The notes under the pieces: generated by a model
What the model was told of the DNA's origin: nothing
The model's database searches: none
The model's input: only the letters and a program-made list of their open reading frames with translations
Sequence record: ON528742
Strand: one strand, 5' to 3'
Length of the DNA: 64,000 nucleotides
Source of the DNA: Shigella phage ESh32
Program-made: the position numbers and the translations under genes
Shown here: piece by piece, positions 1-64,000 of the stretch
How the letters are laid out: each line of letters begins with the position of its first letter
How positions within the stretch are numbered: position 1 is the first letter of the stretch

Positions 1-456
1 TTTATCACTGAAGCAGCTATTAATTCTCAAATTATTGCTGAATCTTTTACTGATCTTTTGAAATTTAAAAAAGGTCAAAAAATTACTGCTGTATTGGATG
101 ATGGTACAGAAGTTGAGATGGATGTACAGGGATATAATTATGCAGTAGATGGAAAATTGTATAATAAATCTCATGCTAAATTTGATTCATTTGACGACTT
201 TGTTAATGCAGTTGAAGATGAAAAAACTCGTCGATCCATTGCAACTGGTGATGCTAAGGTTCTTATGGCACATGGTCATGAACGCATTCGCGCTAAACAG
301 AATAAAATGGGTGAAGATAATTTTGCATTAGTTGGTTATCAATCTGGTAAACAAACCTATGGTTATCAGCGTACTGCTACCATGTATAATAAAAATGGTA
401 AAATTGCCTTTGTGAATAGTAAGGGTTCTATTCAGTACGTTAAATCGTTCAAATAA
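1..456 (+). CDS. hypothetical protein, 5'-truncated by window edge
   Basis: frame open from position 1 to stop at 454-456; track ORF 58..456 starts at a TTG inside the same frame. Confidence 0.45.
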   Translation, partial: FITEAAINSQIIAESFTDLLKFKKGQKITAVLDDGTEVEMDVQGYNYAVDGKLYNKSHAKFDSFDDFVNAVEDEKTRRSIATGDAKVLMAHGHERIRAKQNKMGEDNFALVGYQSGKQTYGYQRTATMYNKNGKIAFVNSKGSIQYVKSFK

Positions 457-597
457 TATGGGAACAACCTGGACCTCATGATTCTGTGAGGGATTCCCGC
501 CAACCTGTAATAAGGTCGAGCCCAAGTGCGGTAATGGGTAAATACAGAAATGGACAATTCATGCGCCACGGAATGGCCCAAACTTAGAGAGAATAAA

Positions 598-1137
598 ATG
601 AGAACATTTTTAACTGGTCCTTATCTATCCCTGATGAATGCTTTTACACACCATTCTGATGCTAGAGTAGAAGAAATTTGTAAAAACGAATATATCCCGC
701 CATTTGAAGAATTACTTAAACAGTATTGCACACTTCGACTAGATGGTGGACGTCAATCCGGTAAATCAATTGCTGTGACTAACTTTGCTGCTAATTGGTT
801 GTATGATGGCGGAACAGTTATCGTTCTTTCTAATACTTCAGCTTACGCTAAAATTTCTGCAAATAACATTAAAAAGGAATTTTCGCGTTATTCTAATGAT
901 GATATACGTTTTCGTTTATTTACTGATTCTGTGCGCAGTTTTATTGGTAATAAAGGAAGCAAGTTCAGAGGTTTATCGCTTTCGCGAATTTTGTATATAA
1001 TTGATGAGCCTGTCAAATCTCCTGATATGGATAAGATTTATAGTGTCCATATTGAGACTGTACACTACTGCTGTAATAGTAAATGTTGTATTGGTGGTAT
1101 TACTCGTCCACAGTTTTTCGTAATCGGAATGCAATGA
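598..1137 (+). CDS. small P-loop NTPase-like protein
   Basis: Walker A-like GGRQSGKS and Walker B-like ILYIIDEP in ORF 550..1137; ATG at 598 (17th codon) chosen for spacing to purine-rich stretch. Confidence 0.5.
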   Translation: MRTFLTGPYLSLMNAFTHHSDARVEEICKNEYIPPFEELLKQYCTLRLDGGRQSGKSIAVTNFAANWLYDGGTVIVLSNTSAYAKISANNIKKEFSRYSNDDIRFRLFTDSVRSFIGNKGSKFRGLSLSRILYIIDEPVKSPDMDKIYSVHIETVHYCCNSKCCIGGITRPQFFVIGMQ

Positions 1138-1463
1138 TGACAGACACTCAGCTTTTCGAATATCTTTATTTTTCGCCAAAAACTATTAAAAATAAATTGG
1201 TGAATCATTTTGAAATTTTGGCAAATAACAACGTCTTGAGCGAATTTTATCCTAAGAAATACAAATTACAAAAAGGCGTATTCAAAGGATGCAGAGTTTT
1301 ATGTACTGCTCCTAATGCAAGATTAATGAATAAAATTCCATATTTTACCATGGAATTTATTGATGGACCTTTTAAAGGACTAATCACCCAAAGTTTAATG
1401 GCATATGATTCTGAGCCATTTTTAATTAAAGAACAATCTTGGATAAATTTATTTTCTAATTGA
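1134..1463 (+). CDS. hypothetical protein
   Basis: ORF 1083..1463; internal ATG at 1134 overlaps upstream stop (ATGATGA junction). Confidence 0.5.
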   Translation: MMTDTQLFEYLYFSPKTIKNKLVNHFEILANNNVLSEFYPKKYKLQKGVFKGCRVLCTAPNARLMNKIPYFTMEFIDGPFKGLITQSLMAYDSEPFLIKEQSWINLFSN

Positions 1464-1469
1464 GGTTAT

Positions 1470-1832
1470 ATGAAAGCATATCAAATTCTTGAAGGCACAC
1501 ATAAAGGTACTATTTATTTTGAAGATGGTATTCAAGCACGAATTATTGTTTCTAAAACCTTTAAAGAGGACTCTTTTGTAGACCCAGAAATTTTCTACGG
1601 TTTGCACACCCGTGAAATTGAAATTGAATCACAGCCTACAGTTAAAATTGAAGGTGGTCAACACCTGAACGTAAACGTTCTGCGTCGTGAAACTCTGGAA
1701 GATGCAGTTAAGCATCCGGAAAAATATCCGCAGCTGACCATCCGTGTATCCGGATATGCAGTTCGCTTTAACTCTCTGACTCCGGAACAGCAGCGCGACG
1801 TTATCGCTCGTACCTTTACTGAGAGTTTGTAA
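1470..1832 (+). CDS. grcA: autonomous glycyl radical cofactor GrcA (YfiD)-like protein
   Basis: C-terminus [60 protein letters not shown] with RVSGY glycyl-radical motif; GAGG RBS upstream. Confidence 0.75.
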
Positions 1833-2053
1833 TGGCAAAGATAATTATTGAAGGTTCTAAAGATGTGCTAAATGCTTTCGCCGAGTGGTTTAGTAATTCA
1901 GGCGAACAGCAATTTAACGAAGCCTGGAATATGGGTGATATTGATGGAATTTATCCTACGACAGAAATTTCTGTTCAAGGATATGGCATTCATGAACCTA
2001 TTCGTTTAGTTGAATATGATTTATGTACTGGTGAGGAAGTCAAATATGATTGA
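1832..2053 (+). CDS. hypothetical protein
   Basis: 73-codon ORF; ATG overlaps upstream stop (TAATG). Confidence 0.5.
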   Translation: MAKIIIEGSKDVLNAFAEWFSNSGEQQFNEAWNMGDIDGIYPTTEISVQGYGIHEPIRLVEYDLCTGEEVKYD

Positions 2054-2312
2054 AGACATTAAAGGTTATAAGCCGCATACTGAAGAGAAAATCGGTAAAG
2101 TGAATGCTATCAAAGACGCTGAAGTTCGTTTAGGACTTATCTTTGATGCTTTATACGATGAATTTTGGGAAGCATTTGATAGCTGTGAAGACTATGAACT
2201 CGCGAAGAATTATGCTGAAAGCCTCGATCAGTTAACTATTGCTAAAACGAAACTCAAAGAAGCCAGTATGTGGGCTTGTCGTGCAGTGTTCCAACCAGAG
2301 GAAAAATACTAA
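2046..2312 (+). CDS. hypothetical protein
   Basis: ORF 2010..2312; ATG at 2046 preceded by GAGG. Confidence 0.5.
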
Positions 2313-2590
2313 TGGCTCAATTAAGTGCAGGGTTTGGTTATGAGTATTATACTGCACCTCGTCGTGTATCTGCCGCTCCTAAGAAAATTCAAAGTCTTGA
2401 TGACTTCCAGGAAGTAGTCCGTAAAGCTTTTCAGGACTATGCACGTTATCTTAAAGAAGATTCACAGGACTGTCTCGAAGAAGATGAAATTGCTTACTAT
2501 GAGCAGCGTCTTGAACAGCTTAAAAACTTACATGAGGTTCGTGCAGAAGTTTCAAAGTCTATGAATAAATTGATTAGATTTAAAGAATAA
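2312..2590 (+). CDS. hypothetical protein
   Basis: ORF 2270..2590; ATG at 2312 overlaps upstream stop. Confidence 0.5.
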
Positions 2591-2592
2591 CT

Positions 2593-2622
2593 GTTTACTT
2601 TTCCTCTTGACTGTGGTATAAT
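2593..2622 (+). promoter_or_regulatory. T4-type early promoter (GTTTAC -35, TATAAT -10, 18-nt spacer)
   Basis: ctgtttac...ctgtggtataat immediately upstream of regB. Confidence 0.6.
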
Positions 2623-2649
2623 TTTTCTATCAGTTAAGAGGAGAACAAC

Positions 2650-3111
2650 ATGACTATCAATACAGAAGTTTTTATCCGTCGAAATAAGCTTCGTCGTCAC
2701 TTTGAGTCGGAGTTTCGTCAAATTAACAATGAGATTCGTGAAGCATCAAAAGCAGCAGGAGTCTCATCGTTTCATCTAAAATATTCTCAACATCTTCTTG
2801 ATCGTGCAATTCAACGGGAGATTGATGAGACATATGTTTTTGAATTATTCCATAAAATAAAAGACCATGTTTTAGAAGTTAATGAATTCCTGAGTATGCC
2901 TCCGCGTCCTGACATTGACGAGGATTTTATTGATGGGGTTGAATATCGTCCTGGACGTTTAGAAATCACAGATGGAAATCTTTGGCTTGGATTTACGGTT
3001 TGTAAACCTAATGAGAAGTTCAAAGACCCGTCACTTCAATGTAGGATGGCAATTATCAACAGTCGTCGTTTACCAGGAAAGGCTTCTAAAGCAGTAATTA
3101 AAACTCAATGA
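2650..3111 (+). CDS. regB: RegB site-specific endoribonuclease
   Basis: 153-aa ORF matches remembered T4 RegB (MTINTEVFIRRNKLRRHFESEFRQ...); AAGAGGAG RBS. Confidence 0.8.
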   Translation: MTINTEVFIRRNKLRRHFESEFRQINNEIREASKAAGVSSFHLKYSQHLLDRAIQREIDETYVFELFHKIKDHVLEVNEFLSMPPRPDIDEDFIDGVEYRPGRLEITDGNLWLGFTVCKPNEKFKDPSLQCRMAIINSRRLPGKASKAVIKTQ

Positions 3112-3118
3112 GGTAAGC

Positions 3119-3664
3119 ATGAGAAAAGCACTACTCGCTGGTCTATTGGCCATTTCAATGATGGCACATAGCTCCGAGCATACTTTCAGTAATGTCCAAC
3201 TCGATAACATGCGTTACGCGTATCAATTCGGGGAACAATTTTCTAAGGATGGAAAATATAAAACACACAAAAATATCCACAAGAGCGGATTAGGTCATAT
3301 AATGGCTGCTATTTTATGGCAAGAAAGCTCTGGCGGAGTTAATTTAAAATCTAAACCAAAGCATCACGCTTATGGAATGTTCCAAAATTATTTGCCTACT
3401 ATGCGAGCAAGAGTTAAGGAACTTGGTTATAATATGACCGATGCTGAAATAAAAAGAATGTTGAATAAACGGTCCAATTCAGCTTCCTGGGCGTACATTG
3501 AACTTTCTTATTGGTTAAATATACATAAGGGCGATATAAGAAAAGCAATATCCTCTTATAATTCGGGATGGAATGTTAAAGCTGGTTCTAAATATGCTTC
3601 TGAAGTCCTAGAAAAGGCTAATTACCTTAAAAATAATAAACTTTTGGAAATAGTAAATGACTAA
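3119..3664 (+). CDS. secreted lytic transglycosylase-like protein (SLT-like)
   Basis: N-terminal signal peptide MRKALLAGLLAISMMAHS; WQESSGG and YGMFQ motifs resembling SLT catalytic region. Confidence 0.55.
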   Translation: MRKALLAGLLAISMMAHSSEHTFSNVQLDNMRYAYQFGEQFSKDGKYKTHKNIHKSGLGHIMAAILWQESSGGVNLKSKPKHHAYGMFQNYLPTMRARVKELGYNMTDAEIKRMLNKRSNSASWAYIELSYWLNIHKGDIRKAISSYNSGWNVKAGSKYASEVLEKANYLKNNKLLEIVND

Positions 3665-3998
3665 AATTTTGGTTTTATGTATAGGATTAATTTCATTTTC
3701 TGCGTTAGCAGATACATCATATACTGAAATTAGAGAGTATGTAAACCGCACTGCGGCAGATTATTGTGGGAAAAATAAAGCATGCCAAGCTGAATTTGCA
3801 CAGAAATTAATATATGCATACAAAGACGGAGAAAGAGATAAATCAAGCAGATACAAAAACGATACATTATTAAAACGATATGCTAAAAAGTGGAATACCT
3901 TAGAATGTTCAGTTGCGGAGGAGAAAGATAAAGCCGCTTGTCATTCAATGGTTGACCGTTTGGTAGATTCTTATAATCGAGGATTGAGTACTAGATGA
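3657..3998 (+). CDS. hypothetical secreted protein
   Basis: 113-aa ORF with signal peptide MTKILVLCIGLISFSALA; ATG overlaps upstream stop. Confidence 0.5.
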   Translation: MTKILVLCIGLISFSALADTSYTEIREYVNRTAADYCGKNKACQAEFAQKLIYAYKDGERDKSSRYKNDTLLKRYAKKWNTLECSVAEEKDKAACHSMVDRLVDSYNRGLSTR

Positions 3999-4462
3999 TT
4001 GTAAAATATATCAAGGGCGATATTGTCGCCCTTTTCGCTGAAGGTAAAAATATTGCGCATGGATGCAATTGTTTTCATACGATGAAAGCAGGAGTCGCAG
4101 GTCAATTAACTAAAGCTTTTCCTAAAATTTTGGAAGCTGATAAATTACAGACTGAATGGGGTGATGTAACTAAACTTGGTTCTTATTCAGTTTATGAAAA
4201 ATACTTTAGGACTCATAAAGCTTACTGCTTTAATCTTTATACTCAATTTCAACCAGGGCCAAATTTTGAGTATTCCGCTTTAATGAATTGTATGTTAGAA
4301 TTAAATGAGTTTGGTGAAAATAAACTGATTAAACCTACAATCTATATGCCTAGGATTGGTGCAGGCATAGGTAAAGGGAACTGGGATATTATTGAGGGGA
4401 TTTTAGATACATATTCTTCTAAATTAGAAATTGTGATTGTTGATTGGGAACCATTATTATGA
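3995..4462 (+). CDS. macro-domain-like protein (possible ADP-ribose binding/hydrolase)
   Basis: IKGDIVALFAEGKNIAHGCNCFHTMKAGVAGQL and PRIGAGIGKGNW resemble macro-domain glycine-rich motifs. Confidence 0.5.
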   Translation: MIVKYIKGDIVALFAEGKNIAHGCNCFHTMKAGVAGQLTKAFPKILEADKLQTEWGDVTKLGSYSVYEKYFRTHKAYCFNLYTQFQPGPNFEYSALMNCMLELNEFGENKLIKPTIYMPRIGAGIGKGNWDIIEGILDTYSSKLEIVIVDWEPLL

Positions 4463-4671
4463 AAGTACATTATCCACATCCATATGACCCAAAGAATAAG
4501 GCAGTAATTATTCGTCAATGGGAACGCATTTGTCGTACTAAATGTCCAATTAATAGTCCACATGATGTAGATAAAGACTACATTGGAACATTCGTTGAAT
4601 ATACCTTTATTGATAAGAAAGGTCGTAAACAGCATGTAGAAGAATACTGCTTAAAGGTTACATGGTTATGA
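4459..4671 (+). CDS. hypothetical protein
   Basis: ORF 4444..4671; ATG at 4459 overlaps upstream TGA. Confidence 0.5.
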   Translation: MKVHYPHPYDPKNKAVIIRQWERICRTKCPINSPHDVDKDYIGTFVEYTFIDKKGRKQHVEEYCLKVTWL

Positions 4672-4874
4672 GCCAAACTAGTATTCTTAAAAATGCCCAC
4701 TGTGAAAAGTGTAAATGGCCGGTTGTTTTTGCTTTATGTAATGATGAAATGGCTTGTGGTTTCGATTATTGGTGCTATTGTTCTAATAAAGGATGCATCA
4801 ATCATAAAGGTGAAGGATTTTATTCGGGATTTTATCCTTATCCTGATTTCGTTAAAGAAGGTAAACCAAAATGA
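4662..4874 (+). CDS. cysteine-rich small protein
   Basis: 70-aa ORF with CxxC...C...CxC...C pattern. Confidence 0.5.
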   Translation: MVMSQTSILKNAHCEKCKWPVVFALCNDEMACGFDYWCYCSNKGCINHKGEGFYSGFYPYPDFVKEGKPK

Positions 4875-5044
4875 ATAGTTTTGAGTTACAATACGAAGTG
4901 TTACGTGAGCTTGATAATTTAATTGAACTCGCTGTTAATAAAGGTTTTGCCATTGGAATCGGTCAAAAAGATACTGGTCATTTAACTATGGAAATATTTA
5001 AGCAAAAGCGAATTATTTTAAAACTCCTGGAAATTAATATATGA
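4871..5044 (+). CDS. hypothetical small protein
   Basis: 57-codon ORF read from sequence (not in track); ATGA overlaps at both ends. Confidence 0.4.
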   Translation: MNSFELQYEVLRELDNLIELAVNKGFAIGIGQKDTGHLTMEIFKQKRIILKLLEINI

Positions 5045-5226
5045 GTCTGAGTAAAGAACAAAAAGATAAATTATTTGAGCTTATCCATGAACTTCTAGAT
5101 GAGCATACAGAAGCAAACACCTTTTATGATGAATACGGCCCGTTATCTCCCGAACAGCAGGAAGAATTTGCTGATCGGTTTGATAAGAAAGAAAATGAAT
5201 TAATAGCTTATGTGAATACGCTTTAA
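5041..5226 (+). CDS. hypothetical acidic small protein
   Basis: 61-aa ORF, ATG overlaps upstream stop. Confidence 0.5.
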   Translation: MSLSKEQKDKLFELIHELLDEHTEANTFYDEYGPLSPEQQEEFADRFDKKENELIAYVNTL

Positions 5227-5235
5227 GAAGGTGAT

Positions 5236-5817
5236 ATGGCGAGTTTAATTTTTACTTATGCAGCAATGAATGCTGGAAAATCTGCTTCTCTTTTGACTGC
5301 TGCGCATAATTATAAAGAGCGTGGAATGAGTGTATTAGTTCTTAAGCCTGCTATTGATACTCGCGATTCTGTCTGCGAAGTCGTTTCTCGCATTGGAATT
5401 AAACAGGAAGCGAATATTATTACAGATGATATGGATATTTTTGAGTTCTATAAATGGGCTGAAGCACAAAAAGATATTCATTGCGTATTTGTAGATGAAG
5501 CTCAGTTTTTAAAAACTGAACAGGTGCATCAATTAAGTCGAATTGTTGATACATATAATGTTCCTGTTATGGCTTATGGATTAAGGACTGATTTCGCTGG
5601 AAAATTATTTGAAGGTTCTAAAGAACTTTTAGCGATTGCAGATAAACTTATTGAACTAAAGGCAGTTTGTCATTGCGGCAAAAAAGCGATCATGACAGCT
5701 CGATTAATGGAAGATGGAACACCAGTTAAAGAAGGTAATCAAATCTGTATAGGTGATGAAATTTATGTTTCTTTGTGTAGAAAACATTGGAATGAATTAA
5801 CTAAAAAGCTCGGTTAG
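5236..5817 (+). CDS. tk: thymidine kinase
   Basis: P-loop MNAGKSASLL, 193 aa, C-terminal Cys cluster typical of type II TK; matches remembered T4 Tk. Confidence 0.9.
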   Translation: MASLIFTYAAMNAGKSASLLTAAHNYKERGMSVLVLKPAIDTRDSVCEVVSRIGIKQEANIITDDMDIFEFYKWAEAQKDIHCVFVDEAQFLKTEQVHQLSRIVDTYNVPVMAYGLRTDFAGKLFEGSKELLAIADKLIELKAVCHCGKKAIMTARLMEDGTPVKEGNQICIGDEIYVSLCRKHWNELTKKLG

Positions 5818-5826
5818 TGCAAAAGT

Positions 5827-5834
5827 TATAAATA
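5827..5834 (+). promoter_or_regulatory. possible late promoter (TATAAATA)
   Basis: exact TATAAATA about 25 nt upstream of ORF 5860. Confidence 0.35.
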
Positions 5835-5859
5835 GGTTTATCTAACTAAAGGGGTATAT

Positions 5860-6072
5860 ATGCTACAATTAACTGAAAAGCAACTTCGCAATCTTACTGT
5901 GCTTCAATTAGATGAAATTCGTAGGGAAGTTGGAAATATCATTTCAGCTTTGCGTCGAGAAGTATCACTCAACCAATCTCCGGCAGACTATACTAGATTG
6001 CGAAATTTTGAAAAATACCTTGATAAAGTTAAGGCCGTGCATCGGCATAAAGTAAATACAGGACAAAAATGA
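5860..6072 (+). CDS. hypothetical protein
   Basis: 70-aa ORF; AAAGGGG RBS. Confidence 0.5.
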
Positions 6073-6084
6073 TAGGAGGCCTTT

Positions 6085-6378
6085 ATGGCCTTAAAAGCAA
6101 CGGCACTATTTGCCATGCTAGGATTGTCATTTGCTTTATCTCCATCGATTGAAGCGAATGTCGATCCTCATTTTGATAAATTTATGGAATCTGGTATTAG
6201 ACATGTTTATATGCTTTTTGAAAATAAAAGCGTAGAATCATCTGAACAGTTCTATAGTTTTATGAGAACGACCTATAAAAATGACCCGTGCTCTTCTGAT
6301 TTTGAATGTATAGAACGAGGCGCGGAGATGGCACAATCATACGCTAGAATTATGAACATTAAATTGGAGACTGAATGA
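6085..6378 (+). CDS. rI: lysis-inhibition regulator RI
   Basis: 97-aa ORF MALKATALFAMLGLSFALSPSIEANVDPHF... with N-terminal signal-anchor; matches remembered T4 RI. Confidence 0.8.
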   Translation: MALKATALFAMLGLSFALSPSIEANVDPHFDKFMESGIRHVYMLFENKSVESSEQFYSFMRTTYKNDPCSSDFECIERGAEMAQSYARIMNIKLETE

Positions 6379-6761
6379 AATTCAGCGACTTTTCACAAAG
6401 TGGAAAACCTTCAAAGGCAGATGAATACTTAGGTTTATTAATGGCTGCACAAGCTTATTTTCATTCTGCACATTTTGAAACTAAAAGTTATGCTAGACAC
6501 AAAGCATACGATTTTATTTTCTCCGAGTTGCCAGATTTGATTGATAAATTTGGTGAGCAATATTTGGGGTATTCTGGTAGAAAATACACGCCTTCAATTC
6601 CAGATGCCAGTAAACTTCCTACCGACACAATTAAAATGATTGATCGCATACTAGACCAATCTAACAGCATTTACAAAGAAATGCCTCCAGCCATTCAAAG
6701 CACGATAGATGATATTACTGGAATGTTTTACCAGAGTAAATATCTTCTTTCCCTCGAATAA
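6375..6761 (+). CDS. hypothetical protein (rI-adjacent)
   Basis: 128-aa ORF; ATGA overlap with rI stop. Confidence 0.55.
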
Positions 6762-6765
6762 CGTT

Positions 6766-6788
6766 AGTCTCCTTCGGGAGACTTTTTT
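6766..6788 (+). terminator. intrinsic terminator (UUCG-loop hairpin + T-tract)
   Basis: agtctccttcgggagact followed by tttttt. Confidence 0.7.
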
Positions 6789-6798
6789 CATTTTACCG

Positions 6799-6829
6799 GT
6801 TTACTTTCCGTTTGAGCTGTGATACTATA
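6799..6829 (+). promoter_or_regulatory. T4-type early promoter
   Basis: ggtttactttcc ... gatactatac; part of a cassette repeated at 47679-47771. Confidence 0.5.
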
Positions 6830-6856
6830 CAACTATCGGATAAAGAGGAGAACATC

Positions 6857-7045
6857 ATGAAAATTGAAGCACTCAATCAAGAAGGAAATATCTACGTTAT
6901 CATTAATGGTGATTTTTTCGTCGACATGGATGAAGTTACTAGTGAAGAACTTGTAGAACTTCTTAAGAAACGTTATAATATGTGTGATGAAGTTGCAACT
7001 CACATGGCGTGTGCAATATTCTCTCTGTCATATGTGGTGGAATAA
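6857..7045 (+). CDS. hypothetical small protein
   Basis: ORF 6812..7045; ATG at 6857 preceded by AAGAGGAG. Confidence 0.5.
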
Positions 7046-7248
7046 TGATTAGTATAGAGCAAGCAGATAAAATCAAGGAATTAGTGGCTTCAATTCGTAA
7101 AGCAGATGAAGAGCTGATTGACTTTGCTTGGTATTCATCGGGTATTTCGAATAAAGGCATTAAAGACTTTGAAACTAAAGTGGATAATGCTTTAGAAGCG
7201 TTAGATATGTTTCTTGATGAAATTATCGATCATAATACGAGAGTTTAA
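7045..7248 (+). CDS. hypothetical small helical protein (tandem family member)
   Basis: ORF 7009..7248; ATG at 7045. Confidence 0.5.
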   Translation: MISIEQADKIKELVASIRKADEELIDFAWYSSGISNKGIKDFETKVDNALEALDMFLDEIIDHNTRV

Positions 7249-7250
7249 GT

Positions 7251-7445
7251 ATGCTAACACGTGAACAGTTTGAAAAAATCATTAAATTAGCACGTGATAT
7301 TGAAATAGATTCATACCAATTAGCAGTTGAGCATTGTGAAGGATATTCATACGACGGTATAGAAGCAGCTAAAAGAGATTTGGATAAATCCAAAGCTAAG
7401 TTAGTTCAATATCTTGAAATGATTAGGTGGAATAATGAAAACTGA
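7251..7445 (+). CDS. hypothetical small helical protein (tandem family member)
   Basis: 64-aa ORF MLTREQFEKIIKLARD... Confidence 0.5.
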   Translation: MLTREQFEKIIKLARDIEIDSYQLAVEHCEGYSYDGIEAAKRDLDKSKAKLVQYLEMIRWNNEN

Positions 7446-7608
7446 AAAGCAGATGTTTTTAATGAAGCTAATTGAAGAATATGCTAATGCAGTTTCTGAC
7501 TATGAGTATTCTGCTCGGGAAAGAGGTACGGCTTTCGCTAAAGAAGAATTGAAAATCATGGTTGATGCTCATACAAAGCTTCAGAATTTTATCGAAAACG
7601 TCATTTAA
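7435..7608 (+). CDS. hypothetical small helical protein (tandem family member)
   Basis: 57-codon ORF read from sequence: MKTEKQMFLMKLIEEYANAV... Confidence 0.4.
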   Translation: MKTEKQMFLMKLIEEYANAVSDYEYSARERGTAFAKEELKIMVDAHTKLQNFIENVI

Positions 7609-7610
7609 TG

Positions 7611-7640
7611 GTTTACAAGTTGGCAAGGTTATGGTATAGT
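7611..7640 (+). promoter_or_regulatory. T4-type early promoter
   Basis: gtttacaagttggcaaggttatggtatagt. Confidence 0.55.
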
Positions 7641-7668
7641 AATCTTGTCGACTGCCAAGGAGAAGAGA

Positions 7669-7773
7669 ATGAAAGTTTTGTTTGTTGTGTATGTGATGAT
7701 TCAATATAATTACCCAATGTTTACTTATAATTTGGTAAACAACATTATTGATATGATTCAGAGGAGTATGTAA
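7669..7773 (+). CDS. possible small hydrophobic peptide
   Basis: 34 codons with AAGGAG RBS after the promoter. Confidence 0.3.
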   Translation: MKVLFVVYVMIQYNYPMFTYNLVNNIIDMIQRSM

Positions 7774-7940
7774 TGACAAGTGAGCAGGCTTTTAAATTAA
7801 GAGAATTAATTGAGACGTATAGTAAAGCTGTTCATACATCAACAATTATTGATGAATCAGCTTTCTCCGGACATGCTAACAAGATTAAATACAAAACTCT
7901 TATGGAAGAAGCTAAAGTAAATCTTGATTCTTATATTTAA
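7773..7940 (+). CDS. hypothetical small helical protein (tandem family member)
   Basis: 55-codon ORF MTSEQAFKLRELIETYSKAV...; TAATG overlap. Confidence 0.4.
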   Translation: MTSEQAFKLRELIETYSKAVHTSTIIDESAFSGHANKIKYKTLMEEAKVNLDSYI

Positions 7941-7959
7941 ACTTTAATTGGTAAATAAT

Positions 7960-8502
7960 ATGAAAGCTGTAATTGAAACAACTGATTTGTTCGGTGACTT
8001 AGTTATCGAAAAACGCGGTAATGTATACGTTCTGACGCAGGAAGACGATAGTATTACTATTCTTCCTATGGAACTGGCTGCGATTTTATCTTATGCTCCC
8101 TCAGGAGTTACCGGTGTAACTAATATTACAGGTGACCTCCAAGTTCGTTTTTATCGTGGCCTTTACGGCGGTAATATTGAAACTGAATTTATGTGTCTTT
8201 CTATCAGCAATTGGGCAACATTCGTTGTCAAGGTGAAAGAATTCTTAGAATCTGAAACAGTCGAAACACCCGAAAAGGCTAAACTTCAATGGGCTAAAGA
8301 TCGCGGTGCTAACATTATTAATCCAGTAGCTGCAAATTATACTACGACTTTGGATGTCAAGACTTCTTATGAAGATGGCGATGTCGTACTTGTTCGCCAA
8401 AATGATGATTCTCGAGCACATATTGTCACATTTACCAAAGACGAAGCTATTGCGCTAAAGACTTATCTTGATTCTGTCATTCCAACTATGATTTCAAAGT
8501 GA
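7960..8502 (+). CDS. hypothetical protein (paralog of 8509..9030)
   Basis: ORF 7948..8502 (TTG at 7948); ATG at 7960; C-terminus ...EAIALKTYLDSVIPTMISK. Confidence 0.55.
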   Translation: MKAVIETTDLFGDLVIEKRGNVYVLTQEDDSITILPMELAAILSYAPSGVTGVTNITGDLQVRFYRGLYGGNIETEFMCLSISNWATFVVKVKEFLESETVETPEKAKLQWAKDRGANIINPVAANYTTTLDVKTSYEDGDVVLVRQNDDSRAHIVTFTKDEAIALKTYLDSVIPTMISK

Positions 8503-8508
8503 GGAAAT

Positions 8509-9030
8509 ATGTTTATTTCAAGTGGAAGTGGTTTAATTCGTGTTGAATTTAAAAATGATATTTTCCTTATTCAAGGAGATGATATTATTAAAATGAGTTA
8601 TGATGAAATCAAGAAAATTTGTCATACTCTTGAAAGCCGTGGAAACGTAAATGCTGTTATTGACATTGGTGATTTATGGGTAACGCTTTATGAAGTATCC
8701 GAAGGATTTAATATTGAAGATGAAAATAACATTTTAGCTATTGATAAAAGAACTGATTTGTTTGATGTATTAAAAGCCTATGAACAGTCAAATGGTGGAA
8801 GAAAAGCTGTATTGATTTATCAAAAACCACATTCATGCGGAACTGCTTCAATCATTTCAAATATTGAAGGCGAAGCTGATACTTATATGTGTGTTTTAAA
8901 AGCTGGTGGTGACCGTCATCCGGATTTTATTTCTATTCGTCAAAACAATGGAGAAATTTCATTATCAAAATCAGAAGCTGAAGCTATGATTAAGTATTTA
9001 ACAACTGTTACGCCTTCAATGAAAGGATAA
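8509..9030 (+). CDS. hypothetical protein (paralog of 7960..8502)
   Basis: 173 aa; C-terminus ...EAEAMIKYLTTVTPSMKG parallels upstream gene. Confidence 0.55.
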   Translation: MFISSGSGLIRVEFKNDIFLIQGDDIIKMSYDEIKKICHTLESRGNVNAVIDIGDLWVTLYEVSEGFNIEDENNILAIDKRTDLFDVLKAYEQSNGGRKAVLIYQKPHSCGTASIISNIEGEADTYMCVLKAGGDRHPDFISIRQNNGEISLSKSEAEAMIKYLTTVTPSMKG

Positions 9031-9032
9031 TT

Positions 9033-9494
9033 ATGATTATTAATGAAAATTCTTGGCATTATAAATTATTCAAATTGTTTAACGATGAATGGCAACGACC
9101 TAAGACACTATGCGCATATTTTTGGTCTATTGCCATTCCTACATTTTTCGTTTCTATTTTTGGATGTACTATACTCGTAGGGCTAACAATTATTTGTGCA
9201 GAAAGCCTACAACGTTGGCTTATTTTCGGTAGTTTATGGACTCTTCTTCCATCGGCATTTATATTTGCGCTTTTGGCTGTTTTACTTATTATTGGTTCAT
9301 TTGTTATTCCTGTACATTTGCGTGAAAAATATAAAGATTATAAATGGAAAAAGGATTATGCTTTACACGTAGAAAACATTGATAGGAAAAATAAAGGTTT
9401 ACCTCCTATTCAACCCAAGAAATCGATTATCGTTGAATTTTTAAAAGCTCGTAAAGCTAAAGTATGTCCTGTTATTGAATATAAGGCTGAATGA
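9033..9494 (+). CDS. integral membrane protein
   Basis: 153 aa with at least three hydrophobic helices. Confidence 0.55.
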   Translation: MIINENSWHYKLFKLFNDEWQRPKTLCAYFWSIAIPTFFVSIFGCTILVGLTIICAESLQRWLIFGSLWTLLPSAFIFALLAVLLIIGSFVIPVHLREKYKDYKWKKDYALHVENIDRKNKGLPPIQPKKSIIVEFLKARKAKVCPVIEYKAE

Positions 9495-10504
9495 TGAAAA
9501 CAGTAATGAAAAGCTATTTTGGTAGTCATCTTTATGGAACTTCTACTCCAGAATCGGATGTAGATTTTAAAGAAATTTTTGTTCCTCCTGCTCGTGATAT
9601 TCTTATCGGAAACGTTAAAGATCATATGAGCAAAAACACTAACAACACATCATCTAAAAACACTAAAGATGATATTGACCATGAACTATACAGTCTTAAA
9701 TATTTCTTTAAATTAGCAGCAGATGGTGAAACCGTAGCATTAGATATGCTCCACACTCCACCTGAACTAGTAGTTAAATCTGATTTGCCTGATGTGTGGA
9801 AGTTTATTCAAGACAACCGTTCTCGTTTTTATACGACTAACATGAAATCATATTTAGGATATGTCCGCAAGCAAGCTTCTAAATACGGTGTCAAAGGTTC
9901 TCGTTTGGCTGCATTACGTGATGTATTGAAAGTAGTTAATCAAATCCCTGAGCAGTGGATTGATTACCAAGAAGATGGTTCTATTAAGCAGCGTCGCACT
10001 AAAGTTGAAGATATTAAGCATCGTCTTCCAGAAAACGAATTCTGTGAATGGGTGTTCCATAATCATGAGAAAACAGGCCCACAAACGTTCTACACTGTGT
10101 TGGGTCGTAAATATCAGACAACGCTTTCTCTTATTGAGCTTAAGCAGTCACTGAACAGATTAGATGCTGAATATGGTGAACGTGCTCGTAAGGCCGAAGC
10201 CAATGAAGGCATTGACTGGAAAGCTTTGAGTCATGCTTGTCGTGGTGGACTTCAATTATTGGAAATTTACAAAACTGGTGACTTAGTATATCCACTCCAA
10301 GATGCTCCCTTTATTCTCGACGTGAAGTTGGGTAAGCATCCATTTAAAACGGTTCAAGAGTTTTTGGAAGATGTGGTCGATCAAGTAGAAGCAGCATCTA
10401 CTGAAGCTTCTAAGAACGGTATGCAGCAAAAAGTAGACATGAGTTTTTGGGATGACTTCCTTGAGAAGGTCTATCTTGAAAACCACCGAAGTTATTATAA
10501 ATGA
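9491..10504 (+). CDS. Pol-beta-superfamily nucleotidyltransferase-like protein
   Basis: FGSHLYGTSTPESDVDF fits the GS-x9-13-DxD nucleotidyltransferase motif; 337 aa. Confidence 0.55.
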   Translation: MMKTVMKSYFGSHLYGTSTPESDVDFKEIFVPPARDILIGNVKDHMSKNTNNTSSKNTKDDIDHELYSLKYFFKLAADGETVALDMLHTPPELVVKSDLPDVWKFIQDNRSRFYTTNMKSYLGYVRKQASKYGVKGSRLAALRDVLKVVNQIPEQWIDYQEDGSIKQRRTKVEDIKHRLPENEFCEWVFHNHEKTGPQTFYTVLGRKYQTTLSLIELKQSLNRLDAEYGERARKAEANEGIDWKALSHACRGGLQLLEIYKTGDLVYPLQDAPFILDVKLGKHPFKTVQEFLEDVVDQVEAASTEASKNGMQQKVDMSFWDDFLEKVYLENHRSYYK

Positions 10505-10505
10505 T

Positions 10506-10531
10506 AGGGAGCCTTCGGGCTCCCTTTTTTA
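10506..10531 (+). terminator. intrinsic terminator
   Basis: agggagccttcgggctccct + tttttt. Confidence 0.8.
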
Positions 10532-10554
10532 TTTCAAAAATTTTTCACAAAGTT

Positions 10555-10584
10555 GTTTACAAGCATAAAGCTTTATGGTACTAT
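10555..10584 (+). promoter_or_regulatory. T4-type early promoter with A/T-rich upstream element (cassette copy A)
   Basis: aaaaatttttcacaaagttgtttacaag ... atggtactat. Confidence 0.6.
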
Positions 10585-10618
10585 ACAACTATCAACTGAT
10601 ACGGATTTGGAGAATAAA

Positions 10619-11587
10619 ATGAAAACTGTAACTATCAATAAGGGTATCTACTTCGGTAAAGAAATCTCTGGAACTTTTGAGCTCTTAGGCGAATGGTTCC
10701 CAGATAATGCTCCGGTAGATGCACAAGGAGATGGTAAAGTTTTTGTTGAAATTGACGGTAAACGTCGCGGTGTTTGGGTTTACAAATCAGACATTTCATA
10801 TGATGGTGTAAAAGTTGAAGAAGTTAAAGAATCATATGAAGATATGAAAACCCGCATTAATAAAAGATTTAATGTTATGGGAATGATGACGAATGGTATT
10901 ATTAACGGAAACATTCGTTCATTAATTATCTCTGGTGCGGCGGGTATTGGTAAAACGTATTCTTTAGATAAAGCTTTAAATAAAGCAAATGATATTGGAT
11001 ACATTGAATATAAAAGCATTAACGGTAAAATCTCCGGTATCGGTCTTTATGAGCAGCTTTGGAATAATCGTGAAGAGAATTCTGTCCTTTTGATTGATGA
11101 TGTGGATGTTTTCTCTGATATGGACATTCTTAATCTTCTGAAAGCTGCTCTGGACACCGGAGAGACCCGTAAAGTCTGCTGGAGCACCGCATCTTCTTAC
11201 TTAGAAGAAAAAGGCATTGAGCGTGAGTTTGAATTTAAAGGAACGATTGTTTTTATCACAAACGTTGACATTGACCGCGAATTAGACCGTGGTACTAAAC
11301 TTGCTCCACATTTACAAGCATTAGTGTCCCGCTCAGTTTATTTGGATTTGGGTGTTCACACTAATGAAGAAATTATGGTCAGGGTTGAAGATGTTATTCT
11401 TTCAACTGACATGATGCAAAAGCGCGGTCTTTCTGATGAAGAAACTTATAAAGCATTATCATGGATGAAAGTCAATGTTAATCGTTTACGCAATGTTTCA
11501 CTGCGTACTGCTCTTTATCTTGCTGACTTTATTATGACCGACAAAAACGGTTGGGAAGAAATTGCTGAAACGGTATTATTAAAATGA
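10619..11587 (+). CDS. AAA+/P-loop ATPase
   Basis: Walker A GAAGIGKTY, Walker B VLLIDDVD; ATG at 10619 after GGAG in the conserved leader. Confidence 0.65.
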   Translation: MKTVTINKGIYFGKEISGTFELLGEWFPDNAPVDAQGDGKVFVEIDGKRRGVWVYKSDISYDGVKVEEVKESYEDMKTRINKRFNVMGMMTNGIINGNIRSLIISGAAGIGKTYSLDKALNKANDIGYIEYKSINGKISGIGLYEQLWNNREENSVLLIDDVDVFSDMDILNLLKAALDTGETRKVCWSTASSYLEEKGIEREFEFKGTIVFITNVDIDRELDRGTKLAPHLQALVSRSVYLDLGVHTNEEIMVRVEDVILSTDMMQKRGLSDEETYKALSWMKVNVNRLRNVSLRTALYLADFIMTDKNGWEEIAETVLLK

Positions 11588-12303
11588 AAAAATATTTTAC
11601 TATCTATAAAACTGAAATATTAAATTTAAAGACAGGTATTAAGAAATACTATTATGGTCGACATATAACTAATAACATCAATGATTCGTATGTTGGTAGT
11701 GGAAATTATATAGAACGTGTAAAAGTGTCAAATGACCATATATTATCAAAAACGGTTTTAGAAGTTTTTGATAATTATGATAAAATGGTACAAGCCGAAA
11801 TATTATATATCATGGCAGGTAAATTGAAATATGGAAAAAACTGCGTTAACCTGTCATATGGGGGTGAAGGAGGAAAGGTTGCAGATGAAACTAGGATAAA
11901 ATGTAAAAAGCATTCTATAAATTTATGGAAAAATCCTAATCATATAGAGCATATGAAGAAAAAGATGAAAGAGGTCACATCCACGCCGGAAGCTAAATTA
12001 AACACTTCAATAAAAACTTCACAACGATATAAGGACCCAGCTTTTGTTAGAAAAGTTAGTAATATTATTAAAAAGACACTAAGCAATCCTACAGTAAAAG
12101 AAAAGCACATTAATGGAATTAAAGCTGCAAAGCGTTCTCATTTAACTATATGGCAGTATGAAGATGAATTATTCGAGCTTTGGAAAGAAACTAAATACGG
12201 ATGGAGAAAATTTACAAAGGAAGCTATAAAACACGGTTATCCAAATGAACCTTATCGTAGTATGGTATCAACTTTTCAGAAAAGACATTTAGAAGAATCG
12301 TAA
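11584..12303 (+). CDS. GIY-YIG family homing endonuclease-like protein (seg-like)
   Basis: N-terminal FTIYKTEILNLKTGIKKYYYGRH (GIY..YIG-like spacing, following Arg); basic C-terminal region. Confidence 0.6.
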   Translation: MKKYFTIYKTEILNLKTGIKKYYYGRHITNNINDSYVGSGNYIERVKVSNDHILSKTVLEVFDNYDKMVQAEILYIMAGKLKYGKNCVNLSYGGEGGKVADETRIKCKKHSINLWKNPNHIEHMKKKMKEVTSTPEAKLNTSIKTSQRYKDPAFVRKVSNIIKKTLSNPTVKEKHINGIKAAKRSHLTIWQYEDELFELWKETKYGWRKFTKEAIKHGYPNEPYRSMVSTFQKRHLEES

Positions 12304-12385
12304 GACAAAAAGGCAGTTCAGAAATAGATTATATGGACTGCCATCAAAAAGATGACTAGAATTAAACTGGTAAATGGAGGTAATG

Positions 12386-12688
12386 ATGTTATACTCAAAG
12401 GCTCGTGAAATTTACGAAACTAAAATTAAAGAAGCAGTATTTCAGTTCGCAACAACAATGCGATGGACCAATGATTGGGAATATTCAAAAAATCATAAGA
12501 AGCCCCTGGTGACAAGAAAGGCTCATATGTTAGTGTTAATAGACCGTGAGCAGATTAAAGCCCGAGAAGCTCTCCAGAATCATAAAAAGGCTGCCTTTGA
12601 ATGGTTTATGGATAACACTGCTCCTGAGACTAAGAAAGCAGTGAGCGCGTGGTTCAGTGGAAAAAATTGTGAAAGAAGTTTCTTTTAG
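12386..12688 (+). CDS. hypothetical protein
   Basis: ORF 12374..12688; start at 12386 preferred for spacing from GGAGG, 12374 possible. Confidence 0.45.
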   Translation: MLYSKAREIYETKIKEAVFQFATTMRWTNDWEYSKNHKKPLVTRKAHMLVLIDREQIKAREALQNHKKAAFEWFMDNTAPETKKAVSAWFSGKNCERSFF

Positions 12689-12690
12689 TT

Positions 12691-12720
12691 GTTTACAAGA
12701 CCGTTCCTCTGTGGTACTAT
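12691..12720 (+). promoter_or_regulatory. T4-type early promoter (cassette copy B)
   Basis: gtttacaagaccgttcctctgtggtactat. Confidence 0.6.
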
Positions 12721-12748
12721 ACAACTATCAACTACGGAGGAACAGAAA

Positions 12749-13276
12749 ATGAATGCTAAAGATATTTTCAACCTGGTAAATTACAACGATGGTAAATTTA
12801 AATCAGAAGCACAAAGCAAGTTCTTTAATGACATCTCAATCGGAGGTGAAATCACGGTTGACGGAGGACAAATTTACAAATCCCGTTGGAATTGGATCGT
12901 TATTATTGACGAGATCGGTATTGTAGAAATTTACAAAAATACGAATAAAAATCGTACATTACACTGGTCTCGTGATACTAACGAACAGTACAAAAAGGAT
13001 AAAGCATCTAAATTATCTCGTGTAACTCAAGAAGATATTGAGTTCATCAAGAAAGATATTTTGATGTATGATAACTTAATTGCTGAAGAGCAAGCTGTTA
13101 TTGATAAATTTGACGAGATTAAAGCTTCTCGTGAAATTCCTGATTTTATGAAAGAATCAGTAAATGAACGATACACTCTCATTTCAGAGCGTATTGAAAC
13201 TTACAAAAAGCAAAGAGCTGAACGCCAGAATACTCTTCGGAAGTTTGAAGAACGGTTAAAGACGGTACTCGCATAA
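12749..13276 (+). CDS. hypothetical protein with C-terminal coiled coil
   Basis: ORF 12689..13276; ATG at 12749 after GGAGG; C-terminal heptad-like helix. Confidence 0.55.
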   Translation: MNAKDIFNLVNYNDGKFKSEAQSKFFNDISIGGEITVDGGQIYKSRWNWIVIIDEIGIVEIYKNTNKNRTLHWSRDTNEQYKKDKASKLSRVTQEDIEFIKKDILMYDNLIAEEQAVIDKFDEIKASREIPDFMKESVNERYTLISERIETYKKQRAERQNTLRKFEERLKTVLA

Positions 13277-13331
13277 CCGCTTTATACCAAGGATGGTATA
13301 ATGGTTCTAAGCCCTTTTAATTGAGATTATT

Positions 13332-13739
13332 ATGAAACAGTTGATAATTAAAAGATTGAATTTATTGATATGTTGTTTATGCGTAGTAGTTGCATATGGT
13401 TATTACGCAATTAATGATTATATGCATTATAAAGATTATGATGTTACTGTAGTTAATACCCTTACAGGAACTCAAGGAAAGGGGTCTAGTTTATCGTTTA
13501 TTGCCGTATATGAACTCAAAGACGGTTATAGATTTAGTGAATATATTTCACCGGAGATGTATTCTTCAATAGAAAAAGGTGATAATATTACTGTAAGTTT
13601 ACGTCCTTTCGACGTAAAACAGACATTGTTTGATAATATCGTTTGGTTCTTTGGAATGGTATTAGTTCAATCTGTGTGTGGTGCTTATATAGTCTGTTCC
13701 ATCATATTCTGCGTATTTAGTAAAATTGAAATTGAGTGA
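13332..13739 (+). CDS. membrane protein
   Basis: 135 aa, N- and C-terminal hydrophobic helices. Confidence 0.5.
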   Translation: MKQLIIKRLNLLICCLCVVVAYGYYAINDYMHYKDYDVTVVNTLTGTQGKGSSLSFIAVYELKDGYRFSEYISPEMYSSIEKGDNITVSLRPFDVKQTLFDNIVWFFGMVLVQSVCGAYIVCSIIFCVFSKIEIE

Positions 13740-13746
13740 GGAAAAT

Positions 13747-14634
13747 ATGTCAGTAGTAATTAATAATGTCAATGCAGTAATTAAATCTTTAGTTAATAAA
13801 AAATTGAATGAATGGACTGTACTTCGTCGTGGAGAGCCAGATAAATTTTTTCATAGATTTAACCCAACTTTGGATTTGAATGTTATTGACAGAGATGTTC
13901 ATGCTGAAATTTTAGATAAATTTAAAGTTGATATTGGGTTTGGATTAGATAAACATTTACAACGAACAAACGGGTCTGGAATGGGTTTATCTAATCGCAT
14001 CATGAAAGCCCTTAATAAAATTGGAGCGTTGTCTCGTATTAATGCAAGTGAAATTCTTCGCAATTATAATAAAGGCTATGATCTTTACGGTCGACTAATG
14101 CCGAAATTATCATTTGACCAAATGATCGCAGATTTGTGGGAAAATCAACGACGATTATTAGCATTAGGCGCTCGATTAGCTAAAGGTCTAGATAAACAAA
14201 TGATTTTTAAGACCAATAATACAGAAGACCTTAAATGCTTTAAATTTAGTATTCGCGGCGATGATTATTACGTCAGAGCTCGCTCTACAGATTATGTTAA
14301 TATGGGGCATCATCTCTGTTTAGCTTTTGAAGTTTTAAAAGAAGCCGGAACGTTAGAATATTCATCTGGTGCTAAATGCCCGATTGGTTCAAATTGCATT
14401 TTAATTTATCGCCCGGATGAATCCAGTTTAACTAAATTTCCTACAAAACCTGTACCAGTTCGTAGTAACGAAAAACATTCTGAACAAATTGATTATTTTA
14501 ATAAGCAAATTGAAGAGCTGAATATTTCTATTCAACAATATGACGATGAAATCTTTAGACTATCTGGATTGAGTAGTAAAGCTAAATCTGAGCGTGAAAA
14601 GTTAATTAAAATTGTTGATTTACTTAAATCTTAA
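13747..14634 (+). CDS. hypothetical protein with C-terminal coiled coil
   Basis: ORF 13726..14634 (TTG at 13726); ATG at 13747 after GAGGA. Confidence 0.55.
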   Translation: MSVVINNVNAVIKSLVNKKLNEWTVLRRGEPDKFFHRFNPTLDLNVIDRDVHAEILDKFKVDIGFGLDKHLQRTNGSGMGLSNRIMKALNKIGALSRINASEILRNYNKGYDLYGRLMPKLSFDQMIADLWENQRRLLALGARLAKGLDKQMIFKTNNTEDLKCFKFSIRGDDYYVRARSTDYVNMGHHLCLAFEVLKEAGTLEYSSGAKCPIGSNCILIYRPDESSLTKFPTKPVPVRSNEKHSEQIDYFNKQIEELNISIQQYDDEIFRLSGLSSKAKSEREKLIKIVDLLKS

Positions 14635-14642
14635 GGAACACT

Positions 14643-15662
14643 ATGAAAACTCGTTCTCAAATTGAAGATATGGTTCGTAATGCCAGCTATACTCGTGATG
14701 TTATGACATTTTTGTGCCAAAATAATTTAGACCCTGATAGAGTTAATAGTTCCATTCACTTTAAGTATATGAATAGCAGTGAATGGTTACGTCATTTTAG
14801 TAAAGCGGGATATATTACACAAATGACTGCTCGTGAGCAGCTCACCGATTTCTGTAAAACTATTGATTATAAAAATCCTCTATTTGTTCAAGGTGTTGGT
14901 CAGAGTAAGGTTGATTTATCATCTGGATTTTTCAATCCCAATCATTATCGTATTGAATGGAGATTTATTGCTCTATTCCGTAAACAGTTAAAGCAAATTT
15001 TGTCGACAGCTAGTCGATTAAAAGGTTCTGACATTAACTTAAAGAACCTGAAATTTGATGGTTATACTCTTCAGATGGAAGTAAGACCATTAAAAGAAAA
15101 TAATAGAACTGCACGAATTAGCTTTAAACCTAATACAAAAAATTCTCTTTCAATTTGTGAATGCCTTAAATCACAGTTGACAGAAGCATTTAAGTATATG
15201 GATGTTGTTGCCGCTGTTCAGTCTAAGATTTTACCTCGTTTTGAACGATTTAAGTTAGATACAACAACGTATGAACTTGATATGATCGTTTCATTTAAAT
15301 ACGATTTTTTGAGAAAGGACGAAGTCCCGCAAGAGAAAAAGCAGGAAGTACAAGATAACTTAAATTTATCCAATTACTTATCAAACGATCCTAAATTTTG
15401 GATGTATAGTTCAGGTAATAATGATGCATGGAAATTCAATAAAGTGAATTTTCTTCCTGTTGAAAATCCGAGTCTTAAACCTGTTGAAAAATGGCACGCG
15501 GATGCGATTGAGAAGTCTATCAAGGCAGTAGATGATGAACTCGTTAAAGCGACCAATGAAGTGCTAGAAGCTGAAAAGGCGTTAGAACAAGCTCAGTCAA
15601 GGGTTCAAAATCTGACAAAGCAACGTTCTAAACTGAACAATGCATTAAATGCACTGAACTAG
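14643..15662 (+). CDS. hypothetical protein with C-terminal coiled coil
   Basis: 339 aa; AAGGAA RBS. Confidence 0.6.
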   Translation: MKTRSQIEDMVRNASYTRDVMTFLCQNNLDPDRVNSSIHFKYMNSSEWLRHFSKAGYITQMTAREQLTDFCKTIDYKNPLFVQGVGQSKVDLSSGFFNPNHYRIEWRFIALFRKQLKQILSTASRLKGSDINLKNLKFDGYTLQMEVRPLKENNRTARISFKPNTKNSLSICECLKSQLTEAFKYMDVVAAVQSKILPRFERFKLDTTTYELDMIVSFKYDFLRKDEVPQEKKQEVQDNLNLSNYLSNDPKFWMYSSGNNDAWKFNKVNFLPVENPSLKPVEKWHADAIEKSIKAVDDELVKATNEVLEAEKALEQAQSRVQNLTKQRSKLNNALNALN

Positions 15663-15691
15663 TTTACTTTGCCACAAGGATGTGGTATAAT
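15662..15691 (+). promoter_or_regulatory. T4-type early promoter
   Basis: agtttactttgccacaaggatgtggtataat; near-duplicate of promoter at 60182. Confidence 0.6.
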
Positions 15692-15719
15692 GTTCTTACT
15701 TTCTACTGAGGAGATTAAT

Positions 15720-16721
15720 ATGACTCGTAACGAATATATCAAATCATTCAATAGGGTTATTGATGATAAAGTTAAACCCATGTCTAGTCAGAATGCTGTT
15801 CTTTCTATTATCAATCAATGGCTCAGCAGTATTGATGCAAGTATTGTTTCTTCCAGTAAATTTATTCATGAAGTTCGTGAAATTTCTAGCCGTGTAGATA
15901 AAGATGATATTAAGATAATCTTTAAAGGGTCTCGTCTTCTTTCATATTTAGTTAATCGGGATATTCTTGGTAATTTTGGGAAAGAAATTAAACGAACTAA
16001 AGGTGTAATAGGATACAATTGGTTCGGTGATGTTAATTCTTATCATCTTAATATCAAAGAAGACCCTAAGAATATTTTTACTCGTCGTTGGATTAGTAAT
16101 TTCAGACTTTTTAAAGGACAAATTCTAAAATCAGCTTCTAAATTATGTTATGGCGATTATCGTCAAATTCATCCTTTGGCTTCTGATATGATTATCGTAA
16201 AAGAATATGAGCTTGATAAAAATAAAGTAGCTATTTTTGTGAATTATGAATTTTTTACACCAGAAGCTAACCAAAAGAATATTAATAAATTTTTCTCAAT
16301 TGCTAGCACTATAACTCATCAATTAGAGACGGCTTTGGATTGTATGGAAACTGTAAAAAGTATTCATACATATCCTTTCAAAAATATTGGTGGTTGGGAA
16401 GGATATAAAATTGTAATTAGTCTTCGTGAAGTGAAATGTGCTTATTCACTAACTGATAAAGAAATTTACCAACAAAAATGCGAAGAAATTGTGAATACTC
16501 CTAAAGAAGAAACTACCCTTGAGGAACTAATGGATAATCTTGACGATTCACTTGAACCGGTAGAAATTCGTCCAGAAGTTGTTGCATTAGAAAAAGCTTA
16601 TAAAGAAGTTCTAGAAATTTCTAATAAAGCGCAGAAAGAATATGAGAAGGCTAAAAAGATTTGGGAAGAATCTGTTAATCGCTTGGATCGTCTTGAACAA
16701 GCTTTACAGTTAATTAAGTAA
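15720..16721 (+). CDS. hypothetical protein with C-terminal coiled coil
   Basis: ORF 15669..16721; ATG at 15720 after GAGGAG. Confidence 0.6.
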   Translation: MTRNEYIKSFNRVIDDKVKPMSSQNAVLSIINQWLSSIDASIVSSSKFIHEVREISSRVDKDDIKIIFKGSRLLSYLVNRDILGNFGKEIKRTKGVIGYNWFGDVNSYHLNIKEDPKNIFTRRWISNFRLFKGQILKSASKLCYGDYRQIHPLASDMIIVKEYELDKNKVAIFVNYEFFTPEANQKNINKFFSIASTITHQLETALDCMETVKSIHTYPFKNIGGWEGYKIVISLREVKCAYSLTDKEIYQQKCEEIVNTPKEETTLEELMDNLDDSLEPVEIRPEVVALEKAYKEVLEISNKAQKEYEKAKKIWEESVNRLDRLEQALQLIK

Positions 16722-16772
16722 TTTAAAGCCAAGGATGGCTCGGAGTATAAATCATTAACAAGTGAGAAGAAC

Positions 16773-17702
16773 ATGAAAACTCGTAAACATTATATTGATT
16801 ATTTTGACAGTCTTATTACTAAACATCGTAATTATCAGATCGGACACAGAGCAGTAATCAATAATATTCTTCGTGATTTCCTTCAATATGTTGGCCAGGA
16901 AAATCATATCTGTAAAGATACTCAAAACGCTTATTCTCATTCGTTAGGCAATTTGCTTGAATGGTTTAAACGTTCTCGTATGTTATCTTCTACTATAGCT
17001 CGTGATAACATTAAAAACTTTATGAAGCCGAGCTTCATTAAATCTGAGACATCTATAACCGATTTGGTTCAATTTACTATTGTTAACGATGTTAAAAAGA
17101 CCCATTTGGCTGATTGGTTATCTACCATTCCTGAAACTAAATTTGCTGATAAATTTGCTTGTCAATTCAATACCCAAGTGAATATGCTTTTTAAGCATGC
17201 TCGCAAACTGTTTACCGCGGGCGATGATCGTACAAATACAGTTCATGTTAAGGACTGGGTTATTGCTGATGAAGTAACACACAAGCCAGGTGGTTCATCA
17301 GTATTAATTAATATCCAGGTTCCTTATTATTACTCACGTAATCTCGGCACCATGACAGCTAAAGAAATTAATAAGCACAACAAAACTATTCGTTCGTTGT
17401 CTTATAAACTCCGCATGATGTTAAAAATTATGGACGTAGTGGAAATGTATGACGAAACCGAAGATAATGGTTCAATGTTATACAGTTCACGCATTCTAAT
17501 TAAACTGAAGAACCCTAATACATATAAGACAGTTGTAAAAGAGCCTAAAGTAGAAAAGGTTGATAATCTGGGTGAAGAACGTGAATATCTCAATGCCCGT
17601 TTGACTGAAGTTGAAAAACAAATTGAAGAGCATACTAAAGTTCTTAAGGCTTTAACCGCCAAAGCAAATGGTTTACGTAATGCTATTGAGGTATTGAAAT
17701 GA
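16773..17702 (+). CDS. hypothetical protein with C-terminal coiled coil
   Basis: 309 aa. Confidence 0.6.
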   Translation: MKTRKHYIDYFDSLITKHRNYQIGHRAVINNILRDFLQYVGQENHICKDTQNAYSHSLGNLLEWFKRSRMLSSTIARDNIKNFMKPSFIKSETSITDLVQFTIVNDVKKTHLADWLSTIPETKFADKFACQFNTQVNMLFKHARKLFTAGDDRTNTVHVKDWVIADEVTHKPGGSSVLINIQVPYYYSRNLGTMTAKEINKHNKTIRSLSYKLRMMLKIMDVVEMYDETEDNGSMLYSSRILIKLKNPNTYKTVVKEPKVEKVDNLGEEREYLNARLTEVEKQIEEHTKVLKALTAKANGLRNAIEVLK

Positions 17703-18088
17703 AAAAGCGTTTATTAGAAGACATTGCAGCTTCAAGTAATTCCAGTTTAATTAAAATTATTATGGCTGGTGAGGAAGATGATATGGAAATGCGTGGAAAG
17801 ATTCACGGCTGCGACGATTTAGATTTTAAACCTCCAGCATGGGATGCTATTATGGCTATGGTTGAACGACGTGAAAGAGCTTCTAAAAACGTTCCTAATT
17901 GCCCTGAATGCGGTACTGAACAAGTTCAGTTGATTAACTGGCGTAAACCAGAGCTTGAATATAAATGCCGTCAATGTAAACATAAATTCAGTAAGCATGC
18001 TCCGGAAATGGTTAAATTGCCTGACTCTACTGAGTTCTTTAAAGAACTTGTGAGTGTTCAACCAATGCCTAATAATATTTTGGATTAA
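17699..18088 (+). CDS. zinc-ribbon protein
   Basis: CPECGTEQ...CRQCKHKF four-Cys motif; ATGA overlap upstream. Confidence 0.55.
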
Positions 18089-18090
18089 AA

Positions 18091-18333
18091 ATGACCAAGC
18101 GTAAAGAATATATGGAGGCTGCTGAAAAGGCAGTCCGTGAATTAGCAATAGCTTATTATAATGAACATGGTAAATTTCCTGATAGATACAGCGTGCTTAA
18201 ATCTGCTTTAACTCGTTCATATAAAAATATGCTATCAGAAGTAAGTGATATTATATACAAACATAAAGAACAAACGGGCCAAAGTCTTGATTACGACGAG
18301 ACTTTTAAACAAGTACTAGGAATTAAGGAATAA
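18091..18333 (+). CDS. hypothetical protein
   Basis: 80-aa ORF. Confidence 0.5.
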
Positions 18334-18334
18334 T

Positions 18335-18598
18335 ATGTTTAAAGTATATGGTTATGATAGCAGCATCCATAAATGTGTGTATTGCGATAATGCAAAACGT
18401 CTTTTGACTGTAAAGAAACAGCCGTTTGAATTTATCAATATTATGCCGGAAAAAGGTGTTTTTGATGATGAGAAAATCGCTGAGCTTCTGACGAAACTAG
18501 GTCGTGATACTCAAATCGGCTTGACAATGCCACAAGTATTTGCTCCTGATGGAAGTCATATTGGTGGATTTGACCAACTGCGAGAATATTTTAAATGA
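18335..18598 (+). CDS. nrdC: glutaredoxin-type thioredoxin NrdC
   Basis: 87 aa, CVYC active site; matches remembered T4 NrdC. Confidence 0.9.
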   Translation: MFKVYGYDSSIHKCVYCDNAKRLLTVKKQPFEFINIMPEKGVFDDEKIAELLTKLGRDTQIGLTMPQVFAPDGSHIGGFDQLREYFK

Positions 18599-18810
18599 TG
18601 CTCGAAGGAACTGACTATATTCACGATTACCGCGGAAGCGCGGTATATGTAGGTGATGAAGTTGCAGTTTATTATGGGTATGGAACTTTGATGACAGCCA
18701 AGGTTATTCAAATTAAAAATAATCGTGCTAAACTCGAAGTTTATTATTCTAATGGCGAAAAGTCTATTTCTAAGTGGAAATACGGCGATTGCATGGTCAA
18801 ACTGGGGTAA
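18595..18810 (+). CDS. hypothetical protein
   Basis: 71-aa ORF, ATGA overlap. Confidence 0.5.
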   Translation: MMLEGTDYIHDYRGSAVYVGDEVAVYYGYGTLMTAKVIQIKNNRAKLEVYYSNGEKSISKWKYGDCMVKLG

Positions 18811-18812
18811 AT

Positions 18813-18983
18813 ATGATTTACGATATTAATGTAGCAAGAGCTCCGTCAATGGTTACTATTCCTGCTGAAGAACTAGATCGTCTTCAGAAAATTGAAGAAC
18901 TTCTTTGGGAAATTGAATGTGACCTGCCATCAGGACTAGAATCCTGGATTGATGATGAAGAACTTAATAAATTGCGAAATTAA
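18813..18983 (+). CDS. hypothetical acidic small protein
   Basis: ORF 18774..18983; ATG at 18813 just after upstream stop. Confidence 0.45.
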   Translation: MIYDINVARAPSMVTIPAEELDRLQKIEELLWEIECDLPSGLESWIDDEELNKLRN

Positions 18984-18993
18984 TTGGTGAAAA

Positions 18994-19314
18994 ATGACTA
19001 TTAAAAATAAATTAGATGTTGATGCAGTTCTGAGCGAAATCATTGAAGACCATGATGCATTTTCGGAAAACTATGATTTCGATTTTTCCGACTATCTTAA
19101 ACCTATCGAAATAGAAGACTGGGTGCAAGATGGTAAATGTCAATATCGTCAGTGTGTTTACTTTAGTCCAAAACATAATGTACATGTAGCGGTAAATGAA
19201 TCTCGGTCAGGTTCTTATCATTCTGACTGGTATTATGCAGTTCCGACTGTTGAACTAGTCGAGCCCCATGAACGTGTAGTAACTCAGACAGTACGAGAAT
19301 GGATTACGCTATAA
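18994..19314 (+). CDS. hypothetical protein
   Basis: 106-aa ORF. Confidence 0.5.
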   Translation: MTIKNKLDVDAVLSEIIEDHDAFSENYDFDFSDYLKPIEIEDWVQDGKCQYRQCVYFSPKHNVHVAVNESRSGSYHSDWYYAVPTVELVEPHERVVTQTVREWITL

Positions 19315-19437
19315 AACCTTGGTGGGCGGCTAGATGGGAAACTGTAGAGCCAGAGCCGGAAGAACCGGTTTACACTGATGAAGAAACAATATATAATGAA
19401 CCAACGATAAATGACTTAATTGATATGGAGATGGGAC

Positions 19438-19923
19438 ATGATTACAGTAGATAAGTGGTTTAGAATTAATCGTGCTGATACAGGGCTGTGTAATTACTGG
19501 CCGGAACTTAGTGCAGGTACTGTCTTTAAAGTTCGTGAACTTGCAAAAGAATGTGAAGATGATATAGAGCCTGATACTGGAATTATTGAAATTGAACTTT
19601 CTGATGGAAAGATTATTAACATCTACGATAAGCCAATTACGTATTGGTGCTTGTGGAATACTGAATCAGTCGAAAATGGCGAAATTGAAGAAGTTGTAGA
19701 GCGAACTAATCAAGTTGTTCAGAAGCCTAAAGCCGATTTTCAAGGTGAACGTATTTCATACGCATTAGCTAAATTAGCTGCACAAGAAAATAACGATGGT
19801 TATGAAGGAAATTTGATGCAAGCTGCGGCAGAATATATTGAATGGCTTGAAACCCAAATTTCTTTTTCTGACCAAAAGATTCGGCAATATAAGCGATTGA
19901 ATCAAATGTTTTACAATACTTGA
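19438..19923 (+). CDS. hypothetical protein (position and 161-aa length consistent with T4 pin, unverified)
   Basis: ORF 19420..19923; ATG at 19438. Confidence 0.45.
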   Translation: MITVDKWFRINRADTGLCNYWPELSAGTVFKVRELAKECEDDIEPDTGIIEIELSDGKIINIYDKPITYWCLWNTESVENGEIEEVVERTNQVVQKPKADFQGERISYALAKLAAQENNDGYEGNLMQAAAEYIEWLETQISFSDQKIRQYKRLNQMFYNT

Positions 19924-19934
19924 AAATAATAAAT

Positions 19935-19959
19935 ACCCTTATCTATTTAAGGTAAGGGT
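19935..19959 (+). promoter_or_regulatory. stem-loop sequestering the gene 49 ribosome-binding site
   Basis: accctta / taagggt 7-bp inverted repeat, 11-nt loop; 3' arm contains the AGGG Shine-Dalgarno 6 nt from the ATG. Confidence 0.55.
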
Positions 19960-19964
19960 TTATT

Positions 19965-20438
19965 ATGTTATTGACTGGCAAATTATATAAAGAAGAAAAA
20001 CAGAAATTTTATGATGCACAAAATGGTAAATGCTTAATTTGCCAACGAGAACTAAATCCTGATGTTCAAGCTAATCACCTCGACCATGACCATGAATTAA
20101 ATGGACCAAAAGCAGGAAAGGTACGTGGATTGCTTTGTAATCTCTGCAATGCCGCAGAAGGTCAAATGAAGCATAAATTTAATCGTTCTGGCTTAAAGGG
20201 ACAAGGTGTTGATTATCTTGAATGGTTAGAAAATTTACTTACTTATTTAAAATCCGATTACACCCAAAATAATATTCACCCTAACTTTGTTGGAGATAAA
20301 TCAAAGGAATTTTCTCGTTTAGGAAAAGAGGAAATGATGGCTGAGATGCTTCAAAGAGGATTTGAATATAATGAATCTGACACCAAAACACAATTAATAG
20401 CTTCATTCAAGAAGCAGCTTAGAAAGAGTTTAAAATGA
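19965..20438 (+). CDS. 49: endonuclease VII (Holliday-junction resolvase)
   Basis: 157 aa; matches remembered T4 gp49 (MLLTGKLYKEEKQKFYDAQNGKCLICQREL...). Confidence 0.9.
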   Translation: MLLTGKLYKEEKQKFYDAQNGKCLICQRELNPDVQANHLDHDHELNGPKAGKVRGLLCNLCNAAEGQMKHKFNRSGLKGQGVDYLEWLENLLTYLKSDYTQNNIHPNFVGDKSKEFSRLGKEEMMAEMLQRGFEYNESDTKTQLIASFKKQLRKSLK

Positions 20439-22252
20439 CAATTGAAAAAGAAATTGAAGGATTGATTCATAAAACTAATAAAGACCTTTTAAACGAGAAT
20501 GCTAATAAAGATTCTCGTGTTTTTCCAACTCAACGGGACCTTATGGCTGGTATTGTGTCTAAACACATTGCCAAAAATATGGTCCCGTCTTTTATTATGA
20601 AAGCGCATGAAAGCGGAATTATCCATTTCCATGATATTGATTATTCCCCTGCTCTTCCATTTACTAATTGCTGTTTAGTAGATTTAAAAGGAATGCTTGA
20701 AAACGGATTTAAGCTAGGTAATGCGCAGATTGAAACTCCTAAATCAATTGGCGTTGCTACTGCAATTATGGCACAAATTACTGCGCAAGTTGCTTCCCAT
20801 CAATATGGCGGAACGACTTTTGCGAATGTAGATAAAGTACTTTCTCCTTATGTTAAACGCACCTATGCAAAACATATTGAGGATGCAGAAAAATGGCAAA
20901 TCGCTGATGCGTTAAATTATGCTCAATCTAAAACAGAAAAAGATGTATACGATGCATTCCAAGCTTATGAATATGAAGTAAATACTCTCTTTAGTTCAAA
21001 CGGACAAACGCCTTTTGTAACAATTACATTTGGTACGGGAACTGACTGGACTGAACGAATGATTCAGAAAGCAATTCTGAAAAATCGTATTAAAGGTCTT
21101 GGTCGTGATGGGATAACTCCTATTTTCCCTAAGCTTGTTATGTTTGTTGAAGAAGGTGTTAATCTTTATAAAGATGATCCGAACTATGATATTAAACAGC
21201 TTGCTCTAGAGTGCGCAAGCAAAAGGATGTATCCTGATATTATTTCAGCTAAGAACAATAAAGCTATCACTGGTTCATCTGTTCCTGTTTCTCCGATGGG
21301 TTGCCGTAGTTTCTTGAGCGTATGGAAAGATTCGACTGGCAATGAAATTCTTGATGGACGTAATAATCTTGGTGTTGTAACACTGAATCTTCCTCGTATC
21401 GCATTAGATTCTTATATTGGAACACAGTTCAATGAACAGAAATTTATCGAATTGTTCAATGAACGAATGGATTTATGTTTTGAAGCTTTGATGTGTAGAA
21501 TTAGTTCCTTAAAAGGAGTTAAAGCGACTGTTGCTCCTATTCTTTACCAAGAAGGTGCATTCGGGGTTCGTCTTAAACCTGATGACGACATAATTGAGTT
21601 ATTTAAAAACGGTAGAAGTTCAGTGTCTTTAGGATACATTGGTATTCATGAATTGAATATTCTTGTCGGTCGTGATATTGGACAAGAAATTTTAACTAAA
21701 ATGAATGCTCGTCTTAAGCAGTGGACCGAAAGAACCGGTTTTGCTTTTAGCTTGTATTCTACTCCTGCTGAAAACCTTTGCTATCGCTTCTGTAAACTTG
21801 ATACTGAAAAATATGGAAGTGTAAAAGATGTTACTGATAAAGGCTGGTACACTAACAGTTTCCACGTTTCAGTAGAAGAAAATGTTACTCCGTTTGAAAA
21901 GATTTCTCGTGAAGCGCCATATCATTTCATTGCGACAGGTGGTCACATTTCTTATGTTGAACTTCCTGATATGAAAAATAACTTAAAAGGTCTTGAGGCT
22001 GTATGGGATTATGCCGCACAACATTTAGATTATTTTGGTGTTAATATGCCAGTGGATAAATGTTTTACATGTGGAAGTACCCATGAAATGACTCCTACTG
22101 AAAACGGATTTGTTTGTTCTATTTGTGGAGAAACTGATCCTAAAAAGATGAACACAATAAGAAGAACATGTGGTTATTTGGGAAATCCGAACGAACGCGG
22201 ATTTAATCTCGGTAAAAATAAAGAAATCATGCATAGGGTTAAACACCAATGA
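20435..22252 (+). CDS. nrdD: anaerobic ribonucleoside-triphosphate reductase, intronless
   Basis: 605 aa; C-terminal Zn ribbon CxxC...CxxC and glycyl-radical motif RRTCGY. Confidence 0.95.
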   Translation: MTIEKEIEGLIHKTNKDLLNENANKDSRVFPTQRDLMAGIVSKHIAKNMVPSFIMKAHESGIIHFHDIDYSPALPFTNCCLVDLKGMLENGFKLGNAQIETPKSIGVATAIMAQITAQVASHQYGGTTFANVDKVLSPYVKRTYAKHIEDAEKWQIADALNYAQSKTEKDVYDAFQAYEYEVNTLFSSNGQTPFVTITFGTGTDWTERMIQKAILKNRIKGLGRDGITPIFPKLVMFVEEGVNLYKDDPNYDIKQLALECASKRMYPDIISAKNNKAITGSSVPVSPMGCRSFLSVWKDSTGNEILDGRNNLGVVTLNLPRIALDSYIGTQFNEQKFIELFNERMDLCFEALMCRISSLKGVKATVAPILYQEGAFGVRLKPDDDIIELFKNGRSSVSLGYIGIHELNILVGRDIGQEILTKMNARLKQWTERTGFAFSLYSTPAENLCYRFCKLDTEKYGSVKDVTDKGWYTNSFHVSVEENVTPFEKISREAPYHFIATGGHISYVELPDMKNNLKGLEAVWDYAAQHLDYFGVNMPVDKCFTCGSTHEMTPTENGFVCSICGETDPKKMNTIRRTCGYLGNPNERGFNLGKNKEIMHRVKHQ

Positions 22253-22719
22253 ATTACGATAGATTTTATCCTTGCGATTTTGTTAATGGCCCTGGTTGCA
22301 GGGTCGTTCTTTTCGTTACAGGTTGTTTGCATAAATGCGAAGGGTGTTATAATAAATCAACATGGAATGCTAGAAATGGTATTCCATTCACTGGTGAAAC
22401 ACTAGAACAATTAATTGAATGTTTGAATAATGATTATATGGAAGGATTGACTATAACCGGAGGAGACCCTCTCTATCCTGATAACCGAGATGTTATTCAC
22501 TCTGTAGTTCAAACTATTAAAAATCTTTATCCCAATAAAAGCATTTGGTTGTGGACAGGATATAAGTTTGAAGATATTAAACAGCTAGAAATGCTTAAAT
22601 ATGTTGATGTTATTATTGATGGGAAGTATGAGAAAAATCTTCCGACCAAAAAGCTGTGGCGAGGATCAGATAATCAGCGACTTTGGTCAAATACCGATGG
22701 GGTGTGGACACATGATTAA
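22249..22719 (+). CDS. nrdG: anaerobic RNR activating enzyme (radical SAM)
   Basis: CLHKCEGC radical-SAM-type Cys cluster; ATGA overlap with nrdD. Confidence 0.9.
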   Translation: MNYDRFYPCDFVNGPGCRVVLFVTGCLHKCEGCYNKSTWNARNGIPFTGETLEQLIECLNNDYMEGLTITGGDPLYPDNRDVIHSVVQTIKNLYPNKSIWLWTGYKFEDIKQLEMLKYVDVIIDGKYEKNLPTKKLWRGSDNQRLWSNTDGVWTHD

Positions 22720-22833
22720 ATTGAATTACATTATGGATACTATAAATGATATGATTTTTCATTTTGGTCCAGAATTTTATTCGCAATATAGTTTAGTGCT
22801 TATCAATGCTTGGTTAATTAATTAAGGGTAAAT

Positions 22834-23049
22834 ATGTATAAATTTCGTAAAGGTTTAGCTGATTTTCTTACAACTGTAACATTCTTTCTGTTTATGGCAG
22901 TTGGAGCTATTTTCCTTATTCCTTTTATTGCTGTATTTTTTGTGATTAGTTTAATTTCTCCAGAAAAGGGCTTATCTTCTAGTGAGTTCAATGAGCGTCT
23001 GGATAAAATTACTAACAAGCTGAATGCGGTTCTTGATAAAAAGGATTAA
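22834..23049 (+). CDS. small membrane protein
   Basis: 71 aa with one long hydrophobic segment. Confidence 0.5.
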   Translation: MYKFRKGLADFLTTVTFFLFMAVGAIFLIPFIAVFFVISLISPEKGLSSSEFNERLDKITNKLNAVLDKKD

Positions 23050-23051
23050 TT

Positions 23052-23363
23052 ATGATTAGTTTTGAGCGGTATGTAGTAGAGAGTTGGAATGGTTTTGATA
23101 TGTTCGGTAATGACTATTATTTCTATGAATGTAGTCTGAACCCAAGCTTCTGGGCTGGACGTGAACAAGACCTCGAAGAAATCAACGCTCGTGCCGATTT
23201 GTTAGGTGAACTGCCTACGGTTTATTTTACCTTTGATGAATCCGGCTTCGTTATCCAGGTTTATTTTCCTGAAGAAAACTCTGGTGAGGATTCTGTTAAT
23301 CCTCCTTATTGGGCTTACCAAGGAATTATTTCTCGTGGAACAAAACTCGAACTTAAAGAATAA
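23052..23363 (+). CDS. hypothetical acidic protein
   Basis: 103-aa ORF. Confidence 0.55.
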   Translation: MISFERYVVESWNGFDMFGNDYYFYECSLNPSFWAGREQDLEEINARADLLGELPTVYFTFDESGFVIQVYFPEENSGEDSVNPPYWAYQGIISRGTKLELKE

Positions 23364-23364
23364 G

Positions 23365-23658
23365 ATTGAAGTCTATGGAATTCCAGATGAAGTAGGTCGT
23401 TGTCCTGGATGTCAATCAGTTACAAAACTTCTAAAGGAGCTCAATGCTCCTTTTACTTTTTATAAAGTTCTTACTAATAATGGTAAGATTGAGTATGATC
23501 GTCCACTGATTGTATCTCTTGCCAAACGCGCCGGATTCACATCTCTTAATATTCGGTATCCTGTCATTTTCATTAATGATTCTAGACAAAAGAACATTAA
23601 ACACTTCAAAGAAACTCTCATTTCACTTGGATATGATAGAGATATCATAGAAGATTAA
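23365..23658 (+). CDS. nrdH: glutaredoxin-like protein (NrdH-like); start codon uncertain (no in-frame ATG near domain start)
   Basis: KIEVYGIPDEVGRCPGCQSV with CPGC redox motif; frame from track ORF 23206..23658. Confidence 0.5.
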   Translation: MEVYGIPDEVGRCPGCQSVTKLLKELNAPFTFYKVLTNNGKIEYDRPLIVSLAKRAGFTSLNIRYPVIFINDSRQKNIKHFKETLISLGYDRDIIED

Positions 23659-23661
23659 GAC

Positions 23662-23684
23662 GGGCCCTCTGGGCCTTTCTTTCT
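23662..23684 (+). terminator. probable intrinsic terminator
   Basis: ggccc-tct-gggcc hairpin + T-rich tract. Confidence 0.5.
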
Positions 23685-23756
23685 CGCATTCTGTATATTA
23701 CCATTCTAAGCTATCGTTCCCTTCTTGTCATTCCCTAAAATATTTTTCACAAAGTT

Positions 23757-23786
23757 GTTTACAACAAGTTCAAACCGTGGTATTAT
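23757..23786 (+). promoter_or_regulatory. T4-type early promoter with upstream A/T element
   Basis: tatttttcacaaagttgtttacaac ... ccgtggtattat. Confidence 0.6.
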
Positions 23787-23816
23787 TAACATATGAATTG
23801 CCTTTGAGGATTTGAT

Positions 23817-23999
23817 ATGGTTGTGGTTGATAAAGAAATTAAAAAGGGACAGTATTATCTCATTAATGGTAATGCTGTTCGTGTTACTCATGTAAATAGT
23901 TTTGAAGTTTGCTATATTATACTCAAGTTACATAAACGCATGATTTGCGATCGTGCTGCATTTAGTTCAGTTGCTAAGGAAATTAAACTCCATGGGTAA
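23817..23999 (+). CDS. hypothetical protein
   Basis: 60-aa ORF with GAGGA RBS. Confidence 0.45.
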   Translation: MVVVDKEIKKGQYYLINGNAVRVTHVNSFEVCYIILKLHKRMICDRAAFSSVAKEIKLHG

Positions 24000-24285
24000 A
24001 ACGTATCGTCGTAAAGACTTAAAAGTGCGTGATTATGACTATTTTGGAAAGCGTAAAGCTCCAGACGGTGTAAGTCATAAAGATATGGTTGAAAACATTT
24101 TTCGCTCAGATAAATGGCGTAGAATGAAAGGTATTGATTCAGAAGTTAAAGATGAGCTAAATCGCCAATTACGTGGTGAAGTAAGAAAGTTGAAAAAATC
24201 AGTTTACATTGACGATGATTTTGATTATAATACTTCTCAACTAGTTGCTAAGCGTAAATCAAACGAGTGCTATCGTTACAGCTGA
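23992..24285 (+). CDS. hypothetical basic protein
   Basis: ORF 23953..24285; ATG at 23992. Confidence 0.5.
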   Translation: MGKTYRRKDLKVRDYDYFGKRKAPDGVSHKDMVENIFRSDKWRRMKGIDSEVKDELNRQLRGEVRKLKKSVYIDDDFDYNTSQLVAKRKSNECYRYS

Positions 24286-24292
24286 GGAAAAT

Positions 24293-24424
24293 ATGAATAT
24301 CAAACGAATGCTTTTTAAGCAAGGGCTATATACTTTAAATGTTACTCCAAAAGGCGATACAACTAAGTGGTCAGTAAATGACTGGATTAAATTTATTGAT
24401 GAAAACGGTAACTGGAAAATTTAA
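24293..24424 (+). CDS. possible small protein
   Basis: 43 codons read from sequence; GAGGAAAA RBS. Confidence 0.35.
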   Translation: MNIKRMLFKQGLYTLNVTPKGDTTKWSVNDWIKFIDENGNWKI

Positions 24425-24625
24425 ATGAATCCTGAATCTATGTTATCGCAAAAGCTTCGTGAAGAACGCGCCAAATTTTTCCAGAACATGAAACACAATG
24501 GTATTGAGGATGAAGTTTTTCTAAATTGGTTCTGGAATAATAAGTATGCAGCATGCGAAGGAGCTTTGTCATTGTCAGTCGCAATGATGTACGAAGGCTG
24601 GAAGGGTGCCAAACAGTTTAGCTAA
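24425..24625 (+). CDS. hypothetical protein
   Basis: 66-aa ORF. Confidence 0.5.
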   Translation: MNPESMLSQKLREERAKFFQNMKHNGIEDEVFLNWFWNNKYAACEGALSLSVAMMYEGWKGAKQFS

Positions 24626-24642
24626 GGGCTTCGGCCCTTTTT
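24624..24642 (+). terminator. intrinsic terminator (AAGGGCUUCGGCCCUU hairpin)
   Basis: aagggcttcggccctt + ttt. Confidence 0.7.
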
Positions 24643-24677
24643 GGATAATAAAATTTTAACGTAATTGAGGATAATGT

Positions 24678-25004
24678 ATGACTATTCAAATTAAAAACGC
24701 CATCAATTCTTACGCATATGATAAAGTAGTTTCTTTGCTAGAAAAAGGCGATATTGTAACTCCTCAAATTTTGGATAAATGGGAAAAAGAGCTTCATCAG
24801 ACGATGAAACAGAATGATCAGAAAATTGGACGCAATACTGTCCGTGAATTGTTGGTTCAATATATCTTGTCAGAATTTGATGTTAAAGCTTTTGGTGTAG
24901 AATCTAAAGCTTATCAAAAGCATGAAATTTCCGATAAAACTATTCGTCGTATGAAAAATCAACGCAAGAAAAAATTTGCAGACCTGAAAATTACTAAGGT
25001 ATAA
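24678..25004 (+). CDS. hypothetical protein
   Basis: 108 aa; GAGGA RBS. Confidence 0.55.
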   Translation: MTIQIKNAINSYAYDKVVSLLEKGDIVTPQILDKWEKELHQTMKQNDQKIGRNTVRELLVQYILSEFDVKAFGVESKAYQKHEISDKTIRRMKNQRKKKFADLKITKV

Positions 25005-25006
25005 TT

Positions 25007-25222
25007 ATGAACGAAGCTCTTATTAACGATTTACGTCTTGCTGGGTATGAAGTAAATACAAATGGCATTGGTTTAACTCAAATTGAAGGAAATGGATTTA
25101 TCCTTGAGTATGAATTTAGCCAATGGTGGTTATACGCTAATTACGGCAAACTGATTGAATATGTCGATCAATTTGATTCACTAGATGCAGCTCTCGAAGC
25201 GGCTAAGTTGATGAATGTATGA
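25007..25222 (+). CDS. hypothetical protein
   Basis: 71-aa ORF. Confidence 0.5.
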   Translation: MNEALINDLRLAGYEVNTNGIGLTQIEGNGFILEYEFSQWWLYANYGKLIEYVDQFDSLDAALEAAKLMNV

Positions 25223-25488
25223 AATTTATTAATATTTCTATTACTATTGAAAATTATGGCATTTTCTATGTTGACCAATACATGAAAATTTCATTTTTCC
25301 CAAATAAGACTGGTGTTGGATATTGGGAAAGCCATGTTTCTGAATTAAATGAAAGTGAATATGTTAGTACACATGAAAAGTTTTTAGACTTTTTATATCA
25401 TGCTGATCTAACTAGTCATTATATAGATATTCATGAATTTAAAAAGATGATGGAGAAAGTATTCCAAGCATACTGTTTACTTAGATAA
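25219..25488 (+). CDS. hypothetical protein
   Basis: 89-aa ORF. Confidence 0.5.
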   Translation: MKFINISITIENYGIFYVDQYMKISFFPNKTGVGYWESHVSELNESEYVSTHEKFLDFLYHADLTSHYIDIHEFKKMMEKVFQAYCLLR

Positions 25489-25566
25489 CTGATATCCTCT
25501 ATGCTTTAAGATAGATCTTCAAATATTATGATATAATAGATCTATGAATTGAGCTAAGAGGTGAAA

Positions 25567-26124
25567 ATGTCAGAAACTAAGCCTAAATATAATTACGTAA
25601 ACAATAAAGAGCTTTTACAAGCTATTATTGATTGGAAAACAGAATTAGCAAATAATAAAGACCCAAATAAAGTAGTTCGTCAGAATGATACTATCGGATT
25701 AGCCATTATGCTTATTGCAGAAGGCTTATCTAAACGTTTCAACTTTTCAGGATACACCCAGTCTTGGAAACAAGAAATGATTGCAGATGGTATAGAAGCT
25801 TCTATTAAGGGGCTTCATAATTTTGATGAAACGAAATATAAAAACCCACATGCATATATAACTCAAGCTTGTTTTAATGCATTCGTCCAACGTATTAAAA
25901 AAGAACGTAAGGAAGTTGCAAAGAAATATAGTTACTTCGTTCACAATGTCTATGACAGTCGTGACGACGATATGGTTGCGTTAGTAGATGAAACTTTTAT
26001 TCAAGACATCTACGATAAAATGACGCATTACGAAGAATCAACTTATAGAACACCGGGGGCTGAAAAGAAAAGTGTTGTAGACGATTCTCCTAGTTTGGAT
26101 TTTTTATATGAGGCTAACGATTAA
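25567..26124 (+). CDS. 55: late-transcription sigma factor gp55
   Basis: 185 aa from ATG at 25567 (track ORF starts at GTG 25561); matches remembered T4 gp55 [24 protein letters not shown]... Confidence 0.9.
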
Positions 26125-26326
26125 CCTCTCCGGATTCTTGGAAGAAATACCTGAAGTTGAAGCTATTCCCTATTTACTTAAAATGTATCTCAGGGAAGTT
26201 TTAGCTCTTGACATTGATATTGATCCAGAAAATCCGTATGATACCGCTTTTAAATCTAATGGTGTAGAATTAAACTATCGGTATCATTTAACAGATGATG
26301 ATTTTTATTTTATATTAGAGAAATAA
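26108..26326 (+). CDS. hypothetical protein
   Basis: 72-aa ORF overlapping the 3' end of gene 55 by 17 nt. Confidence 0.45.
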
Positions 26327-26327
26327 T

Positions 26328-26645
26328 ATGACTGATAAACCCGAAATTAATGATGAAGTGGAAAAGCTTATTTCTTCTATTGAAGAAAAGAACCGTCTTG
26401 AAGCAGAAAGAAAAGCAAATAAGTTATTGTCTAAAAACAAACGCGAACTGAATCGTCTTTATAAGCATGCTCAGATTGCGGCTGAAAATAATAATTTTGC
26501 TCAATACGAATATGCTATCAAGAAAAGTCGGGATATTCTAAAACAGCCATATAACGATGAACTTATCAGTATTCTTTGGAAGACTACTAGATCGCAGATT
26601 GAGGATATGATTGATGCTTACACACGTAAAATTCAAGCGTCTTAA
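26328..26645 (+). CDS. hypothetical coiled-coil protein
   Basis: 105-aa ORF. Confidence 0.55.
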   Translation: MTDKPEINDEVEKLISSIEEKNRLEAERKANKLLSKNKRELNRLYKHAQIAAENNNFAQYEYAIKKSRDILKQPYNDELISILWKTTRSQIEDMIDAYTRKIQAS

Positions 26646-26817
26646 AATTAATGCAGGATTTACTGAATCTTTGAATGGTCATCTTTGTGTGAAAATTTCT
26701 GAAAAAGAATACCATGATAGTTCAATTAAAGAAGTTAATCCTCCTATTGTAAGAGCAGACCCTAATATGAAAGTGTGGGTTGATTCCTATCAAGTCAAAA
26801 AATGGTGGCAACTATGA
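26611..26817 (+). CDS. possible protein overlapping upstream gene by about 35 nt
   Basis: 68-aa ORF; no alternative downstream start. Confidence 0.35.
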   Translation: MMLTHVKFKRLKINAGFTESLNGHLCVKISEKEYHDSSIKEVNPPIVRADPNMKVWVDSYQVKKWWQL

Positions 26818-27012
26818 AAGATGAACACCCAGACTTCTGAAATAGATTATAATAAAATTCGTTCCTCTAAAGAGGAAATGATGAGACGCTTTAAAGAGTC
26901 TCATGATAAAGCTAAAGCAGAAGGAACTATAACATATAAGCGTATAAAATTTAGAAGCTCTAATGAGCCTCTATACGGTGTATTATGCGGATAGGAGCTT
27001 CAGCTCCTATAT

Positions 27013-27036
27013 TGCTTTATAAATTTTTGGTAAAAT
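27013..27036 (+). promoter_or_regulatory. candidate MotA-dependent middle promoter
   Basis: TGCTTTA box, 11 nt, then TAAAAT, upstream of alpha-gt. Confidence 0.4.
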
Positions 27037-27060
27037 AAACCAAAACAAAGAGGATATTAA

Positions 27061-28263
27061 ATGAAAGTATGTATTTTTATGGCTCGAGGTCTTGAAGGTT
27101 GTGGTGTAACAAAATTCTCACTCGAGCAACGTGATTGGTTTATTAAAAATGGTCATGAAGTGACTTTGGTTTATGCTAAAGATAAATCATTTACTCGTAA
27201 TTGCGCGCATGATTATAAATCATTTTCAATTCCGGTTTTATTGGCAAAAGAATACGATAAAACACTTAAGCTGGTAAATGATTGTGATATTCTAATTATC
27301 AATTCAGTTCCTGCTACTTCGGTTGAAGAAGACACTATTAATAACTATAAAAAAATTATTGATAACATTAAACCTTCTGTTCGTGTTGTAGTTTATCAGC
27401 ATGACCATTCTTCTCTTTCTTTGCGTCGAAATTTGGGATTAGAAGAAACTGTTCGTCGAGCTGATGTTATTTTTAGCCATTCTGATAATGGTGATTTTAA
27501 TAAAGTTCTGATGAAAGAATGGTATCCTGAAACAGTTTCTCTGTTTGATGATATTGAAGAAGCACCGACCGTATATAACTTTCAGCCTCCTATGGATATT
27601 GCGAAAGTTCGATCAACCTATTGGAAAGATGTTTCTGAAATTAATATGAATATCAACCGTTGGATTGGTCGTACGACTACATGGAAAGGTTTTTATCAGA
27701 TGTTTGATTTTCACGAAAAACATCTTAAACCTGCAGGACTAAGTACTATTATGGAAGGTCTGGAACGTTCTCCAGCGTTCATTCCTATTAAAGAAAAAGG
27801 AATTCCATACGAGTATTATCGTCTTCATCAAGTAGACCAAATTAAAATTGCTCCTAATTTGCCAACGCAAATTCTTGACCGTTATGTAAATAGCGAAATG
27901 CTTGAACGTATGAGTAAATCCGGTTTTGGTTATCAGTTGAGTAAGTTGGATAAAAAATATCTACAGCGCTCTTTAGAATATACTCATCTCGAGCTTGGTG
28001 CATGTGGAACAATTCCGGTATTTTGGAAATCTACTGGCGAAAATTTAAAATTCCGTGTTGATAATACTCCTTTGACCTCGCATGATAGCGGTATCATTTG
28101 GTTTGATGAAAATGATATGGAATCAACATTTGAACGTATTAAAGAACTGTCATCTGACCGAGCTCTTTATGACCGTGAGCGAGAAAAAGCATATGAATTT
28201 TTGTATCAGCACCAAGATTCAAGCTTCTGCTTTAAAGAACAGTTTGACATTATTACAAAATAA
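27061..28263 (+). CDS. a-gt: DNA alpha-glucosyltransferase
   Basis: 400 aa; matches remembered T4 alpha-gt (CIFMARGLEGCGVTKFSLEQRDWFIKNGHEVTLVYAKDKSF...). Confidence 0.9.
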   Translation: MKVCIFMARGLEGCGVTKFSLEQRDWFIKNGHEVTLVYAKDKSFTRNCAHDYKSFSIPVLLAKEYDKTLKLVNDCDILIINSVPATSVEEDTINNYKKIIDNIKPSVRVVVYQHDHSSLSLRRNLGLEETVRRADVIFSHSDNGDFNKVLMKEWYPETVSLFDDIEEAPTVYNFQPPMDIAKVRSTYWKDVSEINMNINRWIGRTTTWKGFYQMFDFHEKHLKPAGLSTIMEGLERSPAFIPIKEKGIPYEYYRLHQVDQIKIAPNLPTQILDRYVNSEMLERMSKSGFGYQLSKLDKKYLQRSLEYTHLELGACGTIPVFWKSTGENLKFRVDNTPLTSHDSGIIWFDENDMESTFERIKELSSDRALYDREREKAYEFLYQHQDSSFCFKEQFDIITK

Positions 28264-28280
28264 AGGGCTTCGGCCCTTTA
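28263..28280 (+). terminator. UUCG-loop hairpin terminator
   Basis: aagggcttcggccctt directly after alpha-gt stop. Confidence 0.6.
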
Positions 28281-28302
28281 GCTTTATACGGAGTTTGATA
28301 TA

Positions 28303-28443
28303 ATGATATTTCTTGGATATGTGATACTTTTTCTTGCATTTTATCTATTCACTAGAGCATGTTGGATTGGGTTCTTTAGCACACCAGATGGGTTTATTTC
28401 AATAATTTTATTTTGCATTTCAATGACGGTTCTTGATATATGA
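28303..28443 (+). CDS. possible small membrane peptide
   Basis: 46 codons read from sequence, hydrophobic; ATGA overlap with gene 47 start. Confidence 0.35.
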   Translation: MIFLGYVILFLAFYLFTRACWIGFFSTPDGFISIILFCISMTVLDI

Positions 28444-29459
28444 AAATTTTAAATTTAGGTGATTGGCATTTAGGCGTTAAAGCTGATGATGAGTGGGTTC
28501 AATCCATTCAGTTGGATGGAATTAAACAAGCGATAGAATATTCTAAGAAAAATGGAATTACTACATGGATTCAATATGGTGATATTTTTGATGTGCGAAA
28601 AGCAATCACACATAAAACTATGGAGTTCGCTCGTGAAATAGTTCAAATGCTTGATGATGCTGGTATTACACTGCATACTGTTGTAGGAAACCATGATATG
28701 CACTTTAAAAATACTTTAACTCCAAATGCCTCTACTGAGCTTTTGGCTAAATATCCTAATGTTAAAGTATATGATAAGCCTACTACAGTAGATTTTGACG
28801 GATGTTTAATTGATTTGATTCCTTGGATGTGTGAAGAAAATACTGGTGAAATTCTCGAGCACATAAAAACTTCTTCTGCTTCTTTTTGTGTTGGTCACTG
28901 GGAACTGAATGGATTTTATTTTTATAAAGGAATGAAATCTCACGGTCTTGAACCCGATTTCCTTAAGACTTATAAAGAAGTGTGGTCTGGTCACTTCCAT
29001 ACTATTTCTGAGGCTGCAAACGTCAGATATATTGGGACACCATGGACACTAACTGCAGGTGACGAGAATGACCCTCGTGGGTTCTGGATGTTTGATACAG
29101 AAACAGAACGAATGGAATTTATTCCAAACAATACTACCTGGCATCGTAGAATTCATTATCCATTTAAAGGAAAAATTGACTATAAAGATTTTACAAATCT
29201 ATCAGTACGTGTTATAGTAACTGAAGTAGACAAAAATCTGACGAAGTTCGAATCTGAACTAGAAAAAGTTGTGCATTCATTACGAGTTGTGTCAAAAATT
29301 GATAACTCTGTCGAGTCAGATGACAGTGAAGAAGTTGAAGTTCAATCTCTTCAGACGTTAATGGAAGAATACATTAATGCAATTCCAGACATCACTGATT
29401 CTGACCGTGAAGCACTTATTCAATATGCGAATCAGCTATATGTAGAGGCAACACAATGA
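28440..29459 (+). CDS. 47: recombination endonuclease subunit gp47 (Mre11-like)
   Basis: N-terminal phosphoesterase motifs LNLGDWHLG, GDIFD, GNHD; 339 aa. Confidence 0.9.
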   Translation: MKILNLGDWHLGVKADDEWVQSIQLDGIKQAIEYSKKNGITTWIQYGDIFDVRKAITHKTMEFAREIVQMLDDAGITLHTVVGNHDMHFKNTLTPNASTELLAKYPNVKVYDKPTTVDFDGCLIDLIPWMCEENTGEILEHIKTSSASFCVGHWELNGFYFYKGMKSHGLEPDFLKTYKEVWSGHFHTISEAANVRYIGTPWTLTAGDENDPRGFWMFDTETERMEFIPNNTTWHRRIHYPFKGKIDYKDFTNLSVRVIVTEVDKNLTKFESELEKVVHSLRVVSKIDNSVESDDSEEVEVQSLQTLMEEYINAIPDITDSDREALIQYANQLYVEATQ

Positions 29460-29719
29460 CTTTTGATGAATTTAAAAATGTTATGATGAGTCAGCATTTT
29501 GAATGCGAAGTAAAAGATGATATTGGGCATAAAGAAATTATTGAATATTGGTTTGAACCACTAGAAGTTGAAGATAATTGTATTAAAAAAGTTACGGTCT
29601 GCACTGATTGGGCTGTATCTTTTAACTTCAACATTTTAGATAATGACACACCTAAATCATTACAAGATATGGCTGTATCTTGTATTAAGGATGCATACTG
29701 TGAAGTTTTCGACATTTGA
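29456..29719 (+). CDS. hypothetical protein
   Basis: 87-aa ORF, ATGA overlap. Confidence 0.5.
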   Translation: MTFDEFKNVMMSQHFECEVKDDIGHKEIIEYWFEPLEVEDNCIKKVTVCTDWAVSFNFNILDNDTPKSLQDMAVSCIKDAYCEVFDI

Positions 29720-29906
29720 CATTAATGATGAATTCATAGCAAATATTGATTATACCGAAGAAGATTCTAGATATGTTGGAATAATTTATATCACATCAAA
29801 AGCAGCACAAGGTGTTGTTTGCATGGCTGAATTTGATGAATACTTTTTAGATTATGATGATATGATAGAATGGTCTAAAAGATACATTAAAAGGAATCTT
29901 TTGTGA
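29691..29906 (+). CDS. hypothetical protein (start uncertain)
   Basis: ORF 29643..29906; ATG 29691 or GTG 29700. Confidence 0.4.
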   Translation: MHTVKFSTFDINDEFIANIDYTEEDSRYVGIIYITSKAAQGVVCMAEFDEYFLDYDDMIEWSKRYIKRNLL

Positions 29907-31585
29907 AGAATTTTAAACTAAACCGAGTTAGGTATCAAAATATAATGTCAGTAGGTGGAAATCCTATTGACATTCAACTAGATAAGGTTCAAAAAACTCT
30001 TATTACCGGGCGAAATGGTGGTGGTAAGTCTACTATGTTAGAAGCCATCACATTTGGGCTTTTTGGCAAGCCATTTCGTGATGTAAAGAAAGGTCAATTA
30101 ATAAACAGCACAAATAAGAAAGAACTTTTAGTTGAACTGTGGATGGAATATGATGAGAAAAAGTACTATATCAAAAGAGGACAAAAACCAAACGTTTTCG
30201 AAATCACCGTTAACGGTACACGTCTTAATGAATCTGCCAGCAGTAAAGATTTCCAAGCAGAATTTGAACAGCTTATCGGAATGTCATATGCCAGTTTCAA
30301 GCAGATTGTTGTCCTTGGTACAGCAGGGTATACCCCTTTCATGGGTTTGTCGACCCCTGCACGAAGAAAGCTTGTGGAAGACCTGCTTGAGGTAGGAACA
30401 TTAGCTGAAATGGATAAGCTTAATAAAGCGCTAATACGTGAATTAAATTCACAAAACCAAGTGCTTGATGTTAAAAAAGATAGTATTATCCAACAAATTA
30501 AAATATATAATGATAACGTTGAACGCCAGAAAAAATTGTCTGGTGACAATCTTACTCGTCTGCAGAATATGTACGATGATTTGGCAAAAGAAGCTAGAAC
30601 GCTAAAATCGGAAATAGAAGAAGCTAATGAAAGATTAGTTAATATTGTTTTAGACGAAGACCCGACTGATGCATTTAATAAAATCGGTCAAGAAGCAGTT
30701 TTAATTAAATCAAAAATTGACTCGTATAATAAAGTCATTAATATGTATCACGAAGGTGGATTATGTCCAACCTGCTTGTCACAATTAAGTTCCGGTGATA
30801 AAGTTGTTTCTAAAATTAAAGATAAAGTTTCTGAATGTACGCATTCGTTTGAACAGCTTTCAACGCACCGTGATAATTTAAAAGTTCTTGTTGATGAATA
30901 CCGAGATAATATTAAAACACAGCAGTCGTTGGCAAATGATATTCGCAATAAAAAGCAATCTCTAATCACGACGGTAGATAAAGCTAAAAAGGTTAAAGCA
31001 GCTATAGAAAAAGCATCTTCTGAGTTTATTGACCATGCTGATGAAATAGCACTGCTTCAAGAAGAACTTGATAAAATTGTTAAGACAAAAACTAATTTAG
31101 TAATGGAAAAATACCACCGAGGAATTTTGACTGATATGCTCAAAGATTCTGGTATTAAAGGTGCTATTATTAAAAAGTACATTCCATTATTTAATAAGCA
31201 GATTAACCATTATCTTAAAATAATGGAAGCGGATTATGTGTTTACATTAGATGAAGAATTTAATGAGACAATTAAATCCCGTGGTCGCGAAGATTTTAGT
31301 TATGCTTCATTTAGTGAAGGTGAAAAAGCAAGAATTGATATTGCTCTTTTATTTACTTGGCGTGATATTGCTTCTATTGTATCTGGTGTTAGTATTAGTA
31401 CATTAATACTCGATGAAGTGTTTGATGGGTCATTTGATGCCGAAGGTATTAAAGGTGTAGCTAATATTATAAATTCAATGAAAAACACTAATGTTTTTAT
31501 AATTTCGCATAAAGACCATGACCCGCAAGAATATGGTCAGCATCTTCAAATGAAGAAAGTTGGTCGATTTACTGTAATGGTTTAA
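29903..31585 (+). CDS. 46: recombination endonuclease subunit gp46 (Rad50/SbcC-like ATPase), GTG start
   Basis: Walker A GRNGGGKST; coiled-coil middle with CPTC zinc hook; 560 aa. Confidence 0.9.
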   Translation: MKNFKLNRVRYQNIMSVGGNPIDIQLDKVQKTLITGRNGGGKSTMLEAITFGLFGKPFRDVKKGQLINSTNKKELLVELWMEYDEKKYYIKRGQKPNVFEITVNGTRLNESASSKDFQAEFEQLIGMSYASFKQIVVLGTAGYTPFMGLSTPARRKLVEDLLEVGTLAEMDKLNKALIRELNSQNQVLDVKKDSIIQQIKIYNDNVERQKKLSGDNLTRLQNMYDDLAKEARTLKSEIEEANERLVNIVLDEDPTDAFNKIGQEAVLIKSKIDSYNKVINMYHEGGLCPTCLSQLSSGDKVVSKIKDKVSECTHSFEQLSTHRDNLKVLVDEYRDNIKTQQSLANDIRNKKQSLITTVDKAKKVKAAIEKASSEFIDHADEIALLQEELDKIVKTKTNLVMEKYHRGILTDMLKDSGIKGAIIKKYIPLFNKQINHYLKIMEADYVFTLDEEFNETIKSRGREDFSYASFSEGEKARIDIALLFTWRDIASIVSGVSISTLILDEVFDGSFDAEGIKGVANIINSMKNTNVFIISHKDHDPQEYGQHLQMKKVGRFTVMV

Positions 31586-31599
31586 TTTATAAGAGATTA

Positions 31600-31623
31600 T
31601 GCTTTAATTTATTAGAGTATAAT
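31600..31623 (+). promoter_or_regulatory. candidate MotA-dependent middle promoter inside a 9-bp inverted repeat
   Basis: TGCTTTA, 11 nt, TATAAT; flanked by agagattat / ataatctct. Confidence 0.5.
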
Positions 31624-31640
31624 CTCTATGGAGGAAAAAC

Positions 31641-31829
31641 ATGGAATATTCAACTGGACAGCATCTATTAACTATTCCTGAAATAAAACGATATATTCTG
31701 AGAAATAATTTTTCTAATGAAGAGCATATAGTTACTGAATCTATGCTTAGGAATGCATTTAAAGCAGAATATACAAAAATAATGTCCAATAGAAATGAAG
31801 CTTGGACTGTTACTGATTATTATGACTAA
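31641..31829 (+). CDS. hypothetical protein
   Basis: 62-aa ORF; GGAGGA RBS. Confidence 0.5.
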   Translation: MEYSTGQHLLTIPEIKRYILRNNFSNEEHIVTESMLRNAFKAEYTKIMSNRNEAWTVTDYYD

Positions 31830-31838
31830 AGGTGTATT

Positions 31839-32228
31839 ATGACTAAAATTACTGTGAATTATACTGTTGATGTAAAAGATATTCAGCCAAAACACGTGCG
31901 TTCTGAATCAAATCCACAAAACCAAAATAAAATTCGTCGAGCATGGGTTTTGTCTCTTTCTGATAACGCAATGGAAGTTATTCAGAACAAAATTAAATCT
32001 GCACCTGCTCGTCATGCGTATTATGAAGCTATCGATCGTGAAGTAAGTAATAAATGGATTGAACTAATGCGCAAACATACTGCAGAATCCCTAAACGCCG
32101 GTGCTAAATTTATTATGACTTCATGTGGTGAACGCCTTGAAGATGATTATTGCGGTAATGCAGATGAACGCCTAATTGTTGCTGCTCAAATTGTTGCGGA
32201 AACAATTGCGGCTGATTTTAATCGTTAA
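31839..32228 (+). CDS. rpbA: RNA polymerase-binding protein RpbA
   Basis: 129 aa; position between 46 and 45; matches remembered T4 RpbA. Confidence 0.75.
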
Positions 32229-32229
32229 T

Positions 32230-32254
32230 TGCTTTATTAAATTAGTTATAAAAT
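32230..32254 (+). promoter_or_regulatory. candidate MotA-dependent middle promoter for gene 45
   Basis: TGCTTTA box about 10 nt upstream of TATAAAAT. Confidence 0.45.
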
Positions 32255-32283
32255 TAAATCTCATTTGAATTGAAGGAAATTAC

Positions 32284-32970
32284 ATGAAACTGTCTAAAGA
32301 TACACTGAATATTTTGAAAAATTTCGCTACTATTAACTCCGGTATTATGCTTAAATCCGGTCAATTTATTATGACTCGCGCAGTTAATGGTACAACTTAT
32401 GCGGAAGCAAATATTTCTGACGTTATTGATTTTGATGTAGCAATTTACGATTTGAACGGTTTTCTCGGTATTCTGTCTCTAGTTAATGATGATGCAGAAA
32501 TTTCCCAGTCAGAAGATGGAAATATTAAAATTGCTGATGCTCGCTCAACAATTTTTTGGCCAGCAGCCGATCCGAGTACAGTAGTTGCTCCTAATAAACC
32601 AATTCCATTCCCGGTAGCATCTGTTGTTACTGAAATTAAAGCTGAAGACCTTCAACAGCTGTTGCGTGTATCTCGTGGTCTGCAAATTGATACAATTGCT
32701 ATCACGGTAAAAGAAGGTAAAATCGTAATTAACGGTTTTAATAAAGTAGAAGATTCTGCTTTGACTCGTGTTAAATATTCTTTGACTCTTGGTGATTATG
32801 ATGGTGAAAATACATTTAATTTCATTATCAATATGGCAAATATGAAAATGCAACCAGGAAATTATAAACTTCTGCTCTGGGCAAAAGGTAAACAAGGTGC
32901 TGCTAAATTTGAAGGTGAACACGCGAATTATGTAGTAGCTCTTGAAGCTGATTCTACCCACGATTTTTAA
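32284..32970 (+). CDS. 45: sliding clamp gp45
   Basis: 228 aa; matches remembered T4 gp45. Confidence 0.9.
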   Translation: MKLSKDTLNILKNFATINSGIMLKSGQFIMTRAVNGTTYAEANISDVIDFDVAIYDLNGFLGILSLVNDDAEISQSEDGNIKIADARSTIFWPAADPSTVVAPNKPIPFPVASVVTEIKAEDLQQLLRVSRGLQIDTIAITVKEGKIVINGFNKVEDSALTRVKYSLTLGDYDGENTFNFIINMANMKMQPGNYKLLLWAKGKQGAAKFEGEHANYVVALEADSTHDF

Positions 32971-32973
32971 TAG

Positions 32974-32990
32974 AGGGCTTCGGCCCTTTA
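32974..32990 (+). terminator. UUCG-loop hairpin (terminator or attenuator)
   Basis: agggcttcggccct followed by ttataattt. Confidence 0.5.
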
Positions 32991-33021
32991 TAATTTACAC
33001 TAAAACTTGAATGAGGAAATT

Positions 33022-33981
33022 ATGATTACCGTAAATGAAAAAGAACACATTCTTGAACAGAAATATCGTCCATCTACTATCGATGAATGTATTCTTCCCG
33101 CCTTTGATAAAGAAACCTTTAAATCTATTACAAGTAAAGGTAAGATTCCACATATTATTCTTCATTCTCCTTCTCCAGGAACAGGTAAAACAACTGTAGC
33201 AAAAGCATTGTGTCATGATGTAAATGCTGATATGATGTTTGTGAATGGATCAGATTGTAAAATTGATTTCGTTCGTGGTCCTTTGACTAATTTTGCCAGT
33301 GCAGCTTCATTTGATGGTCGTCAAAAAGTAATCGTTATTGATGAATTTGACCGCTCAGGTTTAGCAGAATCTCAGCGACATCTTCGTTCCTTTATGGAAG
33401 CTTATAGTTCAAACTGTAGTATTATTATTACTGCTAACAATATTGATGGTATTATTAAACCGCTTCAGTCACGCTGCCGAGTTATTACATTCGGTCAACC
33501 GACCGATGAAGATAAAATTGAAATGATGAAGCAGATGATTCGTCGATTGACTGAAATCTGCAAGCATGAAGGAATTGCTATAGCTGATATGAAAGTTGTA
33601 GCAGCTTTGGTTAAAAAGAATTTTCCTGATTTTCGTAAAACTATTGGCGAGCTCGATAGTTATTCATCTAAAGGTGTTTTGGATGCTGGTATTTTATCAC
33701 TGGTTACTAACGATCGTGGTGCTATTGATGATGTTCTTGAGTCTCTCAAAAATAAAGATGTTAAACAACTCAGAGCTTTAGCACCAAAATATGCAGCTGA
33801 TTATTCGTGGTTCGTGGGTAAACTTGCCGAAGAAATCTATTCACGTGTAACTCCACAAAGTATTATTCGTATGTACGAAATTGTTGGTGAAAATAATCAG
33901 TATCATGGTATTGCAGCTAACACTGAATTACATTTAGCTTATCTTTTCATTCAATTAGCATGTGAAATGCAGTGGAAGTGA
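33022..33981 (+). CDS. 44: clamp loader large subunit gp44 (AAA+)
   Basis: Walker A SPGTGKTT; 319 aa from ATG at 33022 (track ORF 33007..33981). Confidence 0.9.
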
Positions 33982-33982
33982 T

Positions 33983-34546
33983 ATGAGCTTATTTGAAGAT
34001 GATATTCAATTAAACGAGCATCAAATTGCTTGGTATTCAAAAGATTGGACAGCTGTCCAATCCGCTGCTGATTCTTTTAAAGAAAAAGCTGAAAATGAGT
34101 TTTTTGAAATAATTGGAGCTATTAATAATAAAACTAAATGCTCTATTGCTCAAAAAGATTATTCAAAATTCATGGTTGAAAATGCATTATCACAATTTCC
34201 AGAGTGCATGCCAGCTGTATATGCTATGAATTTAATTGGATCAGGCTTAAGTGATGAAGCTCATTTTAATTATCTAATGGCTGCAGTTCCTCGTGGTAAA
34301 AGATATGGTAAATGGGCAAAACTAGTTGAAGATTCCACCGAAGTATTGATTATTAAGTTACTTGCTAAGCGGTATCAAGTTAATACAAATGATGCAATTA
34401 ACTATAAATCAATTCTTACTAAAAATGGAAAACTACCTTTAGTATTAAAAGAACTTAAAGGATTAGTCACGGATGATTTTTTGAAAGAAGTGACTAAGAA
34501 CGTAAAAGAACAGAAACAACTCAAAAAACTAGCATTGGAATGGTAA
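33983..34546 (+). CDS. 62: clamp loader small subunit gp62
   Basis: ORF 33962..34546; ATG at 33983 right after gp44 stop. Confidence 0.85.
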
Positions 34547-34547
34547 A

Positions 34548-34916
34548 ATGATTGAAATTACTCTTAAAAAACCTGAAGATTTTCTGAAAGTAAAAGAAAC
34601 TTTGACTCGTATGGGAATTGCTAATAATAAAGATAAAGTTCTGTATCAGTCCTGTCATATTCTTCAGAAAAAAGGACTATACTATATCGTTCATTTTAAA
34701 GAAATGCTTCGTATGGATGGCCGTCAAGTTGAAATGACAGAAGAAGATGAAGTTCGTCGTGATTCAATTGCATGGCTATTAGAAGATTGGGGACTGATTG
34801 AAATCGTCCCTGGTCAAAGAACTTTTATGAAAGATTTAACTAATAACTTCCGAGTTATTTCTTTTAAACAAAAACATGAATGGAAACTCGTTCCTAAATA
34901 TACGATTGGTAATTAA
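34548..34916 (+). CDS. regA: translational repressor RegA
   Basis: 122 aa; matches remembered T4 RegA. Confidence 0.9.
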   Translation: MIEITLKKPEDFLKVKETLTRMGIANNKDKVLYQSCHILQKKGLYYIVHFKEMLRMDGRQVEMTEEDEVRRDSIAWLLEDWGLIEIVPGQRTFMKDLTNNFRVISFKQKHEWKLVPKYTIGN

Positions 34917-34926
34917 GGTAAATTAT

Positions 34927-35163
34927 ATGACACAATCAGAGATTCAGTTTACCGAAGCTTTTCTAATATTCGAAAATCTAAAACAAGCATATGGTCTGTC
35001 TTCTACTCAACTGGTTTTTGACCTCCCGGAAGATAAACAAATAGAATTCCAAAAAGAATTCCAACGATTAGTTTACCCACGCCAACGCGCATTTCATGCG
35101 ATTATCAAAACCACAAATAAAGATGGCAAGTCCGTTATATCGCGTCGTACAATAGAAATTTAA
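34927..35163 (+). CDS. hypothetical protein
   Basis: ORF 34876..35163; ATG at 34927. Confidence 0.5.
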   Translation: MTQSEIQFTEAFLIFENLKQAYGLSSTQLVFDLPEDKQIEFQKEFQRLVYPRQRAFHAIIKTTNKDGKSVISRRTIEI

Positions 35164-35168
35164 AGCAA

Positions 35169-35187
35169 AGGGGCTTCGGCCCCTTAT
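35169..35187 (+). terminator. UUCG-loop hairpin
   Basis: aggggcttcggcccct. Confidence 0.5.
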
Positions 35188-35204
35188 TTGGAGTATAATA
35201 TATC

Positions 35205-35243
35205 AAGAGCCTAATAACTCGGGCTATAAACTAAGGAATATCT
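35205..35243 (+). promoter_or_regulatory. gene 43 translational operator (hairpin + RBS)
   Basis: agccu-aauaacuc-gggcu hairpin (5-bp stem, 8-nt loop) then AAGGA RBS and ATG at 35244. Confidence 0.6.
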
Positions 35244-37940
35244 ATGAAAGAATTTTATATCTCTATCGAAACAGTCGGAAATAATATTGTTGAACGTTAT
35301 ATTGACGAAAATGGAAAGGAACGTACTCGCGAAGTAGAATATCTTCCGACTATGTTTAGACATTGTAAGGAAGAATCAAAATACAAAGACATTTACGGTA
35401 AAAACTGCGCTCCTCAAAAATTTCCATCAATGAAAGATGCACGAGATTGGATGAAGCGAATGGAAGACATCGGTCTCGAAGCCCTCGGTATGAACGATTT
35501 TAAACTCGCTTATATCAGTGATACATATGGTTCAGAAATTGTTTATGACCGAAAATTTGTTCGTGTAGCTAACTGTGACATTGAGGTTACTGGTGATAAA
35601 TTTCCTGACCCAATGAAAGCTGAATATGAAATTGATGCTATCACTCATTACGATTCAATTGATGATCGTTTTTATGTTTTCGACCTTTTGAATTCAATGT
35701 ATGGTTCAGTATCAAAATGGGATGCAAAGTTAGCTGCTAAGCTTGACTGTGAAGGTGGTGATGAAGTTCCTCAAGAAATTCTTGACCGAGTAATTTATAT
35801 GCCATTCGATAATGAGCGTGATATGCTCATGGAATATATCAATCTCTGGGAACAGAAACGACCTGCTATTTTTACTGGTTGGAATATTGAGGGATTTGAC
35901 GTTCCGTATATCATGAATCGCGTTAAAATGGTTCTCGGTGAACGTAGTATGAAACGCTTCTCTCCAATCGGTCGAGTAAAATCTAAACTTATCCAAAATA
36001 TGTACGGTAGCAAAGAAATTTATTCTATTGATGGCGTATCTATTCTTGATTATTTAGATTTGTATAAGAAATTCGCATTTACTAATTTGCCGTCATTCTC
36101 TTTGGAATCAGTTGCTCAGCATGAAACCAAAAAAGGTAAATTACCATACGACGGTCCTATTAATAAACTTCGTGAGACTAATCATCAACGATACATTAGT
36201 TATAACATCATTGACGTAGAATCAGTTCAAGCAATTGATAAAATTCGCGGGTTTATCGATCTAGTTTTAAGTATGTCTTATTACGCTAAAATGCCTTTTT
36301 CTGGTGTAATGAGTCCTATTAAAACCTGGGATGCTATTATTTTTAACTCATTGAAAGGTGAACACAAGGTTATTCCTCAACAAGGTTCGCATGTTAAACA
36401 GAGTTTTCCGGGTGCATTTGTATTTGAACCTAAACCAATTGCTCGTCGATATATTATGAGTTTTGACTTGACGTCTCTGTATCCGAGCATTATTCGTCAG
36501 GTTAACATTAGTCCTGAGACTATTCGTGGTCAGTTTAAAGTTCATCCAATTCATGAATATATCGCAGGAACAGCTCCTAAACCGAGTGATGAATATTCTT
36601 GTTCTCCGAATGGATGGATGTACGATAAGCATCAAGAAGGTATCATTCCAAAGGAAATCGCTAAAGTATTTTTCCAGCGTAAAGATTGGAAAAAGAAAAT
36701 GTTCGCTGAAGAAATGAATGCCGAAGCTATTAAAAAGATTATTATGAAAGGCTCAGGGTCTTGTTCAACTAAACCTGAAGTTGAACGATATGTTAAGTTC
36801 AGTGATGATTTCTTAAATGAACTATCGAATTATACTGAATCTGTTCTCAATAGTTTGATTGAAGAATGTGAAAAAGCGGCTACACTTGCTAATACAAATC
36901 AGCTGAACCGTAAAATTCTTATTAACAGTCTTTATGGTGCTCTTGGTAATATTCATTTCCGTTACTATGATTTGCGAAATGCTACTGCTATCACAATTTT
37001 CGGCCAAGTTGGTATTCAGTGGATTGCTCGTAAAATTAATGAATATCTGAATAAAGTATGCGGAACTAATGGCGAAGATTTCATTGCAGCAGGTGATACT
37101 GATTCGGTATATGTTTGTGTAGATAAAGTTATTGAAAAAGTTGGTCTTGACCGATTCAAAGAGCAGAACGATTTAGTTGAATTCATGAATCAGTTCGGTA
37201 AGAAAAAGATGGAACCTATGATTGATGTTGCATATCGTGAGTTATGTGATTATATGAATAACCGCGAGCATCTGATGCATATGGACCGTGAAGCTATTTC
37301 TTGCCCTCCACTTGGTTCAAAGGGCGTTGGTGGATTTTGGAAAGCGAAAAAGCGTTATGCTCTGAACGTATATGATATGGAAGATAAGCGTTTTGCTGAA
37401 CCGCATCTAAAAATCATGGGTATGGAAACTCAGCAAAGTTCAACGCCTAAAGCAGTTCAAGAAGCTCTTGAAGAAAGTATTCGTCGTATTCTTCAAGAAG
37501 GCGAAGAGTCTGTTCAAGAATATTATAAGAACTTTGAGAAAGAATATCGTCAACTTGACTATAAAGTTATTGCTGAAGTAAAAACTGCGAACGATATAGC
37601 GAAATATGATGATAAAGGTTGGCCAGGATTTAAATGCCCGTTCCATATTCGTGGGGTGCTAACTTATCGTCGAGCTGTTAACGGTTTAGGTGTAGCTCCA
37701 ATTTTGGATGGAAATAAGGTAATGGTTCTTCCATTACGTGAGGGAAATCCATTTGGTGACAAATGCATTGCTTGGCCGTCGGGTACAGAACTTCCAAAAG
37801 AAATTCGTTCTGACGTACTGTCTTGGATTGACTACTCAACTTTGTTCCAAAAATCGTTTGTTAAACCGCTTGCAGGCATGTGTGAATCGGCTGGTATGGA
37901 CTATGAAGAAAAAGCTTCGTTAGACTTCCTGTTTGGCTGA
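35244..37940 (+). CDS. 43: DNA polymerase gp43 (family B, with 3'-5' exonuclease)
   Basis: 898 aa; exo motif DIEV, polymerase motifs SLYPS and DTDS. Confidence 0.95.
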   Translation: MKEFYISIETVGNNIVERYIDENGKERTREVEYLPTMFRHCKEESKYKDIYGKNCAPQKFPSMKDARDWMKRMEDIGLEALGMNDFKLAYISDTYGSEIVYDRKFVRVANCDIEVTGDKFPDPMKAEYEIDAITHYDSIDDRFYVFDLLNSMYGSVSKWDAKLAAKLDCEGGDEVPQEILDRVIYMPFDNERDMLMEYINLWEQKRPAIFTGWNIEGFDVPYIMNRVKMVLGERSMKRFSPIGRVKSKLIQNMYGSKEIYSIDGVSILDYLDLYKKFAFTNLPSFSLESVAQHETKKGKLPYDGPINKLRETNHQRYISYNIIDVESVQAIDKIRGFIDLVLSMSYYAKMPFSGVMSPIKTWDAIIFNSLKGEHKVIPQQGSHVKQSFPGAFVFEPKPIARRYIMSFDLTSLYPSIIRQVNISPETIRGQFKVHPIHEYIAGTAPKPSDEYSCSPNGWMYDKHQEGIIPKEIAKVFFQRKDWKKKMFAEEMNAEAIKKIIMKGSGSCSTKPEVERYVKFSDDFLNELSNYTESVLNSLIEECEKAATLANTNQLNRKILINSLYGALGNIHFRYYDLRNATAITIFGQVGIQWIARKINEYLNKVCGTNGEDFIAAGDTDSVYVCVDKVIEKVGLDRFKEQNDLVEFMNQFGKKKMEPMIDVAYRELCDYMNNREHLMHMDREAISCPPLGSKGVGGFWKAKKRYALNVYDMEDKRFAEPHLKIMGMETQQSSTPKAVQEALEESIRRILQEGEESVQEYYKNFEKEYRQLDYKVIAEVKTANDIAKYDDKGWPGFKCPFHIRGVLTYRRAVNGLGVAPILDGNKVMVLPLREGNPFGDKCIAWPSGTELPKEIRSDVLSWIDYSTLFQKSFVKPLAGMCESAGMDYEEKASLDFLFG

Positions 37941-37952
37941 TAGAATAAATCT

Positions 37953-37975
37953 AGGGACCTCCGGGTCCCTTTTTC
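37953..37975 (+). terminator. intrinsic terminator
   Basis: agggacctccgggtccct + tttt. Confidence 0.75.
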
Positions 37976-38057
37976 ATACAAGTAATATAAATCTATACTT
38001 ATGAAAAACAGATGATTCTGGACCTTTAGAATTCATTAAAAATTTTTTCACAAAACT

Positions 38058-38088
38058 GTTTACAAGACTGTTCTTCCATGGTACTATA
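38058..38088 (+). promoter_or_regulatory. T4-type early promoter (cassette copy C)
   Basis: aattttttcacaaaactgtttacaag ... atggtactat. Confidence 0.6.
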
Positions 38089-38124
38089 TCAATATCAACT
38101 ACTGATACGGATTTGGAGAATGAA

Positions 38125-38505
38125 ATGAAAATCGCTATTTTGGTTATTGCATTAGGTCTTACTGGTTGTGTGGCTCAAGGACCGGTAGTAAATCAGTCTG
38201 ATGTAGGAAAAATTGTAAACTGTTCAAGCAAATTTTATAATCCTAATGTCAAGTGTTATAAAGAAGCTCCAAATCAAACAGTCGAACAAATGCAGGCGAA
38301 TTTTGACGAAGCTATTCGTCCAGATGAATCTGCTCAAGCATATCGTAATTCTGATGTAATTACACGCGAAGAAAAAATTGAAAACTACTGCGCCGAGCTT
38401 TGGGCTAATTGGGCTAATAATTACCAATGGCGTACTGGTAAAAATGCTCCGATGGAGTATGTAGTGAATTCTTATAATTCATGTGTAAAAAATTTGACTA
38501 AGTGA
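38125..38505 (+). CDS. lipoprotein
   Basis: signal peptide with lipobox LTGC; ATG at 38125 (track ORF starts at TTG 38113). Confidence 0.55.
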   Translation: MKIAILVIALGLTGCVAQGPVVNQSDVGKIVNCSSKFYNPNVKCYKEAPNQTVEQMQANFDEAIRPDESAQAYRNSDVITREEKIENYCAELWANWANNYQWRTGKNAPMEYVVNSYNSCVKNLTK

Positions 38506-38512
38506 GGAAAAC

Positions 38513-38764
38513 ATGGAAACTTTAGTAGCAGGTTCAATTTTTATGGTTTTAGTTTCAGGTGTGTTGGCTATTATTATATACATGCTTCCATGGTTCATTG
38601 CCTTGATGCGTGGGTCAAAATCGACAGTAGGAATCTTTTTCACATCTTTACTGTTTAACTGGTCAATTATTGGTTGGTTTATTACATTTATTTGGTCAAT
38701 TGCGGGTGAAACTAAAAAGTCTGCACAACCAAATCAGGTAATTATCATCAGAGAGAAGGAATGA
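38513..38764 (+). CDS. imm: superinfection immunity membrane protein Imm
   Basis: 83 aa, two TM segments, position between 43 and 42. Confidence 0.75.
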   Translation: METLVAGSIFMVLVSGVLAIIIYMLPWFIALMRGSKSTVGIFFTSLLFNWSIIGWFITFIWSIAGETKKSAQPNQVIIIREKE

Positions 38765-38910
38765 AAAGCAAAATTATAGCAGTGTTGCTTTTAATCTTGA
38801 TGATTATAATAAGTATATACTATAGTGTAACGGTTCCTCTTATGATTCCAACTATTATTTTAGGTTGGGGTTTATTACTGTTACAAGTTAAATATGAATG
38901 TATCAATTGA
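38761..38910 (+). CDS. possible small membrane protein
   Basis: 49 codons read from sequence; ATGA overlap with imm stop. Confidence 0.35.
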   Translation: MKSKIIAVLLLILMIIISIYYSVTVPLMIPTIILGWGLLLLQVKYECIN

Positions 38911-38917
38911 GGTTTAA

Positions 38918-39658
38918 ATGATTAGTGACTCTATGACAGTTGAAGAAATCCGTCTTCATTTGGGGCTTGCATTAAAAGAAAAAGATTTCGTAGTTGATAA
39001 AACTGGTGTTAAAACTATTGAAATTATTGGCGCATCATTTGTAGCAGATGAACCGTTTATTTTTGGCGCTCTTAATGATGAATACATTCAGCGTGAACTT
39101 GAATGGTATAAATCTAAGAGCTTGTTTGTTAAAGATATTCCAGGTGAAACACCAAAGATTTGGCAGCAGGTCGCATCTTCTAAAGGCGAAATTAATTCGA
39201 ATTACGGTTGGGCTATTTGGTCAGAAGATAACTACGCCCAGTATGATATGTGTTTAGCTGAACTTGGTCAAAACCCTGATTCTCGACGTGGTATTATGAT
39301 TTATACTCGTCCATCCATGCAATTTGACTACAATAAAGATGGTATGTCAGATTTCATGTGTACTAATACAGTACAGTACCTGATTCGTGATAAGAAAGTC
39401 AATGCAGTAGTAAGCATGCGCTCAAATGACGTGGTCTTCGGATTCCGTAATGATTATGCATGGCAAAAATACGTATTAGATAAATTAGTATTTGATTTGA
39501 ATGCCGGCGATTCAACTCGTCAGTATAAAGCAGGTTCTATTATATGGAATGTCGGAAGTCTTCATGTATATTCTCGTCATTTTTACTTGGTTGATCATTG
39601 GTGGAATACTGGCGAAACTCATATTGTGAAAAAAGACTATAAAGGTGAGTGGAAATGA
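38918..39658 (+). CDS. 42: dCMP hydroxymethylase gp42
   Basis: 246 aa; thymidylate-synthase-like fold; matches remembered T4 gp42. Confidence 0.9.
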   Translation: MISDSMTVEEIRLHLGLALKEKDFVVDKTGVKTIEIIGASFVADEPFIFGALNDEYIQRELEWYKSKSLFVKDIPGETPKIWQQVASSKGEINSNYGWAIWSEDNYAQYDMCLAELGQNPDSRRGIMIYTRPSMQFDYNKDGMSDFMCTNTVQYLIRDKKVNAVVSMRSNDVVFGFRNDYAWQKYVLDKLVFDLNAGDSTRQYKAGSIIWNVGSLHVYSRHFYLVDHWWNTGETHIVKKDYKGEWK

Positions 39659-40497
39659 TTCAATTCGTAATTCCAAGTTATCAGCGTGTCGGGGCAGTTT
39701 CTGCCCTTGATATGTTTCCGACTGATTATGAACCCCATATTGTAGTGCGTGAACATGAAGAAAAAGCTTATTATGATGCCTATGGGTCTAGAGCTAAAAT
39801 TATAACTATTCCTGATGATGTAAACGGAATTGCCGGTACTCGTAAAGCAATTACTGATATGTATGCAGGTCAACGAATCTGGATGATTGACGATGATACT
39901 ACTATTCGTATGAGTTCAATGCGAAAAAGAGATGACCGTCGTTGTGTGGATAAAGTCAATCAATTAACCCGTGAACAGTTCTATGAATTGATTCAATACG
40001 TCGAAGATGCCATGGATTGTGGGTATTATCACGGTCATGCTCGTCTACCTATTTTTAAAATTACTTCATCTTGGGGTAATTATCGTGAAAATTCATATGG
40101 ATTCACGAATACATGGTATGACCTCGGAAAACTTACTACAGAACAAATTGGGTATGGAAAAATTGATTTGTGCGAAGATATGTATGCATTTCTCAATTTA
40201 ATTAATCAAGGTTATCCGCATTTGGCCTTGTTCAAATATCTGGTTGTATCTGGAAAAGCACAAGCTCCTGGCGGGTGCAGTTCAATTCGTAGTAATTCTA
40301 AACATAATAGAGCGCTTGAGCAAATCAATAGAGAGTTTCCAGAGCAAGCTCGTTGGAAAACTTCTAATATTGAAAAACGAAAATCGTTGGGTGAAGAAGA
40401 CGAGCCATTAAAGGTTCTTCGCATGTGTGTTTCGCGCAAAGAAAAATCAGAAGCATTTCATAAGTTTAATGCTATTCATCCGATAGCAGTTGATTAA
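39649..40497 (+). CDS. GT-A fold glycosyltransferase at the beta-gt locus
   Basis: DxD motif WMIDDDT; unrelated to remembered T4 beta-gt sequence. Confidence 0.6.
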   Translation: MEMIQFVIPSYQRVGAVSALDMFPTDYEPHIVVREHEEKAYYDAYGSRAKIITIPDDVNGIAGTRKAITDMYAGQRIWMIDDDTTIRMSSMRKRDDRRCVDKVNQLTREQFYELIQYVEDAMDCGYYHGHARLPIFKITSSWGNYRENSYGFTNTWYDLGKLTTEQIGYGKIDLCEDMYAFLNLINQGYPHLALFKYLVVSGKAQAPGGCSSIRSNSKHNRALEQINREFPEQARWKTSNIEKRKSLGEEDEPLKVLRMCVSRKEKSEAFHKFNAIHPIAVD

Positions 40498-40521
40498 TGC
40501 CTAAATTTATTGTGTTATAAT
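40497..40521 (+). promoter_or_regulatory. weak candidate middle promoter upstream of uvsX
   Basis: TGCCTAA (imperfect MotA box), 12 nt, TATAAT. Confidence 0.3.
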
Positions 40522-40574
40522 TACTCTATCTTTAACCAGTGAGGAAAATATAATGATGCCTATGGAAAAAATGA

Positions 40575-41756
40575 ATGTCTATTGCAGATTTAAAATCCCG
40601 TTTGATTAAAGCTTCAACTTCTAAAATGACTGCTGAACTGACTACATCTAAATTCTTTAATGAAAAGGATGTAATCCGTACAAAAATCCCAATGCTTAAT
40701 ATTGCTATTTCTGGTGCGATTGATGGCGGCATGCAGTCTGGTTTAACTATTTTCGCAGGGCCTTCTAAACACTTTAAATCAAATATGTCTTTGACTATGG
40801 TTGCGGCATATTTGAACAAATATCCTGACGCGGTTTGTCTATTCTATGATAGCGAATTTGGTATCACTCCAGCTTATTTGCGATCTATGGGAGTTGACCC
40901 GGAACGAGTAATTCATACACCAATCCAGTCAGTTGAACAGCTGAAAATTGATATGGTGAACCAGCTTGAAGCTATTGAGCGTGGTGAAAAGGTTATTGTA
41001 TTCATCGACTCAATTGGTAATATGGCTTCTAAGAAAGAAACGGAAGATGCCTTGAATGAAAAATCTGTGGCAGATATGACTCGTGCTAAATCACTGAAGT
41101 CATTATTCCGTATTGTTACTCCTTACTTTAGCATTAAAAATATTCCATGTGTTGCGGTTAACCATACAATTGAAACAATTGAAATGTTTAGTAAAACCGT
41201 GATGACAGGCGGTACAGGCGTAATGTATTCGGCTGATACTGTATTCATTATCGGTAAACGTCAGATTAAAGATGGTTCTGATCTTCAGGGATATCAATTT
41301 GTTCTAAATGTAGAAAAATCTCGTACCGTTAAAGAAAAAAGTAAATTCTTTATTGATGTTAAATTTGACGGTGGTATCGATCCTTATTCTGGATTGTTAG
41401 ATATGGCTCTAGAATTAGGATTTGTAGTAAAACCTAAAAATGGCTGGTATGCTCGTGAATTTCTTGACGAAGAAACCGGTGAGATGATTCGCGAAGAAAA
41501 ATCTTGGCGTGCAAAAGATACCAACTGCACTACATTCTGGGGTCCTTTATTTAAGCATCAACCATTCCGAGATGCTATTAAACGTGCTTATCAGTTAGGT
41601 GCTATTGATAGTAATGAAATTGTTGAAGCTGAAGTTGATGAATTGATTAACTCAAAGGTTGAAAAATTTAAATCTCCAGAAAGTAAAAGTAAATCAGCAG
41701 CTGATTTAGAAACTGACCTCGAGCAGTTAAGTGATATGGAAGAATTTAATGAATAA
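40575..41756 (+). CDS. uvsX: RecA-like recombinase UvsX
   Basis: 393 aa; Walker A GPSKHFKS; matches remembered T4 UvsX. Confidence 0.95.
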   Translation: MSIADLKSRLIKASTSKMTAELTTSKFFNEKDVIRTKIPMLNIAISGAIDGGMQSGLTIFAGPSKHFKSNMSLTMVAAYLNKYPDAVCLFYDSEFGITPAYLRSMGVDPERVIHTPIQSVEQLKIDMVNQLEAIERGEKVIVFIDSIGNMASKKETEDALNEKSVADMTRAKSLKSLFRIVTPYFSIKNIPCVAVNHTIETIEMFSKTVMTGGTGVMYSADTVFIIGKRQIKDGSDLQGYQFVLNVEKSRTVKEKSKFFIDVKFDGGIDPYSGLLDMALELGFVVKPKNGWYAREFLDEETGEMIREEKSWRAKDTNCTTFWGPLFKHQPFRDAIKRAYQLGAIDSNEIVEAEVDELINSKVEKFKSPESKSKSAADLETDLEQLSDMEEFNE

Positions 41757-42093
41757 AGATGATTTAGACTTAGATCTAGAAATTATCGATGAATCCCCCT
41801 CTTCGGAGGGGGAAGAAGAAAGAAAAGAACGTCTTTTTAATGAGTCTCTTAAGATAATTAAATCCGCTATGGAAAATGTTATCCAGGAGATTGTCATTAA
41901 ACTAGAAGATGGTTCTACACACATTGTGTATGTGACAAAATTAGATTGGGTTAATGGAAAAGTCGTAATGGACTTTGCTGTTCTTGACCAAGAAAGAAAA
42001 GCTGAGTTAGCTCCTCATGTAGAAAAATGTATTACAATGCAACTACAAGATGCATTTAATAAAAGGTCAAAGAAAAAGTTTAAATTCTTTTAA
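41749..42093 (+). CDS. 40: head assembly protein gp40-like
   Basis: ORF 41731..42093; ATG at 41749; position between uvsX and 41. Confidence 0.65.
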   Translation: MNKDDLDLDLEIIDESPSSEGEEERKERLFNESLKIIKSAMENVIQEIVIKLEDGSTHIVYVTKLDWVNGKVVMDFAVLDQERKAELAPHVEKCITMQLQDAFNKRSKKKFKFF

Positions 42094-42102
42094 GGAGTAA
42101 GT

Positions 42103-43530
42103 GTGGTAGAAATTATTCTTTCTCATCTCATATTTGATCAAGCTTATTTTTCAAAAGTTTGGCCATATATGGATTCAGAATATTTTGAAAGTGGTCCAGC
42201 TAAAAATACATTCAAATTAATTAAATCTCATGTTAATGAGTACCATAGCGTTCCATCTATTAATGCGTTAAATGTTGCATTAGAAAATAGTTCATTTACT
42301 GAAACAGAATATTCTGGTGTAAAAACACTTATTTCAAAACTAGTTGATTCTCCAGAAGATCACAGTTGGTTAGTAAAAGAAACTGAAAAATATGTTCAGC
42401 AACGAGCAATGTTTAATGCTACGTCTAAAATAATCGAAATTCAAACTAATGCTGAGCTTCCTCCGGAAAAACGAAATAAGAAAATGCCGGATGTTGGTGC
42501 TATTCCTGACATCATGCGTCAAGCATTATCAATTTCATTTGATAGCTACGTTGGTCATGATTGGATGGATGACTACGAAGCACGTTGGCTATCTTATATG
42601 AATAAAGCTCGTAAGGTTCCATTTAAACTCAGAATTCTAAACAAAATTACTAAAGGCGGAGCTGAGACTGGAACACTGAACGTTTTAATGGCTGGTGTTA
42701 ACGTTGGTAAATCATTAGGACTTTGTTCATTAGCAGCAGATTATTTGCAGCTTGGTCATAACGTTCTTTATATCTCCATGGAAATGGCAGAAGAAGTCTG
42801 TGCTAAGCGTATTGATGCTAATATGCTTGATGTTTCTCTTGATGACATTGATGATGGGCATATTTCTTACGCTGAGTATAAAGGAAAAATGGAAAAATGG
42901 CGTGAGAAATCTACTCTCGGTCGTTTAATCGTTAAACAATATCCTACTGGTGGAGCAGACGCTAATACATTCAGGTCTCTCTTGAATGAATTGAAGCTCA
43001 AAAAGAATTTTGTTCCAACAATCATTATTGTCGACTATCTAGGTATTTGTAAATCTTGCCGCATTAGAGTTTATTCAGAAAATAGTTACACAACTGTTAA
43101 AGCTATTGCAGAGGAATTACGTGCTCTGGCTGTTGAAACCGAAACCGTTCTTTGGACTGCAGCACAGGTTGGTAAACAAGCTTGGGACTCTTCCGATGTT
43201 AACATGAGCGATATTGCAGAATCTGCTGGTCTTCCAGCAACAGCTGATTTTATGCTTGCGGTCATTGAAACCGAGGAGCTAGCAGCTGCTGAACAACAAC
43301 TCATTAAGCAAATCAAATCACGATATGGCGATAAGAATAAGTGGAATAAGTTTTTGATGGGTGTTCAAAAAGGAAATCAGAAATGGGTAGAAATTGAACA
43401 AGATTCTACTCCAACCGAAGTGAACGAAGTAGCAGGTTCACAACAGATTCAGGCTGAGCAGAATCGCTATCAAAGAAATGAATCAGCTCGAGCTCAGTTA
43501 GATGCTTTGGCGAATGAATTAAAATTTTAG
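42103..43530 (+). CDS. 41: replicative helicase gp41 (DnaB-like), GTG start
   Basis: 475 aa; Walker A GVNVGKS; no in-frame ATG near N-terminus. Confidence 0.9.
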   Translation: MVEIILSHLIFDQAYFSKVWPYMDSEYFESGPAKNTFKLIKSHVNEYHSVPSINALNVALENSSFTETEYSGVKTLISKLVDSPEDHSWLVKETEKYVQQRAMFNATSKIIEIQTNAELPPEKRNKKMPDVGAIPDIMRQALSISFDSYVGHDWMDDYEARWLSYMNKARKVPFKLRILNKITKGGAETGTLNVLMAGVNVGKSLGLCSLAADYLQLGHNVLYISMEMAEEVCAKRIDANMLDVSLDDIDDGHISYAEYKGKMEKWREKSTLGRLIVKQYPTGGADANTFRSLLNELKLKKNFVPTIIIVDYLGICKSCRIRVYSENSYTTVKAIAEELRALAVETETVLWTAAQVGKQAWDSSDVNMSDIAESAGLPATADFMLAVIETEELAAAEQQLIKQIKSRYGDKNKWNKFLMGVQKGNQKWVEIEQDSTPTEVNEVAGSQQIQAEQNRYQRNESARAQLDALANELKF

Positions 43531-43559
43531 TTTACAAGCTGACAAGACTATGGTATAGT
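43530..43559 (+). promoter_or_regulatory. T4-type early promoter
   Basis: gtttacaagctgacaagactatggtatagt. Confidence 0.6.
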
Positions 43560-43587
43560 AGTCTTGTTGGTTAATGAGGAGATTGTT

Positions 43588-43770
43588 ATGGAATTGGTAA
43601 AGGTAGTTTTTATGGGGTGGTTTAAGAATGAAAGCATGTTTACTAAAGAAACCACAATGATGAAAGATGACGTTCAATGGGCTACTACTCAGTATGCTGA
43701 AGTTAATAAAGCATTAGTTAAAGCTTTCATTGATGACAAGAAAGTATGTGAAGTGGATTGCCGAGGATAA
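43588..43770 (+). CDS. dmd: Dmd antitoxin (discriminator of mRNA degradation)
   Basis: 60 aa MELVKVVFMGWFKNESMF...; GAGGAG RBS; position next to gene 41. Confidence 0.7.
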   Translation: MELVKVVFMGWFKNESMFTKETTMMKDDVQWATTQYAEVNKALVKAFIDDKKVCEVDCRG

Positions 43771-43771
43771 T

Positions 43772-44029
43772 ATGCATATTGTTTTATTTAAACCTACTCC
43801 GTATAACGTCAGGAAAAATACACAATTTAAGGCACTTATTGCGGATACGTGGGAATTGGTGTTAGATATTCCAGCAGAAGAAAGTCCTCCATTTGGTCGA
43901 GTGGAATTTATTAAGTTTGCTGTACGTCCTACGAAGCGACAGATTCGTCAATGCAAAAGATACTTTCGTAAAATCGTCAAGTTAGAGAAACAGTTTGTAA
44001 CATGTGATTATGCAGAAGTTTTAAAATAA
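43772..44029 (+). CDS. hypothetical protein
   Basis: ORF 43730..44029; ATG at 43772. Confidence 0.5.
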   Translation: MHIVLFKPTPYNVRKNTQFKALIADTWELVLDIPAEESPPFGRVEFIKFAVRPTKRQIRQCKRYFRKIVKLEKQFVTCDYAEVLK

Positions 44030-44059
44030 CTGTTTACTTTTGTTGGAAATTGAGATACT
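44030..44059 (+). promoter_or_regulatory. T4-type early promoter
   Basis: gtttacttttgttggaaattgagatactat. Confidence 0.55.
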
Positions 44060-44089
44060 ATATAAACATAAACTACTGAGGAGATTATC

Positions 44090-44383
44090 ATGAAAAAATT
44101 TGTTTTTGCTGCAATTTTTGCTTTAGCTTCTTGTGCTGCTCAGCCTGCTATGGCAGGTTATGATAAAGATTTGTGTGAATGGTCTATGACTGCGGATCAG
44201 ACTGAAGTTGAAACTCAGATTGAAGCAGATATTATGAATATCGTTGAGCGTGATCGCCCTGAAATGAAAGCTGAAGTACAAAAACAGCTTAAGTCTGGTG
44301 GTGTAATGCAGTATAATTATGTTTTGTATTGCGATAAAAACTTTAATAACAAAAATATCGTAACTGAAATCACAGGTGAATAA
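44090..44383 (+). CDS. sp: spackle periplasmic protein Sp
   Basis: 97 aa with signal peptide; position between 41 and 61. Confidence 0.7.
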   Translation: MKKFVFAAIFALASCAAQPAMAGYDKDLCEWSMTADQTEVETQIEADIMNIVERDRPEMKAEVQKQLKSGGVMQYNYVLYCDKNFNNKNIVTEITGE

Positions 44384-44384
44384 T

Positions 44385-45017
44385 ATGATTTATTATATGC
44401 ACAAAAATCCACCGTTTAAATACGGTAAATTTCCTGATGCACAATGTTATAATATAACGCCTGATGAAAATAACCGTGGATATCTTATTGGCACAATTTT
44501 TGTAATTGTTAAAGATAACGAAATCGTTGCCTGGGCAGATTTTAAAGGTACAACACATGATGTTAATCCGGTGCCTTTCACATATTACAATATAATGGAT
44601 TTGGCATATGATTATAATTGGTTTAATCATGACACGTTGGCTCATATTGAAGGTGTAGGATTTGACATCTCTTATTCTAGCTACTCGTTGTGTCCTATGA
44701 GTCGGGCTCATAAAGAACCTGAATATTTTTCATTTAGGAAACGTGTAAACTTTAAACGCAACACAGAGTATGTCGGTGGAATCTTTGTTAAAGATAATCG
44801 AATTATTCGTATTAATTATCCTTTGAGCGTTAGTCAAAAAGATATTGATGTTGATTTAGATTTCACTGAAAATAATATTAATCATATTGCTTCTGTGTAT
44901 TTTGGTATCGATCACAAAATTGTAATATGTGGATATGAATTACCGTTTGAAGAACAGTCTAAAGTAAATGTTTCTATTGACGATCAAATTTTTAATGCTT
45001 TTATGAATAAAGGTTAA
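44385..45017 (+). CDS. hypothetical protein (shares C-terminal motif with next gene)
   Basis: ORF 44376..45017 (GTG 44376); ends ...SIDDQIFNAFMNKG. Confidence 0.55.
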   Translation: MIYYMHKNPPFKYGKFPDAQCYNITPDENNRGYLIGTIFVIVKDNEIVAWADFKGTTHDVNPVPFTYYNIMDLAYDYNWFNHDTLAHIEGVGFDISYSSYSLCPMSRAHKEPEYFSFRKRVNFKRNTEYVGGIFVKDNRIIRINYPLSVSQKDIDVDLDFTENNINHIASVYFGIDHKIVICGYELPFEEQSKVNVSIDDQIFNAFMNKG

Positions 45018-45018
45018 T

Positions 45019-45375
45019 ATGTATAGTTCTGAATTTTCATATTTAAAAATGGAAAAAATTTCATACGATTTTATAGATGAAAAGGTTTATTATAGTTTCC
45101 ATGAACCACGTTTTAATAGTGAGGTTGGGTTTATTGTAGTAAAAGACAATTTCATTTTAAAGATATATTCGGCATTAAAGGATTTTCACTACGAAAATAT
45201 TAACCTAAAATTTGATAAAGAAAACGTTCGTAATTGTGCAGTAACAATTACAGGAAATAAAGGTACGTGTGTTATGTTATCTGATGAAATTAATGATTTG
45301 CTAAATGATGCCGAAAAGGTTGCTATTCCATCTATTGATGACCAAATTTTTAATGCTTTTATGAATAGAGGTTAA
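45019..45375 (+). CDS. hypothetical protein (shares C-terminal motif with previous gene)
   Basis: 118 aa ending ...SIDDQIFNAFMNRG. Confidence 0.55.
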   Translation: MYSSEFSYLKMEKISYDFIDEKVYYSFHEPRFNSEVGFIVVKDNFILKIYSALKDFHYENINLKFDKENVRNCAVTITGNKGTCVMLSDEINDLLNDAEKVAIPSIDDQIFNAFMNRG

Positions 45376-45376
45376 T

Positions 45377-45541
45377 ATGAAAACATATAAAGAATTTATT
45401 AAAGAAGATATGGTAGCTGGAGATTCAGGTGGTAATCCTGAAAATATCTCTACTGGAACAACATCAGGTGCTGTAGTAAATAAAGGTCCTGAACAGATTC
45501 CTAAAAAGAAAAAAGAGGAATCTAAAGAAAAAGAAGAGTAA
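45377..45541 (+). CDS. possible lysine-rich small protein
   Basis: 54 codons read from sequence. Confidence 0.4.
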   Translation: MKTYKEFIKEDMVAGDSGGNPENISTGTTSGAVVNKGPEQIPKKKKEESKEKEE

Positions 45542-45543
45542 AA

Positions 45544-46572
45544 ATGTCATCAATACCTTGGATTGATAATGAGTTTGCATATCGTGCATTAGCTCATTTA
45601 CCTAAATTCACACAAGTAAATAATAGTTCAACTTTTAAATTACGGTTTAGATGCCCTGTTTGTGGAGATTCAAAAACCGATCAGAATAAAGCTCGTGGAT
45701 GGTATTATGGTGATAATAATGAAGGAAATATTCATTGTTATAACTGTAACTATCATGCACCAATCGGAATATATTTAAAGGAGTTTGAACCCGATTTATA
45801 TCGTGAGTATATCTTTGAAATAAGAAAAGAAAAAGGTAAAAGTCGTCCAGTAGAAAAACCTAAAGAACTTCCTAAACAACCTGAGAAGAAAATAATTAAA
45901 TCTCTTCCGTCATGTGTTAGATTAGATAAACTGGCGGAAGACCATCCAATTATAAAATATGTAAAAGCTCGTTGTATTCCAAAGGATAAATGGAAATATC
46001 TTTGGTTTACAACCGAATGGCCTAAATTAGTTAATAGCATAGCACCGGGAACATACAAAAAGGAAATTTCTGAGCCTCGTCTTGTTATTCCAATTTATAA
46101 TGCTAACGGAAAAGCTGAGTCTTTTCAAGGACGTGCATTAAAGAAAGATGCTCCTCAAAAATATATCACCATTAAAGCTTATCCTGAGGCAACAAAAATT
46201 TACGGTGTTGAACGAGTTAAAGATGGTGATGTATATGTTCTAGAAGGACCTATAGATTCACTTTTTATTGAAAATGGTATAGCTATTACAGGTGGTCAAT
46301 TAGACCTAGAAGTTGTTCCATTTAAAGATAGACGAGTGTGGGTTTTAGATAATGAACCTCGTCACCCTGACACTATCAAACGAATGACTAAATTAGTTGA
46401 TGCAGGAGAAAGGGTTATGTTTTGGGATAAATCTCCCTGGAAATCAAAAGATGTCAATGATATGATTAGAAAGGAAGGTGCAACCCCTGAACAAATTATG
46501 GAATATATGAAAAATAATATTGCCCAGGGGTTAATGGCTAAAATGCGGTTATCTAAATATGCTAAGATTTAA
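45544..46572 (+). CDS. 61: DNA primase gp61
   Basis: 342 aa; zinc ribbon CPVCGDS...HCYNC; TOPRIM-like acidic residues. Confidence 0.9.
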   Translation: MSSIPWIDNEFAYRALAHLPKFTQVNNSSTFKLRFRCPVCGDSKTDQNKARGWYYGDNNEGNIHCYNCNYHAPIGIYLKEFEPDLYREYIFEIRKEKGKSRPVEKPKELPKQPEKKIIKSLPSCVRLDKLAEDHPIIKYVKARCIPKDKWKYLWFTTEWPKLVNSIAPGTYKKEISEPRLVIPIYNANGKAESFQGRALKKDAPQKYITIKAYPEATKIYGVERVKDGDVYVLEGPIDSLFIENGIAITGGQLDLEVVPFKDRRVWVLDNEPRHPDTIKRMTKLVDAGERVMFWDKSPWKSKDVNDMIRKEGATPEQIMEYMKNNIAQGLMAKMRLSKYAKI

Positions 46573-46769
46573 ATCAACCCAACTAAAGCAAATGCTAAAT
46601 CTACAAATGTATCAAGAGTAACTACTGGAATATTAACACCATGCGCAATTGCAATTGGTGATAAAATAAAGTTCCAGAGTAAAATTCCTACCATAGCAGA
46701 AATAGTAAAAGCTATACGTTTCTTATTACCTTTTATGGCATTAACAAGTGCCATTAATTTTTGTACCAT
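46569..46769 (-). CDS. candidate small membrane protein on the opposite strand
   Basis: 66-aa ORF, two hydrophobic helices; AAGGAGG 4 nt upstream of ATG on the minus strand. Confidence 0.4.
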   Translation of the reverse strand: MVQKLMALVNAIKGNKKRIAFTISAMVGILLWNFILSPIAIAHGVNIPVVTLDTFVDLAFALVGLI

Positions 46770-46782
46770 ATGTCCTCCTTAT

Positions 46783-46806
46783 TGCTTTATATATTTATTG
46801 TATAAT
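46783..46806 (+). promoter_or_regulatory. candidate MotA-dependent middle promoter for gene 56
   Basis: TGCTTTA, 11 nt, TATAAT. Confidence 0.5.
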
Positions 46807-46840
46807 TAATCTACTAACCCATGAATTGAAAGGAAAAATA

Positions 46841-47359
46841 ATGGCTTACTTTAACGAATGTTCACAACTGATTGAAGGCGCTGATAAAGCTCAAAATGAA
46901 TATTGGGATATTCTCGGTGATGAAAAAGACCCGCTGCAGGTAATGCTCGATATGCAGAAATCTCTGCAAGTTCGTTTAGCTAAAGATAAACCTGAATATA
47001 ATCGTCATCCTGATGACTTGGCTACTGCAGGTGAAGTTGTTGATTGGTTGCGTAATCAGAAAGATTATATTGACGATGAATTCCGTGAACTTCTGACTTC
47101 TCTTGGTGGTATGAGCAATGGTGAAAAAGATGCATCTGCTGTATGGAAACCTTGGAAGTCGCAGCATGGTGAACGTCGTGAAACTCTGATTACTGATTTG
47201 TCTCCACAAGACCAATTGGAAATTAAATTTGAAATGATTGATATTCTCCATTTCGTTCTGAACATGTTCCAAGGTCTTGGTCTTACAGCAGAAGAAATCT
47301 TTAAACTTTATTATCTAAAAAATGCCGAAAACTTTGCTCGTCAAGACCGAGGTTATTAA
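46841..47359 (+). CDS. 56: dCTPase/dCDPase gp56 (MazG-like)
   Basis: ORF 46748..47359; ATG at 46841 gives 172 aa MAYFNECSQLIEGADKAQNEYWDILGDEKDPLQ... Confidence 0.85.
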   Translation: MAYFNECSQLIEGADKAQNEYWDILGDEKDPLQVMLDMQKSLQVRLAKDKPEYNRHPDDLATAGEVVDWLRNQKDYIDDEFRELLTSLGGMSNGEKDASAVWKPWKSQHGERRETLITDLSPQDQLEIKFEMIDILHFVLNMFQGLGLTAEEIFKLYYLKNAENFARQDRGY

Positions 47360-47389
47360 CAGCTCGTCTTAAAAGCCGCGAGAATTTAT

Positions 47390-47397
47390 TATAAATA
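47390..47397 (+). promoter_or_regulatory. late promoter TATAAATA upstream of soc
   Basis: exact TATAAATA about 30 nt upstream of soc ATG. Confidence 0.6.
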
Positions 47398-47427
47398 ATC
47401 ATGTAATTTAAATAAAAGGAGAATTAC

Positions 47428-47673
47428 ATGGCTAGTACTCGCGGTTATGTTAATATCAAAACATTTGAGCAGAAATTAGATGGAAATAAGAAAATTGAAG
47501 GAAAGGAAATTTCAGTAGCTTTCCCTCTTTATTCTGACGTTCACAAAATTTCTGGCGCTCATTACCAGACATTCCCTTCAGAAAAAGCAGCATATACTAC
47601 TGTATATGAAGAAAATCAACGTGCTGCATGGATTGCTGCAAATGAAGATTTGTGGAAAGTAACTGGTGAATAA
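47428..47673 (+). CDS. soc: small outer capsid protein Soc
   Basis: 81 codons MASTRGYVNIKTFEQKLDGNKKIEGKEISVAF...; matches remembered T4 Soc. Confidence 0.85.
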   Translation: MASTRGYVNIKTFEQKLDGNKKIEGKEISVAFPLYSDVHKISGAHYQTFPSEKAAYTTVYEENQRAAWIAANEDLWKVTGE

Positions 47674-47678
47674 ATTCA

Positions 47679-47704
47679 AGGACTCCTTCGGGAGTCCTTT
47701 TTTC
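47679..47704 (+). terminator. intrinsic terminator
   Basis: aggactccttcgggagtcct + tttttt. Confidence 0.8.
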
Positions 47705-47712
47705 ATTTTATG

Positions 47713-47742
47713 GTTTACTTTCCAAAATGAGTATGGTATAAT
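47713..47742 (+). promoter_or_regulatory. T4-type early promoter
   Basis: gtttactttccaaaatgagtatggtataat. Confidence 0.6.
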
Positions 47743-47768
47743 AAAAATATCTTATAGAGGAGAACACC

Positions 47769-47981
47769 ATGTTAAATCGTTGGATTAAACCAAATGAAGA
47801 CCTCCAGAAGGTTCTTGATAAAGCTATCTCTGATAAATGGGGTATGAAAAGCTGGGATTGTGATATCGTCACGCATTCATTCATGATGCATGCAGATGGT
47901 TCAGTCGAGTTCAATGCTGAAATGCGATACACTGACTGGGGTGGATTTCAAAGAGTCGAATTTCAAAGAGGCTTTTTGTAA
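47769..47981 (+). CDS. hypothetical protein
   Basis: 70 aa; AGAGGAG RBS. Confidence 0.5.
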   Translation: MLNRWIKPNEDLQKVLDKAISDKWGMKSWDCDIVTHSFMMHADGSVEFNAEMRYTDWGGFQRVEFQRGFL

Positions 47982-48313
47982 TGTTTATCTTTAATTGGTT
48001 TAAAAGTTTCTTTACGGATTTTTTCTCTACGACTCCTGGAGAAGGTGTAGTTCCTATTTCAAATGACTATCTTCCTTTAACTGTAGTTGAATATGTTTAT
48101 ATGGGAGATGGAACAGTAGAAGCAGTTACTATGACTTATGAAGAAGCCCAAGAATATTATAAAAATCCTTGGCGCTGGTCAGTACCTACTACATCATCTA
48201 ACGCGCAGTCTAGTTCTGATTCATATGACACTAATGTTCCTGTTCATGTATGGGCGGGTGATTCATGTGGAAGTTCTTGTGATTCTAGTTGTTCATCTAC
48301 ATCTTGCGATTGA
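47981..48313 (+). CDS. hypothetical protein with Cys/Ser-rich acidic C-terminal tail
   Basis: 110 aa ending [18 protein letters not shown]. Confidence 0.5.
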
Positions 48314-48321
48314 GGAAAATT

Positions 48322-48807
48322 ATGGAAGCAATTTTGTTTGAAATGTATATTAGCAGTAATAGTATGTCGTTTGCTAAAGACGTTCCAATTACCGTAGCAG
48401 TAATGATTGATAAGGGTTATTGTGACCCAATGTATCTCGTAGAAAATTTCGTTTCAATGCCAGTTCCAGAAGATGCTGAAATAAAACTTAAAAAGATCGG
48501 AATTATTGAAACTGTACCAAATATTCCATTTAGAGCAATTGAAGCATTTACTAAATCCGAATACATTAATGTTAGCGCAGAACAATATAATGATAAACCC
48601 TTATCTTTTTATTCGTACGATTCAATATATAACTGGAAAATAGATAAAGGAAACAAATTTATAATTGCGAGTGAAGATGCGTTATCATACTTTATTTCTT
48701 CTGTATGGAATAGTTTACATCCAAATTTGCTAAAAATTCATGAATTTGACGGTGTCCATACTATTGTTTTAGGTAAAATAAATGAAAGCTCTCAAGAAGA
48801 TTCTTGA
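48322..48807 (+). CDS. hypothetical protein (position and 161-aa length consistent with T4 mrh, unverified)
   Basis: ORF 48289..48807; ATG at 48322 after GAGGAAAA. Confidence 0.5.
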
Positions 48808-48985
48808 ATGGTTCAATAGACCAAACTCAATGTATATTGATGATGGTTGGGTTGAACAAGCAAATAAAGAAATGCAGAACGAGTCAGAAGAATGGATGAA
48901 ATCAATGATTAGTGCTGAGAAAGAAAAGAAATTAGAACGCTCAGTGCTTAAATTGATGAGAGACATCTATGGTGATAAATCATGA
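48782..48985 (+). CDS. hypothetical protein
   Basis: 67-aa ORF overlapping upstream gene by 26 nt. Confidence 0.4.
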
Positions 48986-49146
48986 CCAAAGATATGACGT
49001 TAGAAGAGGCAAAGGCTAAAGCAAATGAAGCTTTGGATTTGCTTCTTAAAATTGGTAGTAAAATGATGGAAGAAAATGAGAAATATATCCAGGAAAACAA
49101 AATTCCTGATGGTCCATTAGTAGGCAAGAGGAAATCACATGATTGA
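48982..49146 (+). CDS. possible small protein
   Basis: 54 codons read from sequence; ATGA overlap. Confidence 0.35.
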
Positions 49147-49609
49147 AGTAGCAAAACTGTATTCAATAGGATTTATGTCTAAAGAAGGTAAATCAGTAAA
49201 TACACTTGATAAAAAATGCTCGTTAATTATTCCTTTAGCAGAAAATCCGGATATTTTAATTAAAGATATAAAAGAAAGAAAATATCCAGAAAATGTTATT
49301 CTAATTATAAAGCATACTGAAGATATTTTGCAGAATACTGATTCACCGTTTTCTTCTTCCGAAGCTTTAACTATTAAAGGCTATAAAAGAGCTCATGAAT
49401 ATGGTCTTTTTGACATGTTTGAAGACGATAAAGTTAAATTAGCGAGTCAACCTTCTAAAAGTAAAACATTCATTATTGAAGATATTAAAGATATAAATGC
49501 ATTTGTTAAGATGGTCTGGGCTCATTTTGATGTTGGACTACGCTGGAGAATGTCCGAAGAAGAAAGAAAGATTATTGAAGCTAATCGTCAATTTGGTTTT
49601 TATCGCTAG
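49139..49609 (+). CDS. hypothetical protein
   Basis: 156 aa; AAGAGGAAA RBS. Confidence 0.5.
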
Positions 49610-49617
49610 GAATTAGT

Positions 49618-49800
49618 ATGGATTTATTTGAGATGTTAGAAGATAATCATTCTACGAATATCCAGAATGATTCTAGTGATTATAAGAAAGAATACCGTAT
49701 AGTATTACAGAATTATGGAATTGAAGCCCCAGATGCTCTTCTAGAAGAACTAGCTTCATACCATCTTGACCCTCCGCCTTGGGCTCCCTGGGCAAAATAA
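49618..49800 (+). CDS. hypothetical acidic small protein
   Basis: 60-aa ORF. Confidence 0.45.
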   Translation: MDLFEMLEDNHSTNIQNDSSDYKKEYRIVLQNYGIEAPDALLEELASYHLDPPPWAPWAK

Positions 49801-49811
49801 TTCAAAAAGTT

Positions 49812-49841
49812 GTTTACTTTCCTTTCTAACGATGATATGAT
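49812..49841 (+). promoter_or_regulatory. T4-type early promoter
   Basis: aaaaagttgtttactttcctttctaacgatgatatgat. Confidence 0.55.
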
Positions 49842-49867
49842 AGCTTCTGAAGTATACGGAGGCTATC

Positions 49868-50491
49868 ATGATTATTAATCCTGCAGATGTTGAACAGTTA
49901 TCTATAAAAGCTGAAAGCGTTGATTTTCAATATGATATGTATAAAAAAGTCTGTGAAAAATTTACTGACTTTGAGCAGTCTGTTCTTTGGCAATGTATGG
50001 AAGCCAAAAAGAATGAAGCTCTTCATCGGCAATTGAATAAAATCATTAAAAAGCATTTAACTAAATCACCTTATCAGTTATATCGCGGTATATCAAAATC
50101 GACAAAAGAACTTATTAAAGATTTACAAGTTGGAGAAGTGTTTTCAACGAACAGGGTAGATTCATTTACTACTAGTTTGCACACAGCATGTTCTTTTTCT
50201 TATGCTGAATATTTCACTGAAACAATACTTCGTTTAAAAACTGATAAAGCTTTTAATTACTCTGACCATATCAGCGATATTATACTTTCTTCTCCTAATA
50301 CTGAGTTTAAGTATACATATGAAGATACTGATGGGCTAGATTCAGAGCGTACTGATAACTTAATGATGATTGTGCATGAACAAGAATGGATGATTCCAAT
50401 TGGAAAGTATAGAATAACTTCTATTTCAAAAGAAAAATTACACGATTCATTTGGAACATTTAAAGTTTATGATATTGAGGTAGTTGAATGA
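49868..50491 (+). CDS. modB: ADP-ribosyltransferase ModB-like
   Basis: R-S-ExE ART triad (LYRG, TTS, EQEWMIP); 207 aa. Confidence 0.65.
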   Translation: MIINPADVEQLSIKAESVDFQYDMYKKVCEKFTDFEQSVLWQCMEAKKNEALHRQLNKIIKKHLTKSPYQLYRGISKSTKELIKDLQVGEVFSTNRVDSFTTSLHTACSFSYAEYFTETILRLKTDKAFNYSDHISDIILSSPNTEFKYTYEDTDGLDSERTDNLMMIVHEQEWMIPIGKYRITSISKEKLHDSFGTFKVYDIEVVE

Positions 50492-51090
50492 AATACTCAG
50501 TAATGCAACTAAAAGATTTTAAAATAAAATCAATGGATGCATCGGTGCGTGCTTCTATTCGTGAAGAATTACTTTTTGAAGGGTTTAATTTATCTGAAAT
50601 TGAACTTTTAATTCATTGTATTACTAATAAGCCAGATGACCATACTTGGTTAAATGAAATAATCAAATCTCGTTTGGTTCCAAACGATAAACCTCTTTGG
50701 AGAGGTGTTCCAGCTGAGACTAAGCAAGCGTTAAATCAAGGAATTGATATTATTACATTTGATAAAGTCGTATCAGCTTCATATGATAAAAATATAGCTC
50801 TACATTTTGCTTCCGGTTTAGAGTATAACACACAGGTTATTTTTGAATTCAAAGCTCCTATAATATTCAATTTCCAGGAGTATGCTATAAAAGCTCTACG
50901 CTGTAAAGAATACAATCCAAACTTTAAGTTTCCGGATAGCCATCGTTATCGTAATATGGAATTAGTTTCAGATGAACAAGAAGTAATGATACCAGCTGGA
51001 AGTGTATTTAGAATTGCAGATAGATATGAGTACAAAAAGTATTCAACATACACTATCTATACTCTTGATTTTGAAGGATTTAATCTATAA
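50488..51090 (+). CDS. modA: ADP-ribosyltransferase ModA-like
   Basis: LWRG, SAS, EQEVMIP; 200 aa; tandem paralog of upstream gene. Confidence 0.65.
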   Translation: MKYSVMQLKDFKIKSMDASVRASIREELLFEGFNLSEIELLIHCITNKPDDHTWLNEIIKSRLVPNDKPLWRGVPAETKQALNQGIDIITFDKVVSASYDKNIALHFASGLEYNTQVIFEFKAPIIFNFQEYAIKALRCKEYNPNFKFPDSHRYRNMELVSDEQEVMIPAGSVFRIADRYEYKKYSTYTIYTLDFEGFNL

Positions 51091-51146
51091 TGGAAGGACT
51101 TAGATTCATTATACCATGAAAGTTTTAAAGCATTTTTCATAAAGTT

Positions 51147-51176
51147 GTTTACAAGTTAAAGTAAAAATGTTATAGT
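51147..51176 (+). promoter_or_regulatory. T4-type early promoter with upstream A/T element
   Basis: catttttcataaagttgtttacaag ... gttatagtat. Confidence 0.6.
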
Positions 51177-51212
51177 ATAGTAGTCAAACCGTCCGTAAGA
51201 TGTGAGAAAAAT

Positions 51213-51959
51213 ATGAAACTGTCTAATAATCAAATTCGTAAAATTAAACGTCGTTTAGAGCATACTCAGGCATCTGCAAAAAGACGTTCTAAAGATTTTA
51301 ACTTAGACTTCAATTACATTAAGAACATTTTAGATCAGAAAGTTTGTGCTTACTCGGGAGAACCTTTTGATAATCGTATTGAAGGAGAGAAATTATCATT
51401 AGAACGTTTTGATAATAACGTTGGATACATTAAAGGGAATGTTATTGCAGTAAAGAAAAAGTATAATACATTTCGTTCTGATTATACTTTAGAGGAGTTA
51501 ATTGAAAAACGTGATTTGTTTGCTTTGCGAATTGGTCGTTCATCTGCGAAAAAAGTTCATAAACTAAATTTAGATGAAAAGAAATGGGCTAAAATCAAAA
51601 AGACTTATAATCAAATTAAAGCTATACAGAAAAAACGTGAAAACCGAATTGAACACATTTCTCAGCTTTCTAAATCAAAACAGACCTCTGACGTTAAGCT
51701 AACGATTATAGCGCTTAAAGCTCGTATTGATGGTTCTCGCATAGCAGAAGGCGCTGAAGTTGTTAAACTGAACGTTCTTCTTAAAGGCTCGGATTGGAAA
51801 ATTGTGAAAAAGTTATCAGAAGCAGAAATGCAATATGATATGTGTGATAAAATTATTCAAGGTGTAGAGCGGTATCAAAACTTGTCTTTTATTGATAAAC
51901 TTAAACTGAAAAGAGGATACCCGCTAAATTGTTCAATTTTTAAACTTATCCGAGGATAA
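51213..51959 (+). CDS. srd: Srd-like protein (position/length consistent with T4 srd)
   Basis: 248 aa basic protein between modA and dda. Confidence 0.55.
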   Translation: MKLSNNQIRKIKRRLEHTQASAKRRSKDFNLDFNYIKNILDQKVCAYSGEPFDNRIEGEKLSLERFDNNVGYIKGNVIAVKKKYNTFRSDYTLEELIEKRDLFALRIGRSSAKKVHKLNLDEKKWAKIKKTYNQIKAIQKKRENRIEHISQLSKSKQTSDVKLTIIALKARIDGSRIAEGAEVVKLNVLLKGSDWKIVKKLSEAEMQYDMCDKIIQGVERYQNLSFIDKLKLKRGYPLNCSIFKLIRG

Positions 51960-51960
51960 T

Positions 51961-52272
51961 ATGGTTTATGTATATGCGATAGTTTACCGAGACAAAGACG
52001 GATTTACTGCGCCAGTTCCGCTTGATGAACATCGTCCTGCTGTATTTTTTGAATGGAAGATTGCTGATAAAGTATTTACCACTCTTAAAGAGCAGTATCA
52101 ACTAGCTTTAGGTAAGGGAATTCCAAGATTAGTTGAGACTCCACGTAAATTTTGGTTTAATAAAATAGAAGTTAAACATGTTAAGCCTGACGTAGACACA
52201 CAAAGATTATATCAGCGAATTTTAGATACTGGGCGTATTGTTAGTATACCAATTGCAGGGAATTTACGATGA
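51961..52272 (+). CDS. hypothetical protein
   Basis: 103-aa ORF. Confidence 0.5.
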   Translation: MVYVYAIVYRDKDGFTAPVPLDEHRPAVFFEWKIADKVFTTLKEQYQLALGKGIPRLVETPRKFWFNKIEVKHVKPDVDTQRLYQRILDTGRIVSIPIAGNLR

Positions 52273-53588
52273 CATTTGATGATTTGACCGAAGGCCAGAA
52301 AAATGCCTTTAACATTGTTATGAGGGCTATTAAAGAAAAGAAACATCATGTAACTATTAATGGACCTGCTGGTACCGGTAAGACTACTCTTACTAAGTTC
52401 ATCATTGAAGCTTTAATATCTACGGGTGAAACTGGTATTATTTTAGCAGCTCCTACACATGCGGCTAAAAAGATTCTTTCAAAACTATCAGGGAAAGAAG
52501 CGAGTACTATTCATAGTATTCTTAAAATTAACCCGGTAACATATGAAGAAAATGTTCTTTTTGAACAAAAAGAAGTACCAGATTTAGCTAAATGCAGGGT
52601 ATTAATCTGCGACGAAGTGTCAATGTATGATAGAAAGCTATTTAAAATTCTGCTTTCAACTATTCCACCTTGGTGTACTATAATTGGAATAGGGGATAAT
52701 AAGCAAATCAGACCTGTTGACCCAGGAGAAAACACTGCTTATATCAGTCCATTCTTTACACATAAAGATTTTTATCAGTGTGAACTCACTGAAGTTAAAC
52801 GCAGTAATGCTCCTATTATTGATGTAGCTACTGACGTTCGTAACGGTAAGTGGATTTATGATAAAGTTGTTGACGGGCATGGAGTACGTGGATTTACTGG
52901 TGATACAGCTTTACGCGATTTTATGGTAAATTATTTTTCAATCGTCAAATCTCTAGATGATTTGTTTGAAAATCGCGTAATGGCATTTACGAATAAATCT
53001 GTTGACAAGTTAAATAGCATTATTCGTAAAAAGATTTTTGAAACTGATAAAGATTTTATTGTCGGTGAAATTATTGTAATGCAGGAACCATTAATTAAAA
53101 CATATAAAATTGATGGAAAGCCTGTGTCAGAAATTATTTTTAATAACGGACAATTAGTTCGTATTATAGAAGCAGAGTATACATCAACCTTTGTTAAAGC
53201 TCGTGGTGTTTCTGGGGAATATCTAATTCGTCATTGGGATTTAACAGTAGAAACTTACGGTGATGATGAATATTATCGTGAAAAGATTAAAATAATTTCA
53301 TCCGATGAAGAGCTATATAAGTTTAACCTATTTTTAGGTAAAACGGCAGAAACTTATAAAAATTGGAATAAAGGCGGAAAAGCTCCGTGGAGTGATTTTT
53401 GGGATGCTAAATCACAGTTTAGTAAAGTGAAAGCGCTTCCTGCATCAACATTCCATAAAGCTCAGGGTATGTCTGTAGACCGTGCTTTCATTTATACGCC
53501 TTGTATTCATTATGCAGATGCTGAACTAGCTCAGCAGCTTCTTTATGTTGGTGTAACACGTGGTCGTTATGATGTGTTTTATGTGTGA
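52269..53588 (+). CDS. dda: Dda DNA helicase (SF1)
   Basis: 439 aa; Walker A GPAGTGKTT, Walker B ICDEVSM; matches remembered T4 Dda. Confidence 0.9.
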   Translation: MTFDDLTEGQKNAFNIVMRAIKEKKHHVTINGPAGTGKTTLTKFIIEALISTGETGIILAAPTHAAKKILSKLSGKEASTIHSILKINPVTYEENVLFEQKEVPDLAKCRVLICDEVSMYDRKLFKILLSTIPPWCTIIGIGDNKQIRPVDPGENTAYISPFFTHKDFYQCELTEVKRSNAPIIDVATDVRNGKWIYDKVVDGHGVRGFTGDTALRDFMVNYFSIVKSLDDLFENRVMAFTNKSVDKLNSIIRKKIFETDKDFIVGEIIVMQEPLIKTYKIDGKPVSEIIFNNGQLVRIIEAEYTSTFVKARGVSGEYLIRHWDLTVETYGDDEYYREKIKIISSDEELYKFNLFLGKTAETYKNWNKGGKAPWSDFWDAKSQFSKVKALPASTFHKAQGMSVDRAFIYTPCIHYADAELAQQLLYVGVTRGRYDVFYV

Positions 53589-53594
53589 GGCTAT

Positions 53595-53855
53595 ATGATT
53601 AACATCAATTCAAAATATTTAAATCGTCTAATAGATGGTATAAGGAAGCATACTAATAAGCAAGATAATCTCGATGTTATGGTAACAGGAGCTGAGCTCC
53701 TTCATAAGCTTTATCTTATAAGTGATACTATATTAGCAATTAAACGAATTGAAAAACAATCATATCACAGTAATACAGATACGGTAATTACACTAGATGA
53801 AAGTGTCTGTAAATTACTAATTAAATTTGAGGAAGCTATTCGTGGAAATAACTAA
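53595..53855 (+). CDS. hypothetical protein (tandem family, divergent member)
   Basis: 86-aa ORF. Confidence 0.5.
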   Translation: MININSKYLNRLIDGIRKHTNKQDNLDVMVTGAELLHKLYLISDTILAIKRIEKQSYHSNTDTVITLDESVCKLLIKFEEAIRGNN

Positions 53856-54087
53856 AGATCAGTTTTATCTGCTTCAAGATAAAGTGAGCGAAATTTATGA
53901 AATAGCTTATAGTAAAAATCGTAGAAATGTAAAAATTGAATCTGGCAAGTTAATGCTTCAATTAGAAGAAATTGAACGAGATTTAATTGCGTTAGAATTC
54001 TTTTGTGGTGAAGTGAAAACTGTCACAATCAGTGATTATGTTTTAGGTGAAATTAGCCATCTTTATAAGGCGGTTATTAATGATTGA
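53842..54087 (+). CDS. hypothetical protein (tandem paralog), probable GTG start
   Basis: ORF 53827..54087 (TTG); GTG at 53842 is 5 nt after GAGGAAG. Confidence 0.45.
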   Translation: MEITKDQFYLLQDKVSEIYEIAYSKNRRNVKIESGKLMLQLEEIERDLIALEFFCGEVKTVTISDYVLGEISHLYKAVIND

Positions 54088-54322
54088 ATTAAGTTTGCAT
54101 CAGTTTAAATCTCTTATGACAAATGTTAAAGCTGTCATTGAGGAAAATTCTAGTCCTGAAAATATTACTATTCGCGAAAAAGCTTTAAAGATAGTATACA
54201 GTCTTGAAGAGATACAAAAAGATATTGAATCTATGGCAAAATTTATTGATGAGCCTATTAATAAAGTTTATATCCAAGATTATACTGTAGGTCAAATTCG
54301 CGATTTAGCAAGGAAAATTTAA
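54080..54322 (+). CDS. hypothetical protein (tandem paralog)
   Basis: ORF 54047..54322; ATG at 54080; ...VYIQDYTVGQIRDLARKI parallels ...VTISDYVLGEISHLYKAV upstream. Confidence 0.45.
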   Translation: MIELSLHQFKSLMTNVKAVIEENSSPENITIREKALKIVYSLEEIQKDIESMAKFIDEPINKVYIQDYTVGQIRDLARKI

Positions 54323-55005
54323 TGTTTGATTTTATTATAGATTTTGAAACAATGGGAAGCGGTGAAAAAGCAGCTGTTATTGATTTGGCTGTAATTGCTT
54401 TTGACCCTAATCCAGAAGTCGTTGAAACATTTGATGAATTAGTTTCACGTGGCATTAAAATCAAATTTGATTTAAAAAGCCAAAAAGGACATCGTCTTTT
54501 TACTAAAAGCACTATCGAATGGTGGAAGAATCAATCTCCTGAAGCTCGAAAAAATATTGCACCATCCGATGAAGATGTAAGCACTATCGATGGTATTGCA
54601 AAATTTAATGATTACATCAATGCACATAATATCGATCCTTGGAAATCTCAAGGCTGGTGCCGTGGAATGTCGTTTGATTTTCCAATTTTAGTCGATCTCA
54701 TTCGTGATATTCAACGTCTTAATGGTGTTTCTGAGAATGAGCTTGACACATTTAAGTTAGAACCATGTAAATTCTGGAATCAGCGTGATATTCGTACCAG
54801 AATTGAAGCACTTCTGCTTGTTCGTGATATGACAACATGTCCTCTTCCAAAGGGAACCTTAGATGGATTCGTTGCGCATGATTCTATTCATGACTGTGCG
54901 AAAGACATCCTGATGATGAAGTATGCTTTGCGATATGCTATGGGTCTTGAAGATGCTCCGTCAGAGGAAGAATGCGATCCTCTATCTCTTCCAACAAAAC
55001 GATAA
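54322..55005 (+). CDS. dexA: exonuclease A (DEDDh 3'-5' exonuclease)
   Basis: 227 aa; IIDFETMG exo motif; matches remembered T4 DexA. Confidence 0.85.
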   Translation: MFDFIIDFETMGSGEKAAVIDLAVIAFDPNPEVVETFDELVSRGIKIKFDLKSQKGHRLFTKSTIEWWKNQSPEARKNIAPSDEDVSTIDGIAKFNDYINAHNIDPWKSQGWCRGMSFDFPILVDLIRDIQRLNGVSENELDTFKLEPCKFWNQRDIRTRIEALLLVRDMTTCPLPKGTLDGFVAHDSIHDCAKDILMMKYALRYAMGLEDAPSEEECDPLSLPTKR

Positions 55006-55011
55006 AAAGTT

Positions 55012-55041
55012 GTTTACTTCCTCGGTTAGTTGTGGTATTAT
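55012..55041 (+). promoter_or_regulatory. T4-type early promoter
   Basis: aaaagttgtttacttcctcggttagttgtggtattat. Confidence 0.6.
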
Positions 55042-55068
55042 AACACCATAGCTACTGAGGATAATAAA

Positions 55069-55581
55069 ATGAAAATTTATCGTGTTGAATCATCGTTTAG
55101 CGCATTAAATGATGATAGTGGTATAATGAAAATTAGGCAAGAGTTATGCGTCCAATCGACTCCTTATCGTGGATTTGATTCTATGAAAACTCGAACTTGG
55201 TTAAAATTTTGTGGTATTAATTCATCATCATTTCATCATCATAGCGATAATTATGAAAGCCATGAAAGTATTCCTATTCCACACGATGATAAGTTATTAG
55301 TTGAAAATGCTAATGATGTTATTAAAACTAAATGGAATAAAGATTATTCACGAATTGAAAATTATATTCCATTGTGGTTTATTGCATTATATCATTTTGC
55401 TTTCGCTAGTGAATATGATATGATGAGATGGTTCACTCGAGAAGAGCGTGAAGACTTAAAAGAACGTGGAATGTACATTGCGATTTATGAAGTGCCAGAT
55501 GACCAAGTTATCATTGGCGGACATCAAGTAATGTTCCGCAAATCGCATGCCGAATTAAAAGGCTTTATTACCTTAGATTAA
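55069..55581 (+). CDS. hypothetical protein
   Basis: ORF 55030..55581; ATG at 55069 after GAGGA. Confidence 0.5.
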   Translation: MKIYRVESSFSALNDDSGIMKIRQELCVQSTPYRGFDSMKTRTWLKFCGINSSSFHHHSDNYESHESIPIPHDDKLLVENANDVIKTKWNKDYSRIENYIPLWFIALYHFAFASEYDMMRWFTREEREDLKERGMYIAIYEVPDDQVIIGGHQVMFRKSHAELKGFITLD

Positions 55582-55591
55582 AGAGAAAATT

Positions 55592-56095
55592 ATGATTAAA
55601 AATAATGCTGTTTATCAATTGAAAAAATTTGATGAAATTAAGAATTTTCCGGTACTGTCTAATACAGCTCATAATAAGTTTTGTGAACTTCTTGCTTTAA
55701 CTGGCGGATATCCTTTTACTGTTATTAGTGTTAATAGCGGAATTCTTATCGGCATGATGTATATTGAAATTAGAAACTATTATGGAATGGTGTCATCGCT
55801 TATTATTTATGAAAAAGATTTTAGTCTATTGACAGAAATTGAAAAAGAAGAACAGGAAAAATCCCATATTGATATGGATTTAGTTTCTATGTATGTGGCA
55901 CCAGTTGAAAAAATTGAAGACCCGACTGATTTGTTGTGTAAGGCAGTTTACATTCGTCGTCCATTCGCGAATCCGGTCGGCGGTTGGGTAACTGACCAGT
56001 GGATTGAAGATGGCGTTGAACTTCTTAATGTAGTTCATGCTGGAGAGTATTCTGTCGTTCCTCGCAGCGCAGTGATTAATGTTCGTGTAAGCTAG
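55592..56095 (+). CDS. hypothetical protein (paralog of 56169..56660)
   Basis: C-terminal ...GGWVTDQWIEDGVELLNVVHAGEYSVVPRS. Confidence 0.5.
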   Translation: MIKNNAVYQLKKFDEIKNFPVLSNTAHNKFCELLALTGGYPFTVISVNSGILIGMMYIEIRNYYGMVSSLIIYEKDFSLLTEIEKEEQEKSHIDMDLVSMYVAPVEKIEDPTDLLCKAVYIRRPFANPVGGWVTDQWIEDGVELLNVVHAGEYSVVPRSAVINVRVS

Positions 56096-56124
56096 TTTAC
56101 AAACTCTTGGGATCAGAGTATAAT
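56095..56124 (+). promoter_or_regulatory. T4-type early promoter
   Basis: gtttacaaactcttgggatcagagtataat. Confidence 0.6.
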
Positions 56125-56168
56125 GGTCCTGTGGAGTATAAAACCTTTTTAACAAGTGAGAGATAATT

Positions 56169-56660
56169 ATGAATATTAATATCGGCGAAATTGCTCGTGT
56201 ATCTGATAAATCCCGTTCTAAAGCAGCAGGAAAATTGGTCGAAGTTGTAAGCATTCAGCTTAAACACGGTGTTAAAGATGAAGATTCTGAAGTAAAAGTA
56301 CGTATCATTGCTAAAGATGGAATGTCTAAGCCCCAGTTTGGTTATGTTCGATGGAAATTTCTTGAGCCTGCGTTTTTGAAAGCTGTTCCTGCTAAAGGAA
56401 TTGAAACGATTGATACTTCGCATGTAGGTGTAGACTTTAAGTGGAAACTTGGTCAAGCTATCAAGTTCATTGCTCCTTATGAGTTTGAATTTACCGAAGG
56501 TGGACAACCACTTCCTCGGCGTACTCGCGCTATGTGTGCATACATTACTGATCAATGGGTAGAAGATGGCGTTAAGTTATACAACGCGGTATTTTTAGGA
56601 ACATACAAAGTCATTCCTGAAAGTTGGATTAAACACTATAGCAAAGCTCGCTATGCATAA
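56169..56660 (+). CDS. hypothetical protein (paralog of 55592..56095)
   Basis: C-terminal ...AYITDQWVEDGVKLYNAVFLGTYKVIPES. Confidence 0.5.
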   Translation: MNINIGEIARVSDKSRSKAAGKLVEVVSIQLKHGVKDEDSEVKVRIIAKDGMSKPQFGYVRWKFLEPAFLKAVPAKGIETIDTSHVGVDFKWKLGQAIKFIAPYEFEFTEGGQPLPRRTRAMCAYITDQWVEDGVKLYNAVFLGTYKVIPESWIKHYSKARYA

Positions 56661-56684
56661 AGTTTAAAATTTTTTCATAAAACT

Positions 56685-56714
56685 ATATACATCAGTAGTT
56701 GATTATGGTACTAT
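56685..56714 (+). promoter_or_regulatory. degenerate copy of the early promoter/leader cassette (copy D)
   Basis: ttttttcataaaactatatacatcag ... atggtactat, with -35 degenerated relative to copies A and C. Confidence 0.4.
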
Positions 56715-56832
56715 ATCAATATCAACTACTGATATAGAAAATAATTTGGAGAATAAAATGGAAAATTTGCCAAAGGTGCTGCTACTCTTCTGAAATGCAT
56801 CGCTCCAATGTTCAATTAACGAGGAAATTGTA

Positions 56833-57048
56833 ATGAAACGTAAAATTGTTCAGAACTGCACTAATGACGAATTTGAAGATGTGTTATTCGATCCAGATTT
56901 GGTAGTAGTTCAAAAGGAACACACTGCTAAGTTTACTCACTTGACTTCGGTTTATGTGTATGAAAAGGTTGGGGATAAACAACCAATTTACGGTGTATTT
57001 CGTGAAATCACTGAAGATGGTACAACTTACTGGAAGGAAATTTATTAA
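56833..57048 (+). CDS. hypothetical protein
   Basis: 71 aa; GAGGAAA RBS. Confidence 0.5.
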
Positions 57049-57473
57049 TGGCTATTAAATTTGAAGTTAATAAATGGTATCAATTTAAAAATAAACAAGC
57101 TCAAGAAGATTTTATCAAGGACCATACTGAAAACGGAATTTATGCACGACGTCTTGGTATGGAACCTTTTAGAGTTACAGATATTGACTATCTTGGTCGT
57201 CCTACTAAACTTGTGACATCTAGTGGAAAATTGGCGTTATCTTCTGGTAAAGATATTTTGGATGAAGATTTTATCTGGCTTTCAACGAGTGAAGCCGTGT
57301 TCTTTGATGAAGTGGAAAATCCATACCAGGCAGCTGAAGAGCAAGAGCAGGAAGAGAAAGAGCAAGAACAAATAGAAGATTTCACAGAATTCCCGGTCAT
57401 GAAAGTTACTATTGAAAATAATGAACAGGCATGGTCTTTGTATCAGATGTTGAAAGCACACTTTAAGGAATAA
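57048..57473 (+). CDS. hypothetical protein with acidic C-terminal segment
   Basis: 141 aa, [12 protein letters not shown] tract. Confidence 0.5.
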
Positions 57474-57475
57474 TT

Positions 57476-57652
57476 ATGCCAATGTATGATTATAAATGCC
57501 AATCCGAAGATTGCGGGCATGAATATGAAAAAATTAAAAAGATTTCTGAACGAGAAAATGATGTTTGCCCTAAATGTCATCGTTTGTCTACTCGTCGGCC
57601 TTCTGCTCCTAAGCATGTGAATGGCGGTTTTTACGATTTACTTAAAGGGTGA
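57476..57652 (+). CDS. small zinc-ribbon protein (FmdB-like)
   Basis: 58 codons read from sequence: YKCQSEDCGH...CPKCH (CxxC-x~20-CxxC). Confidence 0.45.
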   Translation: MPMYDYKCQSEDCGHEYEKIKKISERENDVCPKCHRLSTRRPSAPKHVNGGFYDLLKG

Positions 57653-57654
57653 TT

Positions 57655-58029
57655 ATGTTTAAAATCGGTAAGAAATATCGTGTTCGCGAAGGTGAAGAAA
57701 AGAAATATCTACTTTCTACTAGTAATAGGAGTGGTTCTATTAATGCCGTAATATCTACAAGCGAATTTATCGTTGAAGATATGAAAGGTCATAATGTTAC
57801 AATGATTAGTACAGCAACTAGCAGAAATGCTGGAAAAATTCTTCACAGTTTTCAGAGTAATGTTCTAATTTATGATGAAGAATTTGACTTCTTCGAAGAA
57901 GTTCCTGAAGATTTTGATTTTGAATGCACTATTACTATGAAATCTGGTGACCCTCTTTCTTTTACAGTTAAAGATGAAAGAAGCCGTTTGAGAATTATTA
58001 GTCTCCTTCAAGCCATTAAATTTAAGTGA
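57655..58029 (+). CDS. hypothetical protein
   Basis: ORF 57649..58029 (GTG); ATG at 57655. Confidence 0.5.
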   Translation: MFKIGKKYRVREGEEKKYLLSTSNRSGSINAVISTSEFIVEDMKGHNVTMISTATSRNAGKILHSFQSNVLIYDEEFDFFEEVPEDFDFECTITMKSGDPLSFTVKDERSRLRIISLLQAIKFK

Positions 58030-58034
58030 AAATT

Positions 58035-58295
58035 ATGAAATATGTTAATCGTTCTATCGCAGCATTAGTATTAGCAGTATCTTTAGTAGGATGTACTGAT
58101 GCTGATAATGCAACCAAAGTTTTATCTTCAAGTGGTTTTACTAATATTGAAATCACTGGATATAATTGGTTTGGTTGTTCTGAAAATGATTTCCAACATA
58201 CTGGATTTCGTGCTATTGGACCTACTGGGCAGAAAGTAGAAGGAACCGTGTGTTCTGGTCTATTCTTCAAGGATTCGACTATCCGTTTTAAATAA
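58035..58295 (+). CDS. lipoprotein
   Basis: ORF 58026..58295 (GTG); ATG at 58035; lipobox LVGC. Confidence 0.5.
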   Translation: MKYVNRSIAALVLAVSLVGCTDADNATKVLSSSGFTNIEITGYNWFGCSENDFQHTGFRAIGPTGQKVEGTVCSGLFFKDSTIRFK

Positions 58296-58296
58296 A

Positions 58297-58313
58297 AGGC
58301 CTTCGGGCCTTTA
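58297..58313 (+). terminator. UUCG-loop hairpin
   Basis: aggccttcgggcct followed by ttagcttta. Confidence 0.55.
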
Positions 58314-58364
58314 GCTTTATGATTGCCGGAGTATAATATTCCCGAAACCAAACGAGGATAAGTG

Positions 58365-60182
58365 ATGATTAAGAATGAAATTAAAATTCTGAGCGATATT
58401 GAACATATCAAAAAGCGTAGTGGCATGTATATTGGCTCTTCTGCTAATGAAATGCATGAGCGCTTTCTGTTTGGTAAATGGGAAAGTGTTCAGTATGTAC
58501 CTGGTCTTGTTAAGCTTATTGATGAAATTATCGATAACTCAGTAGATGAAGGTATTCGTACTAAGTTTAAATTCGCAAATAAAATTAATGTTACTATTAA
58601 AAACAATCAAGTAACAGTTGAAGATAACGGTCGCGGTATTCCACAGGCGATGGTTAAAACACCTACCGGTGAAGAAATTCCTGGTCCTGTTGCTGCATGG
58701 ACTATTCCAAAAGCAGGTGGTAACTTTGGTGATGATAAAGAACGTGTCACCGGTGGTATGAATGGTGTTGGTTCTAGTTTAACTAACATTTTTTCTGTGA
58801 TGTTTGTCGGTGAAACTGGCGATGGTCAAAATAATATTGTAGTTCGTTGTTCAAATGGCATGGAAAATAAATCCTGGGAAACTATTCCAGGAAAATGGAA
58901 AGGAACCCGTGTTACTTTCATTCCTGATTTTATGTCATTTGAAACTAATGAGCTGTCCCAAGTTTATCTTGACATTACACTAGATCGTCTCCAGACACTT
59001 GCTGTTGTTTATCCTGATATTCAATTTACTTTTAATGGTAAAAAGGTTCAGGGCAATTTTAAGAAATATGCACGACAGTATGATGAACATGCTATTGTTC
59101 AAGAACAAGAAAATTGTTCTATTGCGGTTGGTCGTTCACCGGATGGTTTTCGTCAATTAACTTACGTGAATAACATTCATACTAAGAATGGTGGCCATCA
59201 CATTGACTGTGTTATGGATGATATTTGCGAAGACCTTATTCCACAAATCAAACGTAAATTCAAAATTGATGTAACTAAAGCACGCGTTAAAGAATGTTTG
59301 ACTATCGTTATGTTTGTTCGTGATATGAAAAACATGCGATTTGATTCTCAAACTAAAGAGCGTTTGACTTCTCCATTTGGCGAAATTCGTAGTCATATTC
59401 AGCTTGATGCTAAAAAGATTTCACGCGCTATTCTAAATAATGAAGCAATTTTAATGCCGATTATTGAAGCTGCTTTAGCACGTAAATTGGCGGCAGAAAA
59501 AGCAGCAGAAACTAAAGCAGCTAAAAAGGCTTCTAAAGCTAAGGTTCATAAACATATCAAAGCGAATCTTTGTGGTAAAGATGCTGACACTACTCTTTTC
59601 TTGACTGAGGGTGATTCTGCTATCGGATATCTTATTGATGTTCGTGATAAAGAACTTCATGGTGGTTATCCATTGCGCGGTAAAGTTCTTAATAGTTGGG
59701 GTATGTCATATGCTGATATGCTTAAAAACAAAGAACTATTTGATATTTGCGCAATCACTGGATTAGTTCTTGGTGAAAAAGCTGAAAACTTGAATTATCA
59801 TAATATTGCTATTATGACCGATGCTGACCATGATGGTTTAGGAAGCATTTATCCTTCTCTGCTCGGATTTTTTAGTAATTGGCCAGAACTGTTTGAACAA
59901 GGAAGAATTCGCTTTGTCAAAACTCCTGTAATCATCGCTCAGGTCGGTAAAAAACAAGAATGGTTTTATACAGTCGCTGAATATGAGAGTGCCAAAGATG
60001 CTCTACCTAAACATAGCATCCGTTATATTAAGGGACTTGGCTCTTTGGAAAAATCTGAATATCGTGAGATGATTCAAAACCCAGTATATGATGTTGTTAA
60101 ACTTCCTGAGAACTGGAAAGAGCTTTTTGAAATGCTCATGGGAGATAATGCTGACCTTCGTAAAGAATGGATGAGCCAGTAG
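58365..60182 (+). CDS. 39: DNA topoisomerase II ATPase subunit gp39, unsplit (T4 gp39 + gp60 equivalent in one ORF)
   Basis: 605 aa from ATG at 58365 (track ORF starts GTG 58362); GHKL ATPase N-terminus; C-terminus continuous through MTDADHDGLGSI...RKEWMSQ. Confidence 0.9.
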   Translation: MIKNEIKILSDIEHIKKRSGMYIGSSANEMHERFLFGKWESVQYVPGLVKLIDEIIDNSVDEGIRTKFKFANKINVTIKNNQVTVEDNGRGIPQAMVKTPTGEEIPGPVAAWTIPKAGGNFGDDKERVTGGMNGVGSSLTNIFSVMFVGETGDGQNNIVVRCSNGMENKSWETIPGKWKGTRVTFIPDFMSFETNELSQVYLDITLDRLQTLAVVYPDIQFTFNGKKVQGNFKKYARQYDEHAIVQEQENCSIAVGRSPDGFRQLTYVNNIHTKNGGHHIDCVMDDICEDLIPQIKRKFKIDVTKARVKECLTIVMFVRDMKNMRFDSQTKERLTSPFGEIRSHIQLDAKKISRAILNNEAILMPIIEAALARKLAAEKAAETKAAKKASKAKVHKHIKANLCGKDADTTLFLTEGDSAIGYLIDVRDKELHGGYPLRGKVLNSWGMSYADMLKNKELFDICAITGLVLGEKAENLNYHNIAIMTDADHDGLGSIYPSLLGFFSNWPELFEQGRIRFVKTPVIIAQVGKKQEWFYTVAEYESAKDALPKHSIRYIKGLGSLEKSEYREMIQNPVYDVVKLPENWKELFEMLMGDNADLRKEWMSQ

Positions 60183-60211
60183 TTTACTTTACCACAAGGA
60201 TGTGGTATAAT
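60182..60211 (+). promoter_or_regulatory. T4-type early promoter
   Basis: agtttactttaccacaaggatgtggtataat. Confidence 0.6.
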
Positions 60212-60236
60212 TAATTGGGCAAATGAGGATATTGGA

Positions 60237-60440
60237 ATGAAATCATATAGAGTAAATTTAGAACTTTTTGATAAAGCAGTTCATCGAGAATATAGAATCA
60301 TTCAACGCTTTTTCGATATGGGAGAAGCCGAAGAATTTAAAAACCGCTTTAAAGATATTAGAGATAAAATTCAATCCGACACCGCAACTAAAGATGAACT
60401 ACTAGAAGTTGCTGAAGTTATTAAGCGTAATATGAATTAA
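60237..60440 (+). CDS. hypothetical protein
   Basis: 67-aa ORF upstream of rIIA. Confidence 0.5.
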
Positions 60441-60450
60441 TGAGGAAATT

Positions 60451-62628
60451 ATGATTATCACCACTGAAAAAGAAACAATTCTTGGTAATGGTTCTAAATC
60501 AAAAGCATTTAGCATCACAGCATCTCCTAAAGTATTTAAAATTCTGTCATCTGATTTGTATACAAACAAGATTCGTGCAGTAGTCCGTGAATTGATTACC
60601 AACATGATTGATGCCCATGCACTCAATGGAAATCCTGAAAAATTTATCATTCAAGTTCCTGGACGTTTAGATCCACGATTTGTTTGCCGAGATTTTGGTC
60701 CGGGTATGAGTGATTTTGATATTCAGGGTGATGATAATTCTCCTGGTCTGTATAATTCATACTTCAGTTCATCTAAGGCTGAATCTAACGATTTCATTGG
60801 CGGATTTGGTTTAGGTTCTAAATCTCCGTTTAGTTATACTGATACATTTAGTATTACTTCGTGTCATAAAGGTGAAATTCGTGGTTATGTAGCTTACATG
60901 GATGGCGATGGTCCACAAATTAAACCTACATTCGTGAAAGAAATGGGTCCAGATGATAAAACTGGTATTGAAATCGTAGTTCCAGTTGAAGAAAAAGACT
61001 TTAGAAACTTTGCTTATGAAGTTTCTTATATCATGCGACCGTTCAAAGATATGGCTATTATTAATGGTCTTGACCGTGAAATTGATTATTTTCCGGATTT
61101 TGATGATTATTACGGTGTAAATCCAGAAAGATACTGGCCTGATCGTGGTGGATTATATGCTATCTATGGCGGTATTGTTTATCCTATCGATGGTGTTATT
61201 AGAGACCGTAACTGGCTAAGCATTCGCAATGAAGTGAATTACATTAAGTTTCCAATGGGTTCACTTGATATTGCTCCATCACGTGAAGCTCTTTCATTGG
61301 ATGATCGTACTCGTAAAAATATTATTGAACGAGTTAAAGAGCTTAGTGAGAAAGCATTTAATGAAGATGTAAAACGATTTAAAGAATCTACATCTCCCCG
61401 TCACACATATCGTGAATTGATGAAGATGGGGTATTCTGCTCGAGATTATATGATTAGTAATTCAGTCAAATTCACGACTAAAAATCTGTCATATAAAAAG
61501 ATGCAGAGCATGTTTGAACCTGACAGTAAGTTATGTAATGCAGGCGTGGTGTATGAAGTAAATCTTGACCCTCGACTGAAACGCATTAAGCAAAGCCATG
61601 AAACTTCAGCCGTTGCATCAAGTTATCGTCTGTTTGGTATTAATACAACAAAAATTAATATCGTTATTGATAATATTAAAAATCGTGTTAATATTGTCCG
61701 TGGATTAGCACATGCGTTAGATGATAGTGAATTTAATAACACTTTAAATATTCATCACAATGAGCGTCTTCTGTTTATTAATCCGGAAGTAGAATCGCAG
61801 ATTGATTTACTACCTGATATTATGGCAATGTTTGAAAGTGATGAAGTTAACATTCATTATTTGTCAGAAATTGAAGCTTTAGTTAAAAGCTATATTCCAA
61901 AGGTAGTTAAAAGTAAAGCTCCTCGTCCTAAAGCTGCTACAGCATTTAAATTTGAAATTAAAGATGGACGATGGGAAAAAGAGGAACTATTTACGCTCAC
62001 ATCAGAAGCAGATGAAATTACTGGTTATGTAGCGTATATGCATCGTTCTGATATTTTCTCTATGGATGGTACTACATCGCTTTGTCATCCATCTATGAAT
62101 ATTTTGATTCGTATGGCTAATCTTATTGGCATTAATGAATTTTATGTTATTCGTCCGCTTTTACAGAAAAAGGTAAAAGAACTCGGTCAGTGCCAATGTA
62201 TTTTTGAAGCTTTGCGTGATTTATATGTAGATGCTTTTGATGATGTAGATTATGATAAGTATGTAGGTTATTCAAGTTCAGCTCAACGATATATTGATAA
62301 AATTATCAAGTATCCTGAGCTAGATTTTATGATGAAGTACTTCAGTACAGATGAAGTTTCTGAAGAATATACACGACTCGCTAATATAGTTAGTTCATTG
62401 CGCGGTGTATATTTTAATGGTGGAAAAGATACCATCGGTCATGATATCTGGACAGTAACTAATCTTTTTGATGTATTATCAAATAATGCTTCAAAAAACA
62501 GTGATAAAATGGTTGCTGAGTTTACCAAGAAATTCCGTATTGTTTCCGACTTCATCGGATATCGCAACTCTTTAAGTGATGATGAAGTTTCCCAAATCGC
62601 TAAAACTATGAAGGCCCTTGCGGCCTAA
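60451..62628 (+). CDS. rIIA: rIIA protein
   Basis: 725 aa; N-terminal GHKL-like ATPase motifs ([19 protein letters not shown]). Confidence 0.9.
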
Positions 62629-62639
62629 TAAGGAAAATT

Positions 62640-63578
62640 ATGTACAATATTAAATGCCTGACCAAAAACGAACAAGCTGAAATTGTTAAACTGTATTCAA
62701 GCGGTAATTATACTCAGCAGGAATTGGCTGATTGGCAAGGTGTATCGGTTGATACAATCCGTCGTGTTTTGAAAAATGCTGAAGAAGCTAAACGCTCTAA
62801 AGTTACTATTAGCGGTGATATTACAGTTAAAGTTAATAGCGATGCAGTTATTGCTCCAGTTACTAAATCTGACATTATTTGGAATGCATCTAAAAAATTC
62901 ATTTCGATTACTGTCGATGGTGTAACTTATAATGCAACACCTAATACTCATTCAAACTTCCAGGAAATTCTCAATCTGCTTGTAGCGGATAAGCTGGAAG
63001 AAGCGGCACAAAAAATTAATGTTCGTCGCGCTGTTGAAAAATATATTTCCGGCGATGTTCGAATTGAAGGTGGAAGCTTATTCTATCAAAATATTGAATT
63101 GCGGTCTGGTTTGGTTGATCGTATTCTTGATTCGATGGAAAAAGGCGAAAACTTTGAATTTTATTTTCCGTTCTTGGAAAATCTGCTGGAAAACCCAAGC
63201 CAGAAAGCGGTATCTCGACTTTTTGATTTCTTGGTAGCAAACGATATTGAAATTACAGAAGATGGTTACTTCTATGCTTGGAAAGTAGTTCGCAATAATT
63301 ACTTTGACTGTCACTCAAATACCTTTGATAACAGTCCTGGTAAAGTAGTTAAAATGCCGCGTACTCGTGTGAATGACGATGATACACAAACTTGTTCTCG
63401 TGGTCTGCATGTGTGTTCTAAATCTTATATTCGTCACTTCGGTGGTTCAACCAGCCGAGTTGTAAAAGTTAAAGTTCATCCTCGTGATGTAGTATCAATT
63501 CCGATTGATTACAACGACGCTAAAATGCGTACCTGCCAATACGAAGTAATTGAAGACGTTACTGAACAATTTAAATAA
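62640..63578 (+). CDS. rIIB: rIIB protein
   Basis: 312 aa immediately downstream of rIIA; matches remembered T4 rIIB. Confidence 0.9.
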   Translation: MYNIKCLTKNEQAEIVKLYSSGNYTQQELADWQGVSVDTIRRVLKNAEEAKRSKVTISGDITVKVNSDAVIAPVTKSDIIWNASKKFISITVDGVTYNATPNTHSNFQEILNLLVADKLEEAAQKINVRRAVEKYISGDVRIEGGSLFYQNIELRSGLVDRILDSMEKGENFEFYFPFLENLLENPSQKAVSRLFDFLVANDIEITEDGYFYAWKVVRNNYFDCHSNTFDNSPGKVVKMPRTRVNDDDTQTCSRGLHVCSKSYIRHFGGSTSRVVKVKVHPRDVVSIPIDYNDAKMRTCQYEVIEDVTEQFK

Positions 63579-63592
63579 GGGCTTCGGCCCTT
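63577..63592 (+). terminator. UUCG-loop hairpin (no clear T-tract)
   Basis: aagggcttcggccctt overlapping rIIB stop. Confidence 0.4.
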
Positions 63593-63606
63593 AACTAAGG
63601 AAAATT

Positions 63607-63801
63607 ATGTTAGGTTATCAAGCACGAGTAAAAGAAGAATACGATCAATTAATGCTCAAAATTAATGCACTGAGCAAATTTTTAGAAAGCGCAAAGTTTC
63701 TAACGGTTAGTGCAGTTGAGCAAGAACTGCTGCTTTCACAGTTCATCTCAATGAAATCTTATGCTGAGTGTCTAGAGAAAAGAATCGCACAATTCAAATA
63801 A
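63607..63801 (+). CDS. hypothetical protein
   Basis: 64-aa ORF. Confidence 0.5.
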   Translation: MLGYQARVKEEYDQLMLKINALSKFLESAKFLTVSAVEQELLLSQFISMKSYAECLEKRIAQFK

Positions 63802-63804
63802 AAT

Positions 63805-63827
63805 AAGGGCTTCGGCCCTTTTGTTTT
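63805..63827 (+). terminator. intrinsic terminator
   Basis: aagggcttcggccctt + ttgtttt. Confidence 0.7.
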
Positions 63828-63864
63828 AAGAGAAATTATGATTCCGACATAAAGGAAAGTCTAA

Positions 63865-64000
63865 ATGCAGAAAACGAATCCAGGTTTACAGAGACTATTT
63901 CAGATTCCGTCATTTACCCTATCGAACGGTGACTTGACCAATGAAATGAAGGTCAAAATTGCTGATACTGCAAGATACTCTTTAAAACAAAACCCGAACC
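63865..64000 (+). CDS. hypothetical protein, 3'-truncated by window edge
   Basis: ATG at 63865 after AAGGAAA; frame open to window end. Confidence 0.45.
   Translation, partial: MQKTNPGLQRLFQIPSFTLSNGDLTNEMKVKIADTARYSLKQNPN

Follow-up and report, generated by a model that had tools for sequence, protein, structure and literature searches.

Gene vs.8 of T4-like phages encodes a single-domain P-loop protein derived from the large terminase and follows a conserved structured RNA

The large terminase gp17 of phage T4 (610 aa) and the vs.8 protein (179 aa) share the ASCE fold, the Arg-Gln pair in Walker A (SRQLGKT in gp17, GGRQSGKS in vs.8), a Walker B motif of the type hhhhDE and an R-G dipeptide about 11-13 residues ahead of the catalytic Glu. 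The P-loop Arg signature R-Q-x-G-K-[ST] is common to both, R52-Q53 of vs.8 corresponding to R162 of gp17. However, vs.8 has no counterparts of gp17 residues 1-141 and 276 onwards. The adenine-binding Q motif of gp17 (Y142-Q143) corresponds to the variable Y32-I33 in vs.8, and the C-motif TTT is replaced by G177-M-Q179 at the vs.8 C-terminus, after strand 172-176. Both the lid subdomain (N-subdomain II) and the RNase-H-like nuclease are absent from vs.8, which ends at residue 179, right behind the core sheet.

Stand-alone ATPase domains of similar size have been crystallised from phi29 (gp16 ATPase, 5hd9) and P74-26 (TerL; 4znk, 4zni, 7ks4). Their arginine-finger logic is common to vs.8, but they are packaging motors or pieces of motors that dock on portals, whereas vs.8 is not known to have a portal, DNA or small-terminase partner. 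In P74-26 TerL the confirmed finger, R139, lies between alpha2 and beta3, and T4 also has an Arg there (PMC5727402). Domain 1 of the SF1/SF2 helicases (RecD, RadD, DEAD-box proteins, SLFN11) shows a comparable order of motifs along the chain. However, in helicases a second RecA-like domain provides the arginine finger and the nucleic-acid cleft, whereas vs.8 has one domain.

An activation of the terminase sensor EcAvs2 by vs.8 has already been described by Evans et al. 2026 (PMC13601566). There vs.8 is described as a terminase-like ATPase, toxic on co-expression with EcAvs2; T4-like terminases were recovered from it by PSI-BLAST, structural similarity was reported, and an AF3 model places vs.8 in the terminase pocket with a bridging ATP. 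Ksap1 and Ksap2, the non-terminase Avs2 activators of the same study, resemble vs.8 in being small, lineage-restricted, terminase-ATPase-like and able to activate Avs2 on co-expression. According to the description in PMC13601566, they differ in that detectable terminase homology and intact Walker A and B motifs are found in vs.8 only. Two genes near vs.8 have assigned functions: vs.4 is acb2, encoding the anti-CBASS sponge Acb2 (PMC12657218), and vs.3 encodes TadIV-1, a sponge acting against type IV Thoeris (PMC13243611). In the latter study a vs.8-vs.3 fragment was expressed in E. coli, driven by "the promoter of vs.8", and among individually cloned genes, including vs.8, impairment of type IV Thoeris was reported for vs.3 only (PMC13243611).

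The window considered here is a 64,000-nucleotide stretch of Shigella phage ESh32 DNA, 99.9% identical to phage NBEco003. By sequence similarity its ORF at 598-1137 is identifiable as T4 gene vs.8, the name given to it in RB14, and the window as that of a T4-like phage. The coding sequence lies on the plus strand, from ATG 598 to TGA 1135-1137, and encodes 179 aa; the ORF of about 180 aa reported in the first-pass annotation is real. It is an independent gene and not an extension of a neighbour: Ip4 stops at 456, and the start of vs.7 is at 1134/1137. The PHROG 1488 profile matches over its full length (E 4.1e-79), residues 3-179 aligning with positions 2-177 of the 177 in the profile.

The program-made ORF list has an upstream start, ATG 550, yielding 195 aa. 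This ATG sits within the AUGGAC of a conserved non-coding RNA motif. The ATG annotated as start in RB14 is ACG in the window. The extension of the 219-aa form annotated in T4 is in a different frame (8-nt indel). The conserved vs.8 N-terminus, M[RK]TFLT, starts at 598, and the relatives have purine-rich boxes at the same site as the GAGAG of the window. Translation is predicted to start from ATG 598, 3' of a conserved structured leader.

Table 1. Features of the vs.8 locus (window coordinates)
Feature	Position	Strand	Comment
Conserved pseudoknotted RNA element, 5' leader of vs.8	460..579	+	covariance model R1, 80 bits, E 3e-21
Helix P1	460-464/494-498	+	RNA element 460-579
Helix P2	474-478/487-491	+	RNA element 460-579
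Hairpin d	503-506/513-516	+	RNA element 460-579
Junction helix J	about 500-501/536-537	+	RNA element 460-579
Long-range PK	469-471/545-547	+	RNA element 460-579
Hairpin f	565-568/574-577	+	RNA element 460-579
Shine-Dalgarno-like GAGAG	587..591	+	6 nt 5' of the start codon; read from sequence
vs.8 coding sequence	598..1137	+	98.3% identity with T4 vs.8; PHROG 1488 E 4e-79
Walker A/P-loop GGRQSGKS, aa 50-57	745..768	+	invariant in A1; aligned with gp17 161-SRQLGKT-167
Terminase-type P-loop Arg R52	751-753	+	kept in 34/35 A2 members
Walker A Lys K56	763-765	+	kept in 28/35 A2 members
R124-G125, candidate trans-acting arginine finger	967..972	+	invariant in A1; aligned with gp17 R245-G246
Walker B ILYIIDEP, aa 131-138, with D136 and catalytic E137	988..1011	+	aligned with gp17 251-MIYIDE-256
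Cys-rich variable loop, aa 157-168, HYCCNSKCCIGG	1066..1101	+	no conservation beyond close relatives
Last beta-strand and C-terminus FFVIGMQ	1114..1134	+	occupies the place of the gp17 C-motif strand (IIITTT)
vs.7	1134..1463	+	start overlaps the vs.8 stop (ATGATGA)

Conservation was assessed in two alignments, A1 (vs.8 proteins 41-88% identical to the window protein, 36 invariant columns) and A2 (the 35-member vs.8 family). [quoted passage not shown] Both motifs are present, and G50-GRQSGK-S57 satisfies GxxxxGK[ST] with S57 as the Walker A Ser; the spacing given was slightly off, being 81 residues from start to start and 80 from K56 to D136. The catalytic residues are conserved across family members that share only 17-66% identity with the window protein. 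E137, invariant in A1, is kept in 25 of the 35 A2 members, D136-E137 in most, and the position of R124 is occupied by R or K in 32. In a subfamily of seven A2 members the Walker A Lys is replaced by His and the catalytic Glu is lost, which suggests that ATP hydrolysis is not universal in the vs.8 family.

Residues 160-168 of the Cys-rich loop are modelled at pLDDT <50 and correspond to variable alignment columns; a Pfam conotoxin match on this loop (E 0.003, below the cut-off) is spurious. Further downstream, F173, G177 and Q179 are invariant in A1, and the strand at 172-176 is present in the AF2 model. The correspondence of FFVIGMQ to gp17 280-287 was read off the sequence, the HMM alignment stopping at gp17 275.

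The AF2 model of vs.8 (pLDDT 80, pTM 0.82) has five strands (45-48, 73-78, 107-111, 131-136, 172-176) alternating with helices, helix 54-69 following strand 45-48. This is a three-layer alpha/beta ASCE fold with the P-loop between strand 1 and helix 1. Thus the P-loop fold assumed in the first-pass annotation is borne out by the model, with which the Foldseek matches agree, and so is the absence of a fused domain, the model being a single five-stranded P-loop domain. All strong Foldseek matches are ASCE ATPases, at modest TM-scores (0.36-0.50) and with helicases scoring equal to terminases. The top PDB matches are domain 1 of SF1/SF2 helicases (SLFN11, RecD, RadD, DEAD-box proteins); the phi29 packaging ATPase 5hd9 and the P74-26 TerL ATPase structures 4znk, 7ks4 and 4zni are also found (E 4e-3 to 1.5e-2, TM 0.45-0.48, probability 0.99-1.0).

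The convincing link to gp17 is provided by one comparison, that of the 35-member family profile with the gp17 N-terminal alignment (hhalign, probability 96.6%, E 4.8e-10). It places vs.8 aa 32-156 on gp17 142-275 in such a way that both Walker motifs and the R-G dipeptide coincide, at an identity of only about 15-20%. BLASTP of vs.8 against gp17 was uninformative, and hhalign with a single sequence was weak (probability 12%). PHROG 2 (terminase large subunit) is matched by 19 of the 35 family members, with the best E-value 2e-7. For the Pfam family Terminase_6N, whose gathering score is 22, vs.8 reached 12.7 bits; 13 of 35 members match it, all below threshold, and AAA_14 is matched about as often. 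No family in Pfam, NCBIfam or PADLOC matched vs.8 above threshold, and sequence and profile searches of PDB produced generic P-loop matches only (E about 0.07). Terminase_6C/PF17289, present in gp17 homologues, has no match in vs.8. On these profile scores vs.8 is placed as a homologue of gp17, yet beyond the curated boundary of the Terminase_6N family. Its one domain, an ASCE P-loop domain, descends from N-subdomain I, the ATPase core, of a large terminase of the T4 type.

The gene was found by tblastn in 1009 phage records, in 1007 of them near full length, and in T4-like phages only. A deep HMM search of 1.84 billion representatives returned 50 small proteins only and no terminase at E <= 1e-3. 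Two distant family members, P0051 and P0056, matched T4-like vs.8 genes only (~26-32% identity) in a collection of cultured phages; they appear to come from uncultured phages, because the cultured collection gave nothing beyond T4-like vs.8. Fragments or short versions are represented by P0013, P0018, P0019, P0021 and P0023 and by the T2 and Lutter entries.

The T-even location upstream of regB, suggested initially for comparison, is indeed that of this gene: T4-like vs.8 heads the vs block, being the first gene of the tight vs.8-vs.3 group. Synteny at this position holds for at least six genera. The vs.8-vs.7 pair is kept in all five other genera examined, and the order vs.8-vs.7-vs.5-vs.4-regB-vs.1 in Jiaodavirus, Gaprivervirus, Winklervirus and Marfavirus. 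For vs.7, nine homologues were found, and its AF2 model has pLDDT 50. Three points lay beyond the view of the first-pass annotation: the P-loop of the large-terminase type, the identity of the gene as vs.8, and the two anti-defence genes in the block.

The explanation that we favour, and to which as a whole we give slightly less than an even chance, is that vs.8 is a terminase-derived ATPase, preceded by a leader and coupled to vs.7, that acts as a look-alike in phage-host conflict. The protein retains the nucleotide site (K56, S57, R52, D136, E137, and R124 at the P74-26 finger position). The parts with which a terminase packages DNA are gone, namely the N-terminal ~140 residues of gp17, the lid, the C-motif and the nuclease. 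Its translation is probably coupled to that of vs.7. It is predicted to bind Mg-ATP, and the main subfamily would hydrolyse it, probably only once assembled into an oligomer or complex, with R124 completing the active site of a neighbour. In the least certain part of this explanation, vs.8 may serve as an ATP-loaded look-alike of the terminase ATPase, engaging host factors that bind the terminase fold, either in counter-defence or as a decoy. Recognition by Avs2 would then be a by-product of the resemblance to terminase.

A counter-defence or immune-mimicry role is our best guess, because vs.8 heads a block with the sponge genes vs.4 (Acb2) and vs.3 (TadIV-1). The idea of a host-takeover or anti-defence factor, put forward in the first-pass annotation, seems more plausible given this gene context and the discussion in Evans et al. 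2026. However, co-expressed vs.8 activates EcAvs2 and does not block it (PMC13601566), the opposite of what a working decoy would do. The effect on type IV Thoeris reported for vs.3 only also speaks against such a role, and association within an early region of T4 is weak evidence; the block also contains GrcA (vs.6), which is not a defence gene.

The helicase matches suggest another explanation, which we consider unlikely: vs.8 might be an independent nucleic-acid-dependent ATPase, a minimal helicase- or translocase-like motor or loader working early in infection as a homo-oligomer, perhaps with vs.7, with host or phage DNA or RNA as its substrate. Besides the fold matches and the conserved coupling to vs.7, motifs can be made out along vs.8 in the order I / Ia-like / Ib-like / II / III-like. 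However, no helicase family is significant by sequence, and vs.8, very small for a motor, consists of a single RecA-like domain that lacks both a second such domain with motifs IV-VI and a recognisable nucleic-acid-binding element.

The part of gp17 to which vs.8 is homologous is exactly that forming the inter-subunit ATPase interface, and the Arg at the finger position and the P-loop Arg are retained. This would fit a modulator of the phage's own terminase, a possibility we hold to be more doubtful still: vs.8 could cap gp17 assemblies or insert into them, giving or withholding the R124 finger, or could bind gp16, so that ATPase or nuclease activity would be held back until proheads are ready. 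As vs.8 is confined to T4-like phages, a T4-type TerL is present in every genome with vs.8. However, an identity of about 15-20% makes conservation of the interface questionable, and the truncated or split vs.8 products on record in T2, Lutter and SV76 imply that vs.8 is dispensable. The expected timing is also unfavourable: gp17 is a late gene of T4, whereas vs.8 lies in the pre-replicative vs block with early-type neighbours.

The adjoining sponges of nucleotide signals bring in a further explanation, a poor candidate in our view, in which vs.8 binds nucleotides as a scaffold without catalysis, or else is a kinase or sponge for small molecules (nucleotides), resembling Acb2 and TadIV-1. The His-type subfamily has lost both catalytic residues, Lys and Glu, but retains the fold with its P-loop Arg, which suggests that binding matters more than hydrolysis. 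However, within the vs.8 clade proper (A1) the catalytic Glu never varies. The Walker B Asp-Glu and the strand order are ASCE features, unlike those of P-loop kinases, and there is no similarity to kinase or sponge families in Pfam, NCBIfam or PADLOC. Finally, the idea that vs.8 has no function and is decaying after a duplication of the terminase gene, as the fragments and truncations in some phages might suggest, is effectively refuted by conservation, given the 1007 full-length records, the invariant A1 columns, the synteny and a protein able to trigger EcAvs2.

The leader of vs.8 folds into a conserved pseudoknotted RNA element (Table 1). Strongly covarying pseudoknotted motifs with invariant loops are often riboswitches, ribozymes or protein-binding regulators. 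Covariance model R1 finds one copy of the element in the whole window and a copy in 41 of the 42 sources searched (the window and vs.8-carrying loci); in nearly all relatives it precedes vs.8. JD18-like phages have an inserted ip-like gene beside the element. The fold is backed by strong covariation in aligned columns. It is these columns that support the pseudoknot, the per-sequence shuffle test alone being not significant; the single-sequence MFE z-score of the leader, 0.38, is not significant either. The RNAalifold MFE consensus, which has a different long-range fold, was set aside, as it rests mostly on invariant columns. Helix m (CCC/GCG) is poorly supported, with its middle pair in five sequences only. 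A coding reading of the leader was rejected: T4 and the window do not share a reading frame there, and the substitutions are non-synonymous.

The core of the element, 40 invariant nucleotides, also occurs in rV5-like, Phapecoctavirus (inside the tRNA gene cluster) and siphovirus genomes, and blastn with this core in addition matches Campylobacter phage records. The core pattern is absent from bacterial genome contigs. Rfam 15 gave no match at E <= 1 on window positions 300-1300 and, in five further loci, none at E <= 10 that overlaps the element; ARAGORN predicted no tRNA or tmRNA at the element, and a literature search found no paper with the core sequence or a description of it. A scan for promoters and terminators produced 12 sites, with 11.9 expected from shuffles.

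The element shares several features with PeSL cassettes (PMC2839356, PMC4122927): both are conserved, intergenic, located in hyperplastic regions of T4-like genomes at module boundaries, and associated with gene shuffling. However, a PeSL consists of a sigma-70-type promoter and one simple stem-loop, and the leader was not accepted as one. The element is 120-250 nt long and combines a pseudoknot with at least six helices and with long single-stranded blocks that are invariant. Convincing promoter hexamers are missing, and unrelated phage families carry the core. There is some small chance that the RNA at 460-579 represents a class of phage regulatory RNA so far undescribed, either a leader that senses a ligand or protein or an element that processes itself, and that it gates an anti-defence operon of vs.8, vs.7, acb2 and tadIV-1, in which vs.8 would be an ATP-loaded terminase mimic directed against terminase-sensing immunity.

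The present analysis adds to the description of vs.8 its true start codon, the candidate finger R124, the Lys-to-His, Glu-less subfamily and the position of lead gene in a block with two validated sponge genes. A bacterial pattern-recognition receptor mistakes vs.8, in which the terminase ATPase core occurs naturally on its own, for terminase. The retention of this gene by over a thousand T4-like phages bears on how such phages cope with terminase-sensing immunity (Avs1-3, Upx), and also on the minimum size of a packaging-type ATPase. The RNA element, a side finding, is the most novel result and may matter more than the vs.8 protein. Its core is common to unrelated virulent phages, and if it is indeed a regulatory RNA of an undescribed class, the recurrence of the core across phage families would point to a widespread mobile RNA module.

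Over its first 3.2 kb the window is 99.9% identical to phage NBEco003, and it matches RB14, AR1 and further Tequatrovirus genomes at ~98% identity; the gene order in RB14 is e, Ip4, vs.8, vs.7, vs.6, vs.5, vs.4, vs.3, regB, vs.1, vs, tk.4. The ORF described in the first-pass annotation as a small stand-alone P-loop NTPase is the known T4 gene vs.8 (the T4 protein is 98.3% identical to that of the window). That description is right in its core. The ORF, estimated at ~180 aa, runs from ATG 598 to TGA 1137 (179 aa) and encodes both Walker motifs, GGRQSGKS at residues 50-57 and ILYIIDEP at 131-138; however, the motif starts are 81 residues apart, not ~95 as had been thought. By tblastn, vs.8 occurs in 1009 phage records, in 1007 of them near full length, and all are T4-like phages of enterobacteria. 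Truncated or split products (P0013, P0018, P0019, P0021, P0023) occur in phages including T2 and Lutter (BFVD entries of 57 and 110 aa, and of 133 aa, respectively) and SV76, and thus the gene is dispensable in at least some lineages. Its GenBank labels are inconsistent (matching records H40, H67, H73, H76, H82, H93): 'hypothetical protein', 'endoribonuclease', 'terminase large subunit', 'terminase-6 domain-containing protein', 'internal head protein'. The label 'endoribonuclease' was apparently carried over from regB.

The annotated starts of vs.8 also differ. A mechanical ORF list begins the gene at ATG 550 (195 aa), the start ATG annotated in RB14 (189 aa) is ACG in the window, and the T4 product is annotated with 219 aa, an 8-nt indel placing its N-terminal extension in another frame than that of the window. 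The conserved protein N-terminus begins at 598, with GAGAG six bases upstream, and this corrected start codon is new here. The stretch covered by the extensions is a conserved RNA, and it is the presence of this RNA that leads ORF callers to extend the gene.

This pseudoknotted RNA, directly 5' of vs.8 (GC 52%), is apparently undescribed and is the chief new result here. It is more conserved than the vs.8 protein. The copies of T4 and RB14 are nearly identical despite different upstream genes (denV in T4; Ip4 in RB14 and the window), and long blocks are kept in genera whose vs.8 is at ~40% identity. A covariance model built on 16 sequences detects a single copy in the window (80 bits, E 3e-21) and a copy in 41 of 42 sources, these being the window and vs.8-carrying loci. 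The structure was tested on 42 distinct sequences, with 500 shuffles and partners slid by 1-3 columns as controls. Standard pairs fill 86.3% of cells, compared to 24-46% with slid partners. Two-sided changes affect 17 pairs, against 11.3 +/- 1.3 in shuffles, none of the 500 reaching 17; the covariation score is 0.250, against 0.087 in shuffles and at most 0.074 with slid partners. Covariation is strong in helices P1 (five of five pairs), J, d and f and in the long-range helix PK. Since PK is not part of the covariance model, it is an independent test of the fold. Its core pairs are of several types: one is CG in 18 sequences, UA in 15, AU in 3 and GC in 1, and another is GC in 29, CG in 4 and AU in 3. 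By crossing P1, PK makes the fold a pseudoknot; the RNA is assigned to the vs.8 strand by its G-U pairs. Most versions retain invariant unpaired blocks (among them CCUCUCC, GUGAUGG, a GUAAUA loop, CGAG, GGUAA and AUGGAC) and, 20-30 nt ahead of the start codon, a hairpin with the loop xGGAx. Rfam 15 has no match to the element, ARAGORN finds no tRNA or tmRNA in it, a literature search on the core sequence found no paper carrying it, and the core pattern is absent from the bacterial genomes searched.

Occurrence of the element does not depend on vs.8: by blastn it is found in 1111 phage records, compared to 1009 with the gene. In JD18-like phages a full copy precedes an ip-like gene, whereas vs.8 is preceded by the 3' module only. 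Two copies each are found in four loci from other phages (L053, L042 and the two listed in the table), and the 5' modules are doubled in tandem in L042, L053 and L064. The 40-nt invariant core ACCUGUAAUAAGGUCGAGCCnAAGnGCGGUAA is shared by Vequintavirinae (V18, V5, rV5), the 45-kb siphovirus Ivi and Phapecoctavirus (phiWec188/190), in the last of which it lies in a tRNA gene cluster between tRNA-Thr and tRNA-Gly. Further blastn hits fall in phage BEU50 and 18 Campylobacter phage records. The versions in Vequintavirinae, Phapecoctavirus and Ivi are modules of 70-85 nt with the same architecture, in which the P1 loop is complementary to the 3' tail, but helix sequences differ. P1 and J covary between phage families (P1: GAAUG/CAUUC, GAGGG/CCCUC, GGGG/CCCC; J: ACU/AGU, GCG/CGC, AGC/GCU). 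Such modular behaviour suggests an element marking the boundaries of recombination or gene insertion. The RNA could be a riboswitch-like leader, a ribozyme or processing element, an independent sRNA, or a protein-binding site.

Features of the window and copies of the RNA element in loci from other phages (L)
Feature	Location	Strand	Remarks
RNA element	window 460-579	+	
vs.8	window 598-1137	+	
vs.7	window 1134-1463	+	start overlaps vs.8 stop
vs.6	window 1470-1832	+	
vs.4 = acb2	window 2046-2312		anti-CBASS sponge (PMC12657218)
vs.3 = TadIV-1	window 2312-2590		sponge for type IV Thoeris signal (PMC13243611)
sigma-70-like site	window 2594-2622	+	TTTACT, 17 nt, TATAAT, TG before; just upstream of regB
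RNA copies	L004:2430-2571 and 2846-2973		
RNA copies	L061:930-1071 and 1387-1473		
RNA core module	L068:1473-1541		phiWec190
RNA core module	L069:1470-1540		Ivi
RNA core module	L070:1472-1554		V18
RNA core module	L072, L073		further loci

The vs.8 protein matches PHROG 1488 (function unknown; E 4e-79) and, weakly, PHROG 2, terminase large subunit; apart from PHROG 1488, the curated libraries gave nothing above threshold. Searches of 5.8 billion and 1.84 billion sequences yielded 27 homologues and 50 representatives at E <= 1e-3, respectively. Nearly all are small stand-alone proteins, 140-185 aa in length; four exceed this, the longest having 259 aa. Invariant in an alignment of 19 sequences are T45, D49-G-G-R-Q-S-G-K56, R113, R124-G125, L132, I134-I135, E137-P138 and the C-terminal F173...G177...Q179, with D136 nearly so. 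The AlphaFold2 model from this alignment (pLDDT 80, pTM 0.82) shows an alpha/beta domain of five strands, in which a single Cys-rich, non-conserved loop is disordered. Foldseek bears out the P-loop fold, as its PDB matches are all ASCE ATPases (TM 0.36-0.50): domain 1 of SF1/SF2 helicases, the packaging ATPase of phi29 and, from P74-26, the ATPase domain of TerL. Viral models bring up numerous uncharacterised proteins, 150-175 aa long, of T4-like, Vi1-like and jumbo phages. A rival reading of vs.8 is an independent nucleic-acid ATPase.

The Walker A motif has the form R-Q-x-G-K-[ST], as in SRQLGKT of gp17, the T4-type large terminase (RB14 sequence). Comparison of profiles of 35 family members and 13 gp17 N-terminal domains (probability 96.6%, E 4.8e-10, 125 columns) aligns vs.8 residues 32-156 to gp17 142-275, with GGRQSGKS and SRQLGKT, R124-G125 and R245-G246, and ILYIIDE and MIYIDE (D255/E256) in register. 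PHROG 2 is matched by 19 of the 35 members and Pfam Terminase_6N, below its threshold, by 13. Unlike gp17, vs.8 has no adenine-binding Gln, C-motif, lid subdomain or nuclease, and its chain ends with G-M-Q where the C-motif is expected. Thus it is a homologue of the terminase ATPase core, not a terminase. R124 occupies the position, between alpha2 and beta3, of the confirmed trans-arginine finger R139 of P74-26 TerL, where T4 terminase also has Arg (PMC5727402); judged from this alignment, it is a candidate arginine finger, new here. K56, S57 and D136 would bind Mg-ATP and E137 would perform hydrolysis; R52 would act in cis, and R124 in trans as part of an oligomer or complex. Another rival explanation is that vs.8 controls the phage's own terminase.

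GK[ST] is kept in 28 of the 35 family members, most of them also having [DE]E and the C-terminal G-x-Q. In the seven others, all metagenomic (P0056, P0058, P0060, P0064, P0065, P0067, P0068), the Walker A Lys is replaced by His, the catalytic Glu is absent and the C-terminus is [FML]E. The P-loop Arg, present in 34 of 35, is retained in this new subfamily, which by its motifs is probably a non-hydrolysing branch. The split suggests that hydrolysis is required in the vs.8 clade proper, not family-wide. A further rival explanation makes vs.8 a binding-only protein.

The gene is always the first after an intergenic gap. Its pairing with vs.7, whose homologues carry Pfam PF26834 and whose AlphaFold model (pLDDT 50) is too poor to interpret, is kept across genera, and the order vs.8-vs.7-vs.5-vs.4-regB-vs.1 is kept in Jiaodavirus, Gaprivervirus, Winklervirus and Marfavirus with vs.8 identity of only 37-43%. 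In the window, gaps from vs.8 to vs.3 do not exceed 7 nt; the sigma-70-like site, the best in the first 3.2 kb, would separate regB from this block. The gene vs.6 encodes a homologue of GrcA, the autonomous glycyl-radical cofactor (Pfam Gly_radical, E 2.3e-18); it is present in the window and JD18 and absent from the VR26, X20 and PhiKpNIH-6 loci. In E. coli, 'the promoter of vs.8' was used to express a T4 fragment spanning vs.8 to vs.3; among the genes that were cloned one by one, vs.3 was the only one reported to impair type IV Thoeris (PMC13243611). The region headed by vs.8 includes acb2 and TadIV-1, both described in papers from 2025-2026, and is in effect an anti-defence island, a context new here.

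The terminase-like ATPase nature of vs.8 and its interaction with EcAvs2, a bacterial immune sensor recognising terminase, have been reported before (Evans et al., Nat Commun 2026, PMC13601566). In that study vs.8 came up when T4 proteins were screened against EcAvs2 with AlphaFold 3; its Walker A and B motifs and its homology to the ATPase of T4 terminase were noted, it was placed in the terminase pocket of EcAvs2, and co-expression of the two was toxic. Its role was left open, the authors suggesting that activators of this kind may serve in anti-defence. Recognition by EcAvs2 was shown by others; fold, motifs, homology and synteny are shown here. The least certain step is the role of vs.8. 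EcAvs2 is activated by vs.8, not blocked, and the evidence from association in T4 early regions is weak, both of which argue against a part in phage-host conflict. Nevertheless, such a part, as a look-alike of the terminase ATPase, is favoured, because vs.8 has two sponge genes as neighbours, is restricted to one lineage, is dispensable and is engaged by a terminase sensor.

Follow-up and report, generated by a model that had tools for sequence, protein, structure and literature searches.

The open reading frame at positions 1470 to 1832 of the window, the whole 64,000-nucleotide stretch of DNA analyzed here, is gene vs.6 of a T4-type phage, and its product is the protein listed in UniProt as Y06I of T4 (Table 1). 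Over positions 1000..2400, the window has 99.9% identity to Phage NBEco003 and 97 to 98% identity to many Tequatrovirus (T4-type) genomes, and the predicted protein is identical to that of T4 vs.6 at 117 of 120 residues (97.5%). Orthologues in related phages are named vs.6 or GrcA, the latter being the RefSeq name. The Pfam domain Gly_radical (PF01228) is matched at residues 60 to 101 (E value, 2.3e-18), and the best-scoring family is TIGR04365 (E value, 1.3e-45; residues 20 to 120 aligned). The score of 154.8 bits lies under the equivalog cutoff of 170 bits for this family because the N-terminal half has diverged. The matches in the PDB are led by GrcA (6OWR; E value, 9e-42), followed by residues 697 to 759 of PflB (E value, 4e-26), which align to residues 58 to 120 of the vs.6 protein.

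The gene encodes a small stand-alone protein with its own start, stop, and probable Shine-Dalgarno sequence, and this protein is not part of a large glycyl radical enzyme. Its TAA stop (1830..1832) overlaps the ATG of vs.5 (1832..1834). The genes of this region in Escherichia phage AR1 are, in order, e, ip4, vs.8, vs.7, vs.6, an ORF corresponding to vs.5, vs.4, vs.3, regB, vs.1, vs, and tk.4, and the order from vs.8 to tk.4 is the same in phage T4. A scan for promoters and terminators around vs.6 returned sites no more numerous than in shuffled sequence. A Shine-Dalgarno sequence for vs.5 created by the terminal mismatches of vs.6 to the host gene (GAG AGT TTG) was considered and dropped as a general feature, T4 having GAA and Shfl2 having AGC CTG at this place.

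Neither vs.6, nor the family to which it belongs, nor its biochemical role is new. Nolan et al. (2006; PMC1524935) placed vs.6 among 11 T4 ORFs of unknown function that were conserved in five of the five T4-like genomes compared, and they noted its Gly_radical domain. T4 Y06I resembles the version in the window in its vs.8-vs.7-vs.6-vs.5-vs.4-vs.3-regB context and in carrying an Escherichia coli-type tract (181 of 185 nucleotides identical to E. coli grcA); the two differ by three amino acids and a few silent changes. The GenBank record of T4 still labels vs.6 a "conserved hypothetical protein."

E. coli GrcA (YfiD; PDB 6OWR; TIGR04365) is likewise a small stand-alone radical-domain protein, and its N-terminal half is weakly homologous to that of the vs.6 protein. 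The phage protein is 7 residues shorter, has an N-terminal deletion (the SFWLLD segment is missing), and has about 36% identity to GrcA in that half. Because it is located in a phage operon, vs.6 is without the promoter and regulation that the host gene has of its own. The C-terminal domain of PflB (PDB 1H16 and 2PFL), the part that GrcA replaces after oxygen cleavage, has the same motif as vs.6 and aligns over residues 697 to 759, but it belongs to an 85-kDa enzyme, whereas the vs.6 protein is free-standing and has a mass of 14 kDa. The radical domain of vs.6 also aligns to the short GrcA2 and GrcA3 proteins (NF008341 and NF038360; E values, 6e-27 to 6e-31). These have about 80 amino acids and consist of the radical domain only, in contrast to the vs.6 protein, which retains an N-terminal half.

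Table 1. Features of the vs.6 locus and the nrdD and nrdG genes in the window
Feature	Position	Strand	Description
vs.7 ORF	1083..1463	+	Upstream neighbour; phage composition; no host similarity
Probable Shine-Dalgarno sequence of vs.6 (GAGG)	1462..1465	+	Read from the letters as a probable site; overlaps the vs.7 TGA (1461..1463)
vs.6 / Y06I CDS	1470..1832	+	120-aa ORF; phage autonomous glycyl radical cofactor (GrcA homologue)
Phage-type 5' half	1470..1647	+	Residues 1 to 59 and first base of codon 60; AT-rich; GC3 0.20
Host-derived tract	1648..1822	+	174/175 nt identical to E. coli grcA; encodes glycyl-radical domain, residues 61 to 118
RVSGYAV radical motif	1743..1763	+	Radical glycine G95 (GrcA G102), codon 1752..1754
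Last 10 nt of vs.6	1823..1832	+	3' edge of host tract; 3 mismatches to E. coli (1823, 1826, 1827)
vs.5 ORF	1832..2053	+	Downstream neighbour; no host similarity; translational coupling via TAATG
nrdD	20435..22252	+	Class III anaerobic ribonucleotide reductase; PF13597, E value 1.6e-171; would be tied to vs.6 via formate
nrdG	22249..22719	+	Radical-SAM activase of NrdD; Fer4_12 and Radical_SAM matches

The 3' half of vs.6 and its donor

The original prediction had proposed that the 3' half of the ORF is near-identical to E. coli GrcA/YfiD, and BLASTN bears this out. When the window was compared with 5,426 complete E. coli genomes, grcA was matched in every one of them, with positions 1648..1832 aligned at 181 of 185 nucleotides (97.8%), and no match to these genomes was found upstream of 1648. 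In the pairwise alignment with E. coli, identity collapses directly 5' of 1648 and directly 3' of the vs.6 stop. The sole mismatches within 1648..1832 are at 1754, 1823, 1826, and 1827, and the one that falls inside the tract proper (1754) is the third base of the radical-glycine codon (GGA versus GGT). Residues 61 to 120 of the vs.6 protein are identical to those of E. coli GrcA. Synonymous divergence (pS) between the window and E. coli reaches saturation in the 5' half (0.72); for the 3' half, the value is 0.087.

When E. coli grcA was taken as one parent and the phage-type vs.6 of Karamvirus Pet-CM3-4 as the other, a breakpoint was placed between 1646 and 1655. Informative sites divide 62:9 (phage to host) before it and 1:41 after it (Fisher P value, 8e-21, uncorrected, with 112 breakpoints tried). 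At this breakpoint, the GC content of vs.6 shifts from 0.33 in the 5' half to 0.49 in the 3' half and GC3 shifts from 0.20 to 0.43. A GC3 of 0.43 is unmatched by any other 61-codon stretch in the long plus-strand ORFs of the window (maximum, 0.426; mean, 0.24). In the 3' half, CTG encodes 5 of 6 leucines, CCG encodes all 3 prolines, and CGT or CGC encodes all 6 arginines; across the long ORFs of the window, CTG accounts for 8% of leucine codons and CCG for 17% of proline codons, TTA/CTT and CCT/CCA being preferred. The GC-richer 3' half with CTG, CGT, and CCG codons that was described at the outset is thus unique in the window, and the low pS, the host-like composition, and the sharp breakpoint agree with the proposal that a host fragment was recently captured.

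The 5' half on its own aligns to residues 28 to 66 of GrcA (36% identity over 39 amino acids; E value, 6e-6), and it has 73 to 75% nucleotide identity to the 5' halves of vs.6 in Jiaodavirus and Karamvirus. It is an old, deeply diverged N-terminal half of grcA and no unrelated phage domain, and vs.6 is thus a mosaic of two grcA alleles, an old phage-adapted one and a host one. A phage grcA was already present, and part of it was overwritten by the allele of the host. The chimera that the original prediction had envisaged, a phage-type 5' half joined to a host-like 3' half, stands as a mosaic, but not as a junction with unrelated sequence, the 5' half being itself a diverged grcA.

A 5' half homologous to the N-terminal half of GrcA is also what would be left by one capture of a whole host grcA, with the 5' half diverging fast, the 3' half frozen by purifying selection, and no intragenic recombination. 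The radical domain is indeed under very strong protein-level constraint in all of the hosts and phages. Protein constraint does not hold synonymous sites, however, and phages with nearly the same domain are 72 to 85% identical in nucleotide sequence. Given pS values as different as 0.087 and 0.72 within one gene, and a 5' half orthologous to ones that in other genera are joined to phage-adapted or Klebsiella-type 3' halves, we consider such a history extremely improbable.

Near-identity by itself gives no direction, and the same match would be seen had E. coli taken the 3' half of its grcA from a T-even phage. E. coli grcA is, however, evenly diverged in both halves from the grcA genes of Citrobacter, Salmonella, Enterobacter, and Klebsiella; in the comparison with Citrobacter, dS is 0.50 for the 5' half and 0.42 for the 3' half, and in that with Salmonella it is 0.99 and 0.90, respectively. 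Since the host gene has no discontinuity, it was the phage that received the tract. The codons of the tract are those used by the host, its composition is anomalous in the phage but not in E. coli, and grcA lies in the ung-grcA-eamB context in 5,426 of the 5,426 E. coli genomes. The probability of a transfer from phage to host is negligible in light of these observations.

Over their first 158 nucleotides, the tracts of E. coli phages are 98.1 to 100% identical to E. coli, about 92% identical to Citrobacter, and 82 to 83% identical to Salmonella; these values identify E. coli, or a bacterium very closely related to it, as the donor. By BLASTN, the nucleotide donor is grcA and not pflB. Shigella phage Shfl2 matches E. 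coli grcA at 158 of 158 positions and, through the stop, at 184 of 185, with GAA>GAG as the only difference.

Distribution of the tract in E. coli and Klebsiella phages

Homologues of vs.6 were found by tblastn in 1,591 phage records. A tract at least 95% identical to that of the window is present in about 640 phage records, which include Tequatrovirus and Mosigvirus phages such as RB69. This number, together with the 181/185 match of T4 to E. coli, ruled out an assembly artefact. The 5' halves of the phages that carry the E. coli tract go down to 86% identity to the window. The syntenic vs.6 of Karamvirus has a phage-adapted 3' half (GC3, 0.28) that is 72 to 78% identical to any host over the same 158 nucleotides, a level that is expected because protein conservation alone gives it. 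The vs.6 homologues of Aeromonas phage PX29, jumbo phage SE_PL, and T5-like phages have phage-adapted 3' halves as well, and in these phages and a Krischvirus no near-identity to any host was found.

In comparisons of the window with four Mosigviruses, dS is 1.0 to 1.35 in vs.7, above 1.9 in vs.5, and 0.41 to 0.57 in the 5' half of vs.6, as opposed to 0.12 to 0.15 in the tract. Within Tequatrovirus, the comparison of the window with Shfl2 gives a lower pS for the tract (0.025) than for the 5' half (0.24; P value, 0.006). The tract is thus of more recent date than the separation of its carrier phages, and either spread from phage to phage or repeated conversion from a near-invariant E. coli gene is needed to explain it. 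The common 5' junction cannot tell spread from repeated conversion, because it lies where any similarity between the phage and host alleles begins, and on sequence grounds one capture followed by phage-to-phage spread and several captures cannot be separated in the E. coli phages.

The 3' edge of the tract varies. It is E. coli-like through the stop in Shfl2 and ends about 10 nucleotides earlier in most others, and comparison of the phage tracts reveals four-gamete conflicts. A longer match in some Mosigviruses (38 nucleotides upstream and 7 nucleotides past the stop) was dismissed as BLAST extension through low-identity sequence, the junction being the same. The tract is still of the E. coli type in Tequatroviruses that were isolated on Yersinia, Serratia, and Hafnia, and conversion is therefore not rapid. 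Most substitutions in the phage tracts are from GC to AT, a bias expected from simple decay of a captured segment toward phage composition. A scan of IMG/VR with the conserved first 26 nucleotides returned six loci, which provide extra sequences and are too few for population statistics.

A second case was found in the Klebsiella-infecting Jiaodavirus. Phages PKO111 and JD18 have an orthologous phage-type 5' half (73 to 75% identical to the window) in the same synteny, and a 3' half with a GC3 of about 0.60 (range among Jiaodavirus phages, 0.55 to 0.62) and the TLLDAVEHPEKY signature, which is typical of the GrcA proteins of Klebsiella, Raoultella, and Salmonella and differs from the signature of E. 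coli. A close donor for this tract was absent among 80 GTDB host loci, the best being Pseudocitrobacter at 92.4%. The donor type turned up only in a metagenome scan with a 38-nucleotide sequence of the Jiaodavirus tract, which returned 37 loci (34 bacterial, 2 from Jiaodavirus, and 1 too short to classify). The 34 bacterial contigs are up to 1 Mb in length, many are labelled human gut metagenome, and they encode full-length GrcA. The three that were compared (L104, L106, and L107) share their flanks with host references, the nearest being Klebsiella and Raoultella. For the Klebsiella-like donor contigs, the nearest references are a Klebsiella metagenome-assembled genome (MAG), Klebsiella sp., and Raoultella, at 83 to 90% nucleotide identity.

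Jiaodavirus contig L127, with flanks 98.5 to 99% identical to JD18, has a tract that is identical at 158 of 158 positions to L107, the commonest bacterial type, from a Klebsiella-like gut bacterium; its 5' half is unrelated to that grcA. JD18 matches another bacterial allele, L106, at 98.1% in the tract, and the tract of Jiaodavirus contig L114 is closest to a Raoultella MAG (94.9%). For PKO111, a phage of K. oxytoca, no close donor was found within the host set compared. With the grcA of L107 as the query, 106 phage records were matched at 95 to 99% over about 170 nucleotides, and the E. coli phages were matched at 87%. In the identity matrix, the E. coli phages are 98 to 100% identical to E. 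coli versus 86 to 88% to the Klebsiella-like sequences, whereas Jiaodavirus is up to 100% identical to the Klebsiella-like sequences and 82 to 87% identical to E. coli. Between the Jiaodavirus contigs L127 and L114, pS is 0.05 in the 5' half and 0.29 in the tract (P value, 0.007), the opposite of what is seen in the E. coli phages. Identity to the host ends about 25 nucleotides before the stop in Jiaodavirus, compared with about 10 nucleotides or less in Tequatrovirus. In both phage groups, tract diversity thus goes with the hosts rather than with the phages, and host sequence must have entered the phages independently at least twice, probably more often.

Had each phage lineage acquired the tract once, and had the tract since then only been passed on vertically and decayed, without further templating by the host, this would account for the identical apparent 5' junction in about 640 E. 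coli phages, for the bias of substitutions from GC to AT, and for the E. coli tract kept by Tequatroviruses of other hosts. Such a history is harder to reconcile with the low divergence of the tract, which between Tequatrovirus and Mosigvirus falls far below the values for the flanking genes and within Tequatrovirus falls below the value for the 5' half. Jiaodavirus has the opposite pattern, and its members match differing host alleles (100% to L107, 98.1% to L106, and 94.9% to Raoultella). The 3' edges also differ (through the stop in Shfl2, about 10 nucleotides earlier in most others, and about 25 nucleotides before the stop in Jiaodavirus), and the phage tracts contain four-gamete conflicts. 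We regard a single capture per lineage as unlikely.

We favor recurrent overwriting of the segment by host grcA. On the evidence of sequence comparison, T-even phages started with an old, AT-rich, phage-adapted grcA homologue. In the Tequatrovirus and Mosigvirus lineages, homologous recombination with the chromosome put E. coli grcA over positions 1648 to about 1822, leaving the 5' half and the last few codons of vs.6 phage-type. In Jiaodavirus, the same replacement occurred independently from a Klebsiella-clade grcA donor, with host alleles that differ among the phages. The Klebsiella-clade donors and the differing alleles in Jiaodavirus indicate that the tract is recurrently templated by the host of each lineage. 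On an evolutionary scale, conversion is thus recurrent, though not necessarily frequent. More tentatively, and at slightly less than even odds in our estimation, the vs.6 tract may evolve in concert with the grcA of the current host through repeated homologous gene conversion, in which the 160 to 175 nucleotides of perfect homology left by one conversion would ease further events.

The vs.6 protein, pyruvate formate-lyase, and NrdD

As described in PMC8683613, Wagner et al. (2001) found E. coli YfiD and T4 Y06I to be 14-kDa "spare part" proteins; the activating enzyme of pyruvate formate-lyase (PFL) puts a glycyl radical on both, and they form a complex with oxygen-cleaved PFL by which activity is restored. 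In the accepted mechanism of GrcA, the G102 radical abstracts a hydrogen from C419 of PflB (PMC12338860). By its 97.5% identity to T4 Y06I, the vs.6 protein of the window should rescue cleaved PFL in the same way. The host activase PflA would install the glycyl radical on G95 in the C-terminal domain, which would mimic residues ~697 to 759 of PflB, and the protein would dock on PFL that has been cleaved by oxygen at G734, restoring activity. A virulent phage shuts off host transcription and for this reason would have to bring its own stoichiometric spare part. Such a spare part would sustain the production of acetyl-CoA, ATP, and formate in micro-oxic conditions.

The original prediction correctly recorded that the phage also encodes NrdD (Table 1) and saw in vs.6 a spare glycyl-radical domain for this enzyme, which is likewise cleaved by oxygen at its radical glycine. 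Both proteins contain the Pfam Gly_radical domain, and the genomic context of some homologues would suit such a role: jumbo phage SE_PL has its grcA homologue flanked by nrdD and nrdG, Aeromonas phage PX29 has it after nrdD-nrdG and ahead of nrdC, and in a Krischvirus it adjoins nrdC. A role in nucleotide metabolism was also proposed by Nolan et al. (2006; PMC1524935). The module itself is, however, of the PFL/GrcA type. The vs.6 protein has no significant similarity to the NrdD of the window (BLASTP E value, 2.6), and its PDB matches, led by GrcA and PflB 697-759 (E values, 9e-42 and 4e-26), include no NrdD structure at E values of ≤0.001. The homologues inside nrd operons also have the PFL-type motif, the tract was copied from host grcA, which serves PFL, and the published biochemistry (described in PMC8683613) is the rescue of PFL by T4 Y06I. 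We judge a direct role as a spare part for NrdD to be very unlikely and do not retain this part of the prediction.

An indirect link between vs.6 and NrdD through formate is plausible. PFL is the source of formate in the cell, and the formate made with the help of the spare part would also be the reductant of the phage's own anaerobic NrdD. The class III reductases characterized so far, those of the E. coli and T4 type included, use formate as the reductant, according to PMC4493059, which cites Mulliez et al. (1995). The position of phage grcA in the nrd operons of SE_PL and PX29 would be explained in this way, because PFL makes the formate that NrdD consumes. No paper connecting vs.6 or grcA with NrdD through formate was found in the searched literature.

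Probable recurrent host templating and its significance

We put at roughly 0.88 the probability that vs.6 encodes a PFL spare part of the Y06I type whose radical-domain segment has been recurrently overwritten by the grcA of the phage's own host. In the literature searched, we found no report of the 3' half of vs.6 as a nucleotide-level copy of host grcA, nor one of a Klebsiella version of the tract in Klebsiella phages. The novelty lies in the evolutionary anatomy of the gene, a 175-nucleotide host patch of 99 to 100% identity in the best-studied family of virulent phages, sharply bounded at the edge of a protein domain, the equivalent patch of Klebsiella-infecting relatives coming from their own hosts.

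The closest parallel is found in the psbA and psbD genes of cyanophages, which are phage copies of metabolic genes with patches of host sequence and host-like G+C content that arose by recombination between phage and host copies (Sullivan et al., 2006; PMC1484495). Unlike psbA and psbD, vs.6 belongs to an enterobacterial T-even phage. Its host sequence forms a single patch with sharp limits that corresponds to a protein domain and is 99 to 100% identical to the current host, and close phage relatives have patches from different host genera. The vs.6 tract is a clean, datable case in which a strictly lytic phage has recombined with the chromosome of its host, and it parallels the cyanophage psbA mosaics.

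Phage grcA is repeatedly found together with nrdD-nrdG, and the consumption by NrdD of formate made by PFL would be a concrete explanation that can be tested. The vs.6 tract is also a simple experimental system in which the frequency of phage-host recombination could be measured, and it may serve as a host-species marker for T-even contigs in metagenomes. If the tract does evolve in concert with the grcA of the current host, it would be a natural record of the recent host species of a virulent phage, and it would directly demonstrate that, in nature, recombination of strictly lytic T-even phages with the host chromosome is frequent enough to matter.

Genes flanking vs.6 and nrdD

The open reading frame directly upstream of nrdD, which it overlaps by 4 nt, encodes a recombination endonuclease VII and is ordinary T4 gene 49. 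Upstream of vs.6, the phage grcA homologue, the vs.7 frame as listed shares 55 nt with the end of vs.8 and is longer than the annotated vs.7 of T4 (330 nt); the true vs.7 start is probably an internal ATG. On the downstream side, one gene within the interval of the vs.4 counterpart is annotated "anti-CBASS protein 2" in the related record PV857777.

Features in the window and in loci of other phages (L-numbers)
Feature	Source	Position	Strand	Details
vs.8	Window	550..1137	+	
vs.7, as listed	Window	1083..1463	+	126 aa from first ATG
T4 vs.4 counterpart	Window	2010..2312	+	Two genes downstream of vs.6
Recombination endonuclease VII	Window	19965..20438	+	Pfam Endonuclease_7 and T4 endonuclease VII dimerisation domain
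nrdD-grcA-nrdG (gene order)	Salmonella jumbo phage SE_PL	L006:1-2324		
nrdD-nrdG-vs.6-nrdC-nrdH (gene order)	Aeromonas phage PX29	L009:1-2160		
vs.6 adjoining nrdC (gene order)	Krischvirus UPWr_E1	L007:1492-2693		

Aberrant grcA records in phages and bacteria

The Tequatrovirus Escherichia phage vB_EcoM_Nami carries vs.6 at L102:421-783, with a normal 5' half that is 96% identical to that of the window. Its E. coli-type tract departs from E. coli grcA at 13 scattered sites, compared with 1 to 7 in the other phages examined. This excess could mean that the tract has decayed more quickly or that it came from another donor allele.

Among bacterial records, a GrcA with 91% identity to that of E. 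coli was found on a contig labelled Vagococcus sp. WN89Y (NZ_JBQPOM010000029.1; L040). Vagococcus is Gram-positive, and the E. coli-like protein suggests that the assembly is contaminated. The 275-kb "plasmid unnamed4" of Klebsiella sp. WOUb02 (NZ_CP170105.1; L031) also contains grcA, encoding a protein 92% identical to that of E. coli, whereas the E. coli gene is chromosomal. In a low-coverage bacterial contig from a human gut metagenome (UERU01012342.1; L105), GrcA lacks 13 internal residues, AVSKLGEIEYREI, in the N-terminal half; this deletion probably arose through faulty assembly, although it does fall in the half of GrcA that varies.

Association of grcA homologues with nrd operons

The anaerobic ribonucleotide reductase operons of unrelated phages were observed to have grcA homologues inside or adjoining them. 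The RVSGYAV motif of the pyruvate formate-lyase (PFL) type is retained in the homologues of all three phages tabulated (SE_PL, PX29, and Krischvirus UPWr_E1). A supply link in which PFL produces formate for NrdD would explain why phage grcA sits in or near nrd operons.

Follow-up and report, generated by a model that had tools for sequence, protein, structure and literature searches.

The vs.1-vs gene pair of a T4-type phage is predicted to encode an exported SLT/GH23-type murein-cleaving enzyme and a second exported protein

Results

The locus and its genes

The window analyzed in this study is a stretch of 64,000 nucleotides from Shigella phage ESh32 (sequence record ON528742). Two consecutive open reading frames (ORFs) lie directly after regB, as the earlier note on this DNA had reported, and are followed by tk.4. 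The features of the locus are listed below.

2594..2622, + strand: early-promoter-like site with a GTTTAC-type -35 and a TGnTATAAT extended -10 (consensus scan 10/12 with TG)
2650..3111, + strand: regB endoribonuclease gene (Pfam REGB_T4, E 8e-69; phrog_1323)
3119..3664, + strand: vs.1 coding sequence (181-aa precursor), directly 3' of regB
3119..3172, + strand: predicted Sec signal peptide of Vs.1, residues 1-18, cut between AHS and SEH (hydropathy, -3/-1 rule, low-pLDDT N-terminus)
3299..3580, + strand: core of the Vs.1 SLT domain, residues 61-154 (Pfam match, invariant columns)
3323..3325, + strand: codon of Glu69, the predicted catalytic acid/base, invariant in 31 close and 8 distant homologues
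3371-3385, + strand: YGMFQ of Vs.1, read in the sequence
3657..3664, + strand: 8-nt overlap of vs.1 and vs (vs ATG at 3657, vs.1 TAA at 3662-3664)
3657..3998, + strand: vs coding sequence (113-aa precursor; phrog_1256, E 5e-40; about 97% identity to T4 Vs)
3657..3710, + strand: predicted Sec signal peptide of Vs, residues 1-18, cut between ALA and DTSY
3995..4462, + strand: tk.4 macrodomain gene (Pfam Macro), with a 4-nt overlap with the vs stop

A megablast search with positions 2600-4500 matched 656 phage records, the best being NBEco003 (99.9%) and RB51 and RB68 (both 99.0%). The top matches were all Tequatrovirus and were annotated regB, vs.1, vs, and tk.4. By this comparison, the window is that of a T4-type phage approximately 99% identical to RB51 and NBEco003. 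The gene order regB-vs.1-vs-tk.4 and the gene sizes are the same in phage T4. The product of the first ORF is 100% identical to T4 Vs.1 (UniProt P13311; ORF 61.4 of Valerie et al. 1986) and that of the second shares about 97% identity with T4 Vs (P13310; ORF 60.9), whose predicted signal peptide is two residues longer (SASA before DT; 115 versus 113 aa), with the small-x-small site kept in both. These identities show that the ORF pair corresponds to the named T4 genes vs.1 and vs. The earlier note had missed this identity and had described the second ORF simply as a secreted protein; in phage records that ORF is annotated as "valyl-tRNA synthetase modifier". The downstream gene tk.4 of T4 was named adfM, an anti-DarTG2 factor, in a 2025 preprint.

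The promoter-like site upstream of regB probably drives regB-vs.1-vs-tk.4. A GGAG at 2640 lies within the Shine-Dalgarno sequence of regB, while the Shine-Dalgarno of vs.1 (GAGG) has no GGAG. No clear Shine-Dalgarno sequence was seen for vs in the window; together with the 8-nt overlap, this makes translational coupling of vs to vs.1 likely. In T4, vs.1 and vs have early RNA and belong to the "middle" protein class (PMC9697503 supplement), which indicates that both proteins were detected in infected cells. The placing of the pair in the early region was thus well founded. Chance ORFs are excluded, as both proteins have been detected by mass spectrometry and are conserved.

Vs.1 belongs to the SLT/GH23 fold

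The ESSGG...YGMFQ arrangement, which had been noted as reminiscent of soluble lytic transglycosylases, proved to be a true SLT signature. Pfam SLT (PF01464) matched residues 61-154 of Vs.1 with 25.1 bits and an E-value of 1.4e-5; the gathering score is 21.3, so that the match lies just 4 bits over the threshold. A precomputed PF01464 match is also present on nine Vs.1 homologues. In PHROGs, Vs.1 falls into phrog_600, for which no function is given, with weaker matches to lytic tail and endolysin families. Neither Vs.1 nor Vs had a model in NCBIfam, and searches of both sequences and of the Vs.1 profile against PDB chains gave nothing usable.

Vs.1 carries the four motifs of family-1 lytic transglycosylases (WQE69SS, YG86MFQ89N, SY147N148AG150W, and KY159ASEV163), whose definitions are said to come from Blackburn and Clarke. 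The key residues of these motifs, Glu69 included, are invariant across 31 Vs.1 homologues. Glu69, Gly86, Tyr147-Asn148-Gly150, and Tyr159 are also invariant in eight very distant homologues, a set drawn from Acinetobacter, Aeromonas, Klebsiella, Kuttervirus, Felixounavirus, and Vibrio phages. The Vs.1 profile was aligned by hhalign with the single sequences of Slt70 and MltE solely for residue mapping; Glu69 was placed on Glu478 of Slt70 (505 in the precursor) and on Glu64 of MltE in alignments that are not significant alone. The AlphaFold model of Vs.1 (pLDDT 88) has a lysozyme-like all-alpha fold with a substrate groove, and Foldseek agrees with an SLT/GH23 fold at modest E-values. The predicted mature protein has 163 aa, a mass of 18.8 kDa, a pI of 9.65, and no Cys. 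Vs.1 is thus predicted to be a signal-peptide-bearing murein-cleaving enzyme of the SLT/GH23 type.

A conserved second acidic residue after Glu69 was found nowhere among the 31 homologues, which would fit a transglycosylase more than a hydrolytic lysozyme. The sequence is compatible with either a lytic transglycosylase or a hydrolytic muramidase, and only chemistry can decide between them. The weak Pfam score might also suggest a catalytically dead murein binder whose SLT fold serves solely for docking onto the sacculus, and our literature search, in which the name is swamped by numerical "vs.1" strings, found no report of an enzyme assay or activity of Vs.1. Such a binder is very improbable, because the invariance of Glu69 and the four catalytic-groove motifs from T4 to Vibrio and Felix-type phages would be hard to explain without catalysis.

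The SLT assignment is not new. In 2006, Nolan et al. described the resemblance of vs.1 to SLT, corroborating earlier PSI-BLAST matches reported for T4 (PMC1524935). UniRef and several GenBank records already use the name "Transglycosylase SLT domain-containing protein" for homologues. With the resemblance in print since 2003-2006 and in database names, the finding is already known as annotation and in that sense ordinary. The earlier reading of the first ORF as an exported SLT-like enzyme in an early unit agrees with our prediction, but it overlooked this published work along with the identity of the genes.

A tblastn search found Vs.1 in 2045 phage records. These include T4-like phages of many genera, Kuttervirus (Ackermannviridae), Felixounavirus, and a Vibrio phage. 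The gene is still 3' of regB in an Aeromonas phage and lies 3' of rIIA-rIIB in a Felix-type phage. In Acinetobacter phage DLP3, vs.1 is the first of five ORFs with signal or membrane-anchor N-termini, the last of which is rI. The proximity of rI or rII genes to vs.1 in several lineages is only a hint at its role.

Both proteins start with signal-like sequences

Vs.1 begins with MRKALLAGLLAISMMAHS followed by SEHT, and Vs begins with MTKILVLCIGLISFSALA followed by DTSY. Both open with a basic n-region and an uncharged hydrophobic run of 13-15 residues, in keeping with the 7-15 residues of a type I signal, and have a small-x-small site following residue 18. These cleavage sites were predicted by rule, from hydropathy and the residues at -3 and -1. 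The signal peptides proposed for both ORFs were thus recovered, with a predicted cleavage site in each, alongside the SLT match. The window has 190 ATG-initiated ORFs with 50 aa or more, and the same scan flagged 13 of them. One of these is, judging from its sequence, presumably Spackle. Another is rI, whose signal is experimentally cleavable (PMC8385771).

In the AlphaFold models of Vs.1 and Vs, residues 1-18 are modelled with low confidence and do not belong to the folded domain. The signal pattern is kept despite sequence divergence in the 31 Vs.1 homologues, the eight very distant ones, and 43 distinct Vs homologues. Across 47 related contigs, a signal-like N-terminus was present in 44 Vs.1 ORFs and in all 47 downstream Vs ORFs; the three exceptions are start-codon artefacts of the longest-ORF rule. 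These patterns suggest that Vs.1 and Vs are Sec-exported and cleaved.

Vs forms a large family with four invariant cysteines

Vs was found by tblastn in at least 795 phage records. It belongs to phrog_1256, and PF26829 is present on all of its relatives. An initial picture of Vs as a tiny family (six clusters in a word-indexed search, eight representatives in a profile search) was rejected as a sensitivity artefact on the strength of the tblastn and HMM scans. An HMM built from a wider Vs alignment revealed a Vs-type ORF beside every T4-type vs.1 examined. The family extends to phages of Acinetobacter, Pseudomonas, Proteus, and Erwinia, where Vs always follows vs.1.

The four Cys of Vs (C37, C43, C84, and C95) are invariant across the family. 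They lie where helices 1 and 3 end and close to where helices 2 and 4 begin, at two hairpin turns of a four-helix bundle that AlphaFold models with a pLDDT of approximately 96 over residues 20-110. Vs may therefore be stapled by disulfides between two Cys pairs; alternatively, the four Cys could form a zinc site in the cytoplasm. In one clade, from contigs of about 165-172 kb, the protein has a lipobox (LSG before C), with an N-terminus that reads MKKLFVLLVVFALS followed by GCK. The family-wide signal, the lipobox clade, and the four invariant Cys together lead to the prediction that Vs is extracytoplasmic. Mature Vs is predicted to have 95 aa and 11.0 kDa, compared with 12.9 kDa for the precursor. 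Full-length His-tagged Vs was insoluble in the E. coli cytoplasm in a structural-genomics paper that does not mention the signal peptide (PMC8076793). This insolubility and the lipobox clade provide indirect support for the predicted export.

vs is locked to vs.1 in T4-type phages

A Vs-type ORF lies directly 3' of vs.1 in 47/47 IMG/VR contigs fetched with the Vs.1 alignment, Acinetobacter phages among them. In 46 of them, the distance from the vs.1 stop to the vs start is -8 to +3 nt, and the remaining one has a split ORF. All 22 contigs retrieved with Vs, as well as JS10 and Acinetobacter phage DLP3, show the same spacing; the DLP3 ORF matched the enterobacterial Vs profile in hhalign (86% probability, E 5e-6). 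Acinetobacter phages keep the vs.1-vs pair without an adjacent regB. In Slopekvirus, a Vs-like ORF is located 1.2 kb downstream of vs.1, and Kuttervirus, Felixounavirus, Aeromonas, and Vibrio phages carry vs.1 but not vs. Conserved charge complementarity between the two proteins is absent: pI values of Vs run from 4.4 to 9.0, and Vs.1 is always basic. Taken together with the N-termini, the arrangement points to a co-exported periplasmic Vs.1-Vs pair. The family-wide export signal of Vs and its locking to vs.1 have apparently not been remarked on before and are the added value of this study.

Transposon phenotypes of vs.1 and vs in T4

In the HIDEN-SEQ preprint (10.1101/2025.11.20.689424), both genes are classed as non-essential, with 46/52 sites hit in vs.1 and 30/32 in vs. 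In liquid LB, transposon reads in the two genes are 7-30 times below those of the flanking genes; in the LB/M9 sheet, the flanking reads are 179 for regB, 290 for tk.4, and 652 for vs.3 (10.1101/2025.11.20.689424). From LB to M9, mean reads in vs fall from 26.6 to 5.0 (log2FC -2.19, adjusted p 0) and those in vs.1 from 22.6 to 11.9 (-0.87, p 0.0055, adjusted 0.155) (10.1101/2025.11.20.689424). The low reads in LB and the drop in M9 indicate a mild cost in liquid LB for the loss of either gene, which is worse in minimal medium. The shared phenotype fits a shared function, and it fits equally well a polar effect of vs.1 insertions on vs.

Discussion

In this study, the gene pair downstream of regB was identified as vs.1 and vs of T4. 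Our preferred interpretation, which we hold to be reasonably probable, is that the pair encodes an early, exported SLT/GH23 enzyme and an exported Vs protein, which together form a conserved, non-essential periplasmic module. As a best guess, Vs modulates Vs.1. An early transcript from the promoter-like site at 2594-2622 would yield RegB, Vs.1, Vs, and Tk.4. The 181-aa Vs.1 precursor would be exported by Sec and cut after residue 18 to release a soluble, basic periplasmic enzyme of 163 aa. With Glu69 as the single catalytic acid/base, this enzyme may cut the MurNAc-GlcNAc bond in the murein of the infected cell itself. Vs, made by coupling to vs.1, would likewise be exported as a four-helix bundle stapled by two Cys pairs, and might restrain or direct Vs.1 so as to loosen or remodel the sacculus while avoiding premature lysis. 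The gain for the phage would be quantitative and dependent on growth conditions, and the module would be an accessory fitness factor, not an essential one. Candidate beneficiaries include wall loosening before lysis, envelope adaptation in lysis inhibition, murein turnover, and defence against competitors. The earlier note had proposed superinfection exclusion or cell-wall remodelling for the first protein. Both are guesses, and exclusion is not specifically favoured by our results.

A role in lysis itself was also considered. Vs.1 as the main endolysin was rejected, because insertions in gene e have very low reads and vs.1 is classed as non-essential; Vs.1 therefore cannot replace lysozyme E. 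An accessory lysis enzyme, either of the signal-anchor-release type or inactive until holin triggering, might act late beside E. For vs.1, "some role in cell lysis" was suggested by Nolan et al. (PMC1524935), the homologues in Felixounavirus carry the annotation "putative lysin" and are found a few genes away from the spanins, and the h-region of Vs.1 has a high content of Ala, Gly, and Ser (ALLAGLLAISMMA), a composition shared with signal-anchor-release domains. Yet the hydrophobic run of Vs.1 is only 13 residues long and has a good small-x-small site after it, as is usual in cleavable signals, and RI of T4, once thought to be anchored, has a cleavable signal (PMC8385771). The gene is also early, not late, and its dispensability stands against the depletion of insertions in gene e. 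We regard an accessory lysis enzyme as improbable.

An exported Vs conflicts with the cytoplasmic role on valyl-tRNA synthetase that its name implies. The vs gene was reportedly defined genetically in work of the 1960s and 1970s, in which a product of about 10 kDa is said to stabilize valyl-tRNA synthetase, including in vivo; the 10-kDa factor is attributed to Marchin and co-workers in the 1970s. The reported in vivo stabilization argues for a cytoplasmic Vs. Size is not decisive, given 11.0 kDa for the mature protein and 12.9 kDa for the precursor. Binding of the synthetase needs a cytoplasmic location, and prediction from sequence places Vs elsewhere. The export signal may be inefficient, the protein may have two locations, or the gene name may have been placed on the wrong ORF. 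In this connection, the 1986 sequence record (Valerie et al.) lists the gene as "ORF 60.9" alone, which shows that the name vs was attached later.

Vs could thus be a cytoplasmic binder of valyl-tRNA synthetase whose N-terminus is a poor export signal, or of which a cytoplasmic pool or the precursor is active; Vs.1 would then be an exported SLT enzyme acting alone, and the adjacency of the genes would reflect tight packing. The modifier name is universal in the records, the predicted 11-13 kDa fits the factor reported in the 1970s, and the loss of vs impairs T4 specifically in minimal medium, as expected of a translation-related role. Several phage lineages have Vs.1 without Vs, and the early genes of T4 are generally packed with overlaps, as are vs and tk.4. 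Against this, all 43 distinct members keep a signal-like N-terminus despite their divergence, a lipobox occurs in one clade, this small helical protein has four invariant Cys, and the first 18 residues lie outside the predicted fold. Furthermore, the family always follows vs.1 in Acinetobacter, Pseudomonas, Proteus, and Erwinia phages, cytoplasmic expression gave inclusion bodies, and the name postdates the 1986 record. On this balance, a purely cytoplasmic binder seems rather unlikely, and Vs is likely mainly periplasmic. It is possible, at less than an even chance, that the functional label of Vs is wrong or incomplete. In the fullest version of this reading, PF26829 might represent an exported, disulfide-stapled periplasmic partner of Vs.1 in a conserved T4-like envelope module, with the classical vs gene misassigned to this ORF or the reported synthetase association not reflecting its main site of action; we put this forward as a possibility that is somewhat doubtful as a whole.

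Under the preferred reading of an exported enzyme with an exported Vs, Vs.1 differs from known murein-cleaving proteins in several ways. Its identity to the family-1 enzymes of E. coli (Slt70, MltE/EmtA, MltC, MltD, and MltF; GH23) is 13-20%. Unlike these enzymes, Vs.1 is phage-encoded, made early, and consists of a bare domain with a putative cleavable signal, without lipobox, LysM, or superhelical domains. It also has a specific N-terminal helix (FSxxQLDNxxYAYxFGEQ), in which Gln27, Asn30, and Gly38 are invariant in the 31 homologues. Enzymes of the EtgA, VirB1, and IpgF type serve an envelope-spanning machine for which they make a local gap, whereas no such machine is known for Vs.1. EtgA carries an extra lysozyme-like Asp; by contrast, no conserved acid was found in the beta-hairpin of Vs.1 across the 31 homologues. 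The virion-associated or endolysin SLT domains of phiKZ gp144, T7 gp16, and phi6 P5 work from the virion during entry or during lysis, whereas Vs.1 has a predicted signal peptide and is made early within the infected cell.

For Vs, a working analogy is provided by small exported proteins, expressed early or encoded alongside their target, that could control a periplasmic murein-cleaving enzyme, such as Spackle (gp61.3) with the gp5 lysozyme, and the periplasmic inhibitors of lysozymes or transglycosylases Ivy, PliG, and MliC. The position of vs directly after the enzyme gene also resembles the muramidase effector-immunity pairs of type VI secretion (Tse3-Tsi3). The loop C37-x5-C43 of Vs, if closed by a disulfide, recalls the loop of Ivy. 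No similarity in fold or sequence was found between Vs and Spackle, Ivy, PliG, MliC, or Tsi3, and, unlike in these systems, Vs.1 occurs without Vs in some phages.

In sum, if Vs.1 is an enzyme, it would be the third murein-cleaving protein of T4 and the sole one with a signal peptide, and its conservation extends to over 2000 phage records from several families. The role of valyl-tRNA synthetase modification has been unexplained for about 50 years; should Vs be an exported partner of a cell-wall enzyme, this question would become testable. In that case, the label that has spread over hundreds of genomes, including those of Acinetobacter, Pseudomonas, and Proteus phages, would need revision.

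Distribution and annotation of Vs.1 homologues

Distant homologues of Vs.1 are also present beyond the T4-like phages, in a Felixounavirus and a Kuttervirus:

L004 3001-3549, Felixounavirus ESCO50: distant Vs.1 homologue directly after rIIA-rIIB, called 'putative lysin'
L005 76-693, Kuttervirus Se-B: distant Vs.1 homologue, the first gene of the record

A Vs partner was not detected in either of these two loci. In public records, mislabelling of Vs.1 homologues as 'endoribonuclease' or 'site-specific RNA endonuclease' is widespread, because RNase-type labels have spilled over from the adjoining regB. Similarly, vs is mislabelled 'valyl-tRNA synthetase', with the word 'modifier' omitted.

RegB target sites and the tk region

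The Shine-Dalgarno sequence of regB (window 2640) includes GGAG, the RegB target. That of vs.1 is GAGG (3111-3114), and no Shine-Dalgarno sequence was found for vs in the window sequence. Further GGAG sites are internal, at 3335, 3828, 3917, and 3920. Downstream of vs lies the following gene:

3995-4462, plus strand: tk.4, macrodomain protein with a Pfam Macro match

In a 2025 preprint, T4 tk.4 was given the new name adfM and was shown to counter the DarTG2 defence system. The window holds four ORFs between tk.4 and tk, compared with the three listed for T4; a Cys-rich 70-aa ORF (4662-4874) is located between tk.3 and the ORFs resembling tk.2, and an additional ORF is likewise present in the tk.4-tk interval of JS10.

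Predicted envelope proteins and possible lipid anchoring

The window also contains an antiholin gene (below, predicted cuts are marked by a slash):

6085-6378: rI antiholin gene, 97 aa

For rI, the cut predicted by the simple rule falls earlier than the experimentally reported Ala24 site; rule-based cleavage-site calls are therefore limited. Elsewhere in the window, a 97-aa ORF (44090-44383) has a signal-like N-terminus, MKKFVFAAIFALASCA/AQPAM, and presumably resembles T4 Spackle, the periplasmic inhibitor of gp5 lysozyme. The ORFs at 38125-38505 and 58035-58295 have lipoprotein-like N-termini (LGLTG/C and VSLVG/C, respectively), and thus may encode additional envelope proteins.

In Acinetobacter phage vB_AbaM_DLP3, five ORFs stand in succession (L006 2474-4320), namely vs.1, the Vs homologue, a 141-aa ORF, a 99-aa ORF, and rI, all with signal or membrane-anchor N-termini; by these sequence features, the run is a compact predicted envelope-protein cluster. 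One clade of Vs homologues carries a lipobox, LSG/C, in four phage loci (about 3549-3875 in L062, L066, and L077; 2495-2821 in L063), and the Vs.1 homologue of another locus, L075, may have one as well (VSS/C). If these lipoboxes hold, the Vs.1-Vs pair would be lipid-anchored in some phages.

Follow-up and report, generated by a model that had tools for sequence, protein, structure and literature searches.

The window, a 64,000-nucleotide stretch of Shigella phage ESh32 (record ON528742), contains a 155-codon ORF that runs from ATG to TGA at exactly 3995..4462 on the + strand and carries both glycine-rich motifs quoted for it in the first-pass annotation, at residues 22-38 and 119-130. It stands in a gene order, regB, vs.1, vs, tk.4, tk.3 ... 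tk, that is common to the window, annotated RB51 and T4: regB (2650-3111; Pfam REGB_T4, 8e-69), vs.1 (3119-3664; SLT domain), vs (3657-3998; from RB51 and T4 gene order), the ORF itself, tk.3 (4459-4671; Pfam DUF7202, 1.7e-38, with RB51 and T4 annotation) and tk (5236-5817; again from RB51 and T4 gene order). A megablast search with positions 3000-6000 matched 736 phage records, nearly all of them Tequatrovirus and relatives, with phage NBEco003 the best match (99.9% identical) and RB51 at 98.7%. The protein is equal in length to T4 Tk.4 (NP_049723) and identical to it at 153 of 155 residues (99%); with this match and the many homologues in phage records given below, the ORF lies far beyond chance. 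By this near-identity and the regB-vs.1-vs-tk.4-tk.3 synteny it is the orthologue of T4 Tk.4, and we identify the ORF as gene tk.4 (adfM) of a T4-like phage, a sister Tequatrovirus of T4.

As read from the sequence, tk.4 overlaps both of its neighbors by an ATGA, in which the vs stop meets the tk.4 start (3995-3998) and the tk.4 stop meets the tk.3 start (4459-4462), and a putative ribosome-binding site, GAGGA (3979..3983, +), lies 11 nt upstream of its ATG; tk.4 thus belongs to a tightly packed gene string that is probably coupled in translation. Just upstream of regB, a strong sigma-70-like site at 2594-2622 (+) combines TTTACT, a 17-nt spacer and a TG-extended TATAAT (10/12 matches), and no terminator-like site was found on the + strand between it and tk.4. 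The regB-vs-tk.4 string could plausibly be transcribed early from this site, although the sigma-70 promoter scan as a whole showed no enrichment over shuffles (16 sites versus 19.3 expected). Within tk.4, a perfect 9-bp G+C-rich hairpin (4013-4033; AAGGGCGAT/ATT/GTCGCCCTT) spans codons 7-13, 19 nt downstream of the start codon, and scores as terminator-like on the minus strand; its fold is insignificant compared to shuffles (z = -0.9), and since T4 and RB51 share the same sequence at 4013-4033, conservation gives no information. Farther downstream, the gap between tk.3 and tk.2 (4662-5044, +) holds two small ORFs, of 70 aa (Cys-rich) and 57 aa, which match RB51 RB32ORF111c and RB32ORF110c; T4 instead carries tk.1, placed between tk.2 and tk, a small indel-type difference in the tk-vs block.

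The RefSeq label of tk.4 in both T4 and RB51 is "phosphatase; contains A1pp phosphatase motif," while other submitters have used "macro domain protein" and "ADP-ribose binding module protein." The macrodomain annotation of tk.4 in T4 records is long-standing, and the gene and its anti-DarTG2 role are already known. The first-pass annotation had likewise proposed a macro-domain-like protein, and its call was borne out by the HMM search, in which Pfam Macro (PF01661), with a gathering cutoff of 22, gave 25.0 bits (E 1.9e-5) over profile positions 2-113 of 118. A 47-sequence family alignment yielded an AlphaFold2 model (mean pLDDT 95, pTM 0.91) that agreed, showing the strand-helix alternation and the three-layer alpha/beta/alpha fold, with a mixed six-stranded sheet, expected of a macrodomain. 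All PDB sequence matches are macrodomains of one class, BT1257, Poa1p, TARG1, SCO6735 and DarG, and the 47-sequence family profile recovered the same structures with E-values from 6e-17 to 1e-7. In both structure and sequence, Tk.4 is nearer to ALC1-like/TARG1-like members than to the MacroD, viral, macroH2A or PARG classes. Tk.4 is a macrodomain of the ALC1-like/TARG1-like class, which includes TARG1, DarG, SCO6735, BT1257 and Poa1p.

The two glycine-rich motifs align as the ADP-ribose-binding loops of the macrodomain fold. Loop 1 (4058..4108, +; residues 22-38, HGCNCFHTMKAGVAGQL), which reads H-G-C-N25-C ... M-K-A-G33-V-A35, would supply the active-site Asn and the G-x-G substrate-binding loop, and loop 2 (4349..4384, +; residues 119-130, PRIGAGIGKGNW), P-R-I-G122-A-G124-I-G-K-G-N-W, would be the diphosphate-binding loop. 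Each has its conserved binding motif (loop 1, Asn and G-x-G; loop 2, P-x-I-G-x-G), and the aligned counterparts of loop 2 are MPRIGCGL in TARG1, BT1257 and SCO6735 and PPLGxGNGGL in DarG. Between the loops lies an N80-L-Y82-T83-Q84 motif (4232..4246, +), placed by hhalign and HMMER alignments. In a set of 264 family members, 150 of which represent 50%-identity clusters, Q84 and Y82 never vary (264/264), N25, N80, D49, G33, G122 and G124 are each kept in 263, C26 is kept in 262 and P119 in at least 262.

Both substitutions that separate the window protein from T4 Tk.4 fall in loop 1: G31K and S32A (codons 31-32, 4085-4090). Position 31 is the first Gly of the loop-1 G-x-G; among the 264 family members it is Gly in 218 and Lys in 10. 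Natural sequences carry K31 repeatedly (clusters P0001, P0003 and P0008), and the protein of phage BYEP02 is 100% identical to that of the window. Because of these two changes, experiments on T4 do not directly cover the activity of the window allele.

The catalytic residue of DarG and of TARG1 is a lysine within a T-K motif (K80 and K84, respectively). We determined the register of this motif by profile-profile alignment with TARG1, by profile-profile alignment with a combined DarG and PhiKZ-AdfM alignment (hhalign probability 98.8%, E 7e-17), and by HMM alignment; in all three, T83-Q84 of Tk.4 falls on the T-K motif bearing the essential Lys. The register of PhiKZ AdfM itself was taken from the MAFFT alignment and hhalign, since hmmalign shifts its T-K motif by two columns. 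N25 aligns with N27 of SCO6735, the DarG Asn and N23 of PhiKZ AdfM; Q84 occupies the position of SCO6735 Gln85, and G126 that of TARG1 D125. Using the PDB-derived SCO6735 sequence, H22-G23-C24-N25, Q84 and G124 of Tk.4 align with H24-V25-C26-N27, Q85 and G128, so that equivalents of SCO6735 Asn27, Gln85 and Gly128 are all present. By these alignments, the active site of Tk.4 is of a Gln type, not of the DarG type with its Lys.

Tk.4 is thus set apart from two lysine enzymes of its class. DarG (PDB 5M31/5M3E/5M3I/7OMU) is a two-domain protein of ~340 aa with a C-terminal DarT-binding domain, is encoded beside darT, and depends on an essential lysine (Lys80; K80 in Taq DarG), whereas Tk.4, at 155 aa, lacks that domain, has a Gln in place of the Lys, and has regB, vs.1, vs and tk.3 as neighbors, none of them DarT-like. 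DarG was the sole match to Tk.4 in NCBIfam and PADLOC, but the match was weak and confined to the macrodomain half of both models; the DarG equivalog NF048014 scored 25.1 bits against a cutoff of 250, with profile positions 2-146 of 338 covered. Score, architecture, T-K Lys and adjoining darT all place Tk.4 outside the DarG equivalog. Similarly, the K84/D125 dyad of human TARG1/OARD1 (PDB 4J5R/4J5S) is replaced by Q84/G126 in Tk.4.

The first-pass annotation had also raised the possibility that this protein counters host immunity based on ADP-ribosylation, and this agrees with published genetics of the 99%-identical T4 gene. In a November 2025 preprint, a T4 transposon library was passed over DarTG2-expressing E. 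coli and tk.4 was the sole significant hit; a clean tk.4 knockout of T4 became DarTG2-sensitive, so that in T4 the gene is needed for DarTG2 resistance (bioRxiv 10.1101/2025.11.20.689424). The authors noted the structural similarity of Tk.4 to DarG and named the gene adfM (anti-DarT factor, macrodomain); their report, which is not peer reviewed, goes no further than to say that removal of the ADP-ribose on DNA by an enzyme "seems likely" (bioRxiv 10.1101/2025.11.20.689424). We found no biochemical data on T4 Tk.4 in the literature searched. The sequence-only reading thus correctly singled out a counter-defense macrodomain, and the value that remains is mechanistic: the T4-type AdfM lacks the Lys of DarG and TARG1 and matches the Gln-type active site of SCO6735.

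We consider it likely that Tk.4 counters DarTG2 as a thymidine-ADP-ribose DNA hydrolase, in the manner of an orphan antitoxin and with SCO6735-like chemistry. In a host with the DarTG2 toxin-antitoxin defense, the DarT2 toxin places ADP-ribose on thymidines of single-stranded phage DNA and so stops replication. Tk.4, a stand-alone macrodomain encoded by T4-like phages in the regB-vs-tk block, would then most likely grip the ADP-ribose through its two glycine-rich loops and hydrolyse the bond between thymine and ribose, so that ADP-ribose is set free and the DNA is restored; it would amount to an orphan antitoxin. Rather than depending on a Lys, as in DarG and TARG1, the reaction probably follows a lysine-independent, water-mediated mechanism like that proposed for SCO6735, in which Q84, held by N25, would position the distal ribose. 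We infer that the window allele acts like that of T4 and that protection comes about through enzymatic de-ADP-ribosylation of DNA.

The precedent for such chemistry is direct. SCO6735, with Gln85, is an efficient hydrolase of the thymidine-ADP-ribose that DarT makes on DNA, and it rescues DarT-poisoned E. coli; the Q85A and Q85E mutants lose all activity on thymidine-ADP-ribosylated DNA and N27S loses almost all, and the proposed mechanism is water-mediated and lysine-free, with Gln85, locked by Asn27, positioning the distal ribose (PMC9411070). The replacement by Q84 of the catalytic Lys that defines DarG and TARG1 at first counted against a hydrolase, and we dropped the missing Lys as an argument against DNA-ADP-ribose hydrolysis on this precedent. 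A second point against the proposal stands: SCO6735 has a longer, positively charged mobile loop that is credited with DNA processivity, and Tk.4 lacks it. SCO6735 (PDB 5E3B), from Streptomyces coelicolor, and its near relative Bacteroides BT1257 (2FG1/2AFC), both Gln-type ALC1-like proteins, are in any case only ~25-29% identical to Tk.4. Each has a 5-6-residue "mobile loop" insertion after the Gln, and Tk.4, having none, appears to form its own subfamily; it also has T83 where SCO6735 and BT1257 have Gly, and additional invariant residues in C26, D49 and Y82. SCO6735, moreover, is a cellular protein tied to the DNA-damage response rather than a phage counter-defense gene.

A third point against a DNA hydrolase is that Tk.4 is about equally close in sequence to the metabolite phosphatase Poa1p and to DarG. 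Tk.4 might be mainly a small-molecule enzyme that clears NAD-derived metabolites of RNA repair or host signaling, as the RefSeq label implies; it would then be an ADP-ribose-1''-phosphate phosphatase, as is yeast Poa1p, or an O-acetyl-ADP-ribose deacetylase. We think this unlikely as its main role. That label is a transferred domain name and not an assay result, the Asn/Gln/Gly pattern of the active site matches the DNA-ADP-ribose hydrolase SCO6735, and a small-molecule role leaves the specific requirement for tk.4 under DarTG2 unexplained. The two activities need not exclude each other and could coexist in one protein.

Alternatively, the protein could protect without catalysis, as a shield bound to ADP-ribosylated DNA or as a direct inhibitor that binds DarT2. 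There are macrodomains that act purely as readers, the catalytic Lys is missing from Tk.4, DarG also neutralizes DarT by physical interaction (PMC11825919), and SCO6735 reportedly neutralizes DarT partly by interaction (PMC9411070). However, the toxin-binding function of DarG sits in the C-terminal domain, which the 155-aa Tk.4 does not have, and a shield acting stoichiometrically would not let modified DNA replicate again. The strict invariance of residues whose counterparts are essential for SCO6735 catalysis (N25, Q84 and G124) argues for an enzyme, and we regard protection without catalysis as very unlikely.

The first-pass annotation had further suggested that the phage might use this protein to reverse its own Mod-dependent modifications. 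The two Mod genes that it placed at 49868..51090 are indeed there: modB (49868-50491) and modA (50488-51090), identified by tblastn with the T4 proteins, are each 97% identical to T4, although a Pfam search of the two ORFs gave no match. Writer and eraser in one genome would be a plausible pairing, and Tk.4 could on this account erase or tune the ADP-ribosylation of host RNA polymerase alpha, S1 and EF-Tu by phage Alt, ModA and ModB. We found no evidence of a functional link, and tk.4 lies ~45 kb from the mod genes. Mod and Alt are arginine modifiers of the cholera-toxin family, and protein-Arg-ADP-ribose is listed as a substrate of DraG-like hydrolases (PMC8120803); it is no known substrate of the TARG1/DarG/SCO6735 class. 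The sole arginine-specific macrodomain noted, cited in PMC13036486, is of the MavL type, and no ARH/DraG or MavL entry is among the sequence or structural matches listed for Tk.4. The distributions differ as well: Tk.4 homologues occur in 2,733 phage records versus 1,010, mainly of enterobacterial T4-like phages, for ModB, so that most phages with a Tk.4-type macrodomain carry no detectable Mod. Reversal of Mod modifications is therefore extremely improbable as the role of Tk.4, and hydrolysis of thymidine-ADP-ribose on DNA remains the reading that we prefer.

Another phage protein, PhiKZ gp104, is also named AdfM (2026, Cell Reports); it removes DarT2-made thymidine-ADP-ribose in vitro, with reduced activity in its N23A mutant (PMC13309987). 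Like Tk.4, it is a stand-alone phage macrodomain of similar size that counters DarTG2; unlike Tk.4, it is genuinely DarG-like, with an F-P-T-K motif and a match to M. tuberculosis DarG at E 9e-25. BLASTP of PhiKZ AdfM against Tk.4 aligned just 23 residues (E 0.018). Because of the F-P-T-K motif and the brevity of this match, the T4-type and PhiKZ-type AdfM proteins look as though they were recruited independently, from separate branches of the class. Given the Gln-type site of the T4-type protein, phages appear to use at least two macrodomain lineages against the same toxin.

The T4-type proteins are far from rare. A family profile search at E<=0.001 returned 17,905 cluster representatives, of which 1,212 reached E<=1e-30, and tblastn found homologues in 2,733 of 50,697 phage records (~5%). 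Beyond the T-even phages, these include Klebsiella, Salmonella, Pseudomonas, Vibrio, Acinetobacter and Aeromonas phages, as well as ~86-90 kb and ~138 kb Salmonella/Escherichia phage records such as UAB_Phi87 and rV5_ev168. We tentatively suggest, as a possibility rather than an expectation, that Tk.4-type macrodomains are a distinct Gln-type lineage of very wide distribution, marked by the invariant signature H-G-C-N-C ... D49 ... N-x-Y-T-Q ... P-x-I-G-x-G, lysine-free, recruited apart from the DarG-like PhiKZ AdfM, and possibly with substrates beyond DarT2-modified thymidine. By analogy, further substrates may include uracil-ADP-ribose on RNA, a candidate because SCO6735 cleaves it (PMC13036486), and the products of other nucleic-acid ADP-ribosylating defenses. 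As homologues are found in ~5% of phage records, the breadth of de-ADP-ribosylation by this lineage bears on how frequently DarT-like defenses are evaded.

Some homologues are longer. Three from the profile search, of 472, 302 and 247 aa (P0187, P0253 and P0262), are fused macrodomains, and the fusion partners of Tk.4-type macrodomains are NADAR plus DUF4326, DUF4326 alone, and NUDIX. The NADAR fusion fits the proposed role because it joins folds that reverse guanine- and thymine-linked ADP-ribosylation of DNA; if the distinct-lineage reading is true, the NADAR/DUF4326 fusions would be polyvalent proteins directed against both DarT1 and DarT2. DUF4326 may itself contribute to ADP-ribose processing or counter-defense.

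Two homologues labeled as coming from metagenome-assembled genomes, a "Bacilli bacterium" and a "Culicoidibacterales," were considered as a bacterial, possibly DarT-linked context, and this was rejected when both contigs (L003, JBOFGC010000414.1; L004, JBOFQK010000158.1) proved to be T4-like phage DNA. They carry Rnl1, a Dda-like helicase, PNKP, a T4 spanin and dCMP deaminase, and are probably phage sequence mis-binned as bacterial. On L003, the macrodomain gene is preceded, three genes upstream, by a stand-alone DUF4326 gene that adjoins Rnl1.

T-even phages have other anti-DarT measures besides Tk.4, namely AdfN (gp30.3), a NADAR enzyme that acts in T4 against DarTG1, and AdfA (gp61.2) (PMC11825919). 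These have folds unrelated to that of Tk.4, and their target is DarTG1, which modifies guanine and not thymine. In the window, the homologue of T4 gene 61.2 (adfA, anti-DarTG1) at 44385-45017 (+) is 74% identical to that of T4, versus 96-99% for the neighbors compared. Just downstream, at 45079-45372, there is another, weak match, at 35% to the C-terminal half of gp61.2, which may represent a partial duplicate of gene 61.2 that has diverged. Other T4 host-takeover and anti-defense genes are near-identical in comparison to T4: dmd, an antitoxin against RnlA/LsoA (43588-43770; 98%), soc (47428-47673; 96%) and srd (51213-51959; 99%).
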